Source of the DNA: a virus
DNA length: 64,000 bases
Virus record (IMG/VR): IMGVR_UViG_3300035145_003920
Location: 1 to 64,000 of that record
Reading direction: 5' to 3' (one strand)
Within the stretch, counting starts at the first letter, position 1, and every line of letters starts with the position of its first letter. A program made the position numbers and the translations under genes. This document shows, piece after piece, positions 1-64,000 of this stretch. The notes beneath the pieces were generated by a model that was given only the letters and a program-made list of their open reading frames with translations, made no database searches and had not been told where the DNA came from.

Positions 1-156
1 GATATTTCTAACCCCATATTCTATAGATAGATCTTGATTTGCATCAACATCGATTTTTTCATATACTACTCCTTCTGTAGTAGATTCCTGAATAATAGGA
101 CCCAATGTTCTACAAGGGGCACACCATGCTGCACTAAAATATAAAATTTTCTTCAT
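1..156 (-). CDS. trxA: Thioredoxin (runs off window edge)
   Basis: Hand-translated MKKILYFSAAWCAPCRTLGPIIQE...KIDVDANQDLSIEYGVRNI; WCxPC active site; ATG overlaps TAA of the upstream ORF; absent from ORF track. Confidence 0.9.
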   Translation of the reverse strand, partial: MKKILYFSAAWCAPCRTLGPIIQESTTEGVVYEKIDVDANQDLSIEYGVRNI

Positions 157-356
157 TATACTAATTCTTCTATTATACCAATTAACTCACTCAATATAAG
201 AACCCCTACTGCAAACTCCAAGCTATATAGCAAAAGTCCATACCCAACTAATCTGATTCCAGACTTTATAAAACTAATAATTTGATGCCATTTTTGATTA
301 GGCATATGTTCTAAATTGTTTCTATCTATTTCTATTTGATTAAAATTTTGTATCAT
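156..356 (-). CDS. Small membrane protein
   Basis: 66 aa, hydrophobic C-terminal half, TAATG-coupled to thioredoxin. Confidence 0.7.
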   Translation of the reverse strand: MIQNFNQIEIDRNNLEHMPNQKWHQIISFIKSGIRLVGYGLLLYSLEFAVGVLILSELIGIIEELV

Positions 357-372
357 AACTTTTAAAATTTAG

Positions 373-457
373 CGGAAAGGGAGGGATTCGAACCCCCGGT
401 ACCTTTCAGTACGCTGGTTTTCAAGACCAGTGCATTCGACCACTCTGCCACCTTTCC
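373..457 (-). tRNA. tRNA-Ser, anticodon UGA (reads UCA)
   Basis: GGAAAGG/CCTTTCC acceptor stem, TGGCAGAGTGG D-arm, CTGGT-CTTGAAA-ACCAG anticodon arm, long variable arm, GGTTCGAATCC T-loop; no encoded CCA. Confidence 0.96.
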
Positions 458-464
458 TACCTTA

Positions 465-1259
465 TTAAGCTGCATATTCAGCTAATAATTTCTCTACATG
501 AGATTTTGCTACTTCGTAATCAACTTCTCCAGTTTCATCCTCATATTGTACAGGGTCTTTTCTCCCCAGAGCAATAAAAGCCTCAATCCTCTCAACACTA
601 GAAGCAGACTTATAATCAGAATTTCCTGAAGGATATGGCTTATAAGAAGTATTTGTTCTTTTATAAACCTCATCAAATTCAATACCCAACGTATTAACCA
701 AATTTTCTCCATCCTTTAAAATTCCTAATTTATCTGTGTCAATATAAGGTATAAAAAATCCTACCTTATCAGCATCCCAATTACCAATTTTGAAAGCTTC
801 ATAATCAGCATCTCTAAATTCTTGTCTACAATCAGGATAAATAGCATGATCACCAGCGTGAATACCTAAAGCAATATCACATTCATCACCTGTTTTTTTA
901 GATACAGATAATGCTACAGCTTGAGTTAATGAAGAGAAAATTTTATTTCTGTTAGGTACAACTGTTGCTACCATATTTTCTTCTTCATAATGACCTTCTG
1001 GTACATCTTCTCCACCTTCTACAAGGTTAGAATCTAACAAGTTAACTAAACCATCTAATTTAATTACTTGGTAAGTAACATTTTGACCATTAGCATTTAA
1101 ATAATCCACTAATGATTGAGCTCTTTCAAGTTCCACTCTATGTTTTTGACCGTAATCAAAAGATAAAGCTGTTACATTGTCATACTCAGATAAACATCTA
1201 AGTAATAAAGTAGAGGAGTCCATCCCCCCAGATAAGGACACTACGACATTTTTCGCCAT
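465..1259 (-). CDS. queC: 7-cyano-7-deazaguanine synthase (QueC-like)
   Basis: SGGMDS PP-loop, FDYGQKH, VPNRN, YPDCR, VERIEAF motifs. Confidence 0.92.
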
Positions 1260-1465
1260 GATTTAAAATAATTAATTAATTTTTGCCAGGTATTATTAAG
1301 CGTATAGGCAAACGCTGATTTTAAATGTGTAAATTTACATTTAAGATAAGATATAGTATAATGATAAATAGCAACTAATCCAAACCCTCCTGTAAGAAGA
1401 GTCCAAATGTTTGGATGCCAGTGCTCTCCACAAAATCCTAATGCATGTTTTATTATTTCTGCCAT
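1241..1465 (-). CDS. Small membrane protein
   Basis: 74 aa with one hydrophobic segment; packed between neighbours. Confidence 0.55.
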   Translation of the reverse strand: MAEIIKHALGFCGEHWHPNIWTLLTGGFGLVAIYHYTISYLKCKFTHLKSAFAYTLNNTWQKLINYFKSWRKMS

Positions 1466-1469
1466 ATTA

Positions 1470-1664
1470 TTAGTTTTCTACAAATTCTACGTCACCGTAA
1501 TCATCAATTGGTTTATCTCTTACTAGGTCCCAATCTGCATTATCTATAACTTCTTGTTGAAGATCTTCATCACCTGTTTTCCACTTTGCTACTTCCTCTT
1601 CTGTTAAGATATATTCTTCCCATCTGAAGTTGCAATAATTTACTGTTCTTGTTAATTTAGCCAT
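1470..1664 (-). CDS. Hypothetical acidic protein
   Basis: 64 aa, fits the gene packing. Confidence 0.65.
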   Translation of the reverse strand: MAKLTRTVNYCNFRWEEYILTEEEVAKWKTGDEDLQQEVIDNADWDLVRDKPIDDYGDVEFVEN

Positions 1665-2463
1665 AATGTTCTATTTTTGGTATTCCGTTAATTTCTCTAA
1701 ATAATGTTGTATTATGTAAAATATCCTCATATTGAATATCCATAAATTTAATATCAAAATGATCATTCATATTTGCTTTGGGTTTTGATGTTAAACCACT
1801 TTCAGTATACATTGTACCTTCCAAAGCAGCCATTACTGGATTTGAAGTATCAATTGATTCAATTTGCTTATATCCTCTATACCAACCAAATTCTTGTGGT
1901 ACTGAACAACCCAATAAATGAATTCTATCAAATTTATTAATTTCTCCTGAAGAATATAATCTACTGATAAAACATAATCTACCTAATGCTTTACCTAAAT
2001 CTTTATTTGGATGGGGATGAAGATCATTATACCAGCTAGCACCATAAGATATTGCTAGTTTTTCGTAACCTAATTCTTTTAAATTTCTATAACAACCATA
2101 TGCTGCTCCTTCATTTTCACCTTGTACTACAGCTACTAGGGTTGTATTTTCAGGAAATTTCATTTTTATCCAATACTTAGCTTGAGCATGTGTTTGGGCA
2201 TAATTCATCCATACATCAGGTACTATAAATTCATCTGGTTCTAATTCTTTAATCCAATAATGTAATCTATCCCATTTATATGCTTCTCCTAATTCATGAA
2301 GGGAATTATCCATTATAATATAACGTCCTGATTTTTTAGCATTATAAAAATATTGTTTATACTCTTCATCTATATCTAAAAGATGAGGTAAACAATAATC
2401 ATAATCATTAAATTCAGGAGATGCTGTTAATAAACAGCGAGGTACTTCGTGTGATACTTTCAT
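1657..2463 (-). CDS. TGT-fold protein, putative DpdA-like 7-deazaguanine transglycosylase
   Basis: IIMDNS, VAVVQG, RIHLLG and SIDTS motifs typical of TGT/DpdA barrels; located about 400 bp from queC. Confidence 0.65.
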   Translation of the reverse strand: MKVSHEVPRCLLTASPEFNDYDYCLPHLLDIDEEYKQYFYNAKKSGRYIIMDNSLHELGEAYKWDRLHYWIKELEPDEFIVPDVWMNYAQTHAQAKYWIKMKFPENTTLVAVVQGENEGAAYGCYRNLKELGYEKLAISYGASWYNDLHPHPNKDLGKALGRLCFISRLYSSGEINKFDRIHLLGCSVPQEFGWYRGYKQIESIDTSNPVMAALEGTMYTESGLTSKPKANMNDHFDIKFMDIQYEDILHNTTLFREINGIPKIEHYG

Positions 2464-2506
2464 ATAACTATACGATACAAAATTGTTTTTAATTTTCCTA
2501 ATTACT

Positions 2507-2650
2507 TTAAATTGTTCTAAATCTCCTTCTACTATTCCAAGTCATTCTTTTTCCCTGACCCATGTATTTTTTAGTTTCAGTTCTATCATTAAATTCATTT
2601 CTAATTGAATTCAATTGTGAGTTGCCATTATTTTGTTTAGTATTTACCAT
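2507..2650 (-). CDS. Small basic protein (47 aa)
   Basis: Hand-translated MVNTKQNNGNSQLNSIRNEFNDRTETKKYMGQGKRMTWNSRRRFRTI; start overlaps the end of 2644-3144. Confidence 0.55.
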   Translation of the reverse strand: MVNTKQNNGNSQLNSIRNEFNDRTETKKYMGQGKRMTWNSRRRFRTI

Positions 2651-3144
2651 GTTTTTGCTGGTCGTCCTCTGCGACTTTTTATATGAATTTTATTATAATT
2701 TTCTTCAATTTGATAATATAAATCTAAAATAGTCCCATAACATTTATCAATTTCATCGTATACTTCACCTTTTGTAATACGAAAATTTTTAGTAAATGCT
2801 ACTATAAGATCATTCAATTTCCCACTTTCATCCTTTTCATGATCCTCCCATAATCTTTTTCTTCTTGCACTTAATAATTTAGATTTCTCTAAATATTTTT
2901 GTAAATCAGGAGCACATTCCTCATAAAGATCATTTAACATATATTCACATAATTGTGCTTGTAACGAATAAGGGCCCTGGTCATAATCACCATTCATAAT
3001 TTTGTCCCTAAAATCAGATTTATTGGGTAATGGTTTATTTTTTGCCTCATACCATCTCCACCATCTAAATTGATTATAATTCAATTTTTGGAATTCAGTT
3101 AAACGTTTTTCTATATGAGCTCTACTATGGGCAATCTTGAACAT
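2644..3144 (-). CDS. Hypothetical protein
   Basis: 166 aa, ends with an RRGRP AT-hook-like peptide; preceded by an early-type promoter. Confidence 0.75.
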   Translation of the reverse strand: MFKIAHSRAHIEKRLTEFQKLNYNQFRWWRWYEAKNKPLPNKSDFRDKIMNGDYDQGPYSLQAQLCEYMLNDLYEECAPDLQKYLEKSKLLSARRKRLWEDHEKDESGKLNDLIVAFTKNFRITKGEVYDEIDKCYGTILDLYYQIEENYNKIHIKSRRGRPAKTW

Positions 3145-3163
3145 AACCTAACTTTTCAAAACG

Positions 3164-3195
3164 TAAATATACGACCTTTATTTCAGTAATCCAAA
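3164..3195 (-). promoter_or_regulatory. Host-type (Bacteroidota -33/-7) early promoter
   Basis: TTTG-N20-TATATTTA on the coding strand. Confidence 0.7.
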
Positions 3196-3202
3196 TTTTT
3201 TA

Positions 3203-3820
3203 TTACCAATTATCAGAAATAAGTTTATATTTTATATTGCAATAATTATTAAGTGATGGATATTCTTTTAGAAAAGCCCATTCCAAAAATATTTCTGCAA
3301 ACCAATCAGATCTAATCCCTGGTGGATTACCTGTATCATAATAATGTAAATATTTTCCTATTACATCTATAAACATATCAGGTTTAATTGAAAAAATACA
3401 AGTTGAGATTCCATCATTTCCCCAAGCATGGTATAAAAAATCACCATCTTTACTTTGTTCAATTAATTTTTCATATTCACCTTCTTCTAAAACTACATCA
3501 TAATTAAAATGGTGAACATATTCAAATCCTAAAATTTTAGTAAATGTCATTCCATTTAACATTTGAACAAGATGAGGATACCCATAATCCCAAATTCTTT
3601 TACCTTTATAATTAAGATATCTAGGAGATTTAGCTCTACGATTATCATCTGTGTATAAACTATAATTTACTAGATGTTGAATAGATACAGGAATTGGATA
3701 ATTACCCATGAATATAATAGGTAAATTAGTTTTTTCTTTAAAATTATGTAGAGCTTCCTCTGCTGCCTTAATTTTTTCAGGAGTATTAAGGTGAGAAGTA
3801 ATTAAAATACAACTTTTCAT
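3203..3820 (-). CDS. Hypothetical protein, possibly glycosyltransferase-like
   Basis: 205 aa; N-terminal beta-strand CILITSH and HFNYDV segment reminiscent of a GT-A fold. Confidence 0.5.
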   Translation of the reverse strand: MKSCILITSHLNTPEKIKAAEEALHNFKEKTNLPIIFMGNYPIPVSIQHLVNYSLYTDDNRRAKSPRYLNYKGKRIWDYGYPHLVQMLNGMTFTKILGFEYVHHFNYDVVLEEGEYEKLIEQSKDGDFLYHAWGNDGISTCIFSIKPDMFIDVIGKYLHYYDTGNPPGIRSDWFAEIFLEWAFLKEYPSLNNYCNIKYKLISDNW

Positions 3821-3825
3821 ATAAC

Positions 3826-4395
3826 TTATTCTACTAAATAATCAATCCATTTAGTTCCTTTAGTATCGGTATTTGGAAAATAAAAAACATATTTTGTATC
3901 TCCAAATTTTAATATTTTTCTAAACCCAGAAGGAATAGTTGCTCCCCCAGGTACTTTATCTTCTGAAAATTCAACTTCAACTCTAACTTCTACTTCAAAA
4001 AAATTAGCTAAATTTCTTTCAAATCCTTCTAATTCTTTCCAAACTCCTCTATTTAATCCTTCATGTTGTAAAGCTGAATTTAGATAGGTAAATGTTTTAT
4101 ATAATGTTTCTTTATCACAATTAAATGAAGCAGCAGGTGCTAAATGACCTTTATCCCAAATATTATTTTTATAATCATTATTATCTGAGGTATGGATATT
4201 ATCTTCAGTATAAAAATCCATTCCTGTTCTTGATGTTGTTCCTTTAGGACATTGTACTTTATACTCAACCCAAATAGGTTGTTCTTTTTCTTGATCATAT
4301 TGAACAATAAAAATGTCAGTTTCAATTAACTGACTTTGTAAAAGTAAAGGGAGTATAAATAATAAACTAGTAAATTTTTGTTTCATCATCTTCAT
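3826..4395 (-). CDS. Exported DNA/RNA non-specific endonuclease (NucA/Serratia family)
   Basis: WDKGHLAPAA and LNRGVWKELE motifs; N-terminal signal peptide LLFILPLLLQS|Q (true start probably 4386). Confidence 0.88.
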   Translation of the reverse strand: MKMMKQKFTSLLFILPLLLQSQLIETDIFIVQYDQEKEQPIWVEYKVQCPKGTTSRTGMDFYTEDNIHTSDNNDYKNNIWDKGHLAPAASFNCDKETLYKTFTYLNSALQHEGLNRGVWKELEGFERNLANFFEVEVRVEVEFSEDKVPGGATIPSGFRKILKFGDTKYVFYFPNTDTKGTKWIDYLVE

Positions 4396-5581
4396 TTGGT
4401 AAAGAACTTTTTATTTGGTTAATTTCACCTATAATTTTATTTGATCTAAAACTTGATAGTCCTGGTTTTAATTGTGATTCTAAATCTTTAATCATTTTTT
4501 TTGCTGCTATAATTTCGGATTCATCAATTATTCCATCTTCATTTAAATCTAGGATATTTTTTTGTTTTTTTTTGATCTCTTCTATTTTATCTAGATTTTC
4601 CATAAATTCTTTTTGTGTAGTCATTTCTTCAGCATCTTTGACTTTTATCTCATTTATAGGATTTTCTGGTGGGGTTGTACCTCTTGCTTCATCATAAGGT
4701 TTATCCCATAAATTTTCTTTAATATCTTCTTCTACTTCTTCTCCATATAAATTTTGTACGTATTTTTTCCTAGGGTATGCCTTATTAAAAGCAAAGTTAG
4801 CAGCAATTACTAAAGATATTGCTAAAGGATCAAATACAAAAATAATAATAAGTAATAAAATATTAATAATTTTATCCATAGGAGTACCTGTAAGTCCCGA
4901 TAGATACTTAAGGGGACCTAATTCTCCAGCTACTTCGGTGTTATTATCTAGTTCTAATACTTGTAATTGAAATTTTTGTAAACTATCAGCTGCTACTTCT
5001 CTTTTGGATTGTACATTTTTCCTATTTTCTTCTTCAACCGAAATACGATTTTGTGCCAAACGTAACTCAGCCGTACTGATGGTGTTTCGAACGCCTCCAA
5101 CCACACTGGTGTCCTTGATCTGTATAGACTGCGACTTGGCATTACTAAGAGTACTAATATTGTCCAGTATTTGTTGAAGTTCTTTATCATATCTATCTAA
5201 ATCTGTTTGGTAAAAATCTACTTTTTGTTGAATAAACTTTTTTTCGTTTTCAACAATAGTAAGTTCATTAAATGTTTCTTGATAAGCAGCACTTAAAAAT
5301 CCATAAATACCCATGCTAGTAATTAATACAAGTATTGTAGCTGCTATAGTTAAATAAGTTCTAAGGAGTTTATTTATAGTATCCCAATATTGGTATAATA
5401 AAGAAGCAGTAACTAATTTAGCAAATTCTAAAGAACCAGCCATTATAATGACTTCAAATTGAGCTCCAGCAAATAGTTTACTTAAACCATAAACTGAGTA
5501 AAAAGCCGCTGATGCACTTACAGACAATGCTGAAAATGCTATCATAAATGGGAACAATCCTTGTTTGAGATTCTTAAGCAT
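4367..5581 (-). CDS. Multi-pass membrane protein with coiled coil
   Basis: Three N-terminal TM segments, long heptad region, further TM (IIIFVFDPLAISL), EF-hand-like loop DLNEDGIIDESE. Confidence 0.8.
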   Translation of the reverse strand: MLKNLKQGLFPFMIAFSALSVSASAAFYSVYGLSKLFAGAQFEVIIMAGSLEFAKLVTASLLYQYWDTINKLLRTYLTIAATILVLITSMGIYGFLSAAYQETFNELTIVENEKKFIQQKVDFYQTDLDRYDKELQQILDNISTLSNAKSQSIQIKDTSVVGGVRNTISTAELRLAQNRISVEEENRKNVQSKREVAADSLQKFQLQVLELDNNTEVAGELGPLKYLSGLTGTPMDKIINILLLIIIFVFDPLAISLVIAANFAFNKAYPRKKYVQNLYGEEVEEDIKENLWDKPYDEARGTTPPENPINEIKVKDAEEMTTQKEFMENLDKIEEIKKKQKNILDLNEDGIIDESEIIAAKKMIKDLESQLKPGLSSFRSNKIIGEINQIKSSLPNEDDETKIY

Positions 5582-5618
5582 GGTGATAAATATAGGAAGA
5601 AAATAGGACTAAGACAAC

Positions 5619-6038
5619 CTATTTTCTAACACCCTTATGCTTATCAATACGATCTAATAAATCATTTAAAACTTCTGTTTTAATAAAACCAGCCATTGAT
5701 GCATTTTTAAGGGCACTTATTAATTGTAAAACTACAAGAGGCATAACAACGGTTTCACTTAACCATCCAGCCCCAGGGATACTTTTCTCGATTACTAATA
5801 TAACTGTTAATATAATAGTCCAGAAAAATAGGGTTCTAATAATCTTAATTGCTTTATAAGTTTTGAACCCTTCTCTTTTTATACCAGCACAAATGCCAAA
5901 AAAACCATCGGCAAAAATTAATGTTGCTATTGCTAAATACTGTTCTGCATTTTGCATGGTAAGTTCCATAAAATAGGAACATATGAAAGCTAATGTCATA
6001 CTGGCACTGGATAAAATTAATTTTGAAGTGTTCATCAT
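5619..6038 (-). CDS. Putative holin
   Basis: 139 aa, 3-4 TM segments, basic C-terminus, next to the putative endolysin. Confidence 0.65.
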   Translation of the reverse strand: MMNTSKLILSSASMTLAFICSYFMELTMQNAEQYLAIATLIFADGFFGICAGIKREGFKTYKAIKIIRTLFFWTIILTVILVIEKSIPGAGWLSETVVMPLVVLQLISALKNASMAGFIKTEVLNDLLDRIDKHKGVRK

Positions 6039-6042
6039 GAAA

Positions 6043-6684
6043 CTATTCTGATTGTTTATGCGGTTCTAAAGATTCTTGGTAATTTATATCCCCACTTTCA
6101 ATTAATGTGTATGTGAATGAATTACCCCAGACATCTTTAGCATTATTACAAATCTGCATAAATTCTGTAAAATTATCATTAGATGAAATTACTTGACAGC
6201 CTGCAGACCATTTATCTATTTGAGTAGAAGTAGCACCTGTCCACTTAGTTGCTCTATGAATATTAATACCAAATATACCTTCGAAAATTCTATCTGGGTT
6301 ATGATCATATCTTCCATCCCTATTGTTGTCTCTAAATACTTTTACTGGTTTCTTTTGTCTTAAAGCTTCATATTGACCTCTATGTAAACCAATTTCATGT
6401 GAACCTTTATATTGACCTGGTACTAGAATGGCTACACCATCAGGATTTAATAAATTTTGTTCCCAATGTAATCCTGGATCGCAGGTACCTTTATATTCAT
6501 GATAATAATCTGTTCCATCTACTGAATAAGAAACAGTGATCCAATCATCAAATTTATTTGTTACTAATTGGTCTGTACCTGAATTTCTGATTCCTACAAT
6601 ATTTAAATTGTAGTTACCATTTGTATACCAAGTATAACCTAAATGTTCTACTGTTAACCTAATTTTTTCTCTTGTCCAAGCCAT
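6043..6684 (-). CDS. Putative endolysin, L,D-transpeptidase (YkuD)-like
   Basis: GINIHRA...WSAGCQV His/Ser-x-Gly-Cys motif; flanked by holin-like genes. Confidence 0.6.
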   Translation of the reverse strand: MAWTREKIRLTVEHLGYTWYTNGNYNLNIVGIRNSGTDQLVTNKFDDWITVSYSVDGTDYYHEYKGTCDPGLHWEQNLLNPDGVAILVPGQYKGSHEIGLHRGQYEALRQKKPVKVFRDNNRDGRYDHNPDRIFEGIFGINIHRATKWTGATSTQIDKWSAGCQVISSNDNFTEFMQICNNAKDVWGNSFTYTLIESGDINYQESLEPHKQSE

Positions 6685-6709
6685 TTTTTATAAACTTTTT
6701 ATATAAATA

Positions 6710-6961
6710 TTATTCTTTTTTACCTTCTAATAGACCTTTTTCGTATTGCATTTCTTTTTCAATATCTATTATTCGGTCTTCTAATTCATTAATTACTTTA
6801 ATTTTTTTATCTAACCTTTCATGTACCATGGTTAGTTCAGCTTTTAATGCTGTAAACTCAGAAAATAAAGTTCCAGCAGTAAAAATCGCAGCCAATAATC
6901 CTACAACTATTGACCAATTATTCGTTAAAAACTTGTTTAGATTCACTTCGTTATTTGGCAC
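6710..6961 (-). CDS. Single-TM coiled-coil protein
   Basis: 83 aa, TM followed by heptad repeats. Confidence 0.7.
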   Translation of the reverse strand: MPNNEVNLNKFLTNNWSIVVGLLAAIFTAGTLFSEFTALKAELTMVHERLDKKIKVINELEDRIIDIEKEMQYEKGLLEGKKE

Positions 6962-6973
6962 TTTATCTTCAAT

Positions 6974-7228
6974 TTACTTTTTATTACCAAAGATCTTGCC
7001 TGCTTCAGCTATACCAAAGCATCCCAAAGTTATAATTAAGAAAGAATCATAAATAAACTCCTGGATTACCAAATCTTTTCCAACAAATCCTGTAATAATA
7101 TCAGCAGCAGCAAATATTACCATTACTGCAAAAGCTGCGAAACCAACAACTGATTTTTCATTGATGTCGTTATCATCTTTAAAAATATTCTTAAAAGCCA
7201 TCCATTTACGGTTTATATAATTAAACAT
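6974..7228 (-). CDS. Two-TM membrane protein (holin-like)
   Basis: 84 aa, two hydrophobic helices, basic end. Confidence 0.7.
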   Translation of the reverse strand: MFNYINRKWMAFKNIFKDDNDINEKSVVGFAAFAVMVIFAAADIITGFVGKDLVIQEFIYDSFLIITLGCFGIAEAGKIFGNKK

Positions 7229-7274
7229 AAATAACTAATTTAATGAAACATGATTTTTTTGTCCGTTATACGTA

Positions 7275-9068
7275 TTAAAACTGGAATTTAGAACCGATAG
7301 TTGCTGACCAAGTTAGCGGAATACCTGGAAGAGTAGTGCCTATTACATTGCCTCCTATATTGAATGTAAATCTTTGGGTTAAATTTATATCAAAATTAGA
7401 ACCTACTATATAAGTTACATGTTCATTCCATACTATTTCTCCTTTTCCTGGTTTTCTTATATCAAAATTATATGATACTGGATTTAAAGCTAATGCTAAC
7501 ATTGGGGAAATTGTAACTTTTTTAGTTGGGAATGGTTTAGTTCCAAATAATACCCCAGAAGGCATTATCATTACTGTATTATCTATATTAATTATTGTAC
7601 CTGAAATTGCATACCCACCTACAAATCCTTTCCAAAAATTATCTTTTTGTCCCATATAAACATTACTTAACCCACCAGAAAGTACTTTAGTACCATAGAT
7701 GTACATAAAGTTAGCACTAATAGATTGTATAAAGTCAATAGAACCTTTTTCATATATAGACCCAAAATATAAATCTTCTTTTTTAGTCTCTGGGTTATAT
7801 AGATAATATTTTACTTCTCTATCATAATTAAACCAAACATTAGATTGAGATAATCCTATACTAAATTGTTCTAGATTATCCCAAATCATAACATTAGCAG
7901 AATAAGTAGTAGCACCTGTGAGAGAGGATTGAGATAAACCAAAGCTAGCTGCTCTACTAAAAGATCCATCTAAAGCTTGTTGGGTAAGTAAATTAGCAGA
8001 TACATTTATAGGATTACGTTTTTTCTTTTCCTCTTTTTCTTCTTCCTCTTCACTATCTTCTTCTTCAGACTCTTCCTCTTCTTCCTCTTCAGATTCTTCT
8101 TCACTTTCTTCTTCTTCACTTTCTTCCTCTTCTGAAGATTCTTCTTCACTTTCTTCAGATTCTTCTTCACTACTTTCTTCTTCTACTTCTTCCTCACTAC
8201 TCTCTTCTTCAGAGCTTTCTTCAGAGCTTTCTTCACTATTTTCATCTTTATTTTCTTCACTTGATGAATCCTCGCCACCTTCTTCTCCTTCACCACCTGA
8301 ATCTCCTCCTTCTTCTCCTGACGAATTATCATCGCCGCCATCTCCATCCCCAGAAGAGTTATCATTATCTGATGAACCATTATCATTATCCGAGGAATTA
8401 TCCCCAGACGTATCGTCACCCCCAGAATTCCCGCTATCGCCAGAATTATCTCCTCCTGAGTCTCCTCCTGAGTCACCGCCTGAAGAATTGCCTGAGTCCC
8501 CTCCTGAATTATTTGATGAGCCTGAGCTTCCACCTGAGTCACCTCCAGAGGAACCTGAATTACCACTGTCTCCTCCTGAATTTCCTGAATTGCTTGATCC
8601 AGAAGAGCTTCCTGTGTTTCCACTGCTACTTCCAGATCCTGTTGATCCTGTATTTCCATTTGTATTTGTATTAGTTGAACCTGTGTTTGTTGAACCAGTA
8701 TTAGTAGCACCAGATGTGGCATTACTAGCTGCGTTAGTAGCATTACTAGTTGCATTACTCGTAGTATTTTGAGTTGTATTATTTGTAGCTGTATTGGTTG
8801 AACATGGAGATAAATTTTGCCACCATGCATAAGTTTCATCTAACCAAGCTTTTAAAGTACCATTTGTATATTCTGCCCAAGTAAATACTTTTACTCGGTT
8901 ATAAAATGCTACTGTTGCAGAACCATTAACAAAATTAGCTGTAACTACTTTAGTTTCATTAGTACACCTATCTACATAAACATTAGTAATAGTTTGGGTT
9001 TGCCCTACTAGAGAGAAACTCCAAAAGAAAATAAGTATGTAAAATAGTTTTCGCACATTAATGATCAA
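7275..9068 (-). CDS. Exported protein: small N-domain, long low-complexity linker, probable C-terminal outer-membrane beta-barrel
   Basis: Signal peptide FSLVG|Q; T/N-, G/S/D- and E-rich tracts; about 250 aa of amphipathic strands ending ATIGSKFQF. Confidence 0.8.
   Translation of the reverse strand: MIINVRKLFYILIFFWSFSLVGQTQTITNVYVDRCTNETKVVTANFVNGSATVAFYNRVKVFTWAEYTNGTLKAWLDETYAWWQNLSPCSTNTATNNTTQNTTSNATSNATNAASNATSGATNTGSTNTGSTNTNTNGNTGSTGSGSSSGNTGSSSGSSNSGNSGGDSGNSGSSGGDSGGSSGSSNNSGGDSGNSSGGDSGGDSGGDNSGDSGNSGGDDTSGDNSSDNDNGSSDNDNSSGDGDGGDDNSSGEEGGDSGGEGEEGGEDSSSEENKDENSEESSEESSEEESSEEEVEEESSEEESEESEEESSEEEESEEEESEEESEEEEEEESEEEDSEEEEEKEEKKKRNPINVSANLLTQQALDGSFSRAASFGLSQSSLTGATTYSANVMIWDNLEQFSIGLSQSNVWFNYDREVKYYLYNPETKKEDLYFGSIYEKGSIDFIQSISANFMYIYGTKVLSGGLSNVYMGQKDNFWKGFVGGYAISGTIINIDNTVMIMPSGVLFGTKPFPTKKVTISPMLALALNPVSYNFDIRKPGKGEIVWNEHVTYIVGSNFDINLTQRFTFNIGGNVIGTTLPGIPLTWSATIGSKFQF
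8030..8800 (-). repeat. Coding low-complexity repeats (GGDS/SGNS and EESSEE)
   Basis: Recurrent cctgagtc/cctgaa and tcttcttc units on the + strand. Confidence 0.85.
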
Positions 9069-9768
9069 AGATACGCTTACGTATCATTCGTTTAACTACT
9101 TTAGCAACTCCTGTTTCTAAAGCTTTTTTAGTAGCAGTACCAATAGATGATTGATTAAATTTAATTTCTTCTAAGTTTTCATCATTTAATAAAGTCATTT
9201 CTCTAGTAGTAGTTGATTTACCTAATCCTGAACCTGTCATATAAAGTCCAGTTTCAGCATCTACCATTTTAACTTGCAAACCTAATCTTGTAACTAAATT
9301 GCTTTTAACTCCATCTTTTAGACTAATAGATTCATCTTCAGAGATAGAAAAATCATATACTTCTATGTAACAGAAGTAATTAGCAAGCATAATTTTACCT
9401 TTAATGTTTATTTGATTTGCAGTAAATCCTTTTTGAGATGCCTTATATTGAGTAACCATTCTATCTTTGATTTCGTCTTTTGTTTCAACAAATTCAAATC
9501 TGAATGTCTCATCTAAGAATGCTACAGTTATATTGGTTAATCCTAATCCAACTCTATAATCACCTAGTTCCGGATATTGTGATAATACTTCATCACTAAC
9601 ACCAATATTAAGTAATGCTACAGTTACAGGATCGCCGTTGTATTCTGGTATTGACCAAATTGATTCCCTAGATTCAAACCCAGCAGTATAATCTTCGGTT
9701 GTTGTCTTTCCCAGTACTTGCCCAAATGCTACATTTAGCCCAAGTAAAAATACGATAAAATATTTCAT
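9058..9768 (-). CDS. CsgG/HfaB-like exported protein
   Basis: Signal peptide VAFG|Q; RFEFVE and LGLQVKMVDAETGLYMTGSG segments resemble the CsgG fold; no lipobox Cys. Confidence 0.65.
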   Translation of the reverse strand: MKYFIVFLLGLNVAFGQVLGKTTTEDYTAGFESRESIWSIPEYNGDPVTVALLNIGVSDEVLSQYPELGDYRVGLGLTNITVAFLDETFRFEFVETKDEIKDRMVTQYKASQKGFTANQINIKGKIMLANYFCYIEVYDFSISEDESISLKDGVKSNLVTRLGLQVKMVDAETGLYMTGSGLGKSTTTREMTLLNDENLEEIKFNQSSIGTATKKALETGVAKVVKRMIRKRIFDH

Positions 9769-9769
9769 C

Positions 9770-10021
9770 TTATCCTAGTGTGTCGAAAATACCAAAAGTA
9801 GCATTTTCAAATTGAGCTGGGTTTGTAATTAGTTGGAACACTACTGTTAACCATCCAACCCAAAATAATATTATAAGGCTTGTTACCCAAAACCAAATAA
9901 TAAAATCTACTGGATTCTTAGATTTAATAGCATTTTGCCATAGCTCAACCACTGGATAAAAAAAGTATGAAATAAATTGGATTAGCCAAAGATTTTTCGT
10001 ACGTTGTATTATATAATTCAT
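9770..10021 (-). CDS. Small membrane protein (83 aa)
   Basis: Start reassigned to the ATG at 10021 (A-rich leader); the longer ORF-track version runs through a GC-rich hairpin. Confidence 0.65.
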   Translation of the reverse strand: MNYIIQRTKNLWLIQFISYFFYPVVELWQNAIKSKNPVDFIIWFWVTSLIILFWVGWLTVVFQLITNPAQFENATFGIFDTLG

Positions 10022-10078
10022 GGTTTTTGTTTTAATTGTTATACACTTCACTTTATAATTAATCGATCCGTGAATAGA

Positions 10079-10104
10079 GAAGACCGGGTTGCCGCCTGGT
10101 CTTC
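10079..10104 (-). promoter_or_regulatory. Intergenic hairpin with GCGGCAAC apex
   Basis: GAAGACCAGGCGGCAACCCGGTCTTC; same apex as the hairpin at 13103-13122. Confidence 0.5.
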
Positions 10105-10110
10105 CACATT

Positions 10111-10392
10111 CTACCAATCGTATTCTTCTTTTCTTTCTTCTGTTTTAGATTTTTCTTCTTTAGGAGGAAGTACTATAGTCTTAGAAATTACAATTGTATC
10201 TTTAGTGGCTTCAGGTAAATTAATAGTTTGTTCCATTGCTGGTTGTTCTACTACTACTTCTTCTGCTACACCAAATATAGCTTCCATATTGGTTATTACT
10301 AAACCACCTGCAGCGGTAATAATAAGTCCAATTGTTGTAATTACTTGGTTTTTTATTTGACTAAAAAATCCTCCTTGTTTATCTTCACTCAT
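10111..10392 (-). CDS. Single-TM protein
   Basis: 93 aa, TM near the N-terminus, acidic/Pro tail. Confidence 0.7.
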   Translation of the reverse strand: MSEDKQGGFFSQIKNQVITTIGLIITAAGGLVITNMEAIFGVAEEVVVEQPAMEQTINLPEATKDTIVISKTIVLPPKEEKSKTEERKEEYDW

Positions 10393-10395
10393 TTT

Positions 10396-10773
10396 TTAAA
10401 ATTTAGAAAATACTGTTACTCCTATTACTGTATGATCTTCTTTAGCTAATTCTAATTTATATGAACTTTTTTCTAAAGTATTTACATACACTTTTAATAT
10501 ATTATCACCTTCTTTACCATTAAGTCTTTCTTGAGAAATTAATTCATTAGTCATACTATGTCTAATTTTTACTCTATAAACCCCATCTGAAGGTAATTTA
10601 ACATTCATAGCTACTCTTTCTGATACGATAGCACTAGCTAATTTAACCCCTACCAAATCTTCAATAAATAAAGCTTCTGGTACTTCTTGGTTTTCATCTA
10701 CCACAAGAAAATCGTCATCTTGTGCACATCCTAATACTAAAAATAATAGTAATATTGATAATAATTTTTTCAT
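10396..10773 (-). CDS. Lipoprotein with Ig-like / T9SS-CTD-like domain
   Basis: Lipobox VLG|C followed by AQDDD; C-terminal beta-sandwich resembling a type A T9SS sorting domain. Confidence 0.7.
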   Translation of the reverse strand: MKKLLSILLLFLVLGCAQDDDFLVVDENQEVPEALFIEDLVGVKLASAIVSERVAMNVKLPSDGVYRVKIRHSMTNELISQERLNGKEGDNILKVYVNTLEKSSYKLELAKEDHTVIGVTVFSKF

Positions 10774-10776
10774 TTT

Positions 10777-12480
10777 TTATTGAATTATAAATTTAACTTT
10801 TTGTCCATCAGCTTTAATTCCTTCTGTTAATTTAAAAGTAATTAACCCTGATGTATTTTGTAATGTTTCATTTGGAGTGAATATTAATTTGTAAGCATTT
10901 CCTGTTTTAATTGATACTTCTCCTGATTGATCTAAAGATCCTATATTTACTTTTGCTTGTTGTTCTTTATGATTTGCAAAATTAGTCATTGTGTTTCCTG
11001 TATCGAAAATTACATTATCTAATTCTAAAATAGTTTCATCATAATTTACGTTAAATTGAGCACCTACTACTCCTTCTTCTTGTAGATTAATAGTAAAATG
11101 TACTTTACCATCTACTAATTCAGAAACAACATCTAAATTACTTTCAATTTCATTTTGCAAAGCCATTGAAGTAACACTCATTCTTGCTTGAGAAGATTGA
11201 GCTGCACCTGTTTGGGCATAAGCACTTCCTTCTGCTGTTGGAACATATCCATGGGAAAAATCAACATCACCTATTAAAGAATGACCAAAACTAAATGCTT
11301 TATCATCATCAGTAGGTTCTATAATAAATTTCTGTCCGAAATAATAATCATCAGTTGATACACCTAATTGTTCTACTCTACCCCAAACATTTTTAGATCC
11401 ATTAGTTGAATTAGTAAACCATTCACTTAATCCTTCTACACCTTGAACATGACCTAAAGCTTGATAAGCATCTTCTGGTGTTATATTTCCTGAGTTATTT
11501 AATTCACCTAACAAATATTGTATTGCATAATCAAATGTATTTTGGTTGCTTGTATCTCCAGGTCCTCCTGCTCCAGTAGCATTACCTTGTTTAAAGATTA
11601 TAAAAGCATCTGATATAGTTAATACATCATCTAACCAAGTAGCTTGATCATTTACTTTAATTTCAAAATAGTATTTTTCATCTACAATTAAATTGCTAGT
11701 AATTACTTGCCCATTTGCATCAAAATTACCTGTTTCAATTGCATCTCCTGTTTTACCATTAACTCCATCAGCAGCATAAATTGCATAAGTAAAATCAGTA
11801 GCATGTTGAGCTTTAGCAGCTGAATTTAATGTTATAGTAACATTACCTGCATTTACTCCACTTACACTAGCTAATGTAATGTTTTCTGTACCCGCATTTA
11901 CATCTAGTAATCCTGAACTAGCACTTATATCTTCAAAGTTAGCAAAGTTAAGATCTGTAACATTATTATAATTAGAATAACCTGTACCCTGTCTATCTTT
12001 TATTTTAAATTTAACATATATCCAAGGAGTAGATAAAGGTAAATCTGAAGCAGACTGTATAATTACTCTACCTACGGACCAATCTGATACTACAGAATAA
12101 GAACTATTTCCTGCATTTAACCATCCTTGTTCATATTGTACATCTAAATCTGATTCAGCTATTGCTACACCAGCATAAGTGTTAATAGGATTAAATCTAT
12201 ATCCATTCCACATATTCCAAGAATTTTGAGCATCTGAAGGTAAACCACTTGTTGGGTTAAATTCATGTGAAACATATTCTAATAGTTTATTGTTCCATTC
12301 AAAGTCAAAATGAACACGATCAGGTGTCATTCCACTTCCATCTACCCCTTCAAATTTTACAGTAATTTCTTGTCCTACTTGAAATCCATTTGAGTCACCA
12401 TCTATATAGCTATGACTTAAATATCCTTGTTGAGAAAAAGCTATAAAAGGTAATATTAATAAAAATAATAATTTTTTCAT
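10777..12480 (-). CDS. Exported cohesin-dockerin-cohesin-like protein
   Basis: Signal IAFS|Q; HFDFEWNNKLLEYV and GAQFNVNYDETILEL cohesin-like strands; paired dockerin-like loops DVLTISDAF and ELNNSGNITPEDAY. Confidence 0.7.
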   Translation of the reverse strand: MKKLLFLLILPFIAFSQQGYLSHSYIDGDSNGFQVGQEITVKFEGVDGSGMTPDRVHFDFEWNNKLLEYVSHEFNPTSGLPSDAQNSWNMWNGYRFNPINTYAGVAIAESDLDVQYEQGWLNAGNSSYSVVSDWSVGRVIIQSASDLPLSTPWIYVKFKIKDRQGTGYSNYNNVTDLNFANFEDISASSGLLDVNAGTENITLASVSGVNAGNVTITLNSAAKAQHATDFTYAIYAADGVNGKTGDAIETGNFDANGQVITSNLIVDEKYYFEIKVNDQATWLDDVLTISDAFIIFKQGNATGAGGPGDTSNQNTFDYAIQYLLGELNNSGNITPEDAYQALGHVQGVEGLSEWFTNSTNGSKNVWGRVEQLGVSTDDYYFGQKFIIEPTDDDKAFSFGHSLIGDVDFSHGYVPTAEGSAYAQTGAAQSSQARMSVTSMALQNEIESNLDVVSELVDGKVHFTINLQEEGVVGAQFNVNYDETILELDNVIFDTGNTMTNFANHKEQQAKVNIGSLDQSGEVSIKTGNAYKLIFTPNETLQNTSGLITFKLTEGIKADGQKVKFIIQ

Positions 12481-12581
12481 TTTTTTTTATTCATGTGTTT
12501 TGTTAACGATGGGTACATTTCATATCCGATTTTTGTAAGCCAATTGTCAACTTTAATTAGTATTTGTTTTAATTTATTCAT
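12477..12581 (-). CDS. Micro-ORF (34 aa)
   Basis: MNKLKQILIKVDNWLTKIGYEMYPSLTKHMNKKK; ATGA overlaps with both neighbours. Confidence 0.6.
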   Translation of the reverse strand: MNKLKQILIKVDNWLTKIGYEMYPSLTKHMNKKK

Positions 12582-13051
12582 AATTTTAGTTTGTCAATAA
12601 GTTGTTCACATACTTTTTTAAGTGCACTTGACACCCCTGCCTGAGAAAACTTACCTCCATTATCTATTATTAAAGTAGATGTTGAAATTGATTTTGAAGT
12701 GCCTTTAGCATTTACTTCTTTTACTATTTCCCCATCTATAATTAATCTTGCTCCTGCTACAATTTGCGTTATATCTACTTTACGTCCATATACTGCAAAT
12801 TGAGCACTATTCTTTTTAACATCAAAATAAAGTAATTCAACCTTGATACTCTTTGGTGCATTATCATCTAAATAATAGTCTCTATCTTGAACTACTTCTT
12901 CCAATATATTTTTTACACCAAATGCCAGGTTACGGTTACCCGCAAAAGGGCCCATAACAATGTTATTGGTAACTTCTTCTATGCGTATAGTTTCTTGACT
13001 ATACCCATTAATGCCTAGTATTAAGGCAATAATGAAACATGTTAATTTCAT
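12578..13051 (-). CDS. Exported protein, first gene of the surface operon
   Basis: Signal NGYS|Q; C-terminus FSQAGVSSALKK resembles FNQSSIGTATKKAL of the CsgG-like protein. Confidence 0.75.
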   Translation of the reverse strand: MKLTCFIIALILGINGYSQETIRIEEVTNNIVMGPFAGNRNLAFGVKNILEEVVQDRDYYLDDNAPKSIKVELLYFDVKKNSAQFAVYGRKVDITQIVAGARLIIDGEIVKEVNAKGTSKSISTSTLIIDNGGKFSQAGVSSALKKVCEQLIDKLKL

Positions 13052-13102
13052 ATTTAACTTTTTCGTTAATAAAAAACGTTTTGAGAAACTCTTAGATTGA
13101 AA

Positions 13103-13122
13103 AACATTGTTGCCGCAATGTT
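13103..13122 (-). promoter_or_regulatory. Leader hairpin with GCGGCAAC apex
   Basis: AACATTGCGGCAACAATGTT just downstream of a TATGTATC late-promoter variant (13130-13137). Confidence 0.5.
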
Positions 13123-13137
13123 GATCAGTGATACATA

Positions 13138-13165
13138 TAAAAAAAGGGGGTCAAATTGACCCCCT
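13138..13165 (-). terminator. Rho-independent terminator
   Basis: AGGGGGTCAA-T-TTGACCCCCT inverted repeat followed by a T-run. Confidence 0.85.
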
Positions 13166-13191
13166 ATCATTGTTATTTCGCTTTATTCGCA

Positions 13192-13422
13192 CTATTTTTT
13201 AATAATGTGATATAAAACAAATGCGCCTACTAGACCAAGTAGACCTTCAGCACTTAGTGATCCTAAAATTCCCATAATATTATCAACTACTGAAATTTCT
13301 GGCCAAAAAGGAATATTAACTCCTTTAAATAGTACTTCTAGTACTACTCCTAGTGCAATTAAACTGATACCGATTTTTGTTAAATCATCAGCCCAAGAAC
13401 CAATTTTCTTTAATAAATCCAT
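13192..13422 (-). CDS. Small membrane protein
   Basis: 76 aa, two hydrophobic helices. Confidence 0.75.
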   Translation of the reverse strand: MDLLKKIGSWADDLTKIGISLIALGVVLEVLFKGVNIPFWPEISVVDNIMGILGSLSAEGLLGLVGAFVLYHIIKK

Positions 13423-13490
13423 AATTAAAAGATTAAGTTATACAATAAATAACTTCCGGATTTTTGGCAATTGCGTGAAATAAATATGAA

Positions 13491-15206
13491 CTATCCGTCG
13501 CAAGATACACAATCTGCCATTCTTGAACCAAGATCACCCTTGATAACACTGTCAGTTCTTAGGTAATATAATGTTTTTATCCCAAGCTTCCACGCCTCTA
13601 AATGCACTTGATTTATCCATTTTGGTGAATCATTAGGATCAAATGACAAATTCAAAGATTGAGTTTGGTCAATATATTGCTGCCTTATTGCAGCTTGGCG
13701 CACCAATTCTAATTGATTTATCTCAGGAAACGTTAAAAATAATTCTTTTTCGTCAGGAGTTAATACATTATCTGGTAGATTCATTACTGATCCTCCATCA
13801 GCTAACATTTGATCCCACCATTTATCTTTATCTTCTCCTTTTTCAACTAAAATTGATTGTAATACTTTATTTTTTCTAATAAAAGTACCTTTAGCACCAT
13901 TAAAAGTATAGATATTAGCTGGTAAAGGTTCAATACCTGCTGAAATTCCTCCTGTAATTACTGAATTAGAAACTGTAGGAGCAATTGCTAATAAGTGAGT
14001 ATTTCTCATTCCTGTTCCTCTACACCATAATGGTTCTCCATATTCTACAGCTAAATCCCTAGATGCTTTTTCTGCTTTAGATCTAATATCTGAAAATATA
14101 TTATGAGTATGAGCAGTTGAAGCAATTGAATTAAATGGCAATTTCTTTTGTTGTAAAAATGTATGCCAACCCATTACACCTAAACCTAAAGCTCTACCTT
14201 TAGAAGCATGTTTATGAGTTCTTTTTAATGAATCTCTACCACTAGATTTATCAATAAATTCTTGCATTACACCATCTAAAAACCATGTAGCTAATTCTAC
14301 AGTATCAGTATCTTTCCACTCATCATATTTAGCTAAATTTAAGGATGATAAACAACAAATAAATGAATGTTCCTCATCTGTAAATAAAGTAATTTCAGAA
14401 CAAATATTAGTCATTGTTACATCTAAATTATGTAATCTATAAGCAATAGGATTATCTTTATTAACATTATCCTTATACATTACATAAGGTTCACCTGTTT
14501 CCATTCTTGACTTTAAAATAGTAGCCCAAGTATTCATTGCTTCAGGATCTCTTGTTTCTAACTTACGCATAAATACATCATCTACAACCACACATTGATG
14601 TAAATTTAAACACTGTCTATTAGGATCTCCTTTAGGTCTTCTAATTTGTAAAAATTCATCTATATCTGGGTGGTTAACATCTAAATTTACAGATGCTGCT
14701 CCTCTTCTTACATTACCTTGATTAGTAGCAATAATTGCAGAATCATATATTTTACACCAAGGAACAACACCTTCAGATTTCCCATTACCTGTAATTTCTT
14801 TCCCACGTGGTCTAATGCGGGATACACTAATACCTACACCCCCACCGGATGCTGTTAGCTTCATTAGTTCTGCGTTAGTTAAACCGATTCCACGTATAGA
14901 ATCGGGTGTATCAATACCAAAACATGAAATAGGTAAACCACGATCTGTTCCCATATTTGATAAAACAGGTGATGCTAAACCAACCCAACCATTCCAAAAT
15001 AATCTAAAAAATTTATTTGATAGTTCAGGTTTTTTAAGTCTATTAGCTGCGGCGTTTGCAACTCTTCTATAAGCGGTTTTAACTGTTTCTCCAGGTAATA
15101 AGTATCCTTTAGATACTGTTGCTAAAGAAATTTCATCCATCCACTCAGGATATTGTTTTCCCGGTTCCCAATTTGTATAATCTACTTGTAATGCGTTATT
15201 TTCCAT
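13491..15206 (-). CDS. nrdA: Ribonucleotide reductase class I alpha subunit (no ATP cone)
   Basis: PISCF, TNICSEI, LLAIAPT, KTLYY, C-terminal CVSC. Confidence 0.96.
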   Translation of the reverse strand: MENNALQVDYTNWEPGKQYPEWMDEISLATVSKGYLLPGETVKTAYRRVANAAANRLKKPELSNKFFRLFWNGWVGLASPVLSNMGTDRGLPISCFGIDTPDSIRGIGLTNAELMKLTASGGGVGISVSRIRPRGKEITGNGKSEGVVPWCKIYDSAIIATNQGNVRRGAASVNLDVNHPDIDEFLQIRRPKGDPNRQCLNLHQCVVVDDVFMRKLETRDPEAMNTWATILKSRMETGEPYVMYKDNVNKDNPIAYRLHNLDVTMTNICSEITLFTDEEHSFICCLSSLNLAKYDEWKDTDTVELATWFLDGVMQEFIDKSSGRDSLKRTHKHASKGRALGLGVMGWHTFLQQKKLPFNSIASTAHTHNIFSDIRSKAEKASRDLAVEYGEPLWCRGTGMRNTHLLAIAPTVSNSVITGGISAGIEPLPANIYTFNGAKGTFIRKNKVLQSILVEKGEDKDKWWDQMLADGGSVMNLPDNVLTPDEKELFLTFPEINQLELVRQAAIRQQYIDQTQSLNLSFDPNDSPKWINQVHLEAWKLGIKTLYYLRTDSVIKGDLGSRMADCVSCDG

Positions 15207-15209
15207 ATT

Positions 15210-16196
15210 TTAAAATAATGATGCTGCGTCCCAATTTTGAACACCTTTACTATAATTTGTTACTCTATTTGCAAAGAAATCTGTATGTTGTTTTCCTGCT
15301 GATAATGAATCAAACCATTTCATTCTTTGTACTGCTTCAGTATCAATCCCATTTACAATAGGACCATATCCTAAATCTCCCATTTTTGTGTTTACTCTAT
15401 GTTTGATAAATGATACTAAATCATATTTTGAACATCCTTCTAAATCACCCATTTCATAAACTTTATCAATAAAATCTAATTCTAATTTTAGGGATAAATG
15501 AGCAGCTTCCTCAATTTGTGCCCTTAATTCTGGTGTATCAAATTCAGGATGTTCTTTTAATAATGTTCTAAATAACCAGCAGCCAGCATTTGAATGTAAT
15601 GATTCATCTCTAATACTCCATTCTACTATTTGTCCAACTCCTTTAAGTAAATTTCTAAGTTTAAAAGATAATAAAACGGCAAATGATGAAAATAAATTTA
15701 CACCTTCTGTAAAAGCTGAAAAGATAGCTAATGATTTAGCTCTTTCATGCCAGTCAGGAGTACCATCATGACTATCTCTTACATTCATAAGAGTTTCAAT
15801 CTTAGCCATTGTTGTTTCATCTTCTAAAAATTCACTAAAATCATCTAATCCTAATTCTTCATTTAATAAAGAATAAGCTTCAGCATGTATCGTTTCAAAA
15901 GCACCAAAAGTAACTGCCATTTTAATTACTTCAGGTTTTCTAAACCAAGAAGTTACTAAAGTAGACCAGTAATCATTTACTACTGTTTCTGTTTGAGCAA
16001 AACCTTTAAGGATGGACCCAATTATATTTTTTTCGGTTTTATTTAAGTTTTGTTTCCAATCATTGACATCTGACATCATAGGCACTTCAGTGTGTAACCA
16101 ATGTGCTTGTTGTTGTTTCATCCAATAATCGTGTGCTTCAGGATACTCGAATGGTTTATAAACGATACGTTCCTGCAATAGAGATTTCTTTGCCAT
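15210..16196 (-). CDS. nrdB: Ribonucleotide reductase class I beta subunit
   Basis: ETIHAEAY, RDESLH, DFFANRVTNY. Confidence 0.96.
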   Translation of the reverse strand: MAKKSLLQERIVYKPFEYPEAHDYWMKQQQAHWLHTEVPMMSDVNDWKQNLNKTEKNIIGSILKGFAQTETVVNDYWSTLVTSWFRKPEVIKMAVTFGAFETIHAEAYSLLNEELGLDDFSEFLEDETTMAKIETLMNVRDSHDGTPDWHERAKSLAIFSAFTEGVNLFSSFAVLLSFKLRNLLKGVGQIVEWSIRDESLHSNAGCWLFRTLLKEHPEFDTPELRAQIEEAAHLSLKLELDFIDKVYEMGDLEGCSKYDLVSFIKHRVNTKMGDLGYGPIVNGIDTEAVQRMKWFDSLSAGKQHTDFFANRVTNYSKGVQNWDAASLF

Positions 16197-16218
16197 GTTT
16201 TTAATTTAATGCGTTAAT

Positions 16219-17589
16219 TTATTTTTCTAATTCGAAAAACTTTTTTCTTAATAACTGTTTATCAAAAGTATCAACATCAGTATCAAACTTATTAGATTGA
16301 GATGGTGGAGCGAGTTGTTCATTGTCCTCGCTATCTTGGTAATCAAATACTTCGAAGTGACCTGTTGAAGTATCTGCATTTACAGAAAAAGTGAGACCAT
16401 CCATCCCGTATCTATTTTTCATAATATGATATCTACCAGTATTATTTACTTTATCTTCTTTTTTACGAGAAAGAGACATCGCGAAATCAGAAATCATCAT
16501 CTTATCATATGATCCTGCTGCTTTATCTCCTTCAATTATTTTATCTTGAGCTCCCGCTCTATTTACCTGCGAAACTGACCAAATAGGAATGTCTAGCTGC
16601 CTAGCAAGGCCTTTTGTGCTTGTATAAATATCATCAATTTCGTCCTTACGCTCACGATTTTTCTTTCTTGATGAAAGTAAATCAACGTAATCAATTATAA
16701 CCATATCAGGTTTAATTCCCATTCCTGAGCATTTGTTAATATGAGATTCTATTGTTGAGATAGTCGCACGTCCTGTTGGAAATTCTTTAATTATTAACTG
16801 TCCTGGCAATTGGGGAATTGTTTCTTCTACTTTATCTCTAAATGAATCTATTTTATTAACTGGTACTTTGGTAAAGAAAGCGTCATATCTTTTACCAACA
16901 TAATCTTCTCCTAATTCAAGTGTATAATGAAGTACATTATATCCTAATCTAACAGCATAACCTCCTAAGGCAACAAGAGACCACGATTTACCACCTCCAG
17001 GATTACCAAAGATAAGACCAAAATCTCCGTTTCCAAGTCCACCTTGTAATAAACCATTAATACGTTCCCAAGGTGTTGGTATAGTTGTTCTTGAATTTTC
17101 TCTATACCTTTCTTCAATGTCTTTAATATACTCATGTCCTATATTTTTATCTTGGCCTGCTTTTAAAGCATTATCAATTAAAAAACGAATACCATCAAAA
17201 TCACCTCCTTTAAGTAAATCAACAGAAGACATTAATGCCTTTTTTAATTGTTGATTTCTACAAAAGTTAGTAAATTCTTCTTGTACATATTCTAAATCCT
17301 CATCTGAAGTAACATATGCTTCTTTAAGTTGTTCTTTAATAGATATTTGTAATACTTCATTATCTACTTTTTGTAATTCAACTTTTAATATATCTAATGA
17401 AGGAGTAGTATGATATTTGTCATAATAATTTAAAATTTCTTTAATAGCCCATTTTTGAGCTGGGTTTTCAAAATATTCTTCACTTATAATATCGTGAATG
17501 TTAGTTAAAAATTCTTTATGTGTTAATAAAGAAGATAAAACCTTTATTTGAAATTCGTGTCCGTATTGATTTATACTATTGAGTGTCAA
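16219..17589 (-). CDS. Replicative helicase (DnaB/T4 gp41-like)
   Basis: GNPGGGKS Walker A, IIDYVD, SQVNR, KNRYG. Confidence 0.92.
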   Translation of the reverse strand: MTLNSINQYGHEFQIKVLSSLLTHKEFLTNIHDIISEEYFENPAQKWAIKEILNYYDKYHTTPSLDILKVELQKVDNEVLQISIKEQLKEAYVTSDEDLEYVQEEFTNFCRNQQLKKALMSSVDLLKGGDFDGIRFLIDNALKAGQDKNIGHEYIKDIEERYRENSRTTIPTPWERINGLLQGGLGNGDFGLIFGNPGGGKSWSLVALGGYAVRLGYNVLHYTLELGEDYVGKRYDAFFTKVPVNKIDSFRDKVEETIPQLPGQLIIKEFPTGRATISTIESHINKCSGMGIKPDMVIIDYVDLLSSRKKNRERKDEIDDIYTSTKGLARQLDIPIWSVSQVNRAGAQDKIIEGDKAAGSYDKMMISDFAMSLSRKKEDKVNNTGRYHIMKNRYGMDGLTFSVNADTSTGHFEVFDYQDSEDNEQLAPPSQSNKFDTDVDTFDKQLLRKKFFELEK

Positions 17590-18626
17590 TCTTTATAACC
17601 TTTAAATTGTGAAAATATATCTTTTAACCAAATATCTAAATTTCTAATCATTCCCCCTAATTGATCTTCATTATAAAATTGAATAAACATATCAGGATTA
17701 AATTCTGGGAATTCAGAACTGATTACATCATCCAAATATTCATCTTCTCTTTCATCAATCATAGGAGTTCCAAGATCCATAACTTTAAAACTTGTTTCAA
17801 TTCTATCTTGATCTTGAATCACTCTAGAATATACAACATGGTCTTTGAATTTCCTAGTAGAAATTTCAAAAATGTCATCTAATGTTAAATCTCTTTCTTG
17901 TAATTCAGGGAATTTTTTAAATATACCTTTTGCACCTAATCCTTTAACTCCCGGAATATTATCTGAATTATCTCCAAGTAATGTTTTATATAAGATAAAG
18001 TTTTGGGGAGATACACCAAATTTTTCTTTTACTGCTTGAGGTGTATAATATTCTTTTTCCATTGGTCTATATAAAATAATTTTATCAGTAACCAATTGAA
18101 CAAAATCTTTATCAGATGATACAATAAAACATGTAGAATTATGTTTTTTAACTAATTTCTTTGCTAATACAGCTATAATGTCATCAGCTTCTACTTTATC
18201 AATTATAGTAGTTTTAACAGGTAATAATTTTAAATATTGAATTACTCTAACTATTTGGTCTACTTTAGAATCATGTTCTTCTTCTAAATTATCAAATGCA
18301 TCCCAATTAGTAACTCGTTGTAAATTCCTTCCTCCTTTGTATTCGGAGAGCAGGTTCTTCCGGTTGGCAGTCGAACCCGCTCCATCGAATACTACATAAA
18401 CAGAGGTTGGTTGGGTTTGTCTAATCATGGCACCTAAAGAGCGAAAGAATCCACCTAACCCACCAATGTGAACTCCATCAGGATTGACCATATTCATCAT
18501 AGCAAAGTTCCTAAAAAATAGATTTAATCCATCTATTAATAATACTTTATCATGTTTTTTTAATATAGTTTCCTCCCCTTGTTCTTGGACTTCGTCCAAC
18601 AACTTAAATAACTCTTTGTGCTTCAT
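17586..18626 (-). CDS. 5'-3' exonuclease / T4 RNase H-like flap nuclease
   Basis: LLIDG, VFDG, EADD, SSDKD, GDNSDNIPGVKGLG. Confidence 0.93.
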   Translation of the reverse strand: MKHKELFKLLDEVQEQGEETILKKHDKVLLIDGLNLFFRNFAMMNMVNPDGVHIGGLGGFFRSLGAMIRQTQPTSVYVVFDGAGSTANRKNLLSEYKGGRNLQRVTNWDAFDNLEEEHDSKVDQIVRVIQYLKLLPVKTTIIDKVEADDIIAVLAKKLVKKHNSTCFIVSSDKDFVQLVTDKIILYRPMEKEYYTPQAVKEKFGVSPQNFILYKTLLGDNSDNIPGVKGLGAKGIFKKFPELQERDLTLDDIFEISTRKFKDHVVYSRVIQDQDRIETSFKVMDLGTPMIDEREDEYLDDVISSEFPEFNPDMFIQFYNEDQLGGMIRNLDIWLKDIFSQFKGYKD

Positions 18627-18629
18627 AAT

Positions 18630-19703
18630 TTATTCTGGTTCTTTTTCGAACTGAGAGATATCATTTACTTCTTGATCCTCTTCTACTACTTGGAAATCCA
18701 TCCCACCTAATACTTTAGCCCAATCTTTAGCATGATTAGTTTTGTATTTTTTAAGTTCATTTGGATCATCATTAATAAAACCATGAGGTGTCATTACAAT
18801 TCTACCTCTAGTAGTAACACCATTAATATGATTTTTATCAATTTGTAGATTAGTTCTTTTAGCAAATTCAACTTGCTTACCATCTTTAATTGCTTTAATT
18901 TTAGATGTTCCAGCAGTCATAATATTACCAAATGTAACTACAAATGTTGAATCAAACCACATTGCATAACCTCCTTTATTCATCAACTTAGGTTGACCCA
19001 TTGGAGATTCTGGTTTTAATGTCCAAACTTTATTTACACATACTAATGTATTAGTAAATGGTGAAGATTCCTTTCTCGATAATGTAATCTTTTGATTAAC
19101 ATTATTTCCAAATTGGGTTGACATAGCACCTGCATTCCACTCATTATTATTTTTATTTGATTTAAGTGACATTTCACAAGGTACAGAACCAATACTATCC
19201 CATAAGAATAATAAGTCATAAGGTAAATTACCTTTCTTTTGTTCGTCCATTAAATCTAAGATAAATGCTGCTACGTCTTCAATTGAATTAATAGTTTCTC
19301 TATCAACATAAATAAAATTACCTTCATAATCAATAATTTCACCATTGTCATCTCGAGTAATATTAATATCAAGACCCATCTGAATAGCATGCTCCCAATT
19401 CCACTTCATCTCAGTAATGATGAAGACTGGCAGTACCCCATTATTCTGAGCGGATACTGCAGCTTCAATCATTGCTGTTGTCTTACCAGTGTCAGAATGA
19501 CCTCTAAGTAAAACAATGTGACCCATAGGAATTCCAGGTACGGAAGTAACATCACTAAAGGCCTGTGAAAGGGGAATCCATTCTTGGTCTTTAAATTTGA
19601 TATTCTTATCTAAACCTTTTTTATTTTTAAAGGCATTAAGATCAAATTTAGATTGTATCTCAGCAGACACTGCTGCTGATAATGATTTGCTTTTTCTAGG
19701 CAT
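18630..19703 (-). CDS. uvsX: RecA/UvsX-like recombinase
   Basis: GHSDTGKT Walker A, LWDSIG Walker B, GGYAMWF. Confidence 0.85.
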   Translation of the reverse strand: MPRKSKSLSAAVSAEIQSKFDLNAFKNKKGLDKNIKFKDQEWIPLSQAFSDVTSVPGIPMGHIVLLRGHSDTGKTTAMIEAAVSAQNNGVLPVFIITEMKWNWEHAIQMGLDINITRDDNGEIIDYEGNFIYVDRETINSIEDVAAFILDLMDEQKKGNLPYDLLFLWDSIGSVPCEMSLKSNKNNNEWNAGAMSTQFGNNVNQKITLSRKESSPFTNTLVCVNKVWTLKPESPMGQPKLMNKGGYAMWFDSTFVVTFGNIMTAGTSKIKAIKDGKQVEFAKRTNLQIDKNHINGVTTRGRIVMTPHGFINDDPNELKKYKTNHAKDWAKVLGGMDFQVVEEDQEVNDISQFEKEPE

Positions 19704-19705
19704 AA

Positions 19706-20542
19706 TTAAAATGGTAAATCGTCAACTTTTTCCTTTTTCTCATCAAACAAACTATCAAATTCATCTGTTTTTGATTGTTTTGCTTTAGAAGTATCTAAAC
19801 TAAAATTCGAGGTCGGCTTATCATCAAATGATTCAGCTGGCTCTGAAACAATATCTCCTTCTTCAGCAGCATCATCAGGTGATAACCACTTTTCTAAAGC
19901 AGACTTCATTTCATCAAACGAATATCTCTTAAATAATTCTTCAGGATTTGGTTGAGTTTTTAACCATTCTTGAACTTTACTAGAATCTTCACTAAGTGCA
20001 GATGTTTTAAGTCTAACTCTTACTGATGACTTATTGTAAGGAGTACCTGTTGACTCTGGTCCTACAGTTTCTACTGTTAAATCTCTACCACCAGATACAT
20101 CTGTGTAATCTCCGATTTCTTCATCTACAGCAAGCGCTAATAGCTCTTCATAAACTTGCTTACCAAATTGCCATAGTCTAACACCTTTATCTTCCTCACC
20201 TCTAACAATTACAGGAGCAAAGATTCTAGTTTTAGCATCAAGCTTTTTAGCTAGAATATAATTTTCCTTATTATACTCTTCTCTAAGTTTTTGAGCAAAT
20301 AAATAAATAGGGTCTTTTTCACCGAAGTTAAGTGGTGAAATCATAACCTTATTTGTAATCCCATAATAGAACTTTAGTTCCTTAAATGGGTTTGAAGAAT
20401 TATACGCTGATGGTACAATCCTTACTTGTTGTTTACCCACAGTTGGTCTCCAGAAAATTGTTGTATAATCTGTTTTTTGACCACTTGAGTTTGATTTTTG
20501 TTGGAGTCCGTCCAACTTCTGTTTAAGTAATGATAAATCCAT
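19706..20542 (-). CDS. Single-stranded DNA-binding protein (gp32-like)
   Basis: Acidic tail ending DDLPF; beside the recombinase and helicase. Confidence 0.8.
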   Translation of the reverse strand: MDLSLLKQKLDGLQQKSNSSGQKTDYTTIFWRPTVGKQQVRIVPSAYNSSNPFKELKFYYGITNKVMISPLNFGEKDPIYLFAQKLREEYNKENYILAKKLDAKTRIFAPVIVRGEEDKGVRLWQFGKQVYEELLALAVDEEIGDYTDVSGGRDLTVETVGPESTGTPYNKSSVRVRLKTSALSEDSSKVQEWLKTQPNPEELFKRYSFDEMKSALEKWLSPDDAAEEGDIVSEPAESFDDKPTSNFSLDTSKAKQSKTDEFDSLFDEKKEKVDDLPF

Positions 20543-20569
20543 AATTTATAACTATTTTTAAATGTAACT

Positions 20570-20601
20570 CTAATATACGAACCAAAATTTGGGGAGCCAA
20601 A
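20570..20601 (-). promoter_or_regulatory. Host-type early promoter of the replication operon
   Basis: TTTG-N20-TATATTAG. Confidence 0.7.
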
Positions 20602-21069
20602 CTATAGTTCAATAATCTTAAAAATCTTTGTATTTAATTGATTTAGCTCGTTATGTTGAGTAAGTAAGATACAATTTCTGTAGTGTTGCCAATCAATTCT
20701 GAATTTGGTATCAACGACGCCACCATTTAGCTTCTTAATTAACTCATTTAAAGCATTAATCGTATACAAAGTATTTGATTCTTTTTTTCTATGCACCAAT
20801 ATAGTATTCTCAGGTATGGTACTCACGTTAGCTTGTTCAACATTGTAAGTCACAACATATTCTTCTTTACCAACAATCTCTAAAACAAAGAGTTTGTTGT
20901 AAATAATTTCATATTGTGATTTGATATCCTCTATAAGAGTGTCAAGACCTTCTAAATTTGTAAAGGTGCAAAATAATTTATTATTCAAGTCGCTTAAATT
21001 TTGTATGGTTGTTATAACGTCATATTCCGCGTTATACGTATTAAGCTCTCTATCCAAAGTTGTAATCAT
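20602..21069 (-). CDS. Hypothetical protein
   Basis: 155 aa in the replication block. Confidence 0.75.
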   Translation of the reverse strand: MITTLDRELNTYNAEYDVITTIQNLSDLNNKLFCTFTNLEGLDTLIEDIKSQYEIIYNKLFVLEIVGKEEYVVTYNVEQANVSTIPENTILVHRKKESNTLYTINALNELIKKLNGGVVDTKFRIDWQHYRNCILLTQHNELNQLNTKIFKIIEL

Positions 21070-22318
21070 AACCTTCTATCTCTTTAATATTTAATTTATA
21101 TTTTTTGAAAATATTTCTAATATCTTCTAAAAGTTTGGATTCATTTTCATCAAAATCGAATAAGAATGAATCATATGTATACAACACTAATTTTGTTTTG
21201 TGTTGCTTTAATGTACAAAATATATCCCACAAAATCAACGTATTTAAAGACGTTTCCATATTTTGTAGTATATAATTAAACAGTTTTTGCGGCTTCATAT
21301 TTTCCAATTCATCCTTCGTATATACAAAGTTTGAAATAGGACATTCTACAAACCCCTCACTATTAAATTTTTTCCAGGCTTCATCTATAAATCCTTGAAC
21401 TTTTTGAAAGAACTCAAGATGTCTATAATTTTCGAAAACTCCCCCATAAAGCTGTTTAAAAGTAAGCTCTTTCGATTTTTTGTAATCCACTTTATATAGG
21501 GCAGCAAAATGAGAGTGAATATCACTAGTGGGAAAGCTATAATTAACGAGGCGAGCAGCCAAACTAGGATGGTAAGCAGAGATATCAATTTCCACAAATT
21601 TAGTATTACGAGGAATAAAACTCTTTCTACATCCGTTTTCTTTATTAAGTGCGGCATAATTTACATTTTTAAATTTATTTGATGGTCTTGTTGTAGTTGT
21701 TTTTAAGTTGTACTGAGTGTAAACTCGTTCACCATCAATGGTATGGAAGTATCCTTCGAAGGTAGGAACGTGTACTTGAAGTCCACTTCGCTCGATAGCG
21801 TTGAATACCACGGATACTCTACTGTTATAGAATTCATTATATTTTGTTTTTTCATTATTAATATTATTTTTTAGATCTTCCCAAATCATCTCACACATTT
21901 CATAGTGTTTAACAATTGGGATAATTTTATTTAACTCCGGATTATCACTATGTTGTCTATAATATAATTCATGAGTTGATGTTGTAGGTCGTATATACGT
22001 AGTAGGTGGTATATTGATGTCATAGAGCTCTTTTAGGCAAAAATAATGCAATATCTCCTTTTTATCTCTACAATATAACTTTTCATACTTACTTAGTATT
22101 TCGTTTATACACGTATTTGCTCCATTAAATGTCTCACTATGGTCAACACATAACATAAACCCCTTACTTGCTAGTAATGGCCTAATATACACCAATGACA
22201 CACTATTTTGTGCCGGGTGTATTTTATCGTTAAATGGGATTATTTCAATAAATGCTTCTTTATAACCACTATTGTAAAAACCCTTTAACTGCTCTTCATT
22301 TTCTATAAGCCAGTACAT
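21050..22318 (-). CDS. Short, divergent family-A DNA polymerase-like protein
   Basis: TTTRPSN, VEIDISAYHP (motif A), KELTFKQLYGG (motif B), YTYDSFLFD (motif C). Confidence 0.75.
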   Translation of the reverse strand: MYWLIENEEQLKGFYNSGYKEAFIEIIPFNDKIHPAQNSVSLVYIRPLLASKGFMLCVDHSETFNGANTCINEILSKYEKLYCRDKKEILHYFCLKELYDINIPPTTYIRPTTSTHELYYRQHSDNPELNKIIPIVKHYEMCEMIWEDLKNNINNEKTKYNEFYNSRVSVVFNAIERSGLQVHVPTFEGYFHTIDGERVYTQYNLKTTTTRPSNKFKNVNYAALNKENGCRKSFIPRNTKFVEIDISAYHPSLAARLVNYSFPTSDIHSHFAALYKVDYKKSKELTFKQLYGGVFENYRHLEFFQKVQGFIDEAWKKFNSEGFVECPISNFVYTKDELENMKPQKLFNYILQNMETSLNTLILWDIFCTLKQHKTKLVLYTYDSFLFDFDENESKLLEDIRNIFKKYKLNIKEIEGYDYNFG

Positions 22319-22331
22319 AAAACCTTTTTCG

Positions 22332-22363
22332 ACAATATAAAACCTCTATTTAGCCCCTCCAAT
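22332..22363 (-). promoter_or_regulatory. Host-type early promoter (variant)
   Basis: ATTG-N20-TATATTGT upstream of the PolA-like gene. Confidence 0.5.
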
Positions 22364-23006
22364 ATTTATCAAACTTTCCTTTAAATGAGAGTTTGAATCC
22401 ATAAAGTTTTTGTTTTTGTTCACTTAAAGCTACTATTGATTCATTACGGTTGTATACTTCTTCTTTACTACCTTTTAAATTCCATCCAATTTTTATTGGA
22501 ACATATAAATTATAATCAACAGAAGGATCTAAATCTAAAAATAAGCGATATTCTTCAAGTGATACTTCAATAAATTGGCTTTCATTTCCTTTTTTAATAA
22601 AATATCTTTCAAAAATACCTCTGTTATAATCTTCTTCTGTTGGATAGGGAATTGATTTAATTGGAGGTCTAGGTGCATCTCCTCTATCTTTTATTTTTCT
22701 AGAAGCATAATAATCAGCATCTTCAATATACATGTTTACTCCTCTAGGTTCATTATGAGCTACTCTTTTAAAAGAAGATTTGTTATTTTTAGGATTAACT
22801 GTTGGGTTTGATAATTCGGATTCTGATGGTTTAATAACTTCTAATGGTTCGCTATTTTTTTGATTTGGGTTAGTACCTGAATAGAAGCTTCCATCAGCTG
22901 TTTTATAATAAGCACCAATATATTCTTCAAATGGGGTTCTAATATATTTTAATTCACCTCCATTTGTATAAAGATCTGTTACTATTTGATGTTGTGGGTA
23001 ATACAT
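22350..23006 (-). CDS. Hypothetical protein (tail/baseplate region)
   Basis: 218 aa, coupled to the hub gene. Confidence 0.75.
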   Translation of the reverse strand: MYYPQHQIVTDLYTNGGELKYIRTPFEEYIGAYYKTADGSFYSGTNPNQKNSEPLEVIKPSESELSNPTVNPKNNKSSFKRVAHNEPRGVNMYIEDADYYASRKIKDRGDAPRPPIKSIPYPTEEDYNRGIFERYFIKKGNESQFIEVSLEEYRLFLDLDPSVDYNLYVPIKIGWNLKGSKEEVYNRNESIVALSEQKQKLYGFKLSFKGKFDKYWRG

Positions 23007-26000
23007 TATATTAATTTTACTTTTCTACCATCATCACCTCTCATATTGGTAATTGCTCCATATTTTGCTGTTGCATTTTCTACTGCTACATTAATATTAA
23101 ATTCTAATCCAAAGTGAACACTATCTACATAACCTGCAAAAGTTCCACCCCAAACTAAACCATTTTGAGTAGCAGCTTTATCAAAACCATGGTTAATCCA
23201 AGGCACGTTATTATCTTTCATTAATGATTTACCTGAAGGGGTATCAACATTCATATCAATACTTGCGTAATAATTATGTCTAGATTTACCAGGATCTGCA
23301 TTTGAAGAATTTACTTTCTGTAGTTCTTTTGATTCTTCAATACTTCTTCCTACATCATTTATCCTTAAAGTATACCCCTTATAATTTTCTTCTAAATAAG
23401 TAAAGAATTTACGGAATGCCGGTTTAGCATCTGGATTTAGGGTTTCTATTACTTTAGAAGAATTTACTGTTACATATATTGTACGATCAAGATGTAAATT
23501 AGCCTTTTTATTTCTAATCCATTGATCTCTTTTCATTTTCCTACTTCTACCTTGGGTACCTTTTGGATTTTCAATTTTAGGATATATTCTAAAAGCTTCA
23601 GCATTAATTTCAGTATTGGATGGAACTTTGTATCCTAATAGTTCTCCTTTTCTAATTTTAATAACTAGTTCTTTTGTGTCATCAGGTTGTGGTCCTCTTT
23701 CATTTTCAGGAAGTAAACCTGTTTGGGTTTTCTGAATTTCACTATAAAGGTTTCCAACATTACCTTTTACTATTTTTTTAGTATTTGGAATTGAAAGAGT
23801 ATCTAAATCTGTTTCCCAAGTATTATCTTGAATTTTATGATCAACTTTTTGTATTAAAAATTTTAATGCTTTTGGATATTGATCAGGAAGAAAAGTATTA
23901 TTGATATTTAATTTATTATAAATTTTTATACCAGAAATTCCTTCTAATGTTATATTAAAACCAACAGGAATAAATCCTATTTGAGAAGAAGGGCTTCTAT
24001 TACTTTTATCTTCAGGATTATCAATATTTGGAGTATCATAAATCTCTTTAGTAATAGTATTTATATAAGTTCTAAATGCTGCTTTTCCTCTAGAAATAAA
24101 ACTTGAATCATATTTAAAGTAATTAGCTTTATTAGGATTAACTTTATATTTTTTTTCTACTAAAACCCAACCTGCACTTTTTCTTTCACCATTTTCTCTT
24201 CTATTAGGTTTCCAAACCCAAGTTTGTACTTTAAGTTCAGTACCCCCACCAAAAGCATCCGCTAGGTAAACGGCATAATTATTATTTTGTTCAGCAGATA
24301 ATTCAGATTGGGAAATTAAATCATCATTTGCTGCTAAATGTCTATCATTTTTTAAAGTTCGATTTACAAATTCCTTAATAGACATATTTCCCCTAATTGA
24401 TTCGTGATGTATGCTTCTATTATCTCTTCCATATTCTGATTTTTCAAAACTTTTAAATCTATTATCTGAAGATTTATCAGTTCCTGAAAATGCAACCCAA
24501 GAAGATTTTTGATTCCATATTTTAGCTAATGCATCTGCTCTTTTTTGTAATTCTTTTTCTTCTTTATCTTCTTTAGTCATATTGTTTTGAGGATCTACAA
24601 TTGCAGGGGAAAATCTATCCCTTAATCCTTCATTCCAATATGAAAAAGCAGTTCCATCTTCAACTTTAGTAGTACTTCCTCCAGCAGTAGTTCCTATACT
24701 AATCATAGATGCTAAATCTGGGGTGATTGAGGTTTTGAATGAAATATCTTTTACAAAATTTGATTCTTTTTTGCTTGAATTATAACCATATACTTCTAAA
24801 TCTACTACCTCAACTTTTGGATCAGCTATATCTTCTAAATATCCCGATATTGGATTTTGATCAATAAAAGTAACAATTTTATCTTCTTTTATAACAGGTT
24901 CAATATGATTAACCCCTCCTAAAGCAGAATTTATACCATCACAAATTCTTTTAAAAAATTTAAATACAGATAACTTTCCATCTGTAGTATTAGCAATTAA
25001 TGATGAAGAAATAAAATCATAATTTAAATAAATATTCATTAACCTACCATAAAGCACACCACTTGGGGTAAAACTAACATAGGATTCTAAATCCTTTTCT
25101 AATGATTCTGGGGTTATAATTCCATTAATTCTAAATCTAGGATTATCTTCTCCTAAATCCCCAAATACAGGTTTAAAAATACAAACTCTAGGATCTAAAG
25201 AAATTTGATTTGGAAAATATGAAACTTTATTAGCAAAAACATCATTCTCAATATCTAATTGAGGTGAAATAAAATCTCCAGTTTTAATACCTGGTATAAG
25301 ATTATTTTGAACAAGTTCTAATAACTCTCCAAAACTCATATAATAAAAATATTTGTTATTGCTTTTTAATGTATTTCTATCTATGGATGTTGTTCTACCT
25401 GATTTTTTAGCCCCTATTGTTGCAGCAGCGTTATATGATGAAAAATATCTACTATCATTTTTAAATAAATCATCTAACCCAATTGTAGAAAAAAGATATC
25501 TACCTAATTTATTATCTTGAGCTGAATTTACTATTGGAGTGTCTATTAAGTTTTTAAAACCTATTAATTGATTATCATCTATAGAAGAGGAAATATCTAC
25601 TTGTATTTCATCTAAATCAACAGCAGATACAGGAATATTAGCTTGTATAGATTCTACTACATCTCCTACAGTAATCAATTTTAAATCAATATCGTAACTG
25701 CCATCTGATCCAAAAGTCCAAGTAAAGTTAACTACTTTTCCAAAAAAGCCATCATAATTTCCATGATATTTTATCCTATATTCTTCTATAGTATTAATCA
25801 TAGATAATTGAGTAGTATCATTAGTATTAAACCAAAGATCTTCTATAATAGTATTTTCTGTTGATTTGAAATTACCATCATTATCAATATACTTATCATT
25901 CCCCCATTCAAGCATCATGGTAAATCCTATCCTTAAATAAAGTAATTCTAAAAGAGCAAATTGATATTTGTTATAAGCTTTAATTTGAACATTAGCTTCT

Positions 26001-26524
26001 CTAATAGATCCCCTATTTAATGATTTTACTGTTACTGAGGTAATCCCAGGCATAGGTTGTTGACCAAAATCAGTTCCACCTAAACCATATACTGAATTAA
26101 AATTCCAAATACTTTTAGTTTTATTATATCCTGATCTAGAGGTATACCCTAATCCTTTTCCTTTTTGAAAATTATCTTCACCATATATAGGATTACCCTC
26201 ATCATCATAACTTTCATTAATTATCTCTCTATTTAAACGTGAGGTACCATTAAATAAAATAGTTTTTTCTGCTAATTCAGTGCCTCTAAATTGATTTACT
26301 AAAGTTGGATCCCCAATAACTCTTGCTAATCTTTCTAAACCACCATCTTCTTTAACAATCTCCATTCCTGAAGCTAACTTAACCCAGGCAGTTTGATTAT
26401 TTAAATATTGGATTTGTTCTGGAGTTCTATCTTGACCATATCCAGAATATTGGTCTTTTTGTCTTTGACCAATTTGTTTGAATACATATTCTTTAAATTC
26501 TTCTCCAACTATGTTTCCAGTCAT
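23006..26524 (-). CDS. Baseplate hub-like protein with C-terminal M15 peptidase
   Basis: 1172 aa; SRHNYYASID and WGGTFAGYVDSVHF Zn-peptidase motifs. Confidence 0.75.
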   Translation of the reverse strand: MTGNIVGEEFKEYVFKQIGQRQKDQYSGYGQDRTPEQIQYLNNQTAWVKLASGMEIVKEDGGLERLARVIGDPTLVNQFRGTELAEKTILFNGTSRLNREIINESYDDEGNPIYGEDNFQKGKGLGYTSRSGYNKTKSIWNFNSVYGLGGTDFGQQPMPGITSVTVKSLNRGSIREANVQIKAYNKYQFALLELLYLRIGFTMMLEWGNDKYIDNDGNFKSTENTIIEDLWFNTNDTTQLSMINTIEEYRIKYHGNYDGFFGKVVNFTWTFGSDGSYDIDLKLITVGDVVESIQANIPVSAVDLDEIQVDISSSIDDNQLIGFKNLIDTPIVNSAQDNKLGRYLFSTIGLDDLFKNDSRYFSSYNAAATIGAKKSGRTTSIDRNTLKSNNKYFYYMSFGELLELVQNNLIPGIKTGDFISPQLDIENDVFANKVSYFPNQISLDPRVCIFKPVFGDLGEDNPRFRINGIITPESLEKDLESYVSFTPSGVLYGRLMNIYLNYDFISSSLIANTTDGKLSVFKFFKRICDGINSALGGVNHIEPVIKEDKIVTFIDQNPISGYLEDIADPKVEVVDLEVYGYNSSKKESNFVKDISFKTSITPDLASMISIGTTAGGSTTKVEDGTAFSYWNEGLRDRFSPAIVDPQNNMTKEDKEEKELQKRADALAKIWNQKSSWVAFSGTDKSSDNRFKSFEKSEYGRDNRSIHHESIRGNMSIKEFVNRTLKNDRHLAANDDLISQSELSAEQNNNYAVYLADAFGGGTELKVQTWVWKPNRRENGERKSAGWVLVEKKYKVNPNKANYFKYDSSFISRGKAAFRTYINTITKEIYDTPNIDNPEDKSNRSPSSQIGFIPVGFNITLEGISGIKIYNKLNINNTFLPDQYPKALKFLIQKVDHKIQDNTWETDLDTLSIPNTKKIVKGNVGNLYSEIQKTQTGLLPENERGPQPDDTKELVIKIRKGELLGYKVPSNTEINAEAFRIYPKIENPKGTQGRSRKMKRDQWIRNKKANLHLDRTIYVTVNSSKVIETLNPDAKPAFRKFFTYLEENYKGYTLRINDVGRSIEESKELQKVNSSNADPGKSRHNYYASIDMNVDTPSGKSLMKDNNVPWINHGFDKAATQNGLVWGGTFAGYVDSVHFGLEFNINVAVENATAKYGAITNMRGDDGRKVKLI

Positions 26525-26526
26525 AA

Positions 26527-26829
26527 CTATCTTTCATTTAAGGCCTTGAATTGAGAAATTACTGAACCTATATTTTGTGGTATCCTAATTTGTCTGCCTT
26601 CTGGAATATAATAAGAATTTTGGGGTAAATCACTATTTGCTGAAGAAATGATCCACCATAAAGAAGAATCATTATAATATTCTTGGGCTAAGACATCAAA
26701 TCTATCTCCTTGGGTAGTATAAACGTAAATATCTTCAAAAGATAAAGGTATTTCTGGATACTTAGTAGTACCGTAATATTTTTTACCTGTGAGGTCATTT
26801 AATATTTTTATGTCTTGATATCTTCTCAT
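26527..26829 (-). CDS. LysM-type baseplate wedge protein (gp53-like)
   Basis: GDRFDVLAQEYYNDSSLWWIISSAN...GRQIRIP. Confidence 0.8.
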   Translation of the reverse strand: MRRYQDIKILNDLTGKKYYGTTKYPEIPLSFEDIYVYTTQGDRFDVLAQEYYNDSSLWWIISSANSDLPQNSYYIPEGRQIRIPQNIGSVISQFKALNER

Positions 26830-28976
26830 TTATTAATATAATTTATATCATCATAATTATTATTAAACCCATTATCTAAAGCTATATATCTTTCTTTACC
26901 AAATTTAGTTAGATCACCATTCTTTTTAAAGCTATTTCTTTGAACTTGAGGGGTAAATTCATGTATTGGAATAAAGTTAAATCCTGTTACTTTAATTATA
27001 TGAGGCATTTCTTTTACCGTTTTATCAGATTTAATTTTATTATTTCCTGTTCCTACTGTACTTTCAGGATTTGTTGGTATACCTATTTCCCAAGGTGATT
27101 CTTCAGGAACACCATAAGATAAACTTGTAATAATTCCTGGTTGTTCATATAAGTAACCCCCAACAGTTAAAGTAGCTAAATTGCCTCTCATATATCCTAT
27201 AGTTTTAGAATAATCAGGTGCTAATGTTGAAGCTAAATAATTTAACTTTTGGTACATTGGCATTAATTCTTGTTTAGATTGGGCTGCTACTGTCCAACCT
27301 AACGAAATTTTTCTATCAAATCCATTATATCTGTAGAAATTTTCTCCTCTACCCATGAATTTATCTGAATTCCATTCTGCACTATAATCATCATTCATTG
27401 AATCTAAAAATGCTCTAAAATGAATAAATACTTTTTGTGAAGGATTATCATTTTGAATAATTCCAATTCTAAATTTAACTAAATCATTTTTATCTTTATC
27501 TTGTCTAACTATTCCTGATTTATATAATCTAATAGCATTGACTTTATCTACAGGATCTAATTCTGTTATAGATTTGTCTTTATCTCTTCCTATTTGTTGT
27601 TTACCTATTTGATAATTTCTTGTGTCATTCTTTTTACCTGGGTTTCCTAAACCAACTCTAGTTTCAATATTACTATCAGGATAACTTAAGCTAATAGTGT
27701 TTTTTCTATAATCTTCTGTTATTGTAGGATTTTCTTTACTAGATTGTCTTGCAAGTATATCTTCACTTACATTATAAGAATTTGGAGCTATTAATTTTCC
27801 ATCTGCTCCAAATGCACTTTTCATAACATCTGTTACTTGAGTAACAGGATTATTATTAAATTTTTGTAAATCAAGTTGGTTTTGAAAGGCACTTAAATTT
27901 GCACTTAAATCTTTATTTAAAAACTTACTAAATGGGTTTGGTTTTGGGGCAGAAGATGAATTATTATTTAAAAATTCTAGATATTTAGTAGAAGCTCCTA
28001 TTCTTTTAAATTGATCATTTGTAGTAAGACTTACATATTCTGCATCATTAGTAAATAAATTACGTCCTGTATATGTTGAAGGAGTATATCTGGTATTATA
28101 TTTTCCACTATTAATTGTATCAACATTTAATTGATTTAAAAAGTTATTACCACTAAAATTATTAGAACCAAATTGAATTGGTTTAGATATGTCAATATTA
28201 GTTGGAAAAGAAAAATCAGGGGTTTTAATATCCATACCTCCAGCCCAACTTACTCCTCCTTTTACATAATTTAAATTTGGGTTATTTAAACCTGTTCTTT
28301 GTTTAGATAAAGGTATTCTTGTTTTTCCTATACCTAATATAGCACCAGGTCCTCCTTGATAATTAAAAAGTTCTGTTGCAGATGTTTTTTTATTTACCTT
28401 TTCAGTAGTAAATTGTTTTAATTTACTTTCATAATTAGGATTTGAAGTTATTTCAATATAAGTTGGTTGTCCTAATGGATCTGTAGCACCAAATAATTCA
28501 AATATACCTCCTCCATTTTTTCCAATACCTTTAAATGGATCAATTCCTTGTTTATTTAAATGCAGGCCTATAGAGTTACCAGCGCTCTGTAATAAAGTAG
28601 AGGTCGGTAAGTATATACCGTTATTTAACGCTTTACCTTTGCCATCTGTGGCAACGGACATACGAGATAGTAAATTTTCTTTGGCTATGAATAATGGACC
28701 TCCAATTGATTTAAAATCAAAAAACATTTGAGCTAATCTAGAAACGTCCCTAACTGCTCTACCAGGCATTAAAGTACCGCCTCTTAGTAGAACATCAGGC
28801 CCACCAGATCTATCAACCCCGCTTAAATCCCTATTTGCATCCGCTGAGAATGGTAAATTTGGATTACCAGGTAAGTCTCTAGTAATATATGGTTGGTTAC
28901 TAGATCCTCCCCCTACGCGATCTTTAGTATATCTGAGGCTTTTTAGATTTGTTTTAAAATCAATTAATCCTCCCAT
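26826..28976 (-). CDS. Baseplate / tail-tube initiator-like protein
   Basis: C-terminal FRAFLDS...GRGENFYRY...PGIITSL tube-fold region; downstream of the tape measure gene. Confidence 0.65.
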   Translation of the reverse strand: MGGLIDFKTNLKSLRYTKDRVGGGSSNQPYITRDLPGNPNLPFSADANRDLSGVDRSGGPDVLLRGGTLMPGRAVRDVSRLAQMFFDFKSIGGPLFIAKENLLSRMSVATDGKGKALNNGIYLPTSTLLQSAGNSIGLHLNKQGIDPFKGIGKNGGGIFELFGATDPLGQPTYIEITSNPNYESKLKQFTTEKVNKKTSATELFNYQGGPGAILGIGKTRIPLSKQRTGLNNPNLNYVKGGVSWAGGMDIKTPDFSFPTNIDISKPIQFGSNNFSGNNFLNQLNVDTINSGKYNTRYTPSTYTGRNLFTNDAEYVSLTTNDQFKRIGASTKYLEFLNNNSSSAPKPNPFSKFLNKDLSANLSAFQNQLDLQKFNNNPVTQVTDVMKSAFGADGKLIAPNSYNVSEDILARQSSKENPTITEDYRKNTISLSYPDSNIETRVGLGNPGKKNDTRNYQIGKQQIGRDKDKSITELDPVDKVNAIRLYKSGIVRQDKDKNDLVKFRIGIIQNDNPSQKVFIHFRAFLDSMNDDYSAEWNSDKFMGRGENFYRYNGFDRKISLGWTVAAQSKQELMPMYQKLNYLASTLAPDYSKTIGYMRGNLATLTVGGYLYEQPGIITSLSYGVPEESPWEIGIPTNPESTVGTGNNKIKSDKTVKEMPHIIKVTGFNFIPIHEFTPQVQRNSFKKNGDLTKFGKERYIALDNGFNNNYDDINYINK

Positions 28977-28986
28977 TTAAAAAGAT

Positions 28987-29196
28987 TTATTCAGGTAAAT
29001 TGTCCATATATTTAGGTGGAGTTTGTCCATCTAAATCTAATTCCGAAGGTACTGGTTTACCATTTACAGTTGGAATACCATTAATAGAATACTCTTTATG
29101 CAATTTTGAACTTGCAAAATCAGGTACACTAGGAGTGGATCCATCTAAGTTTGTTAAATTTGAACCTTGGTTTAATAATTTATCTTTAAGTCCCAT
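28987..29196 (-). CDS. Small tail-region protein
   Basis: 69 aa with internal repeat LDGxTP; own late motif. Confidence 0.7.
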   Translation of the reverse strand: MGLKDKLLNQGSNLTNLDGSTPSVPDFASSKLHKEYSINGIPTVNGKPVPSELDLDGQTPPKYMDNLPE

Positions 29197-29209
29197 AATT
29201 TTATTTTAT

Positions 29210-29217
29210 TATAAATA
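29210..29217 (-). promoter_or_regulatory. Putative late promoter TATTTATA
   Basis: One of at least 13 exact intergenic copies upstream of late genes. Confidence 0.7.
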
Positions 29218-29222
29218 TTGAA

Positions 29223-31661
29223 TTAAGAAATTTCGTATAAGTTCATAGGAGACATTTCTGGTTTTTTAGAATTTTGTCTAATTAATGTAGATAATAATCT
29301 ATTTGTTTGTTCTCCTACTTTATTATCTTGTTGTGGTATATTAATTGATCCTGCTCCTGCTGAAATAACATCATTACCTCTAAATAAATTTGTACCAGCA
29401 ATTACTGTATCTCTATTATTTAATGATATAGCTCCTTCAGGGCCTAAAAGTACTCTACTTCCATACCCACCACTTGCTCCTTGAGGTTTAGATAATACAT
29501 CATCACCTTTTTCAGATTTGCCTAATAAACTAGCAATTCCTGCTATTGCAGCTCCTGCTGCTATAACACCTAAGGCAGCTTTAAATGGGTTTGCAATAGC
29601 ATAAGCTGCTGCCTGAGCCATAGCACTAGATTTTGATGATGCCGCTGTAAGTCTTAATAATCTATTTAATTTAGCAAACCCAGCTAAACCTTTTATTAAT
29701 TGGGCTCCAAACATTACTGCCATTATACTATTAATAGCAAATGAACTTTCTAAAATTTTACCAATTAAATTAGCAAAATTACCTAGGGGTCCATCTACAA
29801 GATTAACTAAAGTATCCTGCATTTTTGCAATAGCATCATTAAATTTTTCTTGGGTAGATAATGCTTCTACTCTTTTAGCTACTTCTTCACCTTGTTCTGC
29901 TGCTATGGTTTCAAAGTTTTTACCTCTATATTGTTCTAAAAGAAGCATATCACTCATTTGATCAACACTCATTCCTAAAGATTCAGCAAATGCTTCCTGT
30001 TGAATGCGGTTCATATTTGAAAAGTCACTAAAGTCACCCATTTGACTATTAATTTCTTCCATTAATGTAACTTGATCATTATTAAGAGCGGCTAATCTTG
30101 CCCTTTCTAAATTAATATCTCTACCAATTAATAATTCAGCTTGTAATTCACTTGTAATTGAACTTTCAAAATCTAATAATTTACCAGCAATTGAATTCAC
30201 ATCTTGTAAAGTCATTCCTAAAGCTTTAGCTTTTGCTACTGCTTCAGTTAATGCTTCTACTGAACCTTGATTTTGGACTAAGGCATAAGCACCTGCTTTA
30301 CCTACTTCGTCCATTACTTGTTTTATATTTAACTGAACTCCATATTGGGAACTAACTGATTGTGCTATTTCATAAGAAGCTAATTTTTGTTCATCAAAAC
30401 TAGCACCTGTAGCTTCTGCAAATAATTGTAATTGGGCAGCGGATTCTACTGATGCTCCTAATCTTTGGGTAATTTCAGCAAATGTAACAGAATTTTCAAG
30501 ATTTAATTTACCTTGTAATCCTAAAGCTTCATTAAATTGAGCTTGTGCTTCAGCTATTCTTTTAACATTAACAAAGGTTTCTGCGGAAGCATTAGCCATG
30601 TCCCCCATTTCTTGTCTTACATCTAAAGCCTCTTCGTAACTTAAATTTAAATTTTTCTGTAGGTCAACAACTTGTTTGTTTACACTTCCTGCTGCTTTAA
30701 CTAACATTGTAAATATAGCAAGGGGATCGGTTAATCCTTTAGCCATATTAGCTAAAGAACTTGTTATACCTGTAAGTGCTATTTTAGTCCTATTAGCAAA
30801 AGTACCAGCTTTCTCTGCAGCATCGGCATTAAGTTCACCTATTTTTTTCTGAGCTTTTTCTTGTCTTTCTTTTAAGACAGCTATTCTTTCTTCTTTTTCT
30901 GTAACCTCCCTTTGGGTTAAGTTTCCTTTTTCTAGTTCTTGTTGTAAATCTCCAATTTCATCTGAAGTTGATCTAATGATTCTATTTGCAAGAGCATATT
31001 TATGTTTAAATTCGTCACTTTCTTTAACTCCTTTAATAATCTCTCTTGAGAGATCAGCCATTTCTTCTTTAACTTCTCCTAATTTAAAATAAGAAGAAAA
31101 TTGTTTTAACCCAGGAAGATTAGTAATACTATCTAGAAGAGCTCCAGTAGCCCCTAAAGAATCTTCTATAGCTTCAGCTTCTCTTACTGATTCTGCTAAT
31201 TGTTGATTAAAAATAGATTCTAAATTTAAAATTCCAGTTAAATTAGATAATTGGGTTTTATCTAATTGTCCTTGTTCTTTTAATAATTTTAAATTGCTAA
31301 ATTGAATCTTGGCTTTTTCTTGTTCTTTTTTAGCTTGTTTAACAGTAACATTGTAAACACCCTCAGTACTATTATATAAATTTCGAGAGATATTAAATAA
31401 ATCTCTAGTACCCTTTACAATTTGTTGTGTTGTGGATTTTCCTTTAGTTAATTCATTTACTATACCTGAAAAAGAATTATATGTACTTCTGGCTGATACA
31501 TCTATATCATCTATATCATTTTGGATACTGCGAAGAATTCTTTCAGCTGTTTCTAGATTAGTAATATTATCAGTATTGAATATATCAGTTCTTCCTCCTA
31601 AACTATTTAATCGTTTAAGAGCATCTTCAATCTGTTTTAGCTTTTTATCTAGATCAGCCAT
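29223..31661 (-). CDS. Tape measure protein
   Basis: 812 aa, helical Ala/Gln/Leu-rich with hydrophobic C-terminal segments; follows tube and chaperone genes. Confidence 0.8.
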   Translation of the reverse strand: MADLDKKLKQIEDALKRLNSLGGRTDIFNTDNITNLETAERILRSIQNDIDDIDVSARSTYNSFSGIVNELTKGKSTTQQIVKGTRDLFNISRNLYNSTEGVYNVTVKQAKKEQEKAKIQFSNLKLLKEQGQLDKTQLSNLTGILNLESIFNQQLAESVREAEAIEDSLGATGALLDSITNLPGLKQFSSYFKLGEVKEEMADLSREIIKGVKESDEFKHKYALANRIIRSTSDEIGDLQQELEKGNLTQREVTEKEERIAVLKERQEKAQKKIGELNADAAEKAGTFANRTKIALTGITSSLANMAKGLTDPLAIFTMLVKAAGSVNKQVVDLQKNLNLSYEEALDVRQEMGDMANASAETFVNVKRIAEAQAQFNEALGLQGKLNLENSVTFAEITQRLGASVESAAQLQLFAEATGASFDEQKLASYEIAQSVSSQYGVQLNIKQVMDEVGKAGAYALVQNQGSVEALTEAVAKAKALGMTLQDVNSIAGKLLDFESSITSELQAELLIGRDINLERARLAALNNDQVTLMEEINSQMGDFSDFSNMNRIQQEAFAESLGMSVDQMSDMLLLEQYRGKNFETIAAEQGEEVAKRVEALSTQEKFNDAIAKMQDTLVNLVDGPLGNFANLIGKILESSFAINSIMAVMFGAQLIKGLAGFAKLNRLLRLTAASSKSSAMAQAAAYAIANPFKAALGVIAAGAAIAGIASLLGKSEKGDDVLSKPQGASGGYGSRVLLGPEGAISLNNRDTVIAGTNLFRGNDVISAGAGSINIPQQDNKVGEQTNRLLSTLIRQNSKKPEMSPMNLYEIS

Positions 31662-31674
31662 AAAGGTTGTTTAT

Positions 31675-31682
31675 TATAAATA
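31675..31682 (-). promoter_or_regulatory. Putative late promoter TATTTATA
   Basis: Immediately upstream of the tape measure ATG. Confidence 0.7.
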
Positions 31683-31685
31683 TTG

Positions 31686-31967
31686 TTATTTATAACTTGT
31701 TTTACCTTTTGCTCCCTTTAAGAAATCAGGAGCTTGTACTTTGCCATCTTTACCTATTACAGTAACTTGGTCTTTGGAATCTTGTGTTTTTTGATTTTCC
31801 TTAGCTTGTTTAGCATACCACTCTTCTATAAATTTAAAAGTAGCATTTCTAAGCCATACAGGCATATTATAAACAGTTTGATAGTCATATCCACCTTTAC
31901 CATGGAATACTATCTCATGTATTTGTCTAAATAAACCTTTTCTATAAGTTGGCGTCAGGCCAAAAAA
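31686..31967 (-). CDS. Frameshift-accessed tail chaperone extension (gp51/GT-like)
   Basis: 93-codon open frame FFGLTPTYRKGLFRQIHEIVFHGKGGYDYQTVYNMPVWLR... with no 5' ATG, entered at the T7 run 31962-31968. Confidence 0.7.
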   Translation of the reverse strand, partial: FFGLTPTYRKGLFRQIHEIVFHGKGGYDYQTVYNMPVWLRNATFKFIEEWYAKQAKENQKTQDSKDQVTVIGKDGKVQAPDFLKGAKGKTSYK

Positions 31968-32676
31968 AGCTGAGGTTAATTGGGATGATACGGTCTCTTC
32001 CGTCTGAGCTCCGAAAGGACAAATCCACGTCAGGCATGCACTCTTTGTACTTTTGCCTTAACGCGCGTGAATCCATAGCTAATAAATAATTATCTACAAA
32101 TTCCCCAATGACCTTGGGAGTTCCGTCTCCTTCTACGGAAGTTATAATGGTTTTTAAACGAGTAGAAATTTCTGGAGAGGCATCTGGAGTAATTTTCTTA
32201 ATACCATCTAAATCTTTTTCAATTTTCTTTTCGTCTTTACCGGTTAATAATTTAAATTTTATTTTATTACCTGAATTAGGTAATTCATAATCAAATTCGT
32301 TTGTATGTTTAGGTAAATTATCAAAATCAATCTTAACATTTTCTAACTTTGTTAAATCAATATTTTCTTCTTTACCTGCTATTTTAATAGGATAATTTTT
32401 ACCATATCCTAAAATTCTTGCTGATATAAGTAATGCACTTTTATCTCCTGTTATCATATCATCTAGATCAAACTTAGGGGAAATAATTAGGGAAGATAAT
32501 AGTTTATCTAAAACAGTACCATCTTGAATATAATTTGCATTAGTAAGAATATCCTCTTCTTTAGCAGTCATGTATTTCATTTCTACTATACCACTTGATA
32601 GGGGATGTTCTTCAGGATAAAACCAACCTTTTGAAGGTAATTTAACTTCTTCAGTTGGGAATTTAAAGTCGGGCAT
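31942..32676 (-). CDS. Tail/baseplate assembly chaperone (gp26-like)
   Basis: LPSKG, MTAKEEDIL, C-terminal FFWP; between tube and tape measure genes. Confidence 0.8.
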   Translation of the reverse strand: MPDFKFPTEEVKLPSKGWFYPEEHPLSSGIVEMKYMTAKEEDILTNANYIQDGTVLDKLLSSLIISPKFDLDDMITGDKSALLISARILGYGKNYPIKIAGKEENIDLTKLENVKIDFDNLPKHTNEFDYELPNSGNKIKFKLLTGKDEKKIEKDLDGIKKITPDASPEISTRLKTIITSVEGDGTPKVIGEFVDNYLLAMDSRALRQKYKECMPDVDLSFRSSDGRDRIIPINLSFFWPDANL

Positions 32677-32723
32677 AATCTTTATTTTAATTAAAACGTT
32701 TTGTCAGTAATAAATATTAAGAT

Positions 32724-32749
32724 AAAAAAAAGCTTGACCGAAGCCAAGC
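32724..32749 (-). terminator. Rho-independent terminator after tail tube
   Basis: GCTTGGC-TTCG-GTCAAGC followed by T8. Confidence 0.85.
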
Positions 32750-32779
32750 AATTTTTCAAAAGTATGAGGGTTGGGTTTT

Positions 32780-33268
32780 TTAGAAGTTTAATACACAATA
32801 ATCTGGTTGTACAGTCATTGTGAGTTCTTGTGCGGCATTTTCTTGATCCCAGTTATAATCACCAAAGTTAGCTTCAGTAATTATAGCACCTTTAATAATC
32901 CATTCAGATACGATATCTCCTACAGGACCTAATACGTTTACAGTTAAGTCTTTTTTATAGAAATCACTGTATCCATCTCTACCTGTTACTGATTCATGGT
33001 GTAATCTTACCCACTCCATTACAGCTTGAGCACCTGATGGTGTAATAGGATCAAATAATGTGAACTGGATTGTATTCCAAACTGTTTTTCCTTTAACATA
33101 ACGTTGAACGTTAATATGATTTAAAGGCACAGTCCCTTGGGTTACAGATACGGCTCCGACACCCTTCATAATGTACGAAGGAAATCCATCAATATAAAGA
33201 ATAAATCTATTCTTTTGTTTTGGCTCAAATGCCGTATAAAAAATTTCGTTAGGATCTAATACTGCCAT
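32780..33268 (-). CDS. Tail tube protein (gp19-like)
   Basis: 162 aa directly after the sheath; EPKQKNRF...KGKTVW...W pattern. Confidence 0.88.
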   Translation of the reverse strand: MAVLDPNEIFYTAFEPKQKNRFILYIDGFPSYIMKGVGAVSVTQGTVPLNHINVQRYVKGKTVWNTIQFTLFDPITPSGAQAVMEWVRLHHESVTGRDGYSDFYKKDLTVNVLGPVGDIVSEWIIKGAIITEANFGDYNWDQENAAQELTMTVQPDYCVLNF

Positions 33269-33286
33269 TTTATGTTTTTATTTTAT

Positions 33287-33294
33287 TATAAATA
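33287..33294 (-). promoter_or_regulatory. Putative late promoter TATTTATA
   Basis: Upstream of the tube gene. Confidence 0.7.
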
Positions 33295-33310
33295 TTCTAC
33301 TTTTTAATTT

Positions 33311-35566
33311 TTATTCTGGAAATACTGCTCCTGTTGGTAATACATTGAAATCTAGCATAATAAATTCAGCTGTTCTAGTTGGTTGGATATAAATCTGACC
33401 TACTAATTGATTTCTATCAATTACATCTGGAGTATTGTTAGTATCATCCATTACTACTTTAAATGCGTACAATCCTTGTCTTTGTTGTACTGATTCTAAG
33501 TAAGGATTAACTTGACCTAAGAATATATTTCTTGTAGCAATTGTATTTTGTTCAAATACTAAGTTATCAGCTACTTGAGAGATAAAGCTCTTAAGTTGAA
33601 TTAATAATCTTCTTACATTTACTCTATCTAATGCACTAGCTCTTTTCTGTAGTGTTTTCTGACCAAATACTACAACTCCAGTTCCTGGGAATGTAGCAAT
33701 TGGGTTGATATTAGCTTCGTATAATGAATCTCTATTTGTTGTAGTTAATTTTCTTTCTGCTTTAGTTACATTACCAAGAGCACCTCTTGTTAATCCAGCA
33801 GGAGCAAACCAAGCATCACTTGATCTATCAGTAAATGCATATACTCCTGGAATCATTGTTGAAGCAGGTACCCAAACAACTTGTCCAATATTTGGATCAA
33901 CTGTTTGTAACCATGGCCAGTAAGTAGCAGCATATGAACTATCGAATGCAGCAGCATTACCAATCATTGTACCAATGTTTGTTCCGTATCCATCTAAATC
34001 AATTACTGCGATACAATCTTGACGAGTTTCTGCAGTGCTAACTAATAAAGTAACTGCTGTACTGTGATCTGAATTATTTAATCCAGGTGCAGTTAATAAA
34101 TTAAATCTATAATCATCTTTATTTGATAATAATTGGATTGATGCTGTATAATCTAATTGATTTAAACCTTGAACATCACTACCAATTGCATCATAGAATT
34201 TAGCATTTGCTCCAAATAATTTACCTTCACCTCCAGTAAATGAACCTGAAGAAATTAATGGTAAGCTTGCAGTAAATTCTGATTTAGCATCACCTGCATT
34301 ATCAAAATAATCTGGTGTTTTATAATTTACAGCAGATACTCTTACATATTTACTTCTGTTAATATATTCACCTTGAGAACGTACATATGAATCTGTACCA
34401 TCTTCTACGATTGAGTAACTTGTGTTACCAATTACTTTTTCTACGTAATTTGGTGATTTTGGATCTAATGATAAATTAGACCAAGTTTCTAATATTGATT
34501 TGTTTCTATGGCTATCATTTCCTCTTCTAACTAATAAGCTAAATGTACCTGAACCTGTGTTTCTTGAAGCAATTTCCCATCTTACATTATCTACTGAACC
34601 ACTAGCTAAAGCTCCATTTGAGAATGAAGATCCTGAGTTGTTCATCATTTCACCTTCTGATAGAGTAGTTAATACGAAAGGAACTCCGTTAATAACATCT
34701 CCAGCTCCTAAAGCACTATATGATAAATCACTTGCACTTCCAATTTGTCCACCTGCTACACTTAATACTTCTCCAACAGCATATCCACTTCCTCCTGAAA
34801 CTACTGAAGTTGAAGTAACTTCTACAAATAAATCAGAAGATTGTAATGTAACTATTGAAGCTGTATTACCACCAATTATATCTGAACCAATTGTTAATGT
34901 ATCTCCTGCAGCATATCCACTACCTGTAGAAGTTGCTGTGATTGAAGTTACAGCACTTTCAGATACTACTACATTTAATACAGCACCTGTTCCACTACCA
35001 TTTGTACTTGGGGATAAAGAATAAGTATTATCAACAGCGTCTGATGAGTTTGATGAGATTGATGAAGTTAAAGCATCAAGTCCACCTAATAATTTACCAT
35101 TACCATTACTAGTAACAATAGTTAATGAAGCACCTTCTCCACTTAATGAACCAGTTGGAGTAACTGTATAAGAACTAGCTGCTCCTCCTTCTCCTCCGCT
35201 ACCAACGGATAATGAAGCACCAGTATCAAGAACTCCACTTTCTGCTTCGTTGTACATTCTATCTGAAGATGCACCTTGGAATGAACCAGATACAACTCTA
35301 GTTACTAATAACGATTCCCCACCTTGAGAGAAATAATTGTTAGCTGAAATAGACGTTAAATATGTGTATTCAGAAGATCCACTAGTAACTGCTCCACCGA
35401 AAACTGCTTGATATTCACTAAATGAAGTTACTAATGTAGGAATACCAACAGGACCTTTAGCAGCAGGTCCAACGATAGCAGCTCCTGCTTCTACGGGTTG
35501 ACCTTGAATAAAAGATTGGTCGTTTTCGCGAGCCAATACACCAGGTGAGATTAATGTTTCTGCCAT
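33311..35566 (-). CDS. Contractile tail sheath protein (gp18-like)
   Basis: SPGVLAREND, WFAPAGLTRG, RVNVRRL, FEQN, PTRTAEFI. Confidence 0.95.
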   Translation of the reverse strand: MAETLISPGVLARENDQSFIQGQPVEAGAAIVGPAAKGPVGIPTLVTSFSEYQAVFGGAVTSGSSEYTYLTSISANNYFSQGGESLLVTRVVSGSFQGASSDRMYNEAESGVLDTGASLSVGSGGEGGAASSYTVTPTGSLSGEGASLTIVTSNGNGKLLGGLDALTSSISSNSSDAVDNTYSLSPSTNGSGTGAVLNVVVSESAVTSITATSTGSGYAAGDTLTIGSDIIGGNTASIVTLQSSDLFVEVTSTSVVSGGSGYAVGEVLSVAGGQIGSASDLSYSALGAGDVINGVPFVLTTLSEGEMMNNSGSSFSNGALASGSVDNVRWEIASRNTGSGTFSLLVRRGNDSHRNKSILETWSNLSLDPKSPNYVEKVIGNTSYSIVEDGTDSYVRSQGEYINRSKYVRVSAVNYKTPDYFDNAGDAKSEFTASLPLISSGSFTGGEGKLFGANAKFYDAIGSDVQGLNQLDYTASIQLLSNKDDYRFNLLTAPGLNNSDHSTAVTLLVSTAETRQDCIAVIDLDGYGTNIGTMIGNAAAFDSSYAATYWPWLQTVDPNIGQVVWVPASTMIPGVYAFTDRSSDAWFAPAGLTRGALGNVTKAERKLTTTNRDSLYEANINPIATFPGTGVVVFGQKTLQKRASALDRVNVRRLLIQLKSFISQVADNLVFEQNTIATRNIFLGQVNPYLESVQQRQGLYAFKVVMDDTNNTPDVIDRNQLVGQIYIQPTRTAEFIMLDFNVLPTGAVFPE

Positions 35567-35593
35567 TTTATATGTTTAATTTATTTATTTATT

Positions 35594-35601
35594 TATAAAT
35601 A
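35594..35601 (-). promoter_or_regulatory. Putative late promoter TATTTATA
   Basis: Upstream of the sheath gene. Confidence 0.7.
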
Positions 35602-35621
35602 TTAAAAAATTCTTTAAAGAA

Positions 35622-35873
35622 CTAAGAGGTTTTTGAACTATCTAAATTTTCTGGTTCAATTGGGGTAATTTCTCCAGTACTCAAGTTTATTTTACCATCT
35701 CCATACTTTTTAGTTAAATCACTACCCAATTCATTTTGCTGTTGCGCCAGCTCTCGATATTGATCAACTAAACCAATTTTTTGTAATTCTAATTCTCCAA
35801 TCGCAAATATAATTTCATTACTTATTTGTTGATTAGATTGTACTTTTTGCAACTCTTCTTTAGACAACTTCAT
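35622..35873 (-). CDS. Small coiled-coil protein
   Basis: 83 aa, KYGDGKINLSTGEI; own late motif at 35886-35893. Confidence 0.75.
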   Translation of the reverse strand: MKLSKEELQKVQSNQQISNEIIFAIGELELQKIGLVDQYRELAQQQNELGSDLTKKYGDGKINLSTGEITPIEPENLDSSKTS

Positions 35874-35902
35874 ACTTTCTTTTGTTATAAATATATATAG
35901 GT

Positions 35903-36991
35903 TTATTTAAATTCCAATAGTTTAACTAGTGTTTTGAATACTTTTTGAGGTGTAATTACTTTATGGCAAATATGTTGTAAAGGTGTATTTTTATTTTCAG
36001 GACACCAATTCCAATCTCCTTTATCAAATTGATAATTTTTATTTACCCAACAATTATTACATACAGAATAGTCTTCTACTTTAGTTAAACCTTGTGTAAA
36101 TTCATACCCATAGGGTATAAAATTATTTATCATTAGTGTAGGTTTTCCTACAGCCCAATTAAACCAAGATAACCCTGAACCTAATCCTATAAAATATTCT
36201 GCATGGTATAGGTAGTTATAGGTATTTTCCCAATTTAATTTGGGTTTGTTTATGATATTTTTTTTATTATGGTCTTCATAGGATATATCTACTACTTTAT
36301 ATCCTTTATCATTTAACATTCCTGCTAATTCTTCCCAGTAATTATAAGGCCATTCTTTTAATCCCGCAGTTGAATGTGGTCCTATACAAATGTATTTTTC
36401 TTTTAATGGTCTTTCTTTAGGTTTGAAATCAATACCATGGTTTATTTCTTTATAAGGCAAATTTAATATATCAGTAGCTGCCTGGATTAATGGGATAGTA
36501 TTTGGTTTATTTGGGTGATAAGAACCTTCATCCCATGTATCATTAGTTATAAACCACCCTATTTCAAAACAAGCATAGTAATCTCCACCTTCCCCAGGTT
36601 CAACTAAATTAATATCTTTATATTTAGGTAAATTTTTAAACCATTCATTATGAAAAGTAGATAAAGAAACTTTACATTTATATTTTTTAGCAAATTCAAT
36701 TGCTTGAGGAGCCCATGCTAATGTATCTCCTATTGATTTTGATGATAATGATATTCTAATATGTTTGCCTTTAGGATTAAATTTATGAACTATTTTATTA
36801 TTAACTTTAATTACCCAAGGAGTATGCCATTTTTGACTACATTTACTCCACATATTATTTTGGATATTAGTAGAGTATACAAGTTTATTAGTTTTAGAAT
36901 CAATAAACTCAACAAAATAGTTTTGTTTAACATCCCCTATTACTTCTACTTTAGGAGCATAATCAAAAGAAATTTTTATTTTATTTTTCAT
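35903..36991 (-). CDS. Aah/TibC-like O-heptosyltransferase (GT9-related)
   Basis: SIGDTLAW, FIGLGSGLSW, C-terminal CNNCW...WCP...C metal-binding motif. Confidence 0.8.
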   Translation of the reverse strand: MKNKIKISFDYAPKVEVIGDVKQNYFVEFIDSKTNKLVYSTNIQNNMWSKCSQKWHTPWVIKVNNKIVHKFNPKGKHIRISLSSKSIGDTLAWAPQAIEFAKKYKCKVSLSTFHNEWFKNLPKYKDINLVEPGEGGDYYACFEIGWFITNDTWDEGSYHPNKPNTIPLIQAATDILNLPYKEINHGIDFKPKERPLKEKYICIGPHSTAGLKEWPYNYWEELAGMLNDKGYKVVDISYEDHNKKNIINKPKLNWENTYNYLYHAEYFIGLGSGLSWFNWAVGKPTLMINNFIPYGYEFTQGLTKVEDYSVCNNCWVNKNYQFDKGDWNWCPENKNTPLQHICHKVITPQKVFKTLVKLLEFK

Positions 36992-38060
36992 TTAATAATG
37001 ATTCATAAAATTTAATATGGTTATTAGCAAATTCACTAACTGAATTAGTAATATTTTTAGAATTATATTTAATAGGTGAATGTATTGTTTCTATTAAATT
37101 ATTTTTATCAGTAAATAAATTACCTGTTAATGGTGTAATAAAAGGAGTATATTCATCTCCATAATGATCTAAGTTATAAGCCATTATCTTAATATTATTT
37201 GAAATAGCTTCTTTTAATACTATTGGATTACATTCCCAATTAGAAGTAAATAACATTAAATCTGACATTTTAAAGAAAATATCTGTATCATTTCTTTCTC
37301 CCCAAATTAAAACATTAGGAGGAAATTCTTTCATTAATGGTTCCCAATATTTTTTAAAGTTAGGAGCTTGGTTACCTACAAAATGAAAAATATAAGTGTG
37401 TCCATATTTCTCATATAAGTTTTTTGCTATTTCTAAAGCATATCCTTGATTTTTTCCTGGGGTCCATAATCCTATATTTACTATATGGTATTCACCTTTT
37501 AATAAATAACCTTTTTCAGTTAATATTTCATTCCTTGTTTTAGATGATTGTATAAGAGGATCAATTGGGAATGTAATTAAACTTTTTTTACCTTTTTGGT
37601 CTTTGAAAGTGTTTTCTATATGATGAGGTGTAACACAAGCATATCCATCAGGCTCATGTAATTTTCTTTCTGTAGGATTAAAATAAATATTATGACAAGT
37701 TTCTACTACTTTCCAAGGATGTTTTTTATCATATAATTCTTTTTGCAGCTTAGGATCAAATGAATTACCTGGGTCAAATCCTTCTGGAATTTCTTCTATG
37801 TGGATAATATTAATATCTTTTTCATAACAAAGATTTATAATACCTTTTTGAGCATTTTTATTTCCTAAAAAGCTATAAAAATTTTCTCCTAATAATTTTT
37901 GAATTTGTTTTCTTTGAACAACATAATCATTGCTGTAGCACTTCCATTCAACTACATAAACTTCCCAATCAGTATGTTGTTGTATTGCCTCAATACGTTT
38001 TAATAAAAACGCGGGCATTCCTCCTGTGCTTAAATGTGGTGCTATAAATAAAACTTTCAT
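36981..38060 (-). CDS. Glycosyltransferase (GT4-like)
   Basis: PHLSTGGMP, GLWTPGKNQ, FTSNWECNPIVLKEA. Confidence 0.85.
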   Translation of the reverse strand: MKVLFIAPHLSTGGMPAFLLKRIEAIQQHTDWEVYVVEWKCYSNDYVVQRKQIQKLLGENFYSFLGNKNAQKGIINLCYEKDINIIHIEEIPEGFDPGNSFDPKLQKELYDKKHPWKVVETCHNIYFNPTERKLHEPDGYACVTPHHIENTFKDQKGKKSLITFPIDPLIQSSKTRNEILTEKGYLLKGEYHIVNIGLWTPGKNQGYALEIAKNLYEKYGHTYIFHFVGNQAPNFKKYWEPLMKEFPPNVLIWGERNDTDIFFKMSDLMLFTSNWECNPIVLKEAISNNIKIMAYNLDHYGDEYTPFITPLTGNLFTDKNNLIETIHSPIKYNSKNITNSVSEFANNHIKFYESLLNEK

Positions 38061-38093
38061 TGTATGATAATATAAAAACCCTAATTTAAATTA

Positions 38094-38978
38094 TCACGGA
38101 ACATCATTAATATTCCCTGTTGTTTCTGAGGTAATAGTAATTTTAGATTTTGAATTAAACTTTTTAATTGCATTTAAATCTTTTTGTATTACATCAGGTA
38201 CAATATAACCTCTTAAATTTATATTAAATGTACCTTTTACTAATCTATCTTTATCAGCTGTTATTTCTACTGCTGTTGTAAACTGATCAATACGAGTATT
38301 GAATTTAAATCTTTCAGGATCACCCCAATATGAATCAGAAGCATATTCTACTGCTTCAATTACTTTATTTAATTGTTCCATATAATATGTCTGTATAATA
38401 CAACTATAAGTTATATTAAGATAATCAGGAACAACTACAGCATTAAATTCTTTAGTAGCAATTCTATTATTTAATAAATTAAAATTATTATAAGTATTTT
38501 TCTTATTAAATGCCTTTTGAAATCCTGCATATAAATTAGCATTAGGTGAGTTAGCATCTAATTTATTATATAATGTTCTATCTTTTGCAATAGTATCTCT
38601 TTTAATTACAATAATAGGTAACATTACAGATCCACCTTTATCTCTATAAAATCCATCTCTTTGAAATGATTTCCATCTTTCAGGATTACCGTAGATAATA
38701 GGAACTGATCTTCTTTCACCATTTTGATATACAAATGGTTTTATAACATTATTAAAATAATAAAATACTGCTTCATCAATATCCTTGATACCAACTGAAA
38801 ATTGTTTTGAGGTATCTTTCTTTTGACTAATTTTAGTTGATCTATTAAATTCAATTCCAGTTTGAGATTTATTTGGATTTAAATCTTTATTAGGATTACC
38901 CCTTTTAGTATCAAAAGGCTTAACTAAGCTTTTGCTAATTTCTTCTTGTTTTTTAGGATATGGTTTAAAATTAGGCAT
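38094..38978 (-). CDS. Tail terminator / sheath stabiliser (gp15-like)
   Basis: VPIIYGNPERW; follows the neck genes. Confidence 0.7.
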   Translation of the reverse strand: MPNFKPYPKKQEEISKSLVKPFDTKRGNPNKDLNPNKSQTGIEFNRSTKISQKKDTSKQFSVGIKDIDEAVFYYFNNVIKPFVYQNGERRSVPIIYGNPERWKSFQRDGFYRDKGGSVMLPIIVIKRDTIAKDRTLYNKLDANSPNANLYAGFQKAFNKKNTYNNFNLLNNRIATKEFNAVVVPDYLNITYSCIIQTYYMEQLNKVIEAVEYASDSYWGDPERFKFNTRIDQFTTAVEITADKDRLVKGTFNINLRGYIVPDVIQKDLNAIKKFNSKSKITITSETTGNINDVP

Positions 38979-39508
38979 TAAAATCTTTCTTTATAAGGTG
39001 AAATAGCTACTTTATCAGCAGGTATTTTATATGTGTTACAAATAATAGATAAATTAACTCCAAAATCTTCTAATCCAGGATTAAGTGGATTAGGAGTACC
39101 ATCAGAGTTATTATTAGGATATGATGGGTTTTTACCTACAAAATATTCGTTTGCAACTACTGAATCAACACCATAATATGATTTTTGATATAATAAAATA
39201 TCTCCTACTTCTGGTACTACATTAGCATCTACTAAATCATCTCTTAAAAATGCAAATGATATATTTTGAGCAAATCCTACCCCTTCATCTACATCAGGGT
39301 AAGTTGGATCTTGCCTGTTAATAAGACAATTAAATAAGAAAGGACCATCATAATATTTTTCACCTGATGCTTCGCCATACAAATTAACTATAGTTTCCTC
39401 TAGTTTATATTTGTAAAAGGCAGCTTGCTGTGTGATAATATCATGTAATAGCTCCCTATTAAGTCCTCTTATTAAACTCACATCTCGTGAGCGACCAAAC
39501 ATTGCCAT
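38978..39508 (-). CDS. Neck protein (gp14-like)
   Basis: NLYGEA, PEVGDIL; T4-like gene order. Confidence 0.72.
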   Translation of the reverse strand: MAMFGRSRDVSLIRGLNRELLHDIITQQAAFYKYKLEETIVNLYGEASGEKYYDGPFLFNCLINRQDPTYPDVDEGVGFAQNISFAFLRDDLVDANVVPEVGDILLYQKSYYGVDSVVANEYFVGKNPSYPNNNSDGTPNPLNPGLEDFGVNLSIICNTYKIPADKVAISPYKERF

Positions 39509-39509
39509 A

Positions 39510-40655
39510 CTATCCTATATAAATTGTATACGGAACTTGTTTTAATTCCGTTTGTTTAAATTCTGCTTCTTGTGCTCGTCTTTCTAATAATGATTTACGA
39601 GAAGTTTCATCAAAATATCCTCTTAATCTTTCTATTAATGATGCTTTTTCTGCAGTTCCAGCTGTAATTAAATCAGATTGGTTTAATGTTACTTCAGCAT
39701 TTGGAATTGGGATATTACTATATTTACCTCTTACATATCCTAGCATTTCTTTTGCTAATGCTAATGTGTATTCAAATATCCATTGTCTTCCTACACTATT
39801 AATTTGAGCATAAGTAGGATTAGAATAAGGAGTATTAGATACATTGGTAACATCACCTGGACTGTCACTAACACTTCCAGATATTCTTTCTTCTCTTTCA
39901 ATGTATTCAAACCAGTAATTTCTACTACCTGAAGATGGAACTGGGAATATTCTTAATTTATTGTTTTTTAATTCAAAGCTATATTGAGATCTACGAACTT
40001 GATCATTTAATTCAATTGCTTGAATTGCTTGTAAATCAAAATTTAAAGGCATCATCAAGAAGTTAATAGCAGGACTCATACTACCAAATCCAAAACTATC
40101 AAACATATTTTGAGTACCAAATCCAGTTCCTACATAAGGATCATAATATCTTGTAATTGCTGGAGATGCTTGGTAAAATACTCTTTTAACTTCTATACTA
40201 CCAGATATACCTTGATCTAATGCCCATTGTGCTAAGTCATAATCTTGTTGACTTGCTGTCATTACAAATGAACCAGTGTAATGAGGTACATTTCCTCCAC
40301 TACCTGCTTCAGCACCATATTGTTCTGTTAATCTTACAATAGGTTCAAAGTTAGGAGTTATAATACTAGTATTTAAATTACTACCAGTTGATAATCCTTC
40401 TAAAGATAATTGATTATCTCTAATAATATGAGCATACAATTCATTTCCATAAGTAGTTACTGCTTCTTCAAATGCAGTAAAGAAAGAACCTGATTGTAAC
40501 TCGACGTCTACTAATGGATAACCTAATCTTTGAGCACAGAATTTGGCAACTTTAACTGAATCCGATTGGAAATCAGTATCATCGTTATAGAAGCCAAAAG
40601 GGACTGCTGCTGAATCCCAACTAGGGTTACCATCATATATGGGAATATTAGCCAT
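39510..40655 (-). CDS. Neck protein (gp13-like)
   Basis: RLGYPLVDVEL, YTLALAKEMLG.VRGKY, C-terminal IYIG. Confidence 0.82.
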   Translation of the reverse strand: MANIPIYDGNPSWDSAAVPFGFYNDDTDFQSDSVKVAKFCAQRLGYPLVDVELQSGSFFTAFEEAVTTYGNELYAHIIRDNQLSLEGLSTGSNLNTSIITPNFEPIVRLTEQYGAEAGSGGNVPHYTGSFVMTASQQDYDLAQWALDQGISGSIEVKRVFYQASPAITRYYDPYVGTGFGTQNMFDSFGFGSMSPAINFLMMPLNFDLQAIQAIELNDQVRRSQYSFELKNNKLRIFPVPSSGSRNYWFEYIEREERISGSVSDSPGDVTNVSNTPYSNPTYAQINSVGRQWIFEYTLALAKEMLGYVRGKYSNIPIPNAEVTLNQSDLITAGTAEKASLIERLRGYFDETSRKSLLERRAQEAEFKQTELKQVPYTIYIG

Positions 40656-40681
40656 ATTTAAATTTTGTTATAAATATTAAA

Positions 40682-41419
40682 TTAATTTTTATTATTATAA
40701 ATATAGGAACCTGAGGTAGTTATTGATATACCTTTATCAATAGCATCTTGGTAATACTGTAGTAAGTCTTCTACAATAGGATCTCTATGATTACTGTGTA
40801 AAGTAATAGCTTCTAAGTTTTTAATTTTTCTAGCCGCGGCATATAAAAATTTAAATCCAGATTCAGATTTTTTCTTTAAATCTGTTTGATGTTGGTCTCC
40901 ACAAATCATCATTTTACTTCTTAAACCAATACGAGATGTAATCATTTCCATTTGTTCATGAGTTACGTTTTGTGCTTCATCAACAATGATCATTGATTCT
41001 AGAAATGTTCTACCTCGCATAAATGATACAGGTACAATTTCTATTTTACCATCTTCTATTAGTTTTTCAATTTTAACCTTATCATATAAGGCAAAGAAGT
41101 TTTGATAAATAGGCTGAACCCATGGATCCATTTTTTCTCTTAAATCTCCAGGTAAAAATCCTATTTCTTCTTTTGATACTGTAGGACGTGTAATGATTAT
41201 TTTATCATATTGTCTTCTTAAAAGACCATCTAATGCAACATTACATGCTAAAAGTGTTTTTCCACTTCCAGCCCCACCTGCTAATAAGGTGATTGTATTT
41301 TGGAGTATAACTGCTTTCGCTTCTTTTTGTTCTTCATTAAGTTGTAGTTTGAACTTAATTGGATTCTTTGGAATCCTCTTTGGACGATAAACTTCGTCTG
41401 TGTGCGGTTTTGACGCCAT
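40682..41419 (-). CDS. phoH: PhoH-like ATPase
   Basis: GGAGSGKT, IGFLPG, FMRGRT, DEAQN, GD..QTDL. Confidence 0.95.
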   Translation of the reverse strand: MASKPHTDEVYRPKRIPKNPIKFKLQLNEEQKEAKAVILQNTITLLAGGAGSGKTLLACNVALDGLLRRQYDKIIITRPTVSKEEIGFLPGDLREKMDPWVQPIYQNFFALYDKVKIEKLIEDGKIEIVPVSFMRGRTFLESMIIVDEAQNVTHEQMEMITSRIGLRSKMMICGDQHQTDLKKKSESGFKFLYAAARKIKNLEAITLHSNHRDPIVEDLLQYYQDAIDKGISITTSGSYIYNNKN

Positions 41420-41561
41420 AGACTTATTAAATTAGGGGTTATACAAATGATTAAAGCAAACAGTGATAATACGTTAAGATACGGGTAAATTCCAATATAA
41501 GTAGATAATGAGATAAGTATAGTACCCATAAAACGTTGTTGGTTATAAATATCCAAAGGAT

Positions 41562-41587
41562 AAAAAAACCCGGTCAAAGACCGGGTT
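41562..41587 (-). terminator. Rho-independent terminator after the major capsid gene
   Basis: AACCCGGTC-TTT-GACCGGGTT followed by a T-run. Confidence 0.88.
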
Positions 41588-41615
41588 AATTTATTAAGAA
41601 ATGTTTAAATATCTA

Positions 41616-43220
41616 TTAGATAGTATCTAAACCTTCTACTTGGATTAATCCGTAGAATTCTGGTCTTACCATTTTCTTAGCGTATCTAGTTAACAATCCT
41701 TTTCTTGGAGTGAAAGTATCTGGATCGTATACTAGAGGAGTCATGATTAATGGAATATAAGGAGCAAATACAGCACCACTTTCTAAGAATTGAGATCCTC
41801 TAAATCCTAATAGGATTTGATTTTCCTTCATGTAAGGGTTTTTGTATACCTTAATTTTTCCACCACCCATTGCTCCGATCTTTTGTACACCGAATGCATA
41901 AGATGATTTTTCTACATCGCCATCTACGTCAGCACCGAATCCTGGAATAGCTTCGATAATTGTAGATACTTTTGGAGATAATACCATAAAGTTAGCACCA
42001 CCTCTTAAAGTTTTCTGGTGAATTGCGTTACTTAATTTTTGAACTTTAGTTCCTAAAGTTTGGAACCACTGTCCTTGAGTATTATAGAATCCTAAATCAG
42101 TAGCAAAGTTATTTGCAGAAGACAAATACTTGTTATTGATAGCAGACCATACTTCAGTACCACCAGAAGCGTTTTCAATTAACATATCTAAGATTTCTAA
42201 GTCAATTTCTAATGAAATGTACTCACTTAAGATTGAAGTTAATTCAGCTTCAGCGTCTAAAGCGTGGTAAGCGTTAAGATCTTGAGCGAACTCAGGAGTC
42301 CAAACAGCTTTTAGCTTTCTTGTTTTAGCTACGATAGCAGATGATTTCATCTGTACGTTGATTTCAGGGATTGAAATTGAAGCAGAGTTAGAAGCGTTTA
42401 ACGCGTTGTTTCCGTCTTCAAAATCACCTCTTAAGTTATCAAGTGGTTGTAACTGATAAGTTACATCTACGTCTCCACCGTCAGTAATGTTACCACCATC
42501 AACGATGAATACAATATCTCCATCTACATGCTTAGTGAAAGCAGGAATTGATACTACGCTTGAACCTGATACTAATGAGAATCCTCTTACACCATCTAAG
42601 TCAGCGTTAGGTAATGAAGCAGTTTCTACTGAGAATTTCAAGTATGAACCTGAAACTTCGTAGTCTGAATCATAGTTCATATCTGACCAGTCAGCTGATT
42701 GTGAAGTGTGTGTTACAGCTACTGAACCAGTGTTATTGATTGAGTAACCGAATCTTCCCGCTCCGTAAAGACCACCTGAAGTGTCATTTGAAGCGAATCC
42801 TGATACGTCACCGTACATTGACGAACCTTGAGAGAATGGATCCTTATCTGTTCCGTATTGGAAATCTAGATAGAATACAAGACCTGAAGGTAAGTTCATA
42901 GGTTGTACTGAAACGAATTCTTGAGCAGCAATTTGACCAAATACTTTTCTTACTAGTGGAAGAGCTACTCCAGCCCATTGCTCACCAGCGTTACCTGATC
43001 CAAATACTGACCCACCAATAGAGCTACCTCCACCTGTTTGTGAAGACTCTACTACAAGTTGTTTAGCTTGGTTTTCAAGGATAATTCCCATGTTATTTTT
43101 GGAAGTACCACCTAAACCTTCTAATAAACCTGTTTTTTCCCACTTTTCAGCCAATCTAGCAGCGTCGCTTTGTACTGAGTGATATGGGTTTGCACTTTCT
43201 AATAAAGTTTGTAAACTCAT
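41616..43220 (-). CDS. Major capsid protein (gp23-like)
   Basis: VQPMNLPSGLVF, AKTRKLKAVWTPE, FAPYIPL, TRYAK. Confidence 0.96.
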   Translation of the reverse strand: MSLQTLLESANPYHSVQSDAARLAEKWEKTGLLEGLGGTSKNNMGIILENQAKQLVVESSQTGGGSSIGGSVFGSGNAGEQWAGVALPLVRKVFGQIAAQEFVSVQPMNLPSGLVFYLDFQYGTDKDPFSQGSSMYGDVSGFASNDTSGGLYGAGRFGYSINNTGSVAVTHTSQSADWSDMNYDSDYEVSGSYLKFSVETASLPNADLDGVRGFSLVSGSSVVSIPAFTKHVDGDIVFIVDGGNITDGGDVDVTYQLQPLDNLRGDFEDGNNALNASNSASISIPEINVQMKSSAIVAKTRKLKAVWTPEFAQDLNAYHALDAEAELTSILSEYISLEIDLEILDMLIENASGGTEVWSAINNKYLSSANNFATDLGFYNTQGQWFQTLGTKVQKLSNAIHQKTLRGGANFMVLSPKVSTIIEAIPGFGADVDGDVEKSSYAFGVQKIGAMGGGKIKVYKNPYMKENQILLGFRGSQFLESGAVFAPYIPLIMTPLVYDPDTFTPRKGLLTRYAKKMVRPEFYGLIQVEGLDTI

Positions 43221-43248
43221 GATTTAAAAGTTTTAAATAGGGTTAAAA

Positions 43249-44478
43249 TTAATTATTTTTAATTATACCAGCTAATTGTTGCATTCTTCTAAATGCATCA
43301 TTTTCAACAATCGGCTGTTTAGCAACTGGAGCAATTCCTGTTGCTTTTGAAGCGCTACCTTTTACTTCATTAATTGATGGCTTAGCTTTTTTAGCTGTAA
43401 TTCCTTCATTTAATGTTTCAAAAATAACTTTAGCTTCTTTTACTGTAGACGCTTTGTCAAATGCTTTAAGCACTTTAACTTTTTTGTCTTCAGTTAAATT
43501 CTTAGACTTAAAGATTTTGTTAGTATAAAGTAGTTTAGCGTTTAATAAGTTAACTTCGTTAAGTTCCTTTCTAAGTTCCTCAACTTCAGCTAAAGCAGTT
43601 TCAAGCTCATTGCTTTCTTCTACTTTTTCTTCATTAACTTCTTCTTCGTTAATTTCTTCTTCCTTTACTTCCTTTTTCTCTTTGTCTTCGTCTTTTTTCT
43701 CCATCATAGGAGCTGCATCATCTTCAAGGTCGATATCCATTTCCATTTCTGACTCTTCGCCATCCATTTCCATTTCTTCTCCCGCTTCTAATTCACCAGC
43801 TTCTACCATGTCCTTAATTACATCCTCAATAAAGCCTTTTAAATCATCTTCAGACATATCTTCTAAATCAATTTCTTCATCTTCCATTTCACCTTCACCT
43901 TCTTCGTCTTCGCCTTCTTCTTCGTTGGCGTCGTCGTCTTCAGCTTCAGTTACTTCTTCCGATTCCTCAATTTCTTCAGATTCTTCGATTTCTTCTGATT
44001 CAGTTACTTCTTCTGATTCTTTAACTTCTTCTTCTTTAACCTCTTCTACTTCGGAAACTTCTTCCTTAGCTTCTTCGATTTCTTCAGATTCAGTTACTTC
44101 TTCATTTTCCGTTACTTCTTCAGTTTCTTCGATTTTATCTTCGTTGATTTCTTCGTCTTCATTAAGTTCTGCAAGTAATTCATCTAAGTTGACTTCTTCA
44201 TCAACTTCTTCAGATTCATTTACTTCTTCATTTTCATCTACGTTTTCTACTTCTTCAGAAACTTCTTCTTTTTTAACATCGTCTTCTTCGTACTTTTTAC
44301 CGTACTCTTCAACTTTGTCATCTTCTTTGTCCATTTCTTCTAGTTTAGCAGCTAACATATCTTTTAAATGAGGTGTAAATGCTTCTTCTAAAGCAGCTTT
44401 AGCGTTTGCTATGGCAGTTTCTTTAACCGCTTTAGCATCAGCAATTGCTTCTTTAAGCAAATCTCTGTTGTTAGACAT
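43249..44478 (-). CDS. Prohead scaffold protein (gp22-like)
   Basis: Very acidic, repeated (V/I)xESEE; lies between protease and capsid genes. Confidence 0.8.
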   Translation of the reverse strand: MSNNRDLLKEAIADAKAVKETAIANAKAALEEAFTPHLKDMLAAKLEEMDKEDDKVEEYGKKYEEDDVKKEEVSEEVENVDENEEVNESEEVDEEVNLDELLAELNEDEEINEDKIEETEEVTENEEVTESEEIEEAKEEVSEVEEVKEEEVKESEEVTESEEIEESEEIEESEEVTEAEDDDANEEEGEDEEGEGEMEDEEIDLEDMSEDDLKGFIEDVIKDMVEAGELEAGEEMEMDGEESEMEMDIDLEDDAAPMMEKKDEDKEKKEVKEEEINEEEVNEEKVEESNELETALAEVEELRKELNEVNLLNAKLLYTNKIFKSKNLTEDKKVKVLKAFDKASTVKEAKVIFETLNEGITAKKAKPSINEVKGSASKATGIAPVAKQPIVENDAFRRMQQLAGIIKNN

Positions 44479-44503
44479 AATCGCAAAATTTAAATTTGTG
44501 AAA

Positions 44504-44583
44504 TACGGTTATTAGGAACCGTAATAGGAAAGTTTTACATTTGTTGACACCATATAAGAGATGGTGTATTACGGTTATACGTA
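44504..44583 (-). promoter_or_regulatory. Late-promoter variant TACGTATA plus structured leader of the scaffold/capsid operon
   Basis: ACACCAT/ATGGTGT hairpin; AACCGTAATA, TATTACGGTT and AACCGTA complementary segments. Confidence 0.55.
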
Positions 44584-44601
44584 TATGGGGATTCTATAAA
44601 A

Positions 44602-45207
44602 TTAACAAACAGGACAAAATCCTTTAGAACAAAGAATTTCTCTTACAATGTTGTTAACATTAGTATAATCATAGGTAATAGTTTCTTTTCCTTCATTTAA
44701 TGTTTTCATAAATGAACCTGGATTAGAAGGTGTAGAGACAAAATCCCAACATAATAATTCGAAGTCATCTTGTACTTCCATTACATTACCATTTTGTTCT
44801 AATGAACCCATACCACGAGATGAAACACCTACAGTTACACCTGCTTTAATTATTTCTTTTAAAATATTGCCTGATGGGGTAGGTAAAATTTCTATTTTAC
44901 CCATTACGTTATCTCCATCCCACCAATATTCTGAAATTATATGTGATACGTTTTGTAAATTTATAACTGATGATTCTGGGTGGTCTAATTCTCCAATAGC
45001 ACGTCTTTCTTTAATAATTTGGGAATACTTATCCATTTCACGTTCCCATAAATCTCTGGCATAGTATCTACCATTACCATTTTTTACTTCAGCAGTTGCT
45101 AAAATACCCTCAACAAGCAAATTCCCATTCTCTTTATTAACATTTTCAGTTAATTGAATAGGATTTACCTTAAAGGTATGCGTTTCTATTAGTAATTTCT
45201 TACTCAT
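44602..45207 (-). CDS. Prohead protease (gp21-like)
   Basis: NGNGRYY, GELDHP, GVSSRGMGS, DFVSTPS. Confidence 0.95.
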   Translation of the reverse strand: MSKKLLIETHTFKVNPIQLTENVNKENGNLLVEGILATAEVKNGNGRYYARDLWEREMDKYSQIIKERRAIGELDHPESSVINLQNVSHIISEYWWDGDNVMGKIEILPTPSGNILKEIIKAGVTVGVSSRGMGSLEQNGNVMEVQDDFELLCWDFVSTPSNPGSFMKTLNEGKETITYDYTNVNNIVREILCSKGFCPVC

Positions 45208-46087
45208 TTTCTAATTGTACTTCTTCAGTTTCTACTGAATCAACGATTTCGTCTACGATTTCTTCTCTTTGATATTTTTTACCACACATTTTTTCATACA
45301 TTTTTTCCATCTTGCCTTTTTTCTTTTCTAAAAGCTTAATTTCCTTTTGCATGGCTTTCATTTTTTTCTTATCTATTAATTCAGATAAGTTATCATCTTC
45401 AGAAATCATATTAATGCGTTGCATTTTAGTTTCAATAACTTCGTCTAATTTATTTAACTTAGCTTCTAAAGCTACAATTTGAGCTTGTTTATCGATTTCA
45501 GCTAAATCATTATCTAAAGATTCTTTTTTAGCTTTTTTAGCTTTTTTAGGTTTGTCTTCTTTTTTTTCTTCTTCTTCTTCTTTTACAACTTCTGTTGTAC
45601 CACCCATTAAAGATTCTTTAACTACTTCTTTTAATTTATCTGAGTAGCCACTTTCTTTATGTTTACCGGAAACTTCTTCAGATTTCATAGTTTCAGCTCC
45701 TAAACCTTCAATACCGAACATAGCATTGTTCATATAGTATTGGCCATCTTTAGCTAAATTTTTAGATACCATTTCTCTAATTTCATCTAAAGTTTTATCT
45801 GGGTTTTGTTTTGCTTCAAAATAAATACCGTTTAATACTTCTTGACCAATTTGGTTATCTAAATTTTTAACATCTGAATAGTCAAAGTTGCTTTCTGCTA
45901 CTTCTTCTACTTCTTTAGAAGGTTTTTTCTCTACAGCTTTAGCTTCTTCAGCTAAATACTCAGCAAATTTATTTTCAAAATCTGCCTTTGCTGTAGGTTC
46001 AAGGTTATTAATAGGTTTTAAATCAATGTAATTTTCATTGATTAATCCTTTTTTTACTGATTCAAATAATTGTTCTGAGTTTTTCAT
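45200..46087 (-). CDS. Head-region protein
   Basis: 295 aa, charged/coiled-coil, several (L/I)xE sites. Confidence 0.75.
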   Translation of the reverse strand: MKNSEQLFESVKKGLINENYIDLKPINNLEPTAKADFENKFAEYLAEEAKAVEKKPSKEVEEVAESNFDYSDVKNLDNQIGQEVLNGIYFEAKQNPDKTLDEIREMVSKNLAKDGQYYMNNAMFGIEGLGAETMKSEEVSGKHKESGYSDKLKEVVKESLMGGTTEVVKEEEEEKKEDKPKKAKKAKKESLDNDLAEIDKQAQIVALEAKLNKLDEVIETKMQRINMISEDDNLSELIDKKKMKAMQKEIKLLEKKKGKMEKMYEKMCGKKYQREEIVDEIVDSVETEEVQLENE

Positions 46088-46329
46088 TCTCCTGGTTTTA
46101 ATAATGTTTCAATGTCGTCTATATAAGCGTTAATTAAATCTGTTCCTTTAACTACAGCATAACTTTTTGGGTTTTCTCTATAGTATTTTATTGTTTCAAT
46201 TTTAGCTTGACGTATTTCTTTTTTAATATTTTCTAAACGAGACTCTATAGTATCAAATGCCATGATTCTTTCTTCATGGAATTTTTTTACTTGGTCCTCT
46301 TCTTGTTCAATCAATTTATACTTATACAT
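46084..46329 (-). CDS. Head-region protein
   Basis: 81 aa, starts MYKYKLIE. Confidence 0.72.
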   Translation of the reverse strand: MYKYKLIEQEEDQVKKFHEERIMAFDTIESRLENIKKEIRQAKIETIKYYRENPKSYAVVKGTDLINAYIDDIETLLKPGE

Positions 46330-46330
46330 A

Positions 46331-47203
46331 TTAAAAATTCTTTACTTCTAAACCACTACCTTTTTGAACATAATTACCATTTTTGTCCTTAGGTACTAAT
46401 TTGTATTTGAATTTTGTAACATAATAATTATCTTTTACTCCATCTGGGCCTGCTTTAGGGCCTGGTCCTAATGTTGCCCCAACATTTTCTTTTAATCCTC
46501 CTGGAGTTTTTAATTTTTTTCCTGATTTAGCATCTGTATCATATCCACAAGTACCTTCAGGTAATTTTTTTTGCTTTTTAGGTAATTTAAAAGCATATTT
46601 AGTTAAATAAGAACCTGCTCCAGCTGATGTAGACATTTCTTCTATTTCTGATTCTTTTACTGGTTTTACTCTATCACTAGGGAATCTTTTAACTGTACTA
46701 CCATCAAATCTAACAAATGTTTTATCTCCTTCTACTTTTTCAACTGAACCTGTACCATACATTTTTCCATCTTTATCATAAACATGTACTAAATCAAGAT
46801 GGTCATTAATTCCCTCAGCCATCCTCATTTGTATTCTATCATAAATTTCTGGGTGTTCTTTTCTAATATGGGTTCTAACTTGGTTTCTTATTTGACGGAT
46901 TTGATCATAAAAATCTCTAAATTTAGGATCATCCTTAGATTTTGAAGCAGTTCTTTTAGCTATGTCTACTAGATCATCTAATTCTTCAAACATTTTATCA
47001 TACCCAGGTAATTGTTCTATTCTCCAACTAACTGCACCTGTGGTATCATCAATTTTATAAATGGTAGATTTAGATGTCCCATCTGGACTATAAGATACTT
47101 GGCCAACTTTAAAAGGTTCCCCTTCTTTACGTTCAAGTTCCTTTGCCGCTGCTTCAGGAGAAGCAGTTTTAGACATTTCTTTAAGTTTATACTTGTACTG
47201 CAT
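46331..47203 (-). CDS. Head-region mosaic protein
   Basis: 290 aa, starts MQYKYKLKE; internal SH3-like module between INDH and VKE. Confidence 0.72.
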   Translation of the reverse strand: MQYKYKLKEMSKTASPEAAAKELERKEGEPFKVGQVSYSPDGTSKSTIYKIDDTTGAVSWRIEQLPGYDKMFEELDDLVDIAKRTASKSKDDPKFRDFYDQIRQIRNQVRTHIRKEHPEIYDRIQMRMAEGINDHLDLVHVYDKDGKMYGTGSVEKVEGDKTFVRFDGSTVKRFPSDRVKPVKESEIEEMSTSAGAGSYLTKYAFKLPKKQKKLPEGTCGYDTDAKSGKKLKTPGGLKENVGATLGPGPKAGPDGVKDNYYVTKFKYKLVPKDKNGNYVQKGSGLEVKNF

Positions 47204-48053
47204 TTGCTACTTTAATTTCTTTTACTAGTTCAAAATATTGTAACAAATCAACTAAATTGTCATTAGAAACTTTAGCTGTTTTATTTAATTCAACTAAATA
47301 TTTAGCTACTTCCTGAATTTTAATTTGTGTAGCTTTATCTTTAACATTTTTATTTACTTCAGTTAGTGTTGATTTTAATTCTACTATTTTAGAATTATAA
47401 AAATCTCTTAATCCTGGAGTTGAGTCTACTGAATTAATAAACTCTTTAAGTACTTGTTTTTGTTCTTTAGATAAATTTTCATATTTAGAATTAAATTTTT
47501 CTAAAAGAACTTTATAAGTAAGTATTCTTAAATCTTTATCATATGTTTGAAATTCTTTAAGAACATCCTCTTTAACTACTTCTTCTTTAACTTCTTGTTT
47601 AGTCAAGTGTTCTAATAAAGTAATTTTATTTTCAATTAATTGATTTGAATCACTAGCTTCATCAGCATTATATCCTTCGATTAAGGTGTATAAAGCAGCT
47701 AATTCTTTATAATTTTTAATTTTAGAACCAAAGAAAACATCTAGGTTATAATGTTTTTTGATTTCATTAATTAAATTATATTTTTGTTTTCTTAAAGAAG
47801 CTCTATTAAATTTTTGAGACGATTCTAATATAGTAGAAATTACAATATTAGCTCTTCCTTCATTTAAAACCTTTGATTTTAAAATTGATTCGTATAACTT
47901 ATACTCACGACCTAAGGAAGTTTTTACGAAGTATTCTTTTAATATACTTATTGCTGGAGAGTCCCCTCCTTTTAAAGTATCGGCAGTAATCTGACGCACT
48001 AAAAGCTCAAAAAGGATACCTGTATTCTTGTACTTGGAGTGTTTTATTTTCAT
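47187..48053 (-). CDS. Hypothetical protein downstream of portal
   Basis: 288 aa, KHSKYKNTGILFELL; late motif at 48071-48078. Confidence 0.8.
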   Translation of the reverse strand: MKIKHSKYKNTGILFELLVRQITADTLKGGDSPAISILKEYFVKTSLGREYKLYESILKSKVLNEGRANIVISTILESSQKFNRASLRKQKYNLINEIKKHYNLDVFFGSKIKNYKELAALYTLIEGYNADEASDSNQLIENKITLLEHLTKQEVKEEVVKEDVLKEFQTYDKDLRILTYKVLLEKFNSKYENLSKEQKQVLKEFINSVDSTPGLRDFYNSKIVELKSTLTEVNKNVKDKATQIKIQEVAKYLVELNKTAKVSNDNLVDLLQYFELVKEIKVANAVQV

Positions 48054-48089
48054 TAAAAAATATATTTATTTATAAATATTAGAAAAGAT

Positions 48090-49988
48090 TTATTCCTTTA
48101 ATTGTTTTTCATCAAGGAGTGATGTATCATCTTCATTTTGCTCAAAAACTAACTGTTTTTTATTCATTTTCTTAAACATATCTTTGTTCTTTAAAAATGT
48201 AGTTTGAGCAGTTTCCAATGCTAATCCGCTTTTATTTGTATCTGTTCTACTATCTCTTGAATCATTTTTATCAGTATCTTTCATACGTTTAACACCTAAA
48301 CGATCTTTTCCAAAGTTACTATCTTGTTTATTAATATTTGAAATAGAATCTTTAGGTCTTCCTAAATCAGCGTCTTCATTATATCCTGGGGGTACATTAC
48401 CTGGGTCTGAATACATTCTACCCTTACCATATAATGAAGCTAAATCATGAGGAGTACCATATGATTTACCTGTTGCAACAGGATCATTTCCTTCTGCTTC
48501 AATTTGTGTTAATCTAAATGTTCGTTTAGCATCTTCTCTCATTAAATCTCTCATTTCATCATACTGATCTTCTGATAAATGATAAATGTTATCATAAATC
48601 CAATCAGTAGGCATGATTTTTTGTTCTTTTAATGTTTGAGCTAATTCTGTTTTAGATTTTAATAATTCAATTTTTTCTTGTTCAAATATAATTGATGGTG
48701 TTTGCATTGAAATTTCAAAATTAGTCAATGCTTCATCTCTATACCCTTGAGCATATAAGTGAACTAATGCAATTTTATTAAGCTCGGAAACCATAATACG
48801 TTGTAAACGTTCAATAGTACGAGCAAATCTAATATCTTCAGCGGCTAATGTAGCTTTACCTTCTGTAGTTTCATCATATCCTAAAAATGCTTTAGGAATT
48901 TTAAGTGCTGCAAATAATTTATCTCTTAGATATTCAACATCTTGAATACCATCATAATCTAATCCTTTAGTAGTTTCGATTTTTGTTGTAGTATCATTTC
49001 CACGAACGGGGATGTAGAAATCCTCCATCATGTTTTGCATGTTATATTTCATGTTATACTCACCTGTTTTTTGGTCTAAATAAGGAGTACGTTTCATGTT
49101 TGAAATAGTTTTTTGCATAAATGCATCTATTTCATTTGGAGGAATTGATCCAACATTCATATAAAAAATACGTTTTTCAGGAGCACGAGCAATTCTATGA
49201 ATTAACATTGCATCTTCCATTAACGTATATTGTTTAAATAATTTTCTAGCTGGTTCAATATATGAACGACCATAAGGAAGATAATTAGTATCCCCAATTA
49301 ATCTAAAGTGAGCCATTTCATAATTGTCAAAGAAAATACCATTTTCAGTTTGTGATCTATTGTTAGTAGAATACATTCCCGAACTTGGATTTACTAATCC
49401 ATTAGGATCATATCTAAATCTTACATCAGATGGGTTTTCAGCGTTAAATCCTTCTTCTCTACTAATATGGTAAGCAGTATAAGGTATTACATTATAAACA
49501 CCAAATTTTTCTGCTACTTCTAGTTTTAAGAAAAAATCGCCAAATTTAGACATTTGTCTAACCCATGCCCATAAGTTAAATTCAATATTTAATACATCAT
49601 AAAATAAGTTATAAAGTATTTTTTGAATTGCTTCATTATTAGAACGAATAGATAATATTTCACCCATATCATTCTTTAATGTTGATTCATCAGCTATAAT
49701 ATCTAAAGCAGAGGCAATAATTGCATCTTGATCCATTACATCATATTCTGAATATAATTGGGGTCTTAAATATTGGTAATTAAAATTAAATTGAGCCCCA
49801 TATAATGATGATGGGTTTGTAGAATATAAACGATTATATCTGTCAATTAATGAATTAGTTTGTAATTGTCCATTGGTTTGAATAGCACTACTATCTATTA
49901 CTTTAATTTGGTCTCCACCAACGTTTCTAATAATTACGTCAGTTGAAAATAATCTTCTTAATCTACTAAATAAGCCTGTATCTGCCAT
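48090..49988 (-). CDS. Portal protein (gp20-like)
   Basis: LMEDAMLIHRIARAPEKRIFY, MEDFYIP, ALKIPK. Confidence 0.95.
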   Translation of the reverse strand: MADTGLFSRLRRLFSTDVIIRNVGGDQIKVIDSSAIQTNGQLQTNSLIDRYNRLYSTNPSSLYGAQFNFNYQYLRPQLYSEYDVMDQDAIIASALDIIADESTLKNDMGEILSIRSNNEAIQKILYNLFYDVLNIEFNLWAWVRQMSKFGDFFLKLEVAEKFGVYNVIPYTAYHISREEGFNAENPSDVRFRYDPNGLVNPSSGMYSTNNRSQTENGIFFDNYEMAHFRLIGDTNYLPYGRSYIEPARKLFKQYTLMEDAMLIHRIARAPEKRIFYMNVGSIPPNEIDAFMQKTISNMKRTPYLDQKTGEYNMKYNMQNMMEDFYIPVRGNDTTTKIETTKGLDYDGIQDVEYLRDKLFAALKIPKAFLGYDETTEGKATLAAEDIRFARTIERLQRIMVSELNKIALVHLYAQGYRDEALTNFEISMQTPSIIFEQEKIELLKSKTELAQTLKEQKIMPTDWIYDNIYHLSEDQYDEMRDLMREDAKRTFRLTQIEAEGNDPVATGKSYGTPHDLASLYGKGRMYSDPGNVPPGYNEDADLGRPKDSISNINKQDSNFGKDRLGVKRMKDTDKNDSRDSRTDTNKSGLALETAQTTFLKNKDMFKKMNKKQLVFEQNEDDTSLLDEKQLKE

Positions 49989-50015
49989 AGTATATAGTTA
50001 TTGTTATAAATATTA

Positions 50016-51587
50016 CTATAAAAGCCAAGTAATATCTTCTTTATTTCCGTTTTGTGTATCAATATGATAGGGATTATCATTTCCACTAGAGAAATAACCA
50101 CCTTGATACGCTGTTCTATTTACTTTTATATTATTTAAAGCATTTCTTGTAGCATCTAAACCACGTTGTCTTAACTTTAAAGCTGTATCCCTAATATACA
50201 TTGCAATACCAAAAGACATAACTAAATCATCGTTATATCCTGATTGTGCTTCTGCTCTTCCATTACGCCAAATAAATACTTTCATTTCCTCTATCAATCT
50301 TTTGGATTGAATTGTTACTCCTTTATCACTAATGTATTCTTGAAATTTACCTACTACCATAGGTCTAGTCCTAGAAGACATTGTAAAACCAGCTACCATT
50401 TTGGAGTGGTCTTGATACTTATCAAAATACGAATCAGCATTTGGGGAGTCACTCCTTTGTGAATAGTAGAGATTAGGATATTGTCTGTCAATAGCAACTT
50501 GTATAGTTGCCCAACCAATATTAGCATTTTCTATTACTAACATTGCTTCATTATATTCAGTAGCTAAGCCAACTAATAAATGCCCATAATCTTTAGTACC
50601 AATTTGACCTTTATATTCCGCTACTTGTACATTATTAGCAACATCAATTACATGGCATGCTGAATAGTCTTTTCCGTCTCCTCTTGAAACATCCGCTACT
50701 ACAATATAATCTCTAGTATAATCAGGTGATTCCCAAACCCATAAATTTTGATCAGCTCCTCGTTTTTCTAATGGTTCTTTAATATAAGATTTTTCATAAT
50801 ATTCAATATATTCAGGATAAAATACTATATCACCAGAAGTACTAAAATCACAATCACATTCCTGAGCTGCCATTCTAGGATCACCCAATAATTCATCTTG
50901 CCTATCCCTCCATGCTTGGTCTCGTTCTGGGTGAACATACCAAGGTAATTTAATAGGTAAAAATTCATTTTCTGCTGCTTCTGCTCTTGCCCATGTTTGA
51001 TGAAACCAATTACCAGTACCATAAGGAGTAGATAATGCAATACACCCCCCACCAGTTGCTAATGTTTGTTGGGCTGAGGCCCAAATCTCTCCAATATTAT
51101 CAATAAAAGCTGCCTCATCAATTAATAGTAAAGATACTGCTTCTGATCTACCTGCATCTGAACTTGCTGAAGTGGCTTTAATTTGGGATCCATTTCTTAA
51201 TCTTAAAGTTAATTTGTTATTTTCGTCTGCATCTACTTTTAACCATGAAGGTAAATTTTCATACATAAATTTTACCTTTGTAACCATGTTTTTTGCTGTT
51301 TCTTGTTTTGTAGCAATACAAAGAATGTTTTTATCCTTAGCAAATAACATTAACCATAAAGAATAACCAGCAGTTAAAGTAGAAATACCTAACTGTCTAG
51401 ATTTTAAGATAATCGAATAGGGATTATCTCTCATTAATGTTAATACTTTTTCTTGGAATGGATAAAGATTAAATTGAATACGTCCTCTTTGTGGGTGTTG
51501 GATATAACAATATTTACGCATAAAGTGAACTGGGTCTTTAGCGCATCTAAGATATTCCTGACGTATTACTTTTTTTATTTCGGACAT
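50016..51587 (-). CDS. terL: Terminase large subunit (gp17-like)
   Basis: KSRQLGIS, IDEAAF, STPYG, ADVSRGDGKDYS, NDDLVM. Confidence 0.96.
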   Translation of the reverse strand: MSEIKKVIRQEYLRCAKDPVHFMRKYCYIQHPQRGRIQFNLYPFQEKVLTLMRDNPYSIILKSRQLGISTLTAGYSLWLMLFAKDKNILCIATKQETAKNMVTKVKFMYENLPSWLKVDADENNKLTLRLRNGSQIKATSASSDAGRSEAVSLLLIDEAAFIDNIGEIWASAQQTLATGGGCIALSTPYGTGNWFHQTWARAEAAENEFLPIKLPWYVHPERDQAWRDRQDELLGDPRMAAQECDCDFSTSGDIVFYPEYIEYYEKSYIKEPLEKRGADQNLWVWESPDYTRDYIVVADVSRGDGKDYSACHVIDVANNVQVAEYKGQIGTKDYGHLLVGLATEYNEAMLVIENANIGWATIQVAIDRQYPNLYYSQRSDSPNADSYFDKYQDHSKMVAGFTMSSRTRPMVVGKFQEYISDKGVTIQSKRLIEEMKVFIWRNGRAEAQSGYNDDLVMSFGIAMYIRDTALKLRQRGLDATRNALNNIKVNRTAYQGGYFSSGNDNPYHIDTQNGNKEDITWLL

Positions 51588-52028
51588 TTACTTTACTAAT
51601 AATACTGCAGCTACCACACCTACTATACCTGCACCCATAGTTAATTTATTTTTTAATTTTTGCTTTTTTAAATCAGCTTCTAATCTTGCAGTTAATTCTT
51701 TAGATAAAGCTACTTGATTAGCTTGTTGATTAATAATACCTTCATAGTTATTAATCTGCCGTCTTAAATTTGTAACTAAATCAGTTTGTGATAATAATTT
51801 ATTATTAGTTTCAGTCAAAACCAGTTGCATTGTTTCCATTTCAGACCCTAGCCCATCAAATTGGATAAGATCTTTAATTACCAATTTTGCAACAGGTTTA
51901 GTTAATTGAATCTTGGTGCTGTCCTTCGAGGATGTGTCTGTAGCGTTCTGCGAAAAAACGTTCAAGCTCATCATCACCAAAGAAATCAACAGCATCAACT
52001 TTTTGCTTTGTTTCATTTTTGATAACAT
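51588..52028 (-). CDS. Exported coiled-coil protein with C-terminal TM (spanin-like partner)
   Basis: Signal NVFS|Q, heptads, terminal hydrophobic helix; overlaps 51898-52272. Confidence 0.65.
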   Translation of the reverse strand: MLSKMKQSKKLMLLISLVMMSLNVFSQNATDTSSKDSTKIQLTKPVAKLVIKDLIQFDGLGSEMETMQLVLTETNNKLLSQTDLVTNLRRQINNYEGIINQQANQVALSKELTARLEADLKKQKLKNKLTMGAGIVGVVAAVLLVK

Positions 52029-52272
52029 TTATTCTTACGTTAAGTTTATTAATTTTAGCATCATATTCGGCTATTTTAACTTCTAGTAGCTTAGATTCAT
52101 TTACTAATTCATCATTTTCACTGTGGAGAGAATCTACTTTTGCCTCTAATGCTTCTATTTTAGCATTATATTCATTTACATAGTCTTCTCTTTCACCAAA
52201 GAAATGATAGACTAAAATGCATGCTCCTATTATAACGAATAATGGATAATTTTTCTTTAACCATTTAAACAT
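51898..52272 (-). CDS. Inner-membrane anchored coiled-coil protein (i-spanin-like)
   Basis: N-terminal TM followed by a long heptad repeat. Confidence 0.65.
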   Translation of the reverse strand: MFKWLKKNYPLFVIIGACILVYHFFGEREDYVNEYNAKIEALEAKVDSLHSENDELVNESKLLEVKIAEYDAKINKLNVRINVIKNETKQKVDAVDFFGDDELERFFAERYRHILEGQHQDSIN

Positions 52273-52278
52273 AACTTA

Positions 52279-52794
52279 TTATTTAACTTGTTTTAACTTC
52301 TCATATTTAGCTTTAGCATCTAAATATTCTGCACTCTGAGATATTTTTTTCATCATCTGTAGTGCCGCTTTTTTAGCTGAATCTCCTTCAGCATCTTTAT
52401 ACATTTCAAGATGTTTTTTTAAATCTTTTTGTAACCTTTTATAATTATTTATTATTTGATCTTGTTTAGAAGCCTTTTTTTCTATTTCAGCATCTCCAGC
52501 AGGTGCATCCTCATCTTCTTCTGTAACTTTAATTATATCATCTTTATCTGCCTGTTTTTTTACTTGGGGTAATTTTTCAAAAGGGGTTTCAATTGTAGCT
52601 TCTTCCATTGATGATTTTAAAACATCTAAAGCATTTTTTAAATCACGAATAGCTTCATCCTGTCCTACATTTCTGTATTTCATGAATCTGCTTACAGCTT
52701 GTTTAGCCATTCTTACTTCTTCAGATGAAGGACTTTCATTTAAAGTGCTTAAAATTTCTTCTTTAATAAAAGTAGTTAATTCTGATTTTTTCAT
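52279..52794 (-). CDS. Putative internal head protein
   Basis: Starts MKKSELTTFIKEEILSTLNE; late motif at 52810-52817. Confidence 0.65.
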   Translation of the reverse strand: MKKSELTTFIKEEILSTLNESPSSEEVRMAKQAVSRFMKYRNVGQDEAIRDLKNALDVLKSSMEEATIETPFEKLPQVKKQADKDDIIKVTEEDEDAPAGDAEIEKKASKQDQIINNYKRLQKDLKKHLEMYKDAEGDSAKKAALQMMKKISQSAEYLDAKAKYEKLKQVK

Positions 52795-52819
52795 TATAAT
52801 AGGTTTTATTATAAATATG

Positions 52820-53350
52820 TTAGAGGCCAGTAATATTCAATATTTGTTGAATACGTTCATCTGTAGATCCAGATATTTGATTAATATTATTACATAAATG
52901 GCTATATCTTTTAATTAAAGTAGTAATAGTAAAATCAATTATATCTCTATAATGTTCATCAGTTTCTCTTACACCATTATCTTCAATAGCAAGCCCATGA
53001 GGAGAAATATAAAAAATGTGATCATATTCTCTAATAAATTCTTTTGCATAATTTTCAAATGATTCTTTATCACTATGATGAATTGATTTAGCATTTAAAG
53101 TAAAAGCAATAACATCAAATACTGTTCTATCTGTAATAATATCAGGTTGAATTAACTCAGCACAACGTTCTGCTAAAAATACAGTTTGACCTTTCAATGT
53201 AGAATCAGTATTAAGTGGAATACCTTGCTCCATTAAAAACTTAGAACGCTCTGTTCTAAACATATAATCCTTAAATTGCTCTGTTTCTTTTAAAGCATTA
53301 ACTAATGTAGTTTTACCTACACTCATTGTACCACACAAACCTATTTTCAT
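52820..53350 (-). CDS. P-loop NTPase / nucleotide kinase (NadR/AAA_28-like)
   Basis: GTMSVGKTT, ITDRT, EDNGVR. Confidence 0.8.
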   Translation of the reverse strand: MKIGLCGTMSVGKTTLVNALKETEQFKDYMFRTERSKFLMEQGIPLNTDSTLKGQTVFLAERCAELIQPDIITDRTVFDVIAFTLNAKSIHHSDKESFENYAKEFIREYDHIFYISPHGLAIEDNGVRETDEHYRDIIDFTITTLIKRYSHLCNNINQISGSTDERIQQILNITGL

Positions 53351-53351
53351 A

Positions 53352-53774
53352 TTATTTTTTTAATAACCAACTACTAGATTGGATTTTATCACCCATTCCA
53401 TCTACCAATTTAATACCTAATTTATTACAAGTCACGCTTTCTGGAATACTTTCATTAGTTTGATCTCCACCATTTGCAAATGTTAAATCCCAATAATCAC
53501 CATACTGATCATATAAGTGTTTTAAAGTTTCATTTTGGGTAGAATCTTTATCTATAGAAAGTAAAGCTAAACCTACACCTTTAATTGATTGAACTATTTT
53601 TAATCTTTCATTTTCAGGCATAAATTCTTTAGATCCTTTTAATTCTCTTTGTAAATCAGAATTAACTATAACAATTAAAAAGTCACCCTCATTAGAAGCA
53701 TTTTCAAATAATTCTAAATGACCAACATGAATTGGATTAAAATAACCAGATACTATAACCGCTTTTCTTTTCAT
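53352..53774 (-). CDS. Cytidylyl/adenylyltransferase (TagD/RfaE-II-like)
   Basis: SGYFNPIHVGH, VNSD, FANGGD, SSSWLL. Confidence 0.88.
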   Translation of the reverse strand: MKRKAVIVSGYFNPIHVGHLELFENASNEGDFLIVIVNSDLQRELKGSKEFMPENERLKIVQSIKGVGLALLSIDKDSTQNETLKHLYDQYGDYWDLTFANGGDQTNESIPESVTCNKLGIKLVDGMGDKIQSSSWLLKK

Positions 53775-54040
53775 TAATTTCTGTAGTCAGATAACTTATT
53801 TTTCATTGATTGGTTTTTATAAAAAGGAACACCTTCTCTTTGTCTTCTTAATTCACTCCAATCTTCTTTTGTTTTTTGAATTCCATAAAGATAATATTCA
53901 GCTTTTCTTTCATTTCCTTCTGGAATTAAAGCTGGACCTTCCCAATTATGTAATTTTCCATCCCATACATAAGCAACAGTTCCATCTGCTTTTTTTAATC
54001 TTCTTGATTGTGGGAATTTTTGACCTGATTCTATACTCAT
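53774..54040 (-). CDS. Hypothetical protein
   Basis: 88 aa, GKLHNWEGPA. Confidence 0.72.
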   Translation of the reverse strand: MSIESGQKFPQSRRLKKADGTVAYVWDGKLHNWEGPALIPEGNERKAEYYLYGIQKTKEDWSELRRQREGVPFYKNQSMKNKLSDYRN

Positions 54041-55371
54041 ACTTTTTCTAATTTAGTTTGGTTAAATATACGACTTTTTTTACTGTTCTCCAAAATTTTC
54101 TCGGCAACAAGTGTACCTTGGGATCCTGATACTGTAATACCTCTAGCACTTAAAGCATCACCTACAAAATGAACATTTGGAAATTTAGTTAAAGATAAAT
54201 TATCATAATTAACTAATGGTTCAGGTGAAAGATACTTTACTTCAGGAACATAAATACCCCAATCATCTTTAAGTGTAGGGAATACTTTTTTCATATCCTC
54301 AATAAAATCATAAACATAACCAAAATATGGTTGCATTGCTTTAGATATTTCATGTAGTGTATCTACTTTAACTGCTGATACATCTATACCTTCAGATGTT
54401 GTAGATGGTTCTCTACTTGGACTATAATATAAACCAGTACCATTTTTCTGTAGTTTATTTACTACTTCTCTAGACCAATCAAATGGTTTTTCAATACCTC
54501 TAACTTCCATTAGAATACCAAAATTAGTCATATCATTTCGGAACGACTCATCTTTTTTAGCGTGTCCATTATAACTGTGGTCGCCATAAGTTTCCTCAAC
54601 TGCAACGTAGGCAGCATTGTTATTAGTACAGAAACTCCTGAGCGATACTCCTTTATCTTCATATTTTCTATATAATTTAAAATCATAAGAAACATCAATT
54701 AATTTTTGGAAATGTTTTTGGGGTGCTTCAAATCTAACCCCAATTTGGACTGGTTTGGGTTCAGTAGGCAAATCATATTTTTCAGCTAATTGCTTCCCAA
54801 AATCAATACCTGATTTACCTACACCAAAAATAAGTGTATCATAAAGCATTGTATAATTATCTGTATAAACTTCTTGTTTATCAAAATCAATATCTATTAC
54901 TTTTTCTTCCCATCTAAAATTAACACCATTATCAACTAAAAAGTCATACCAATTTTTACCTATTTCATGTAAATAATCTGTACCAACGTGCCATACTGGG
55001 AATAAACGTAATCCAAAATATGGTTTAATAAAATCGGGCTCAGCTACAGGGTTAGAGCATTGCACTTCTTCTGGTTTAGGGTGGAATCGTTTGAAATTTT
55101 CAATCACCTGATCCATCAACTCCATTGCTTTTTCATCACCCGTATACTTAGAAAGATGACCACCAATAGCAGTGTGGTAGGTTAGTTTACCATCGCTCCA
55201 GCCCCCTGCACCGAGGAATCCCGTCATTACTTCTTCATAAGGTCTTCTATATGGGTCTTTACCCATATCAATGATAGTAATTTTACCATCAAAGTTATTA
55301 TCTATTAATTTAGTAGCGGCATTTACACCTGCTACTCCTGCTCCTACAATTACTACGTTTTTACTCGCCAT
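54037..55371 (-). CDS. FAD-dependent oxidoreductase
   Basis: IVGAGVAG, GAGGWSDGKL, RSFCTN, HFVGD. Confidence 0.88.
   Translation of the reverse strand: MASKNVVIVGAGVAGVNAATKLIDNNFDGKITIIDMGKDPYRRPYEEVMTGFLGAGGWSDGKLTYHTAIGGHLSKYTGDEKAMELMDQVIENFKRFHPKPEEVQCSNPVAEPDFIKPYFGLRLFPVWHVGTDYLHEIGKNWYDFLVDNGVNFRWEEKVIDIDFDKQEVYTDNYTMLYDTLIFGVGKSGIDFGKQLAEKYDLPTEPKPVQIGVRFEAPQKHFQKLIDVSYDFKLYRKYEDKGVSLRSFCTNNNAAYVAVEETYGDHSYNGHAKKDESFRNDMTNFGILMEVRGIEKPFDWSREVVNKLQKNGTGLYYSPSREPSTTSEGIDVSAVKVDTLHEISKAMQPYFGYVYDFIEDMKKVFPTLKDDWGIYVPEVKYLSPEPLVNYDNLSLTKFPNVHFVGDALSARGITVSGSQGTLVAEKILENSKKSRIFNQTKLEKV
54063..54094 (-). promoter_or_regulatory. Host-type early promoter inside the 3' end of the oxidoreductase gene
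   Basis: TTTG-N20-TATATTTA. Confidence 0.65.
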
Positions 55372-55516
55372 AAAATCTATTTAGTGTATTATACATTCCT
55401 GCTACTCCAAAACTAGCACCATGTTTTTTGTTTTGTTCTAAAAAAAACATCATTAATCTTTGAAATGAATTACCTTCACTTTTTCTTACTAAGTAGAATT
55501 CTTTATCTATATTCAT
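55361..55516 (-). CDS. Small protein (51 aa)
   Basis: MNIDKEFYLVRKSEGNSFQRLMMFFLEQNKKHGASFGVAGMYNTLNRFYGE; follows a promoter and overlaps the next start. Confidence 0.6.
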   Translation of the reverse strand: MNIDKEFYLVRKSEGNSFQRLMMFFLEQNKKHGASFGVAGMYNTLNRFYGE

Positions 55517-55538
55517 CTATACTTTTATTTTTAACACA

Positions 55539-55570
55539 TTAATATACGAAACTAAAATGTGGCCTCCAAA
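55539..55570 (-). promoter_or_regulatory. Host-type early promoter
   Basis: TTTG-N20-TATATTAA; the TTTG box lies at the terminator loop. Confidence 0.7.
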
Positions 55571-55581
55571 CGGAGGCCACA
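55554..55581 (-). terminator. Rho-independent terminator
   Basis: TGTGGCCTCC-GTTT-GGAGGCCACA followed by TTTT. Confidence 0.75.
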
Positions 55582-55640
55582 GATCTCTTTATTCTTTTCT
55601 TTCTCTTTCGAGCGGATAGGCTATGAATCTATCCTATAAA
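55554..55640 (-). ncRNA. Candidate structured RNA element
   Basis: GGATAG-ATTCATAGC-CTATCC hairpin, CTC-GAAA-GAG tetraloop, purine tract, then the terminator. Confidence 0.35.
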
Positions 55641-55648
55641 TTTTTATT

Positions 55649-55861
55649 TTAACTTTCCATCCACTTAACGATAATGCCTTCTCTAAACATATCCCAGTTA
55701 TCTTTGGAAATCATTTCTTTATCTAATAATCTATTAGCTGCTAATTTACTTTGAGCTACTATTTCTGATTCTGTTAATCCAATAAATAGATCAGAATAAT
55801 ATTCAAAAAATGCTTTACCATTCCCATGAGCATCTAATATTGGGCTAATTTCAAACGCCAT
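55649..55861 (-). CDS. Hypothetical protein
   Basis: 70 aa. Confidence 0.65.
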   Translation of the reverse strand: MAFEISPILDAHGNGKAFFEYYSDLFIGLTESEIVAQSKLAANRLLDKEMISKDNWDMFREGIIVKWMES

Positions 55862-55873
55862 AATTAAATATTT

Positions 55874-55939
55874 TTAGCAATTACAGCATGTACAATCACA
55901 TGATGTTCCGCAATTACATACTTTACAATTACATTTCAT
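55874..55939 (-). CDS. Metallothionein-like micropeptide (21 aa, 9 Cys)
   Basis: Hand-translated MKCNCKVCNCGTSCDCTCCNC*; start overlaps the end of the upstream gene; fills the intergenic gap. Confidence 0.7.
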   Translation of the reverse strand: MKCNCKVCNCGTSCDCTCCNC

Positions 55940-56195
55940 TTATTCTAATTTTTAGATCAGTTGTACCTTTTAATACACGGTGAATTTCACCTTTAGTTAT
56001 AAATATTGTTTCACCTTCTTTCATTGCTCGAGGTAACATATTATCTCGTTGGATACACCATCCTTCGCCTTCAAGAATTTCTATTGTTCTATCTTCATCA
56101 TCTTGATGCCAAACCAATTCCATTGGATCAACATCTTTAGAAAATGTTCTTATATTACCCTTATCAAGATAAGGATTTATTTTGTTTTCCCCCAT
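55929..56195 (-). CDS. Cupin-like protein
   Basis: LVWHQD, EILEG, IFITKGEIHRV cupin motifs. Confidence 0.72.
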   Translation of the reverse strand: MGENKINPYLDKGNIRTFSKDVDPMELVWHQDDEDRTIEILEGEGWCIQRDNMLPRAMKEGETIFITKGEIHRVLKGTTDLKIRINEM

Positions 56196-56593
56196 GATTT
56201 ACCTTTTCCTTTATCCTTACATTTTGAAGGTGTAGGTCTACAAGATGGGTATTTTGCTCTTTTTTCTCCTTTTTTTCTACCGCAGGCTTTATATTTCATT
56301 TTACCTGTTTTAGAATCTTTTCTACCTGTATTACAATCAACCCAACCACCTTCTTTACCTGAAGGACCAGAACGTTTAAACCATTTGTGTAAAGATTCTT
56401 TTTCTTTTTCACTTAAAGTTTGAACGTGTTCTTTTACTCCTTTCCAAATGTCTCCTTTACGACATCTGACTACAGCTCCTGATTTATAAGCTGATGGTTT
56501 TTTAAATTTGCGGTCAGCAATACGAAGACATCTATCTCGTTTTTTCTTTTTTTCATTTAAAACGTTATGTATTGCTTCTCTAACTCTTTCCAT
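56177..56593 (-). CDS. Basic Cys-containing protein (putative internal virion protein)
   Basis: Lys/Arg-rich modules after VLNE and LSE sites. Confidence 0.7.
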   Translation of the reverse strand: MERVREAIHNVLNEKKKKRDRCLRIADRKFKKPSAYKSGAVVRCRKGDIWKGVKEHVQTLSEKEKESLHKWFKRSGPSGKEGGWVDCNTGRKDSKTGKMKYKACGRKKGEKRAKYPSCRPTPSKCKDKGKGKSWGKTK

Positions 56594-57195
56594 TACCAGA
56601 AGGTATTCATATTTGCTCCTAAACCTAATGCACTAGCATATCTTGGTAGTCTACAAGACCAGTAAGATGGTTTAGTTCTATCATTTTTTTCTTTACATCT
56701 ATGTCTTTTAGCAAAAGCATTTCTTGCTTTAGAATTTCGAATTTTTGCTCTTAATCCGCCTGAACCAAATGATACTTTTTTAATTCTTTTAGTTTTAGGA
56801 TCCCTTACATAAACATAATATGCTTTAGAACCACCTCTTTTAGGTTTACCTAGTGGTGGATCTTTTTTCTTTTTCTTAGCTTTTTTCTTTTCATCTAACA
56901 TAGGTAAATCTAAAGGTACACTTTCACCTTCATATACTCCAAATTCACCTAAATGGGTTTTAATTAAACCTTCATCTTCTTCACACAAATTAATTACATT
57001 TCTAGAATATAATTTTCTAGCTTCTTTAATTAAGGATAAATGTTTGTCTGAACCAATACGATATACTGTTTCAAATAAAGGAAGTTCATTATCTATATGA
57101 TATTGTAGACCTTCAGATAATAAAGATTTTACTTTACTTTCTGTTAACAAAGGTCCCGTTATTTTATTTTCACAATTACAGCTCATTATCCCCAA
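56593..57195 (-). CDS. Protein with basic C-terminal module
   Basis: After MLDE: KKKAKKKK...FAKRHRC...YWSC. Confidence 0.7.
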   Translation of the reverse strand: MGIMSCNCENKITGPLLTESKVKSLLSEGLQYHIDNELPLFETVYRIGSDKHLSLIKEARKLYSRNVINLCEEDEGLIKTHLGEFGVYEGESVPLDLPMLDEKKKAKKKKKDPPLGKPKRGGSKAYYVYVRDPKTKRIKKVSFGSGGLRAKIRNSKARNAFAKRHRCKEKNDRTKPSYWSCRLPRYASALGLGANMNTFW

Positions 57196-58253
57196 ATTTT
57201 ATCAAAGTCTATTACAATTGCACTTTGTTTAACTACAAAGTCATTTAATAATTCATCACTTTCTAATTTACTAAAGTCTATTTGGAAGAATTTCATATTA
57301 CCATCTGATTTAACATTTACTAAGTGATTTCCATCCCCAGGTTTTCTAGTTAATTTTGGTTCTAATAATTTAATAGCCATTGACATTGCCATACCTCTAG
57401 GATCTTCATCATCACCTATTGATAATTGTCTATAAACTCTATCAGCATTATCTTTAATGCTTTTAAATAAAGGATAATTATTAACTAATTCAGTACTATT
57501 ATCAATTATGCTTTTAAATTCTTTTACTTTAGCCATTGCTTCTATAAGCTCACTTCCTTTAAAATTAGTTGGATTAACTGTATTAGAAACTTCTTCCCCA
57601 TCTCCAAATACAGTAGCTAAAGCATTAAATCCAAAAATAACAGCAAGTAAAGATAAATTTTCTTTATCATCTCCAAATCTACCTAAACCATGTTTTCCTT
57701 TATGAGATTTCCAAGATTTAACCTCTACTCCTTGATCATCAAAAAATAAATCTGGATCATCACCATCTCTACCTTCTTTTACATTTGCACTATCTGAAAA
57801 ATGGTATAACCAGTATAAGGCAATTTCTCCATTTCCTACTCCTAATGAACCAGCACTTCCAATAGGTTCACCTACTTTAGGTGGTTTAACAGGATATAAT
57901 TTATCAAACATTTCCTGGTCTTCTGAAGCTACACTAACTGAGAATGTATTTTGTTGGTAAGGATATTTTTTCTTAGGTCTGGGGATTGGTTTACCTTCCC
58001 AATCACTTCCATATAAGGCATTTCTTATAGTATCATTATAAACTTGAGACCCACCTTGAGGATCATCTTTTTTTTCTTGTTTAATATCTAAAACTTCTTT
58101 ATCATCAGCTATTTCAACATCTTCTTCAGCTTCAGTTAGATAACTATTGATAATATTTTCAAGAAGAGTTCTATCTTCTTTATTATCCATATCAGGATAT
58201 CCTTTTGGGAATTTCCAACTATGTTCTTTTAATATTTTATCAAATACATCCAT
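57186..58253 (-). CDS. Putative PD-(D/E)XK nuclease-fold protein
   Basis: GNGEIAL...DPDLFFDDQGVEVKS. Confidence 0.55.
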   Translation of the reverse strand: MDVFDKILKEHSWKFPKGYPDMDNKEDRTLLENIINSYLTEAEEDVEIADDKEVLDIKQEKKDDPQGGSQVYNDTIRNALYGSDWEGKPIPRPKKKYPYQQNTFSVSVASEDQEMFDKLYPVKPPKVGEPIGSAGSLGVGNGEIALYWLYHFSDSANVKEGRDGDDPDLFFDDQGVEVKSWKSHKGKHGLGRFGDDKENLSLLAVIFGFNALATVFGDGEEVSNTVNPTNFKGSELIEAMAKVKEFKSIIDNSTELVNNYPLFKSIKDNADRVYRQLSIGDDEDPRGMAMSMAIKLLEPKLTRKPGDGNHLVNVKSDGNMKFFQIDFSKLESDELLNDFVVKQSAIVIDFDKIWG

Positions 58254-58921
58254 TATTTATACTTATTGTAAAATGCAATAACAGCTTGTGAAAATTGAGA
58301 TGATTCAACAAAATCAGGATTAACTTGTTTGATATTATCTACCATAGCATCTAAAAGTTGACCCATTTTATCTCTAGTATTAATCATTTTAAAATTAGAT
58401 TTTTGATCATCTAAATCTTTATCTATAATTCTAACAGAACTAGCTACTTCACCTTCTCCTCCTTGTTGTTCTTGTTCTATAATACCTGCTAATTGTTGAA
58501 ATCTTGTTTTCATATTAATATTTTCTTGTATTCCTGTAACAGTTCTATTGTTGTGTTTATCTTTTAAAAAATCTACTAACCTTTGATTCATATTAAAATC
58601 ATCTTCTAATTCTTTATCATCAGGTTCATTTTCAAATGTAGCAGCTAAATCTTTTAAAAAAGTATTTTCTACACTATCATCTACTATTGCTTCTACATCA
58701 TCATCAATATCTAATTTATCTAACCAAGTTTGACTTTTTTTTTCATCTGGTTTTCTAAAAGCAACTTGCAATACATCATATACACTTTTAGCTACTCCCA
58801 TTCCCGGGATGTTACCTATAATGGCATTAACTACAGCATCATTAATTTCACCACCCTTTTTTGCTCCTTTAATGTACTGGATGGTTTTTTTTAAATCTCC
58901 ATATGTTTTAATATCTGCCAT
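58253..58921 (-). CDS. Putative internal head protein
   Basis: Contains RFQQLAGII, matching the scaffold C-terminus RMQQLAGII. Confidence 0.68.
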   Translation of the reverse strand: MADIKTYGDLKKTIQYIKGAKKGGEINDAVVNAIIGNIPGMGVAKSVYDVLQVAFRKPDEKKSQTWLDKLDIDDDVEAIVDDSVENTFLKDLAATFENEPDDKELEDDFNMNQRLVDFLKDKHNNRTVTGIQENINMKTRFQQLAGIIEQEQQGGEGEVASSVRIIDKDLDDQKSNFKMINTRDKMGQLLDAMVDNIKQVNPDFVESSQFSQAVIAFYNKYK

Positions 58922-58926
58922 TTATT

Positions 58927-59367
58927 TTAAGCTTCTGCTGGTACTTCTTCATCATCTGTATCTGGTTCTACCATTTCATTTTCACCTTCAACTGATGCTC
59001 CACTTGCAGGACCATAGGTTAATATACGAGAAATAGCTTTGGCAGCCATTTCTTCTTCATCTAAATTTAATAAATAATATTTTTTACCTGATACTTGAGC
59101 AATCCAACTTCTAGGATCAAATATAAGAACAAAATTTTGCCCATTTAATAAATTAATTCTAAAAGTTGAAGGACGAGGAGCTACCCAATCTACTGATTCA
59201 AGAAATTTGTCAAAATCAACAGTAAGTAAATCTATGATAACTGCTTTAAGTTCAGGGAATTTAACTAATTCATCATATGCTACAGCAGCATCATCTCCTT
59301 TAATTTTATCTTTGTATACTTGTTTAGCAAGTAATTTTATTTTCTCTTTTAATTCCGAAGCTGTCAT
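58927..59367 (-). CDS. Hypothetical protein
   Basis: 146 aa, starts [11 protein letters not shown]. Confidence 0.72.
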   Translation of the reverse strand: MTASELKEKIKLLAKQVYKDKIKGDDAAVAYDELVKFPELKAVIIDLLTVDFDKFLESVDWVAPRPSTFRINLLNGQNFVLIFDPRSWIAQVSGKKYYLLNLDEEEMAAKAISRILTYGPASGASVEGENEMVEPDTDDEEVPAEA

Positions 59368-62111
59368 TATTTGTCATTTTGTTTAGATAAATAAGCTGCT
59401 ACAGCCATTTTACGTCTTTTTTCTTGAGATTTACCTTTAAATTGAGGTGCATCTGAATCTTTAAAGTCTTCAATATGTTTTTCTACTGATGATCTTTTGG
59501 TAAGTTTTTCTTTCATTACCTCTTTAACGTGTTTTTGGATAAGGTGTTTTAAAGGTAACTCAAATTTTGTATCAGCATCTACTTCAATTTTTTCTTCATC
59601 TATAGTACCTGATGTTGGTCCTCTTTTAGCATAAAAAGATTGTTGAGCATCTGCTTCTCTACTTAAACCACCCATTACATGATCAACTGCGTCTTTTAAT
59701 CCTTTAGCTGAAATAGGAGTGGGTGAATAATTACCATCTACCATATAAGCATCCATTCCTGCTCTAGCTAATCTGCTTGTTTCTTTCATCCCTGCTTTAA
59801 TAGCCTCTTTTTGATCAATTTGGTAACCACCCATTTGTCTAATTGAGAATTTATTGGTATCATCATCATAATCAAATATTACATATTGATCCTTACCAGA
59901 TGGTTCTCTTTTAACTATATAACTATTATCGCTGTGAAAATGATTGTCTAAAATATATTCTTCTTTAAAGTAAATAAGTAATTCCTTACCATCCATTGCC
60001 TCGTTTAAAGAACTTTTAACAACTTTAATTAAATTAGGATAGCGTTTAGCAAAATCTAATGCTTGACTATAATCTCCGTCAAATACTACATTATTAAGCT
60101 CTGTACCTTTTGTATAAGATGTTTGATCAGCTCCTGCTTTAAGTTCAGCATCAGTATACCATTCATTTTTGTCATCAGATAATTCTCCTGATTCAACATT
60201 GAAATACACTACTGGTGGTAAAAGTTCTACTGAATATTGTTGTTGGGAAGTTGTGTCGCCTTTTTCGTTTTTCATAATAATTTTGGCAACATCTTCTATA
60301 GATTGAGCATTATCTAAAATATCGAAAACATAGCTTCCTCCACCACTTTCATTATCATAAGTAGTATAACGGCTAATTTTGTCTTTGATTGCATCAGCAT
60401 CTCTACCAGAGGCAGATGACCATTGTTTCCAAAGAGGCACTATTGCTTTAATCTTATCTTTAATTGAAAGTTCACCTTCGGGGTAGCGAGGAGTATTAGC
60501 TTCGTCTAAGTAATCTTTCTCAGCTCTTCTTCGTTGCATGTAGTCTGTAGGAGTAGTATCATCATCAAATTTTAGATTAGAAATTGCATCAGCATAATCT
60601 ACCATTTTTCCACTATCAACAAACTCAACTTTCCATTCTGTTTCAGGTCCATGCATATGAACTACTACAGCTCTACCAGCGTAAGTAGCAGGTTTCATTT
60701 CTGTAGGATCCATTTCTTCATTTACTCCAGAGGCAACATCTTTTATTTTATCAACATGGCCTTTTAAATAATGTACTTTATCAGCATCAATACCTAAATC
60801 TCTAGATAAATTAATAATTACAGATCGTAATCCTTCTGCTGCTTTAATATGTTTATCATCTGCTTTTTTAGAATTAAGAACATCTTTTTCTAATTTGAAT
60901 AATTGATCATGTCTATAAGTCCATTCACCTAATTCTTCAGCTGTTTTACCACTATCTAATAATTCTTTTCTTAAAGCTTCAGCACCTGGGCAAATATCAA
61001 AATGTTTAGGTTCAGTATGAGCACTATAATTTACTTCATTTAGCATAGCATCAATTTTATCTACCTTTTCTTCGCCATCTAAATAATGCTTAGCTTTAAC
61101 TATATAATCTCTTGCTTTGATAATTTTACCTTGCCACCAATGTGGAAAATCTACTTCTCCTTGGTCATCATAATTATCCATCATTTTATATAGTTCAGCT
61201 GCGTATTTAGCTATTCTATATAAATCTTTTTTAAGCATACGAGGTTCATTATCTTGATGTCCTACATCTAGATCTTCTTGCATGTAATCTTCATCTTCAT
61301 CTTCATCATATGAATCATAGAAATCATCTTCTTCATCATAATCATCTTCTTCTTCATCTTCATATTCAGAATCAAAATCAAACATTTCTCTTCCTAATTC
61401 ATCATATTGATCTTCAGGAATACCTTCAATATAACTAAGTACTAATTCAGCAACTTCATCAAGCATTTTTTCATATACTTCATCTCTGTATTCACCTACT
61501 ACTGCATCAAATAATGCTTCTAATTTTCTTTGTTCTTCTCTATTTATTTGAGATGAATTAACTAAAAATGAATGAGCAGGTCCTGCGGTTTCAGTTCCAT
61601 ATCCTTCCCAAAATCTATCACCATCATTGTACCATCTATAAACTAATCTATTCATAGCTCTAAGCATTTCACCTTCAACAGATTTAGAAGGTCCACTACT
61701 TGGAACTAATTTATCCCACAATGCTTCATTTCTTGATTTTAAGGGCTCCTGTAGGAATTCTTTAATGAGATTTTCGGTTTTAATATCTTGTTTAATTTTA
61801 ACAGGGTGCATTTTACCACTGCCTTTTGGGAATTCAAATTCTTTTTTACCTGCATCTCTAGCAGCGTCAGCAGCTAAGACAAAAGGAGATGCCTCTTTAA
61901 CAGTAAGAGCATCTTTAATCATTGATTTAAGATTTTCTAAGTTCATTTTTTCAACTTTTTTCTTGGCCTGTTTAGTGGCAATTCCATACATAACCTTTTC
62001 AGCATCCCCACCGTATTTTTTAACTAGAGCTTGTTTGTTCTTTAACAAACCTTTTAGAGCGATTTTTCTTTGCTCTAGTTCGTTTTCGGTGAGTTTGCGC
62101 TCGTTTAACAT
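59367..62111 (-). CDS. Large mosaic protein (putative protease-processed polyprotein)
   Basis: 914 aa of dissimilar modules separated by (L/I/V/M)xE sites. Confidence 0.72.
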
Positions 62112-62112
62112 C

Positions 62113-62793
62113 TTATCTTTCTACTACGTGTGATCTTGTAAAGAAAGTAATTGAGTTACCGATTTGGTCGGCTAATTTTTCATCTCCAATAGCTACAGCT
62201 TTATCATAAGCTACTTTTAAGCTATTCTGAATGTCTTGTTCATCTGAGGATAAACCTGCAGGAGCAGAAGGAGCAGGGGCTTCAACATCAGCTTCAACTT
62301 CATCTTCTACTTCTACCTCAGCATCATCTGGTTCAATCTCATCAGCTGCATCATCGATTTCATCTTCATCTTCATTAAGTAATGAAATAATATCTTCTTT
62401 AATTTTAGCTTTAAGTTCAGACACTTTCATTTTAGATGAAGGAACTTCTTCTTGAATTTCTTCTTCAGTTACTTCTTCAGTAACTTTTTCTTCATTTAAT
62501 GTTTCAAAAAATCCTTCAATTCTATCCATTAGGGCATTTGCTTTTACCACATCAGTTTCTCCTCCTCCTGCACCTAGTCCCAATTTTTCGTACATTGCTA
62601 CTAGCATATCCCCAATATAATCTAATTCTTCATCAGAAAAGACTTCTGTTGGATGTGGACGGTTTTCATTTATTTTATCTTCAGCTAAATTTTCATCAAC
62701 TTCCTGAGATTCAGTGATTAATTTATTCTCTTCAACTTCTTTTTGAAGTAAAGGATTATTCTTTAAATATTCTTGATAATTAAAATCGCTCAT
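62113..62793 (-). CDS. Acidic putative internal head protein
   Basis: [10 protein letters not shown] start; internal [20 protein letters not shown]; late motif at 62811-62818. Confidence 0.7.
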
Positions 62794-62818
62794 TATAGTA
62801 TATTTTTATTTATAAATA

Positions 62819-63454
62819 TTAGTTCCTTCTGTTAATGTTACCTCTTCCTGAACTAGATGTGGAATTATTACTAGTAGGAGGTGGGGTAAAATTACTACCT
62901 TTTGAGATATTAGGTCTACTAATTGAAGGACGTGTATTTATATTATTATTATTTGGTTGTCTTAAGTAAATTCTATTATTATTATTACCTCTAGGAGGGT
63001 TTATGTTTATATTGTTATTTACATTATTATTAGAATTATTATTATTTCTTACTCCATTAGGGGTTACAATAATATTATTACTTCCTCTTCTACCATTAAC
63101 ATAAACTCTAGGTTTTTGAGGTTTAATAGGTAATTCTAAACTGTAATTATATACTGGTGGTTTATAGTAAAAATCTCTATAATACCATGAATTTGGTCTA
63201 TATAAACTATTCCATCCATACCCATAATAAGGATAATTCCAATATCCCCAATTTAAATTAGAATTAAATCTATAATTATCAAATACAGTATTATAATTAT
63301 ATTTTTGGAATTGTTTAATAGGAACAGCTAAAGTATCACCTGTTGCAGTAATAGTTAATACTTTAGTAATTTTAACTTTAGGAGTAGTGCTAACCTGGTA
63401 AACACCACAACTTGTTAGACTTAATGCTAACAGTAATGTTATTATATATCTCAT
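62819..63454 (-). CDS. Lipoprotein with Tyr/Trp-rich and Asn/Arg/Pro-rich disordered tail
   Basis: Lipobox LTS|C. Confidence 0.75.
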   Translation of the reverse strand: MRYIITLLLALSLTSCGVYQVSTTPKVKITKVLTITATGDTLAVPIKQFQKYNYNTVFDNYRFNSNLNWGYWNYPYYGYGWNSLYRPNSWYYRDFYYKPPVYNYSLELPIKPQKPRVYVNGRRGSNNIIVTPNGVRNNNNSNNNVNNNININPPRGNNNNRIYLRQPNNNNINTRPSISRPNISKGSNFTPPPTSNNSTSSSGRGNINRRN

Positions 63455-63458
63455 ATTT

Positions 63459-63860
63459 TTAGTCTCCTGGAAAGTAACCTGGAGATTTTCTCCAACTATC
63501 TAGAGCAGCTCCTTTGGCTTTAATATAAGAATCTTTATCATCTCTAAATTTATCATCTAGAATTTGAATTCTTTCCCAGGGTGATGCTGCTTCAACATCA
63601 ATTTTAATAGTTACATTTCCATATTTATCTTTAATACCTTCTTTCCAATTTTCAAGGTCATTTCCACTTTGAACACTTCTATAGGAATCATCTGGGTTAG
63701 GAAAATTTAAGCCAAACATAGGAATTTTACCAAACATAGACTTTACTACATTAAAAGTTAATTGGTCTAGTTTCATAGTTGCTTGTTTTGGACCCATTCT
63801 TCCGTCTACTTCATCTAAGTAACGTTTTTTGTTCCAATTGTGTACATCAAAATTGCTCAT
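63459..63860 (-). CDS. Putative internal head protein
   Basis: MSNFDVHNWNKKRYLDE start; late motif at 63875-63882. Confidence 0.65.
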   Translation of the reverse strand: MSNFDVHNWNKKRYLDEVDGRMGPKQATMKLDQLTFNVVKSMFGKIPMFGLNFPNPDDSYRSVQSGNDLENWKEGIKDKYGNVTIKIDVEAASPWERIQILDDKFRDDKDSYIKAKGAALDSWRKSPGYFPGD

Positions 63861-63890
63861 AATAATATGTTTATTATAAATATATAATTT

Positions 63891-64000
63891 TTACTGTTTA
63901 AGTGATTCTAAATATTCTACAACTTCTTTAGTAGATTTTTTAATTTCTTCTTTATTATGTTTTCCTCTCCACTTTTCAACATCTCCGTCTTCTGAAATAA
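63891..64000 (-). CDS. C-terminal end of a gene entering from the window edge
   Basis: ...ISEDGDVEKWRGKHNKEEIKKSTKEVVEYLESLKQ*. Confidence 0.6.
   Translation of the reverse strand, partial: ISEDGDVEKWRGKHNKEEIKKSTKEVVEYLESLKQ

Follow-up and report, generated by a model that had tools for sequence, protein, structure and literature searches.

A conserved envelope cassette of phages infecting Bacteroidota, running from a promoter-like motif into the lysis genes

Mobile genetic elements can place proteins in the outer membrane of their host, and T5 Llp and F-plasmid TraT are examples of such products that block further entry, each acting as a single protein with known targets. Clusters of csgG and csgF ('curli', type VIII secretion) occur in pelagimyophages and in the Methylophilales phage Melnitz, and the published suggestions for their role comprise an uptake pore, the capture of siblings and the timing of lysis (PMC7029224, PMC9004378). 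Variable phage-encoded T9SS cargo has also been reported, in 'Cryophage', whose Por_Secre_tail genes differ strongly between variants (PMC7468147), setting a precedent for a surface binding unit.

Here we analyse a cassette of exported proteins of a large phage of Flavobacterium-type bacteria, in a window of 64,000 nucleotides (positions 1 to 64,000 of IMG/VR virus record IMGVR_UViG_3300035145_003920); a literature search found no paper describing it. Like the pelagimyophage and Melnitz clusters, it contains a phage CsgG-family protein within a small conserved cluster of exported proteins that lacks curlin genes, and the roles suggested for those clusters are also the ones raised for this cassette. 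Those clusters encode a clear proteobacterial-type CsgG together with CsgF, whereas here there is no CsgF, CsgG is seen only by profile or fold, and the genes around it encode a barrel with a tether, an anchor in the inner membrane, a surface lipoprotein and a cohesin/dockerin protein. A tblastn search of deposited phage genomes with the CsgG-family protein (p236) picked up a homologue in a single phage, the cultured Flavobacterium phage immuto, so that the CsgG of the cassette looks like an acquisition separate from the csgG of those phages.

Layout, transcription signals and spread

The features of the locus, all on the minus strand, are as follows.

5619..7228, adjoining lysis genes: 84-aa protein with two membrane segments, 83-aa Rz-like protein, endolysin, holin-like protein
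7275-9068, p597 (597 aa): N-domain, tether and outer-membrane barrel
7275..8012, p597 barrel (residues 353-597 and stop): 12-stranded outer-membrane beta-barrel
8013..8792, p597 tether (residues 93-352): graded low-complexity run
8793..9005, p597 N-domain (residues 22-92): small conserved domain with two invariant Cys
9058..9768, p236 (236 aa): exported CsgG/HfaB-family protein, in this clade without a lipobox
9770..10021, p83 (83 aa): two membrane segments, found in only some relatives
10111..10392, p93 (93 aa): inner-membrane anchor with one segment and a charged periplasmic tail ending D-W
10396..10773, p125 (125 aa): lipoprotein with a Bacteroidota surface-export signal and a T9SS-CTD-like beta-sandwich
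10777..12480, p567 (567 aa): exported; cohesin-like N-domain, Ig-like part, dockerin-like segment, C-terminal cohesin
12477..12581, mini-ORF of 34 codons overlapping the p157 stop and the p567 start
12578..13051, p157 (157 aa): exported small CsgG-fold protein, short p236 paralogue
13103..13122, 5' leader hairpin with loop GCGGCAAC, read from the sequence
13131..13139, promoter-like motif TATATGTAT (consensus YATATKTAT), directly after the terminator
13145..13165, intrinsic terminator: 9-bp stem with 6 GC pairs, and a T-run

Between the strong terminator and the lysis genes lie seven close-set genes and the mini-ORF, with intergenic gaps of 0-97 nt and several stop codons that overlap the start of the next gene, which confirms the original prediction of eight tightly packed ORFs behind a terminator; the mini-ORF is probably the eighth. 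Its peptide is conserved in three relatives (L002, L005, L022) and fused in frame with the p567 homologue in three others (L020, L033, L037), and the remaining loci lack it. The terminator closes an upstream unit of RNR genes and a gene for a 76-aa membrane protein, and relatives have a GC hairpin and T-run at the equivalent place. The position of TATATGTAT after the terminator is kept in the loci of diverged relatives, and of its seven copies on the minus strand, six are found in short spacers that precede genes, among them the head-tail adaptor gene, which argues for a promoter-like element that, judging by the motif, is plausibly late. The promoter-like part of the 'late-type promoter' first proposed thus holds, and its lateness is only plausible. 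In the leader hairpin, the stem letters vary among relatives while complementarity is retained.

As had been claimed for seven of the ORFs, all seven proteins carry a signal peptide, a lipobox or a membrane segment. Four of them (p157, p567, p236 and p597) have leaders of the signal-peptidase-I type, each followed by a Gln, which is invariant and matches the published Q-rule (PMC5837995); p125 has one lipobox (LGC), p93 one membrane segment and p83 two. With a host export signal on each, the cassette products are predicted to leave the cytoplasm and not to be virion parts.

The gene order recurs in 39 IMG/VR contigs, and the core is also found in immuto and in a second clade, which has more than 120 contigs, so that it is present in three clades, on viral contigs of up to 166 kb and in one cultured phage. 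The synteny check suggested with the original prediction therefore found the genes together in well over 100 related phage contigs. In nearly all loci, the p236 and p597 genes overlap or abut.

A conserved core, proposed to lie at the outer membrane

p236 is securely identified as a divergent CsgG/HfaB-family protein, as predicted: its family profile matches E. coli CsgG (3x2r) with an E of 3e-5, 17 of 36 relatives pass Pfam CsgG (best 3.7e-23), and its AlphaFold2 model (pLDDT 83) retrieves CsgG as the top Foldseek matches (E 4e-8). Structural comparison (VIA) gave a Z of 12.9 to 4uv2, followed by FlgT, PelC (9.9), LptE (8.8) and, as a distant neighbour, the TraT decamer (8.0). These four families have outer-membrane sites and several pair with a barrel (LptE-LptD, PelC-PelB). 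The p236 gene is translationally coupled to a barrel gene, although PelB and LptD, which transport polysaccharide or LPS, form larger barrels, and p236 is unlipidated in this clade; its homologue in the sister clades is a lipoprotein form, the lipid anchor having been lost here. Its identity is 73-97% across 38 of the 39 contigs (52% in L039), while that of p567 drops to 24%. The shorter protein said to resemble it, p157, is indeed a paralogue by hhalign of the two families (probability 88%, E 3e-6, 127 columns), with weak YajG/Lipoprotein_16 matches.

The proposed outer-membrane barrel with a long acidic stalk was borne out in p597, whose 12-stranded barrel is solid: the AlphaFold2 model is all beta (pLDDT 89.4), its Z scores (VIA) are 20.9 to the NalP translocator, 20.0 to KdgM, 19.5 to EstA, 19.2 to FapF and 18.7 to EspP, and its C-terminal end (...GSKFQF) is conserved, hydrophobic and mostly aromatic. 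The 260-residue tether runs from T/N/S through S/G/D to poly-E and ends in KKKR, with a net charge of about -74; in relatives it spans 123-327 residues and always ends in an acidic run followed by a basic cluster. C35, G70, W75 and C89 of the N-domain are invariant across the three clades (alignment A7), suggesting a small disulfide domain, and searches of PDB and Pfam found no relative of it. p597 shares with type Va autotransporters (NalP, EspP, EstA) and FapF the arrangement of an N-domain and linker followed by a C-terminal 12-stranded barrel whose end is aromatic; it differs from autotransporters in that its 'passenger' comprises 70 residues carried on a polyanionic disordered tether, and there is no Pfam autotransporter match.

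Two small membrane proteins accompany these. p93 has homologues in immuto and both sister clades, with a conserved membrane segment, KDT(V/I)V motif and C-terminal (F/I/Y)DW, and its gene overlaps that of p236 in immuto and L081. The length of p83 is counted from a conserved Met; its ORF is open to 10117, and relatives align from residue 32-33 of the 115 codons.

A fast-evolving, probable binding unit

p567 had been read as a cohesin-dockerin-cohesin protein. The C-terminal cohesin is solid: residues 451-551 score 24.4 bits against Pfam Cohesin (cut-off 24.1), which 13 of 20 relatives also match, and the profile of the domain matches cohesins 3l8q and 4ums. Weak profile matches hint at the other two modules, namely that of the family to type I dockerin 5m2s_B (E 0.0028), and that of the N-domain to cohesin 3l8q (E 0.0014; cohesins are six of its nine PDB matches). 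An EF-hand-like loop lies at residues 326-337, with D337 invariant. The cohesin domain(s), together with a calcium loop and helix that are dockerin-like, recall cellulosome-type and non-cellulosomal assemblies; unlike in those, a single phage protein holds both module types, the first of the dockerin loops is degenerate, enzymes are absent, and anchoring is by T9SS CTD or lipoprotein in place of SLH or sortase.

In p125, Cys16 is invariant and preceded by LG/SC, and the sequence C-A-Q-D-D-D (C-x-K/R/Q-D-(D/E) in most relatives) matches the published Bacteroidota surface-export signal C-X-K-(D/E)2-X (PMC5080379). A CTD-like domain, the fold first ascribed to this lipoprotein, is supported through its relatives, 11 of 21 of which match Por_Secre_tail (best 1.3e-7) and 12 of 21 DUF3244.

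In the sister clades, cohesin and Por_Secre_tail are joined in one protein, and therefore the binding unit is surface-bound there. This single T9SS cargo is split in our clade into p567, which has no CTD here, and the lipoprotein p125. The original prediction had overlooked that the adhesin is T9SS cargo in the sister clades. Such cargo is like that of 'Cryophage', which consists, however, of enzymes and PA14 proteins in flexible islands and not of a fixed multi-gene cassette, and the CTD-like domain of the window is, by contrast, a separate lipoprotein (PMC7468147).

p567 and p125 diverge to 24-30% while p236 keeps at least 73%. L023 and L024 carry a joint duplication of p567 and p125, L021 has the two relocated as a pair, the central block is swapped in L003, and relatives have additions, namely a C-type lectin and a GEVED-domain protein.

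Surface remodelling, lysis or secretion

We tentatively favour a remodelling of the cell surface late in infection, through an outer-membrane core and a surface binding unit. The conserved core would comprise the p93 anchor, p236 with p157, and the p597 barrel, which would hold the disulfide domain on its long polyanionic tether; p236 would not be a pore but a ring- or funnel-shaped partner beneath the barrel, on the model of the PelC-PelB and LptE-LptD pairs. Tether and N-domain may face outward (autotransporter-like) or into the periplasm (FapF-like). The fast-evolving unit on the cell surface would be p567 with p125, or the single T9SS cargo in the sister clades. Against surface remodelling, the outer-membrane crossing of the CTD-less p567 has no explained route, and receptors could be masked without any CsgG-fold protein or inner-membrane anchor.

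The main rival is a lysis device, in which p93, p236, p157 and p597 link the envelope and break the outer membrane, or time its rupture, after endolysin action. It would take the part that spanins play in Proteobacteria phages, and by binding the divalent cations of the outer membrane, the polyanionic tether might weaken it. We consider it unlikely, if a serious contender. The cassette leads straight into the lysis genes, with PHROG matches for the Rz-like spanin (3.9e-5), endolysin (1.8e-18) and holin (5.6e-4), a close link that the original prediction had missed. Lysis-gene homologues adjoin the cassette, on differing sides, in 14 of the 25 long loci of this clade and 36 of 36 in the second, and this repeated holin/endolysin adjacency fits a lysis role at least as well as surface remodelling. 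The Rz-like gene, for which no outer-membrane lipoprotein partner ORF was found, is the sole spanin-family match and has a homologue in only 3 of 39 loci; in the sister clades, p93 and the overlapping gene for lipoprotein-form p236 recall the Rz/Rz1 layout. On the other hand, the window already encodes its own Rz-like protein, and no lysis gene was detected nearby in 11 of the 25 long loci. It is hard to see what lysis would gain from the cohesin, dockerin, lectin, CTD and surface-lipoprotein parts, whose rapid divergence has the look of surface recognition. p93 lacks a coiled coil, and p236, a folded domain of 220 residues, is unlike small proline-rich o-spanins. Since p236 is detectable among deposited phages only in immuto, such a device is not a general solution of Bacteroidota phages.

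Less probable still is a secretion channel, either p236 as a CsgG-like pore or p597 as a FapF-like gated barrel, that would export unfolded polypeptide, namely the p597 tether with its N-domain or the CTD-less p567, which must have some export route. The CsgG channel is the best structural and profile match of p236, which has beta-hairpins with some polar/apolar alternation at both membrane-hairpin positions; the p597 barrel matches FapF and autotransporter translocators, and a 260-residue disordered acidic segment suits narrow channels as a substrate. The secretion pore implied by the original prediction is nevertheless doubtful, because, relative to E. coli CsgG, hairpin 1 is short by 6 residues and the region of hairpin 2 by about 8, conserved Glu residues lie on the apolar face of hairpin 1, this clade has no lipid anchor, and relatives of the p236-type domain occur as soluble modules in fusions with kinases and caspases. 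Profile searches of the cassette proteins found no curlin, CsgE or CsgF, in keeping with the earlier statement that this is not a curli system, and the sister clades, which export the adhesin by T9SS and need no added channel, yet retain the core.

That the proteins simply belong to the virion or its assembly, or that faulty binning has mistaken a bacterial contig for a viral one, is very improbable despite weak matches of p125 to crAss tail hub protein A (E 0.005, below cut-off) and of p93 to a minor head protein PHROG (E 0.008), given the Sec, lipoprotein, membrane or barrel targeting signal of every protein, a position with nucleotide-metabolism genes on one side and lysis genes on the other, well away from the sheath, capsid and adaptor genes (33-43 kb), and the recurrence on long viral contigs and in a cultured phage.

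We thus describe a conserved envelope cassette of phages infecting Bacteroidota, which runs from a promoter-like motif into lysis genes. If surface remodelling is its role, the binding properties of the cell surface would be altered late in infection, most likely for receptor masking against the adsorption of other phages, and of the phage's own progeny on cell debris, or possibly for cell-to-cell or cell-to-particle adhesion.

Locus layout and conservation of the cassette

The window belongs to a 77-kb viral record, about half a genome, and is a 30% G+C region in which every gene lies on the minus strand, including genes for sheath, capsid, adaptor, RNR and a DnaB-type helicase. A strong terminator follows the RNR genes and the gene for a 76-aa membrane protein, and from its 3' side down to position 7275 there are seven close-packed genes and a 34-codon mini-ORF, so the tight ORF block behind a terminator described in the original prediction is indeed present. 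We refer to the seven cassette proteins by their length in amino acids, in transcription order p157, p567, p125, p93, p83, p236 and p597. The genes beyond the cassette encode a protein of 84 aa that has two membrane segments, then an Rz-like protein, an endolysin and a holin-like protein. The elements at the head of the cassette are as follows.

13165-13145, minus strand: strong terminator, after the RNR genes and the gene for the 76-aa membrane protein
13103-13122, minus strand: hairpin with loop GCGGCAAC, likely at the 5' end of the cassette transcript
12477-12581, minus strand: mini-ORF of 34 codons, MNKLKQILIKVDNWLTKIGYEMYPSLTKHMNKKK, which shares bases with the stop of p157 (ATGA) and, via an A-run, with the start of p567

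The motif TATATGTAT stands directly after the terminator, a position that is conserved in diverged relatives, and six of its seven minus-strand copies occupy short spacers 5' of genes, the head-tail adaptor gene among them. The raw count of YATATKTAT shows no enrichment (11 observed vs 13.6 expected), and only the placement is telling. This placement upstream of genes agrees with the late-type promoter originally proposed, and the motif is probably a promoter, the late timing of which we infer. The stems of the GCGGCAAC hairpin vary among relatives yet stay complementary (ACATTG/CAATGT, ACAGTG/CACTGT, ATAGGG/CCCTAT); for a hairpin of this type the original prediction also points to position ~10079. 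The MNKLKQILIKVDNWLTKIGYEMYPSLTKHMNKKK peptide is kept in some relatives, and is fused in frame before the signal peptide of the p567 homologue in three loci (L020, L033 and L037). The mini-ORF could encode a leader peptide or mark a site of slippage.

Synteny is kept in relatives, with the order 157-567-125-93-(83)-236-597 recurring in 39 IMG/VR contigs (the window clade), even where the flanks differ. A core made up of a p93-like anchor, the CsgG-like protein, the tethered barrel and the small paralogue is further kept in a second clade, which counts more than 126 contigs, in one further locus, and in the cultured Flavobacterium phage immuto, each with differing adhesin or lectin genes beside the core. 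In immuto (vB_FspM_immuto, host Flavobacterium sp. LMO8), the syntenic cassette comprises gp014-gp019. Across the 39 contigs, p236 is 73-97% identical in 38 (52% in the other, L039), and the identity of p567 and p125 goes down to 24-30%; in one locus (L003) the central block of the cassette has been swapped between near-identical flanks. Exported binding proteins are inserted in the cassettes of relatives (L001, 4785-5783; L081, 10062-11132; L046, 10113-11312), and the inserted proteins comprise a C-type lectin (immuto), a GEVED-domain protein, which has a weak bacterial Ig-like match below cut-off (Big_1, E 0.006), and a protein of 400 aa that could be assigned to no known family. Neither megablast of the cassette region nor tblastn of p567 found a match among deposited phages.

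Lysis-gene homologues were detected inside the locus in 14 of 25 long loci from the window clade and in all 36 from the second clade. The Rz-like (i-spanin-like) protein of the window (6710-6961, minus strand) is 83 aa long and contains both a coiled coil and a membrane segment; its gene has a homologue in only 3 of 39 related loci, and no lipoprotein ORF embedded in or adjoining it was found. After the holin-like gene comes one for a membrane protein of 404 aa (4367-5581, minus strand), in which several membrane segments and an extended coiled-coil stretch can be seen; it accompanies the cassette in most relatives and has no PHROG match.

Export signals and the CsgG-family proteins

Sec leaders followed by Gln are found in p157, p567, p236 and p597, the Gln being invariant across the p157 and p567 families, as in the 'Q-rule' of Bacteroidota (PMC5837995). 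The lipobox Cys of p125 is invariant and is followed by A-Q-D-D-D in the window (C-A-Q-D-D-D), and in most relatives the sequence is C-x-K/R-D-(D/E), mainly C-A-K/R-D-(D/E)-(D/E). The surface-export signal has been defined experimentally as C-X-K-(D/E)2-X or Q-A-(D/E)2 immediately following the Cys that is lipidated (PMC5080379); at the sequence level p125 carries the Bacteroidota lipoprotein export signal, and is a predicted Bacteroidota surface lipoprotein. There is one membrane segment in p93, and two in p83. Since all seven proteins have export signals, all of them are expected to leave the cytoplasm, and the Q-rule leaders together with the surface-export signal place the host among the Bacteroidota. 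Taken together, there is good support for a conserved group of phage proteins that are directed to all layers of the host envelope.

On its own p236 has no Pfam match. An exhaustive search gave 213 representative relatives, and a 36-sequence family profile matched E. coli CsgG (E 3e-5), with 17 of the 36 relatives passing Pfam CsgG (PF03783). The AlphaFold2 model (pLDDT 83) shows the alpha/beta fold of CsgG, including the long C-terminal helix; the top Foldseek matches were all CsgG (E 4e-8), and VIA also ranked CsgG best (Z 12.9, rmsd 4.2, 167 residues aligned), followed by FlgT, PelC, LptE and TraT. By both sequence relationship and fold, p236 is a member of the CsgG/HfaB family, as originally predicted. 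The shorter CsgG-like companion of that prediction was likewise recovered, in that p157 aligned with the p236 family by hhalign (probability 88%, E 3e-6) and can be assigned as a short p236 paralogue; against the PDB, the p157 profile gave no meaningful match. When a 37%-identical relative (P0131) was scanned against genome contigs, no bacterial homologue was found.

Whether p236 forms a pore is a separate question. The CsgG channel is built from two membrane-spanning hairpins per subunit, giving a 36-stranded barrel in the nonamer (PMC7304575). Hairpins are present in p236, but compared with E. coli CsgG hairpin 1 is shorter by 6 residues and the hairpin 2 region by ~8, and hairpin 2 is unformed in the monomer AlphaFold2 model. 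A Glu-x-Glu pair (Glu144, Glu146) is conserved in the phage clade on that face of hairpin 1 which is apolar apart from this pair, and the leader ends ...VAFG followed by QVLG, with no Cys. The window clade has no lipid anchor; sister clades have a lipobox. In distant metagenomic relatives (P0168, P0183, P0221, P0203 and P0232) the CsgG-like domain is fused to a caspase or a Ser/Thr kinase, and domains of this type are therefore able to act as soluble modules; the fusions suggest that they also serve as periplasmic sensor or oligomerisation modules. By charged-residue count, the hairpins of p236 and of E. coli CsgG could not be told apart. A CsgG-type pore is doubtful on four counts (hairpin length, conservation of Glu, absence of a lipid anchor and fusion to other domains), none of them decisive. 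No cassette protein had a Pfam or NCBIfam match to CsgE, CsgF or the curlins CsgA/CsgB, in agreement with the earlier statement that the cassette lacks curlin repeats and is not a curli system.

Tethered barrel, cohesin and sorting domains

Three parts can be distinguished in p597. The first (residues 22-92) is a small domain, conserved in three clades, in which two Cys are invariant and for which profile searches found no known family. The second (residues 93-352) is a tether of graded low complexity, its net charge being about -74; the tethers of relatives span 123-327 residues, always with an acidic run and then a basic cluster at the end. Residues 353-597 were modeled as all-beta (AlphaFold2 pLDDT 89.4), the model covering just 8 residues ahead of the barrel (345-352), and in structure this part comes closest to outer-membrane barrels of 12 strands (NalP, Z 20.9; KdgM, 20.0; EstA, 19.5; FapF, 19.2; EspP, 18.7). 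Across the family the last residue is hydrophobic and mostly aromatic, and the ...KFQF end is conserved. The modeled C-terminus is thus a predicted 12-stranded outer-membrane barrel with an aromatic last residue, and the anticipated barrel on a long acidic stalk is borne out by the model and the tether charge. Type Va autotransporters have a like 12-stranded barrel and aromatic end, but p597 does not belong to their family by sequence: neither p597 nor 22 relatives matched an autotransporter beta-domain in Pfam, there was no PDB sequence match, and the barrel profile search returned phage-clade relatives only. Phage-encoded barrels as such are already known. Some p597 relatives (e.g. P0288, P0290 and P0298) bear the Pfam label PF27936.1, a recent family that may already cover part of p597.

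The cohesin-dockerin-cohesin architecture originally proposed for p567 stood at its C-terminal end, with weak profile matches for the N-terminal cohesin and the dockerin. Residues 451-551 match Cohesin (PF00963; 24.4 bits vs a cut-off of 24.1), as do 13 of 20 relatives, and the C-domain profile matches PDB cohesins (E 4e-4), which identifies the C-terminus as a cohesin. The N-domain profile gave weak, consistent matches, with cohesins making up six of nine PDB matches (3l8q, E 0.0014), and a cohesin alignment profile (A10) matches both ends of the cohesin-CTD proteins of sister clades; hhalign of the N- against the C-terminal domain gave 2% probability, and internal duplication was not seen. 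In the middle, the family profile matched a type I dockerin (5m2s_B, E 0.0028); the second loop, E326-N-S-G-N-I-T-D337 (326-337), fits an EF hand and the first is degenerate, and Pfam dockerin (PF00404) matched neither p567 nor its relatives. The stretch that separates the dockerin-like segment from the C-terminal cohesin contains a motif, G-D-x-(D/N)-x-S-H (11250-11270, minus strand; p567 residues 404-410), in which G404 and D405 are invariant and S409 and H410 near-invariant.

For p125, described at the outset as a lipoprotein with a T9SS-CTD-like fold, the lipobox is clear, and the fold is supported through relatives: the sole match of the window protein itself is DUF3244 at 0.052, and 11 of 21 relatives match Por_Secre_tail (PF18962; best 1.3e-7), with DUF3244 also matched. 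The CTD-like domain is here a stand-alone lipoprotein rather than the C-terminus of a cargo protein, the location it has in sister clades and in immuto gp015, which consists of cohesin and Por_Secre_tail. Similarly, the second clade and a further locus (L042) have one protein of 630-647 aa in which a cohesin (E 5e-13) precedes Por_Secre_tail (E 8e-14). This one-protein form indicates that the window clade split a T9SS cargo exactly between cohesin and sorting domain, and the sequences suggest that it gave the sorting-domain piece a lipoprotein signal. The p567 and p125 genes have been duplicated together in two loci (L023 and L024) and moved together in another (L021), which, with the split, argues that the two proteins work as a pair.

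Possible roles of the cassette

The reading that we favor, tentatively and at a little less than even confidence, is a surface-remodeling role late in infection. The core would anchor or service an outer-membrane part, the variable cohesin/dockerin and lipoprotein unit would bind a variable surface target, and the effect would be receptor masking or adhesion late in infection. The main alternative, less likely, is that the cassette helps to disrupt the outer membrane or to time lysis, which would account for the neighborhood of the cassette but leaves the binding modules unaccounted for. In two-component spanins, an inner-membrane protein with a periplasmic coiled coil is paired with a small lipoprotein of the outer membrane, the gene for which overlaps or adjoins its own, and the cassette differs from this pattern: the p93 tail is short and charged, without a spanin match, and p125 is a predicted beta-sandwich with a surface signal. 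A joint reading, to which we give low credence, is that the cassette would be a multi-layer envelope machine of Bacteroidota phages that has so far gone undescribed: a CsgG-fold ring, the tethered barrel and the inner-membrane anchor would form a complex across the envelope for spanin-independent opening of the outer membrane, or its timing, at lysis, and in the window clade a T9SS sorting domain would act in trans from the lipoprotein to carry the CTD-less cohesin protein to the surface. A true secretion channel is improbable, the CsgG fold of p236 notwithstanding, given the doubts about its pore, and it is very unlikely that the cassette products are virion proteins.

Clusters of csgG and csgF of unknown function have been described in pelagimyophages and phage Melnitz (PMC7029224, PMC9004378), and variable phage T9SS cargo has been published for 'Cryophage' (PMC7468147). 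Our search of the literature on phage CsgG/cohesin, immuto and phage-encoded T9SS proteins found no description of the cassette.

Phages of Flavobacteriia help to turn over the carbon of algal blooms. To our knowledge, little has been established about how these phages exit their hosts or change the host surface, and recognized spanins are rare among them. The presence of a seven-gene cassette on considerably more than 100 viral contigs, as well as in a phage that is available in culture together with its host, offers a handle on both processes, and the fission of cohesin and CTD provides a natural test case for the sorting of Bacteroidota proteins to the surface. If the cassette masks receptors or glues cells together, the spread of infection in blooms and on particles would change; if it acts in lysis, it would represent a new route through the outer membrane.

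Follow-up and report, generated by a model that had tools for sequence, protein, structure and literature searches.

A conserved nine-cysteine micro-gene shared by phages and marine Bacteroidota, probably encoding a minimal metallothionein-type peptide

An open reading frame of only 21 codons, nine of them for Cys, raises the question of whether it is a gene at all and, if so, what so small a product could do. It was found in the window, the whole 64,000-nucleotide stretch of DNA that was analysed, which belongs to a 77,467-base IMG/VR virus record estimated to be 48% complete. Since a portal, a terminase, a gp23-type head protein and a tail sheath are encoded, the virus is a myovirus; the genes for the portal, the large terminase, the gp23-type major head protein, the tail sheath and a ribonucleotide reductase are all on the minus strand. 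The only cultured DNA relatives of the window are Baltic Flavobacterium phages of the immuto group. The reading frame and the genes around it are as follows.

55874..55939, minus strand: nine-Cys micro-gene of 21 codons (ATG at 55939-55937, TAA at 55876-55874) with the skeleton CxCxxCxCxxxCxCxCCxC
55929..56195, minus strand: upstream gene for an 88-aa single-domain cupin, the commonest upstream neighbour in the family
55649..55861, minus strand: downstream 70-aa gene that matches no family and separates the micro-gene from the FAD-dehydrogenase gene in this genome, present in one other contig only
54037..55371, minus strand: gene for a 444-aa FAD-binding protein (Pyr_redox_2), matched in the N-terminal dinucleotide motif only

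Read from 55939 to 55874 on the minus strand, the product is MKCNCKVCNCGTSCDCTCCNC. The peptide and the TAA codon reported in the initial annotation were exact, but the strand is minus, and the plus strand has a stop codon in that frame. Both Cys codons are used, as had been noted, with six TGT and three TGC. The described overlap with the end of a cupin-like gene was also found, the ATG sharing the last 11 nt of the upstream gene, and the stop codon lies 12 nt from the next gene, so that the micro-gene fills the gap between the two. TGY accounts for 2.3% of the window trinucleotides, from which about 3.5e-5 windows with at least nine Cys in 20 codons are expected in 64 kb, and in 100 first-order Markov simulations the maximum Cys count per window was 7. 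A chance origin of the ORF is therefore excluded. It occurs as a single copy in the 77-kb record.

As an unbiased set, 80 viral loci were retrieved solely through the neighbouring cupin protein, and their short ORFs with at least five Cys were listed. About 25 of the 80 carried an ORF of 20-22 aa on the cupin strand with all nine Cys and with differing residues between them. A scan of the same loci for this Cys spacing, relaxed to allow fewer than nine Cys, gave 9/9 Cys in 20 of them, while other windows reached at most 6/9, as chance matches that stop codons mostly break; since none had 7 or 8, the gene is either intact or absent. Among 18 distinct cupin-linked cores, T/C polymorphism was observed at seven of the nine Cys third positions and no variation at any of the 18 first and second positions (Fisher p = 4e-5), which is the synonymous, Cys-conserving variation in related phages that had been proposed as a check. 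The Ser11 codon alternates among cores between TCA/TCT (TCN) and AGT (AGY), a switch that needs two base changes and is therefore a mark of selection on the amino acid. Among the matches listed, every one of the 133 distinct copies is open in the peptide frame, which holds for no other frame; a coding role of a different frame or of the opposite strand was rejected for this reason. The micro-gene is packed tightly between genes of the same strand, with gaps of 2-12 nt in many copies. The nine-Cys ORF is a real gene whose Cys skeleton is under purifying selection, and it is left uncalled, in agreement with the original remark that it falls below gene-caller thresholds.

These data also bear on the view that the protein itself has no function, the stretch being instead a repeat or regulatory site in the DNA, a structured RNA, or a leader ORF that senses cysteine and whose product does not matter. 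The motif TGTAATTGY occurs three times within the ORF, which is very short and lies just upstream of other genes, as such an element might. Nevertheless, this view is extremely unlikely, since the variation is patterned by codon, with synonymous Cys changes and the TCN/AGY switch at Ser, while a leader ORF would not need to keep the Cys spacing and Gly-x-Ser, and the small gaps in many copies leave too little space for a terminator or attenuator. Two specific forms were tried and rejected: TGTAATTGY is not enriched as a dispersed repeat (4 sites elsewhere in the window versus about 2 expected), and the fold of the micro-gene as RNA is not unusual (z = -1.8).

The start of the gene was compared with the initiation rules of Bacteroidia.

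55940..55953, minus strand: initiation region, with A throughout positions -14 to -10 and without a Shine-Dalgarno sequence

In Flavobacterium johnsoniae, A at -13/-12/-11, -6 and -3 was measured as a positive start determinant (PMC6847099). Among the matches listed, A is present family-wide at -13/-12/-11 in 87/86/77% of the copies, at -6 in 75% and at -3 in 86%, and a Shine-Dalgarno-like core within 25 nt before the ATG was found in 6 of 95 copies. The window copy has T at -3 and G at -6, unlike the family-wide A. The start of the nine-Cys family carries the Bacteroidia initiation signature. Both codon-level selection and a lineage-typical start, which mark a coding gene of Bacteroidia or their phages, were thus observed.

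Phage members were collected in IMG/VR with a degenerate pattern of all nine Cys, a non-T first base at six variable codons and a stop codon; the matches of a looser first pattern were dominated by (TGY)n simple repeats. At least 119 stretches matched the degenerate pattern, and the IMG/VR copies amount to at least 141, with at least 102 distinct DNAs and at least 92 distinct peptides with nine Cys, so that the refuting condition named in the initial annotation, an ORF that is not conserved, clearly does not apply. Among the matches listed, nearly all peptides are 20-23 aa long, with the ATG 0-3 codons ahead of Cys1 and the stop directly past Cys9, and all members have the skeleton CxCxxCxCxxxCxCxCCxC. 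The other positions are taken by N, T, K, S, D, G and E, with Cys making up 43-45%; across the 115 distinct cores among the matches listed, F, W and Y are absent and His appears once. The CxC and CC motifs and the lack of aromatics first noted for the window copy extend in this way to the family, although the latter is partly set by the pattern. Most members were collected by requiring nine Cys and excluding codons that begin with T at six variable positions, so that only the cupin-linked set and the first scan, made without these constraints, give an unbiased view of Cys invariance and of the lack of aromatics.

Almost all non-Cys positions vary freely among polar residues, with Gly-x-Ser conserved. 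No leader, signal peptide or hydrophobic segment is present, and the peptide would therefore be cytoplasmic, with reduced thiols. In T4-like phages, the gene was found after the cupin and also close to a gp44-type clamp loader, to gp23 or to a holin; given these several neighbourhoods, its presence does not depend on one syntenic block. One variant of 36 aa with 15 Cys (L206:798-905, minus strand) has an extra N-terminal CxCxxCxCxxxCxC half before the nine-Cys core, as though the first half of the core had been duplicated internally.

When 185,579 species genomes were scanned with the pattern, 90 matches were obtained; about 60 of them were Cys-codon simple repeats in unrelated, mostly GC-rich genomes and were discarded. 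The 28 genuine cellular copies are all in marine Bacteroidota MAGs and SAGs of 27-31% GC, from Cryomorphaceae MED-G11, Flavobacteriaceae, Marinoscillum and other Cytophagales, and Marisimplicoccus. The idea of a phage-only gene had to be corrected, since the gene has a fixed chromosomal slot in one small-genome marine Flavobacteriales genus (assemblies of 0.6-1.4 Mb), where the pattern was present as a single copy in 19 of 31 sampled genomes; it was found in none of 400 other sampled genomes of the order Flavobacteriales. The slot is common to about 20 species, one such contig being 1.1 Mb long, and runs in the order AIR-synthase-related gene (388 aa), glutamine synthetase, Na/Ca exchanger, tRNA-Arg(ACG), 119-aa unknown gene, peptide, lipoprotein and convergent pirin. 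Hydrolases, PhoD and glyoxalase are further neighbours of the cellular copies, and a search for known RNA families near the cellular copies gave tRNA-Arg only.

Cellular copies lie about 0.4-0.7 kb from tRNA-Arg(ACG) even when the other flanks differ, as in L329 and L357 with glyoxalase and DUF5916 neighbours. A small cassette of the 119-aa gene and the peptide could have entered at the tRNA site.

L318:5531-5604: cellular copy by tRNA-Arg(ACG), with equivalent positions in L312, L322, L329, L336, L343 and L357

The phage and cellular peptides can be told apart. Phage copies start with MK and have Gly at core position 9 in 74 of 90 among the matches listed, whereas cellular copies start with MD and have T, N, Q or D at that position, with Gly in 0 of 25. 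Since these differences are consistent, the phage genes form a separate lineage and cannot be put down to contamination. Twenty residues do not allow the direction of phage-host transfer to be read.

The phage signature hints at a phage-specific constraint, as would be expected if the peptide were a metal-structured micro-protein that binds a protein or nucleic-acid target, such as a host factor or a defence protein, with the cluster as scaffold only, like the Zn3Cys9 of CXC or pre-SET modules. Zn3Cys9 clusters are also structural cores of binding domains, and the gene moves among several phage neighbourhoods like a moron. However, the freely varying non-Cys positions leave little conserved recognition surface, the chain is too short for much beyond the cluster, and the housekeeping-type chromosomal copy is fixed in one bacterial genus, all of which makes a target binder unlikely.

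Metallothioneins are defined by low mass, very high Cys content, Cys-x-Cys, Cys-x-y-Cys or Cys-Cys motifs and few or no aromatics. The product of the window gene has nine Cys in 21 aa (43%), and the motifs of all three kinds and the lack of aromatics hold across the members listed. By this operational definition, the predicted peptide has every sequence feature of a metallothionein, and it seems to stand outside every described family profile. No family was matched by hmmscan against Pfam-A and NCBIfam up to E = 10, including the metallothioneins (e.g. Metallothio_Pro), no PDB chain was matched by phmmer and no PHROG match was obtained. Ten exact sequences, longer ORF versions included, were absent among about 15 billion predicted proteins. 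When the peptide was compared by tblastn with 50,697 records of cultured phages, nothing was found, probably due to low-complexity masking. No paper was found that contains the characteristic motifs of the family. The initial annotation knew of no characterised phage metallothioneins; this needs amending in that "phage metallothionein" is mentioned generically as an auxiliary-gene class in metagenome surveys, but the nine-Cys family is not among them. Its metallothionein-like reading, in turn, agrees with all sequence-level features, but no metal transporter, sensor or resistance gene was found near the examined phage or cellular copies, and the 28 cellular loci examined have no MerC-type neighbour.

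The closest likeness is to the beta domain of animal metallothioneins (e.g. human MT3), where nine Cys are likewise the sole invariants, C-x-C-x-x-C-x-C is common to both and the filler is polar and free of aromatics. The beta cluster holds 3 Zn or Cd, or 4, 6 or 10 Cu(I), so that the original statement that nine Cys is the ligand count of a three-metal beta domain agrees with the Zn3Cys9/Cd3Cys9 cluster. Nevertheless, the beta domain has about 30 residues versus the 19 spanning the nine Cys of the phage peptide, it is part of a two-domain protein whereas the phage and bacterial peptide is a free-standing product of 21 aa, and the second-half spacing (CxCxCCxC) differs, with no HMM or sequence match.

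Fungal family-1 copper metallothioneins, such as those of Neurospora crassa and Agaricus bisporus, are about 25 aa long and, like the peptide, are gene-encoded single-cluster chains made mostly of CxC and small polar residues. They differ in having seven Cys, which bind about 6 Cu(I), no CC pair and another spacing, and they are eukaryotic and have no detectable sequence relationship to the peptide. The bacterial proteins BmtA/SmtA, PmtA and MymT are cytoplasmic, Cys-rich and metal-sequestering, as proposed here for the peptide, and its Lys-preceded C-x-C-x-x-C-x-C appears to resemble the N-terminal motif of SmtA. However, SmtA (56 aa) and PmtA (about 70 aa) have His ligands and a zinc-finger-like fold with hydrophobic residues, whereas the peptide has 21 aa, essentially no His and no hydrophobic core. 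Nine invariant Cys are also found in the CXC and pre-SET modules of MSL2, tesmin/TSO1 and SUV39 methyltransferases, where they hold three zinc ions in a single Zn3Cys9 cluster, six of the thiolates being terminal and three bridging. These are domains of about 50 residues with conserved non-Cys positions in large eukaryotic DNA- or chromatin-binding proteins, and nothing suggests homology.

Taken as a whole, the sequence pattern points to a translated nine-Cys micro-protein of 20-23 residues, from an undescribed family, that is probably a minimal metallothionein-type metal-thiolate peptide, because the only invariants are the nine Cys at fixed spacing and a chain ending in Cys, with polar filler. 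We infer its translation, its metal binding, the identity of the metal, the stoichiometry and the link with the cupin from the comparisons given here. The peptide would have no fold of its own and would collapse round a metal-thiolate cluster like a metallothionein domain. Nine thiolates would fit either M(II)3Cys9, where M is Zn or Cd, or a cluster that holds four to six Cu(I), but this stoichiometry is a guess, since 19 residues are shorter than any known chain enclosing M3Cys9. In the infected cell, the peptide could serve as a small, cheap, high-affinity buffer or donor of Zn or Cu, with the adjacent small cupin as its likely partner.

A bolder version of the metallothionein-type reading is put forward only tentatively, and we regard it as doubtful: the peptide would be the shortest gene-encoded metallothionein, a free-standing 19-residue Cys9 cage with which abundant T4-like phages of marine Bacteroidota capture scarce Zn or Cu for phage metalloproteins such as the mini-cupin, and the Gly form found in phages would have diverged independently of the host copy. 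Should metal binding hold, the peptide would lower the size limit known for genetically encoded metal-thiolate clusters and provide a minimal model for cluster folding. It would also mean that abundant ocean Bacteroidota phages interfere with host trace-metal handling, in waters whose available zinc and copper shape the growth of microbes. Independently of its function, the nine-Cys family, a large one carried by ocean phages of Bacteroidota and by one small-genome host lineage, is a clear case of a widespread gene family invisible to gene callers.

Since a cupin partner is part of this proposal, the upstream protein was also characterized. It matches Pfam Cupin_2 weakly (E 0.005), and its AlphaFold model (pLDDT 92) has small metal cupins as best PDB matches, namely KdgF, the Mn-cupin TM1459 and NMB1881, with TM-scores of 0.46-0.64. 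The invariant residues are W29, H30, D32, D35, R36, W46, Q49, D51, H72 and R73; with H30, D32, D35 and H72 among them, the protein keeps the His/Asp/His set typical of metal cupins. Among the matches listed, the cupin lies within three genes upstream in 43 of 112 members and directly upstream in 27. In one case the two are fused.

L202:536-997, minus strand: cupin-peptide fusion, a 154-aa ORF in frame with the internal ATG retained

Only a single 25.6-kb contig has the fusion, which may therefore stem from faulty assembly. The cupin and fusion context gives modest support to the metal reading.

Further upstream, two small Lys/Arg-rich proteins are encoded at 56177-56593 and 56593-57195 (both minus strand), with DUF5872 and phrog_7595 matches. 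Within the region, similarity at the DNA level (77%) to the cultured Flavobacterium phages of the immuto group is confined to the DUF5872 gene.

Downstream, the FAD-binding protein is the commonest neighbour, in 43 of 112 members and directly in 33 among the matches listed. Its relatives number thousands in marine assemblies, with 87-98% identity among the best 120, and they bear the JGI name "uncharacterized FAD-dependent dehydrogenase". The linkage of the micro-gene with the cupin and the FAD-dehydrogenase may reflect the shared ancestry of closely related phages. A cytidylyltransferase-like gene comes after the FAD gene, as does an AAA_28 kinase-like gene in related phages; these neighbours suggest a NadR-like NAD salvage pair.

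This flavoprotein is also a reason to consider that the Cys are not Zn or Cu ligands, and that the peptide is a thiol-rich redox or electrophile buffer, or an iron-sulfur or persulfide sulfur carrier. The N-terminus of the FAD protein is of the pyridine-nucleotide-disulfide-oxidoreductase type, and the cellular slot adjoins pirin, a redox-linked iron bicupin. However, the match to reductases is confined to the dinucleotide-binding motif, with no redox-active CxxC family recognised, and the cellular copies have no FAD-type neighbour on the same strand. In addition, the fixed Cys spacing and chain end suit a defined cluster geometry and not a bulk thiol pool. A redox or sulfur role is considered quite unlikely.

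The same flanking genes could be maturation enzymes, the peptide being a RiPP precursor modified by the cupin and/or the FAD enzyme. In favour of this are its shortness, its many Cys with one at the C-terminus, and its place beside a cupin and a flavoprotein in many phages, with a fusion to the cupin in one. A precursor is nevertheless very unlikely, since no leader or follower exists, with 0-3 residues before Cys1 and none past Cys9, the non-Cys residues are not conserved, and known maturase families are absent beside both phage and cellular copies. Besides, the cupin and the peptide occur separately: the nine-Cys pattern is absent from the whole genomes of Flavobacterium phage immuto, Methylophilales phage Melnitz and Tenacibaculum phage pT24, all of which carry the cupin, and other phages and cells have the peptide without the cupin. 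Two tiny annotated genes past the immuto cupin are hydrophobic and unrelated to the nine-Cys peptide. In summary of these alternatives, the redox, RiPP and non-protein explanations are disfavoured because of the variation at non-Cys positions, the lack of a leader and the codon-level pattern.

A second, unrelated micro-ORF family was observed in 16 IMG/VR contigs of the same phage group. Its members have 28-30 aa with six conserved Cys (C-x3-C-x7-C-x3-C-x4-CC) and the core ICKITFNKVCxGWC, with hydrophobic and aromatic residues.

L013:2430-2516, plus strand: six-Cys micro-ORF, also at L009/L011/L012:3577-3663, L029:3547-3633, L057:4563-4649 and in L404-L419

The six-Cys and nine-Cys families never occur together in the fetched stretches. 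In L013 and L412, the six-Cys ORF starts 5 nt past the cupin, in the slot that is filled by the nine-Cys gene in related phages.
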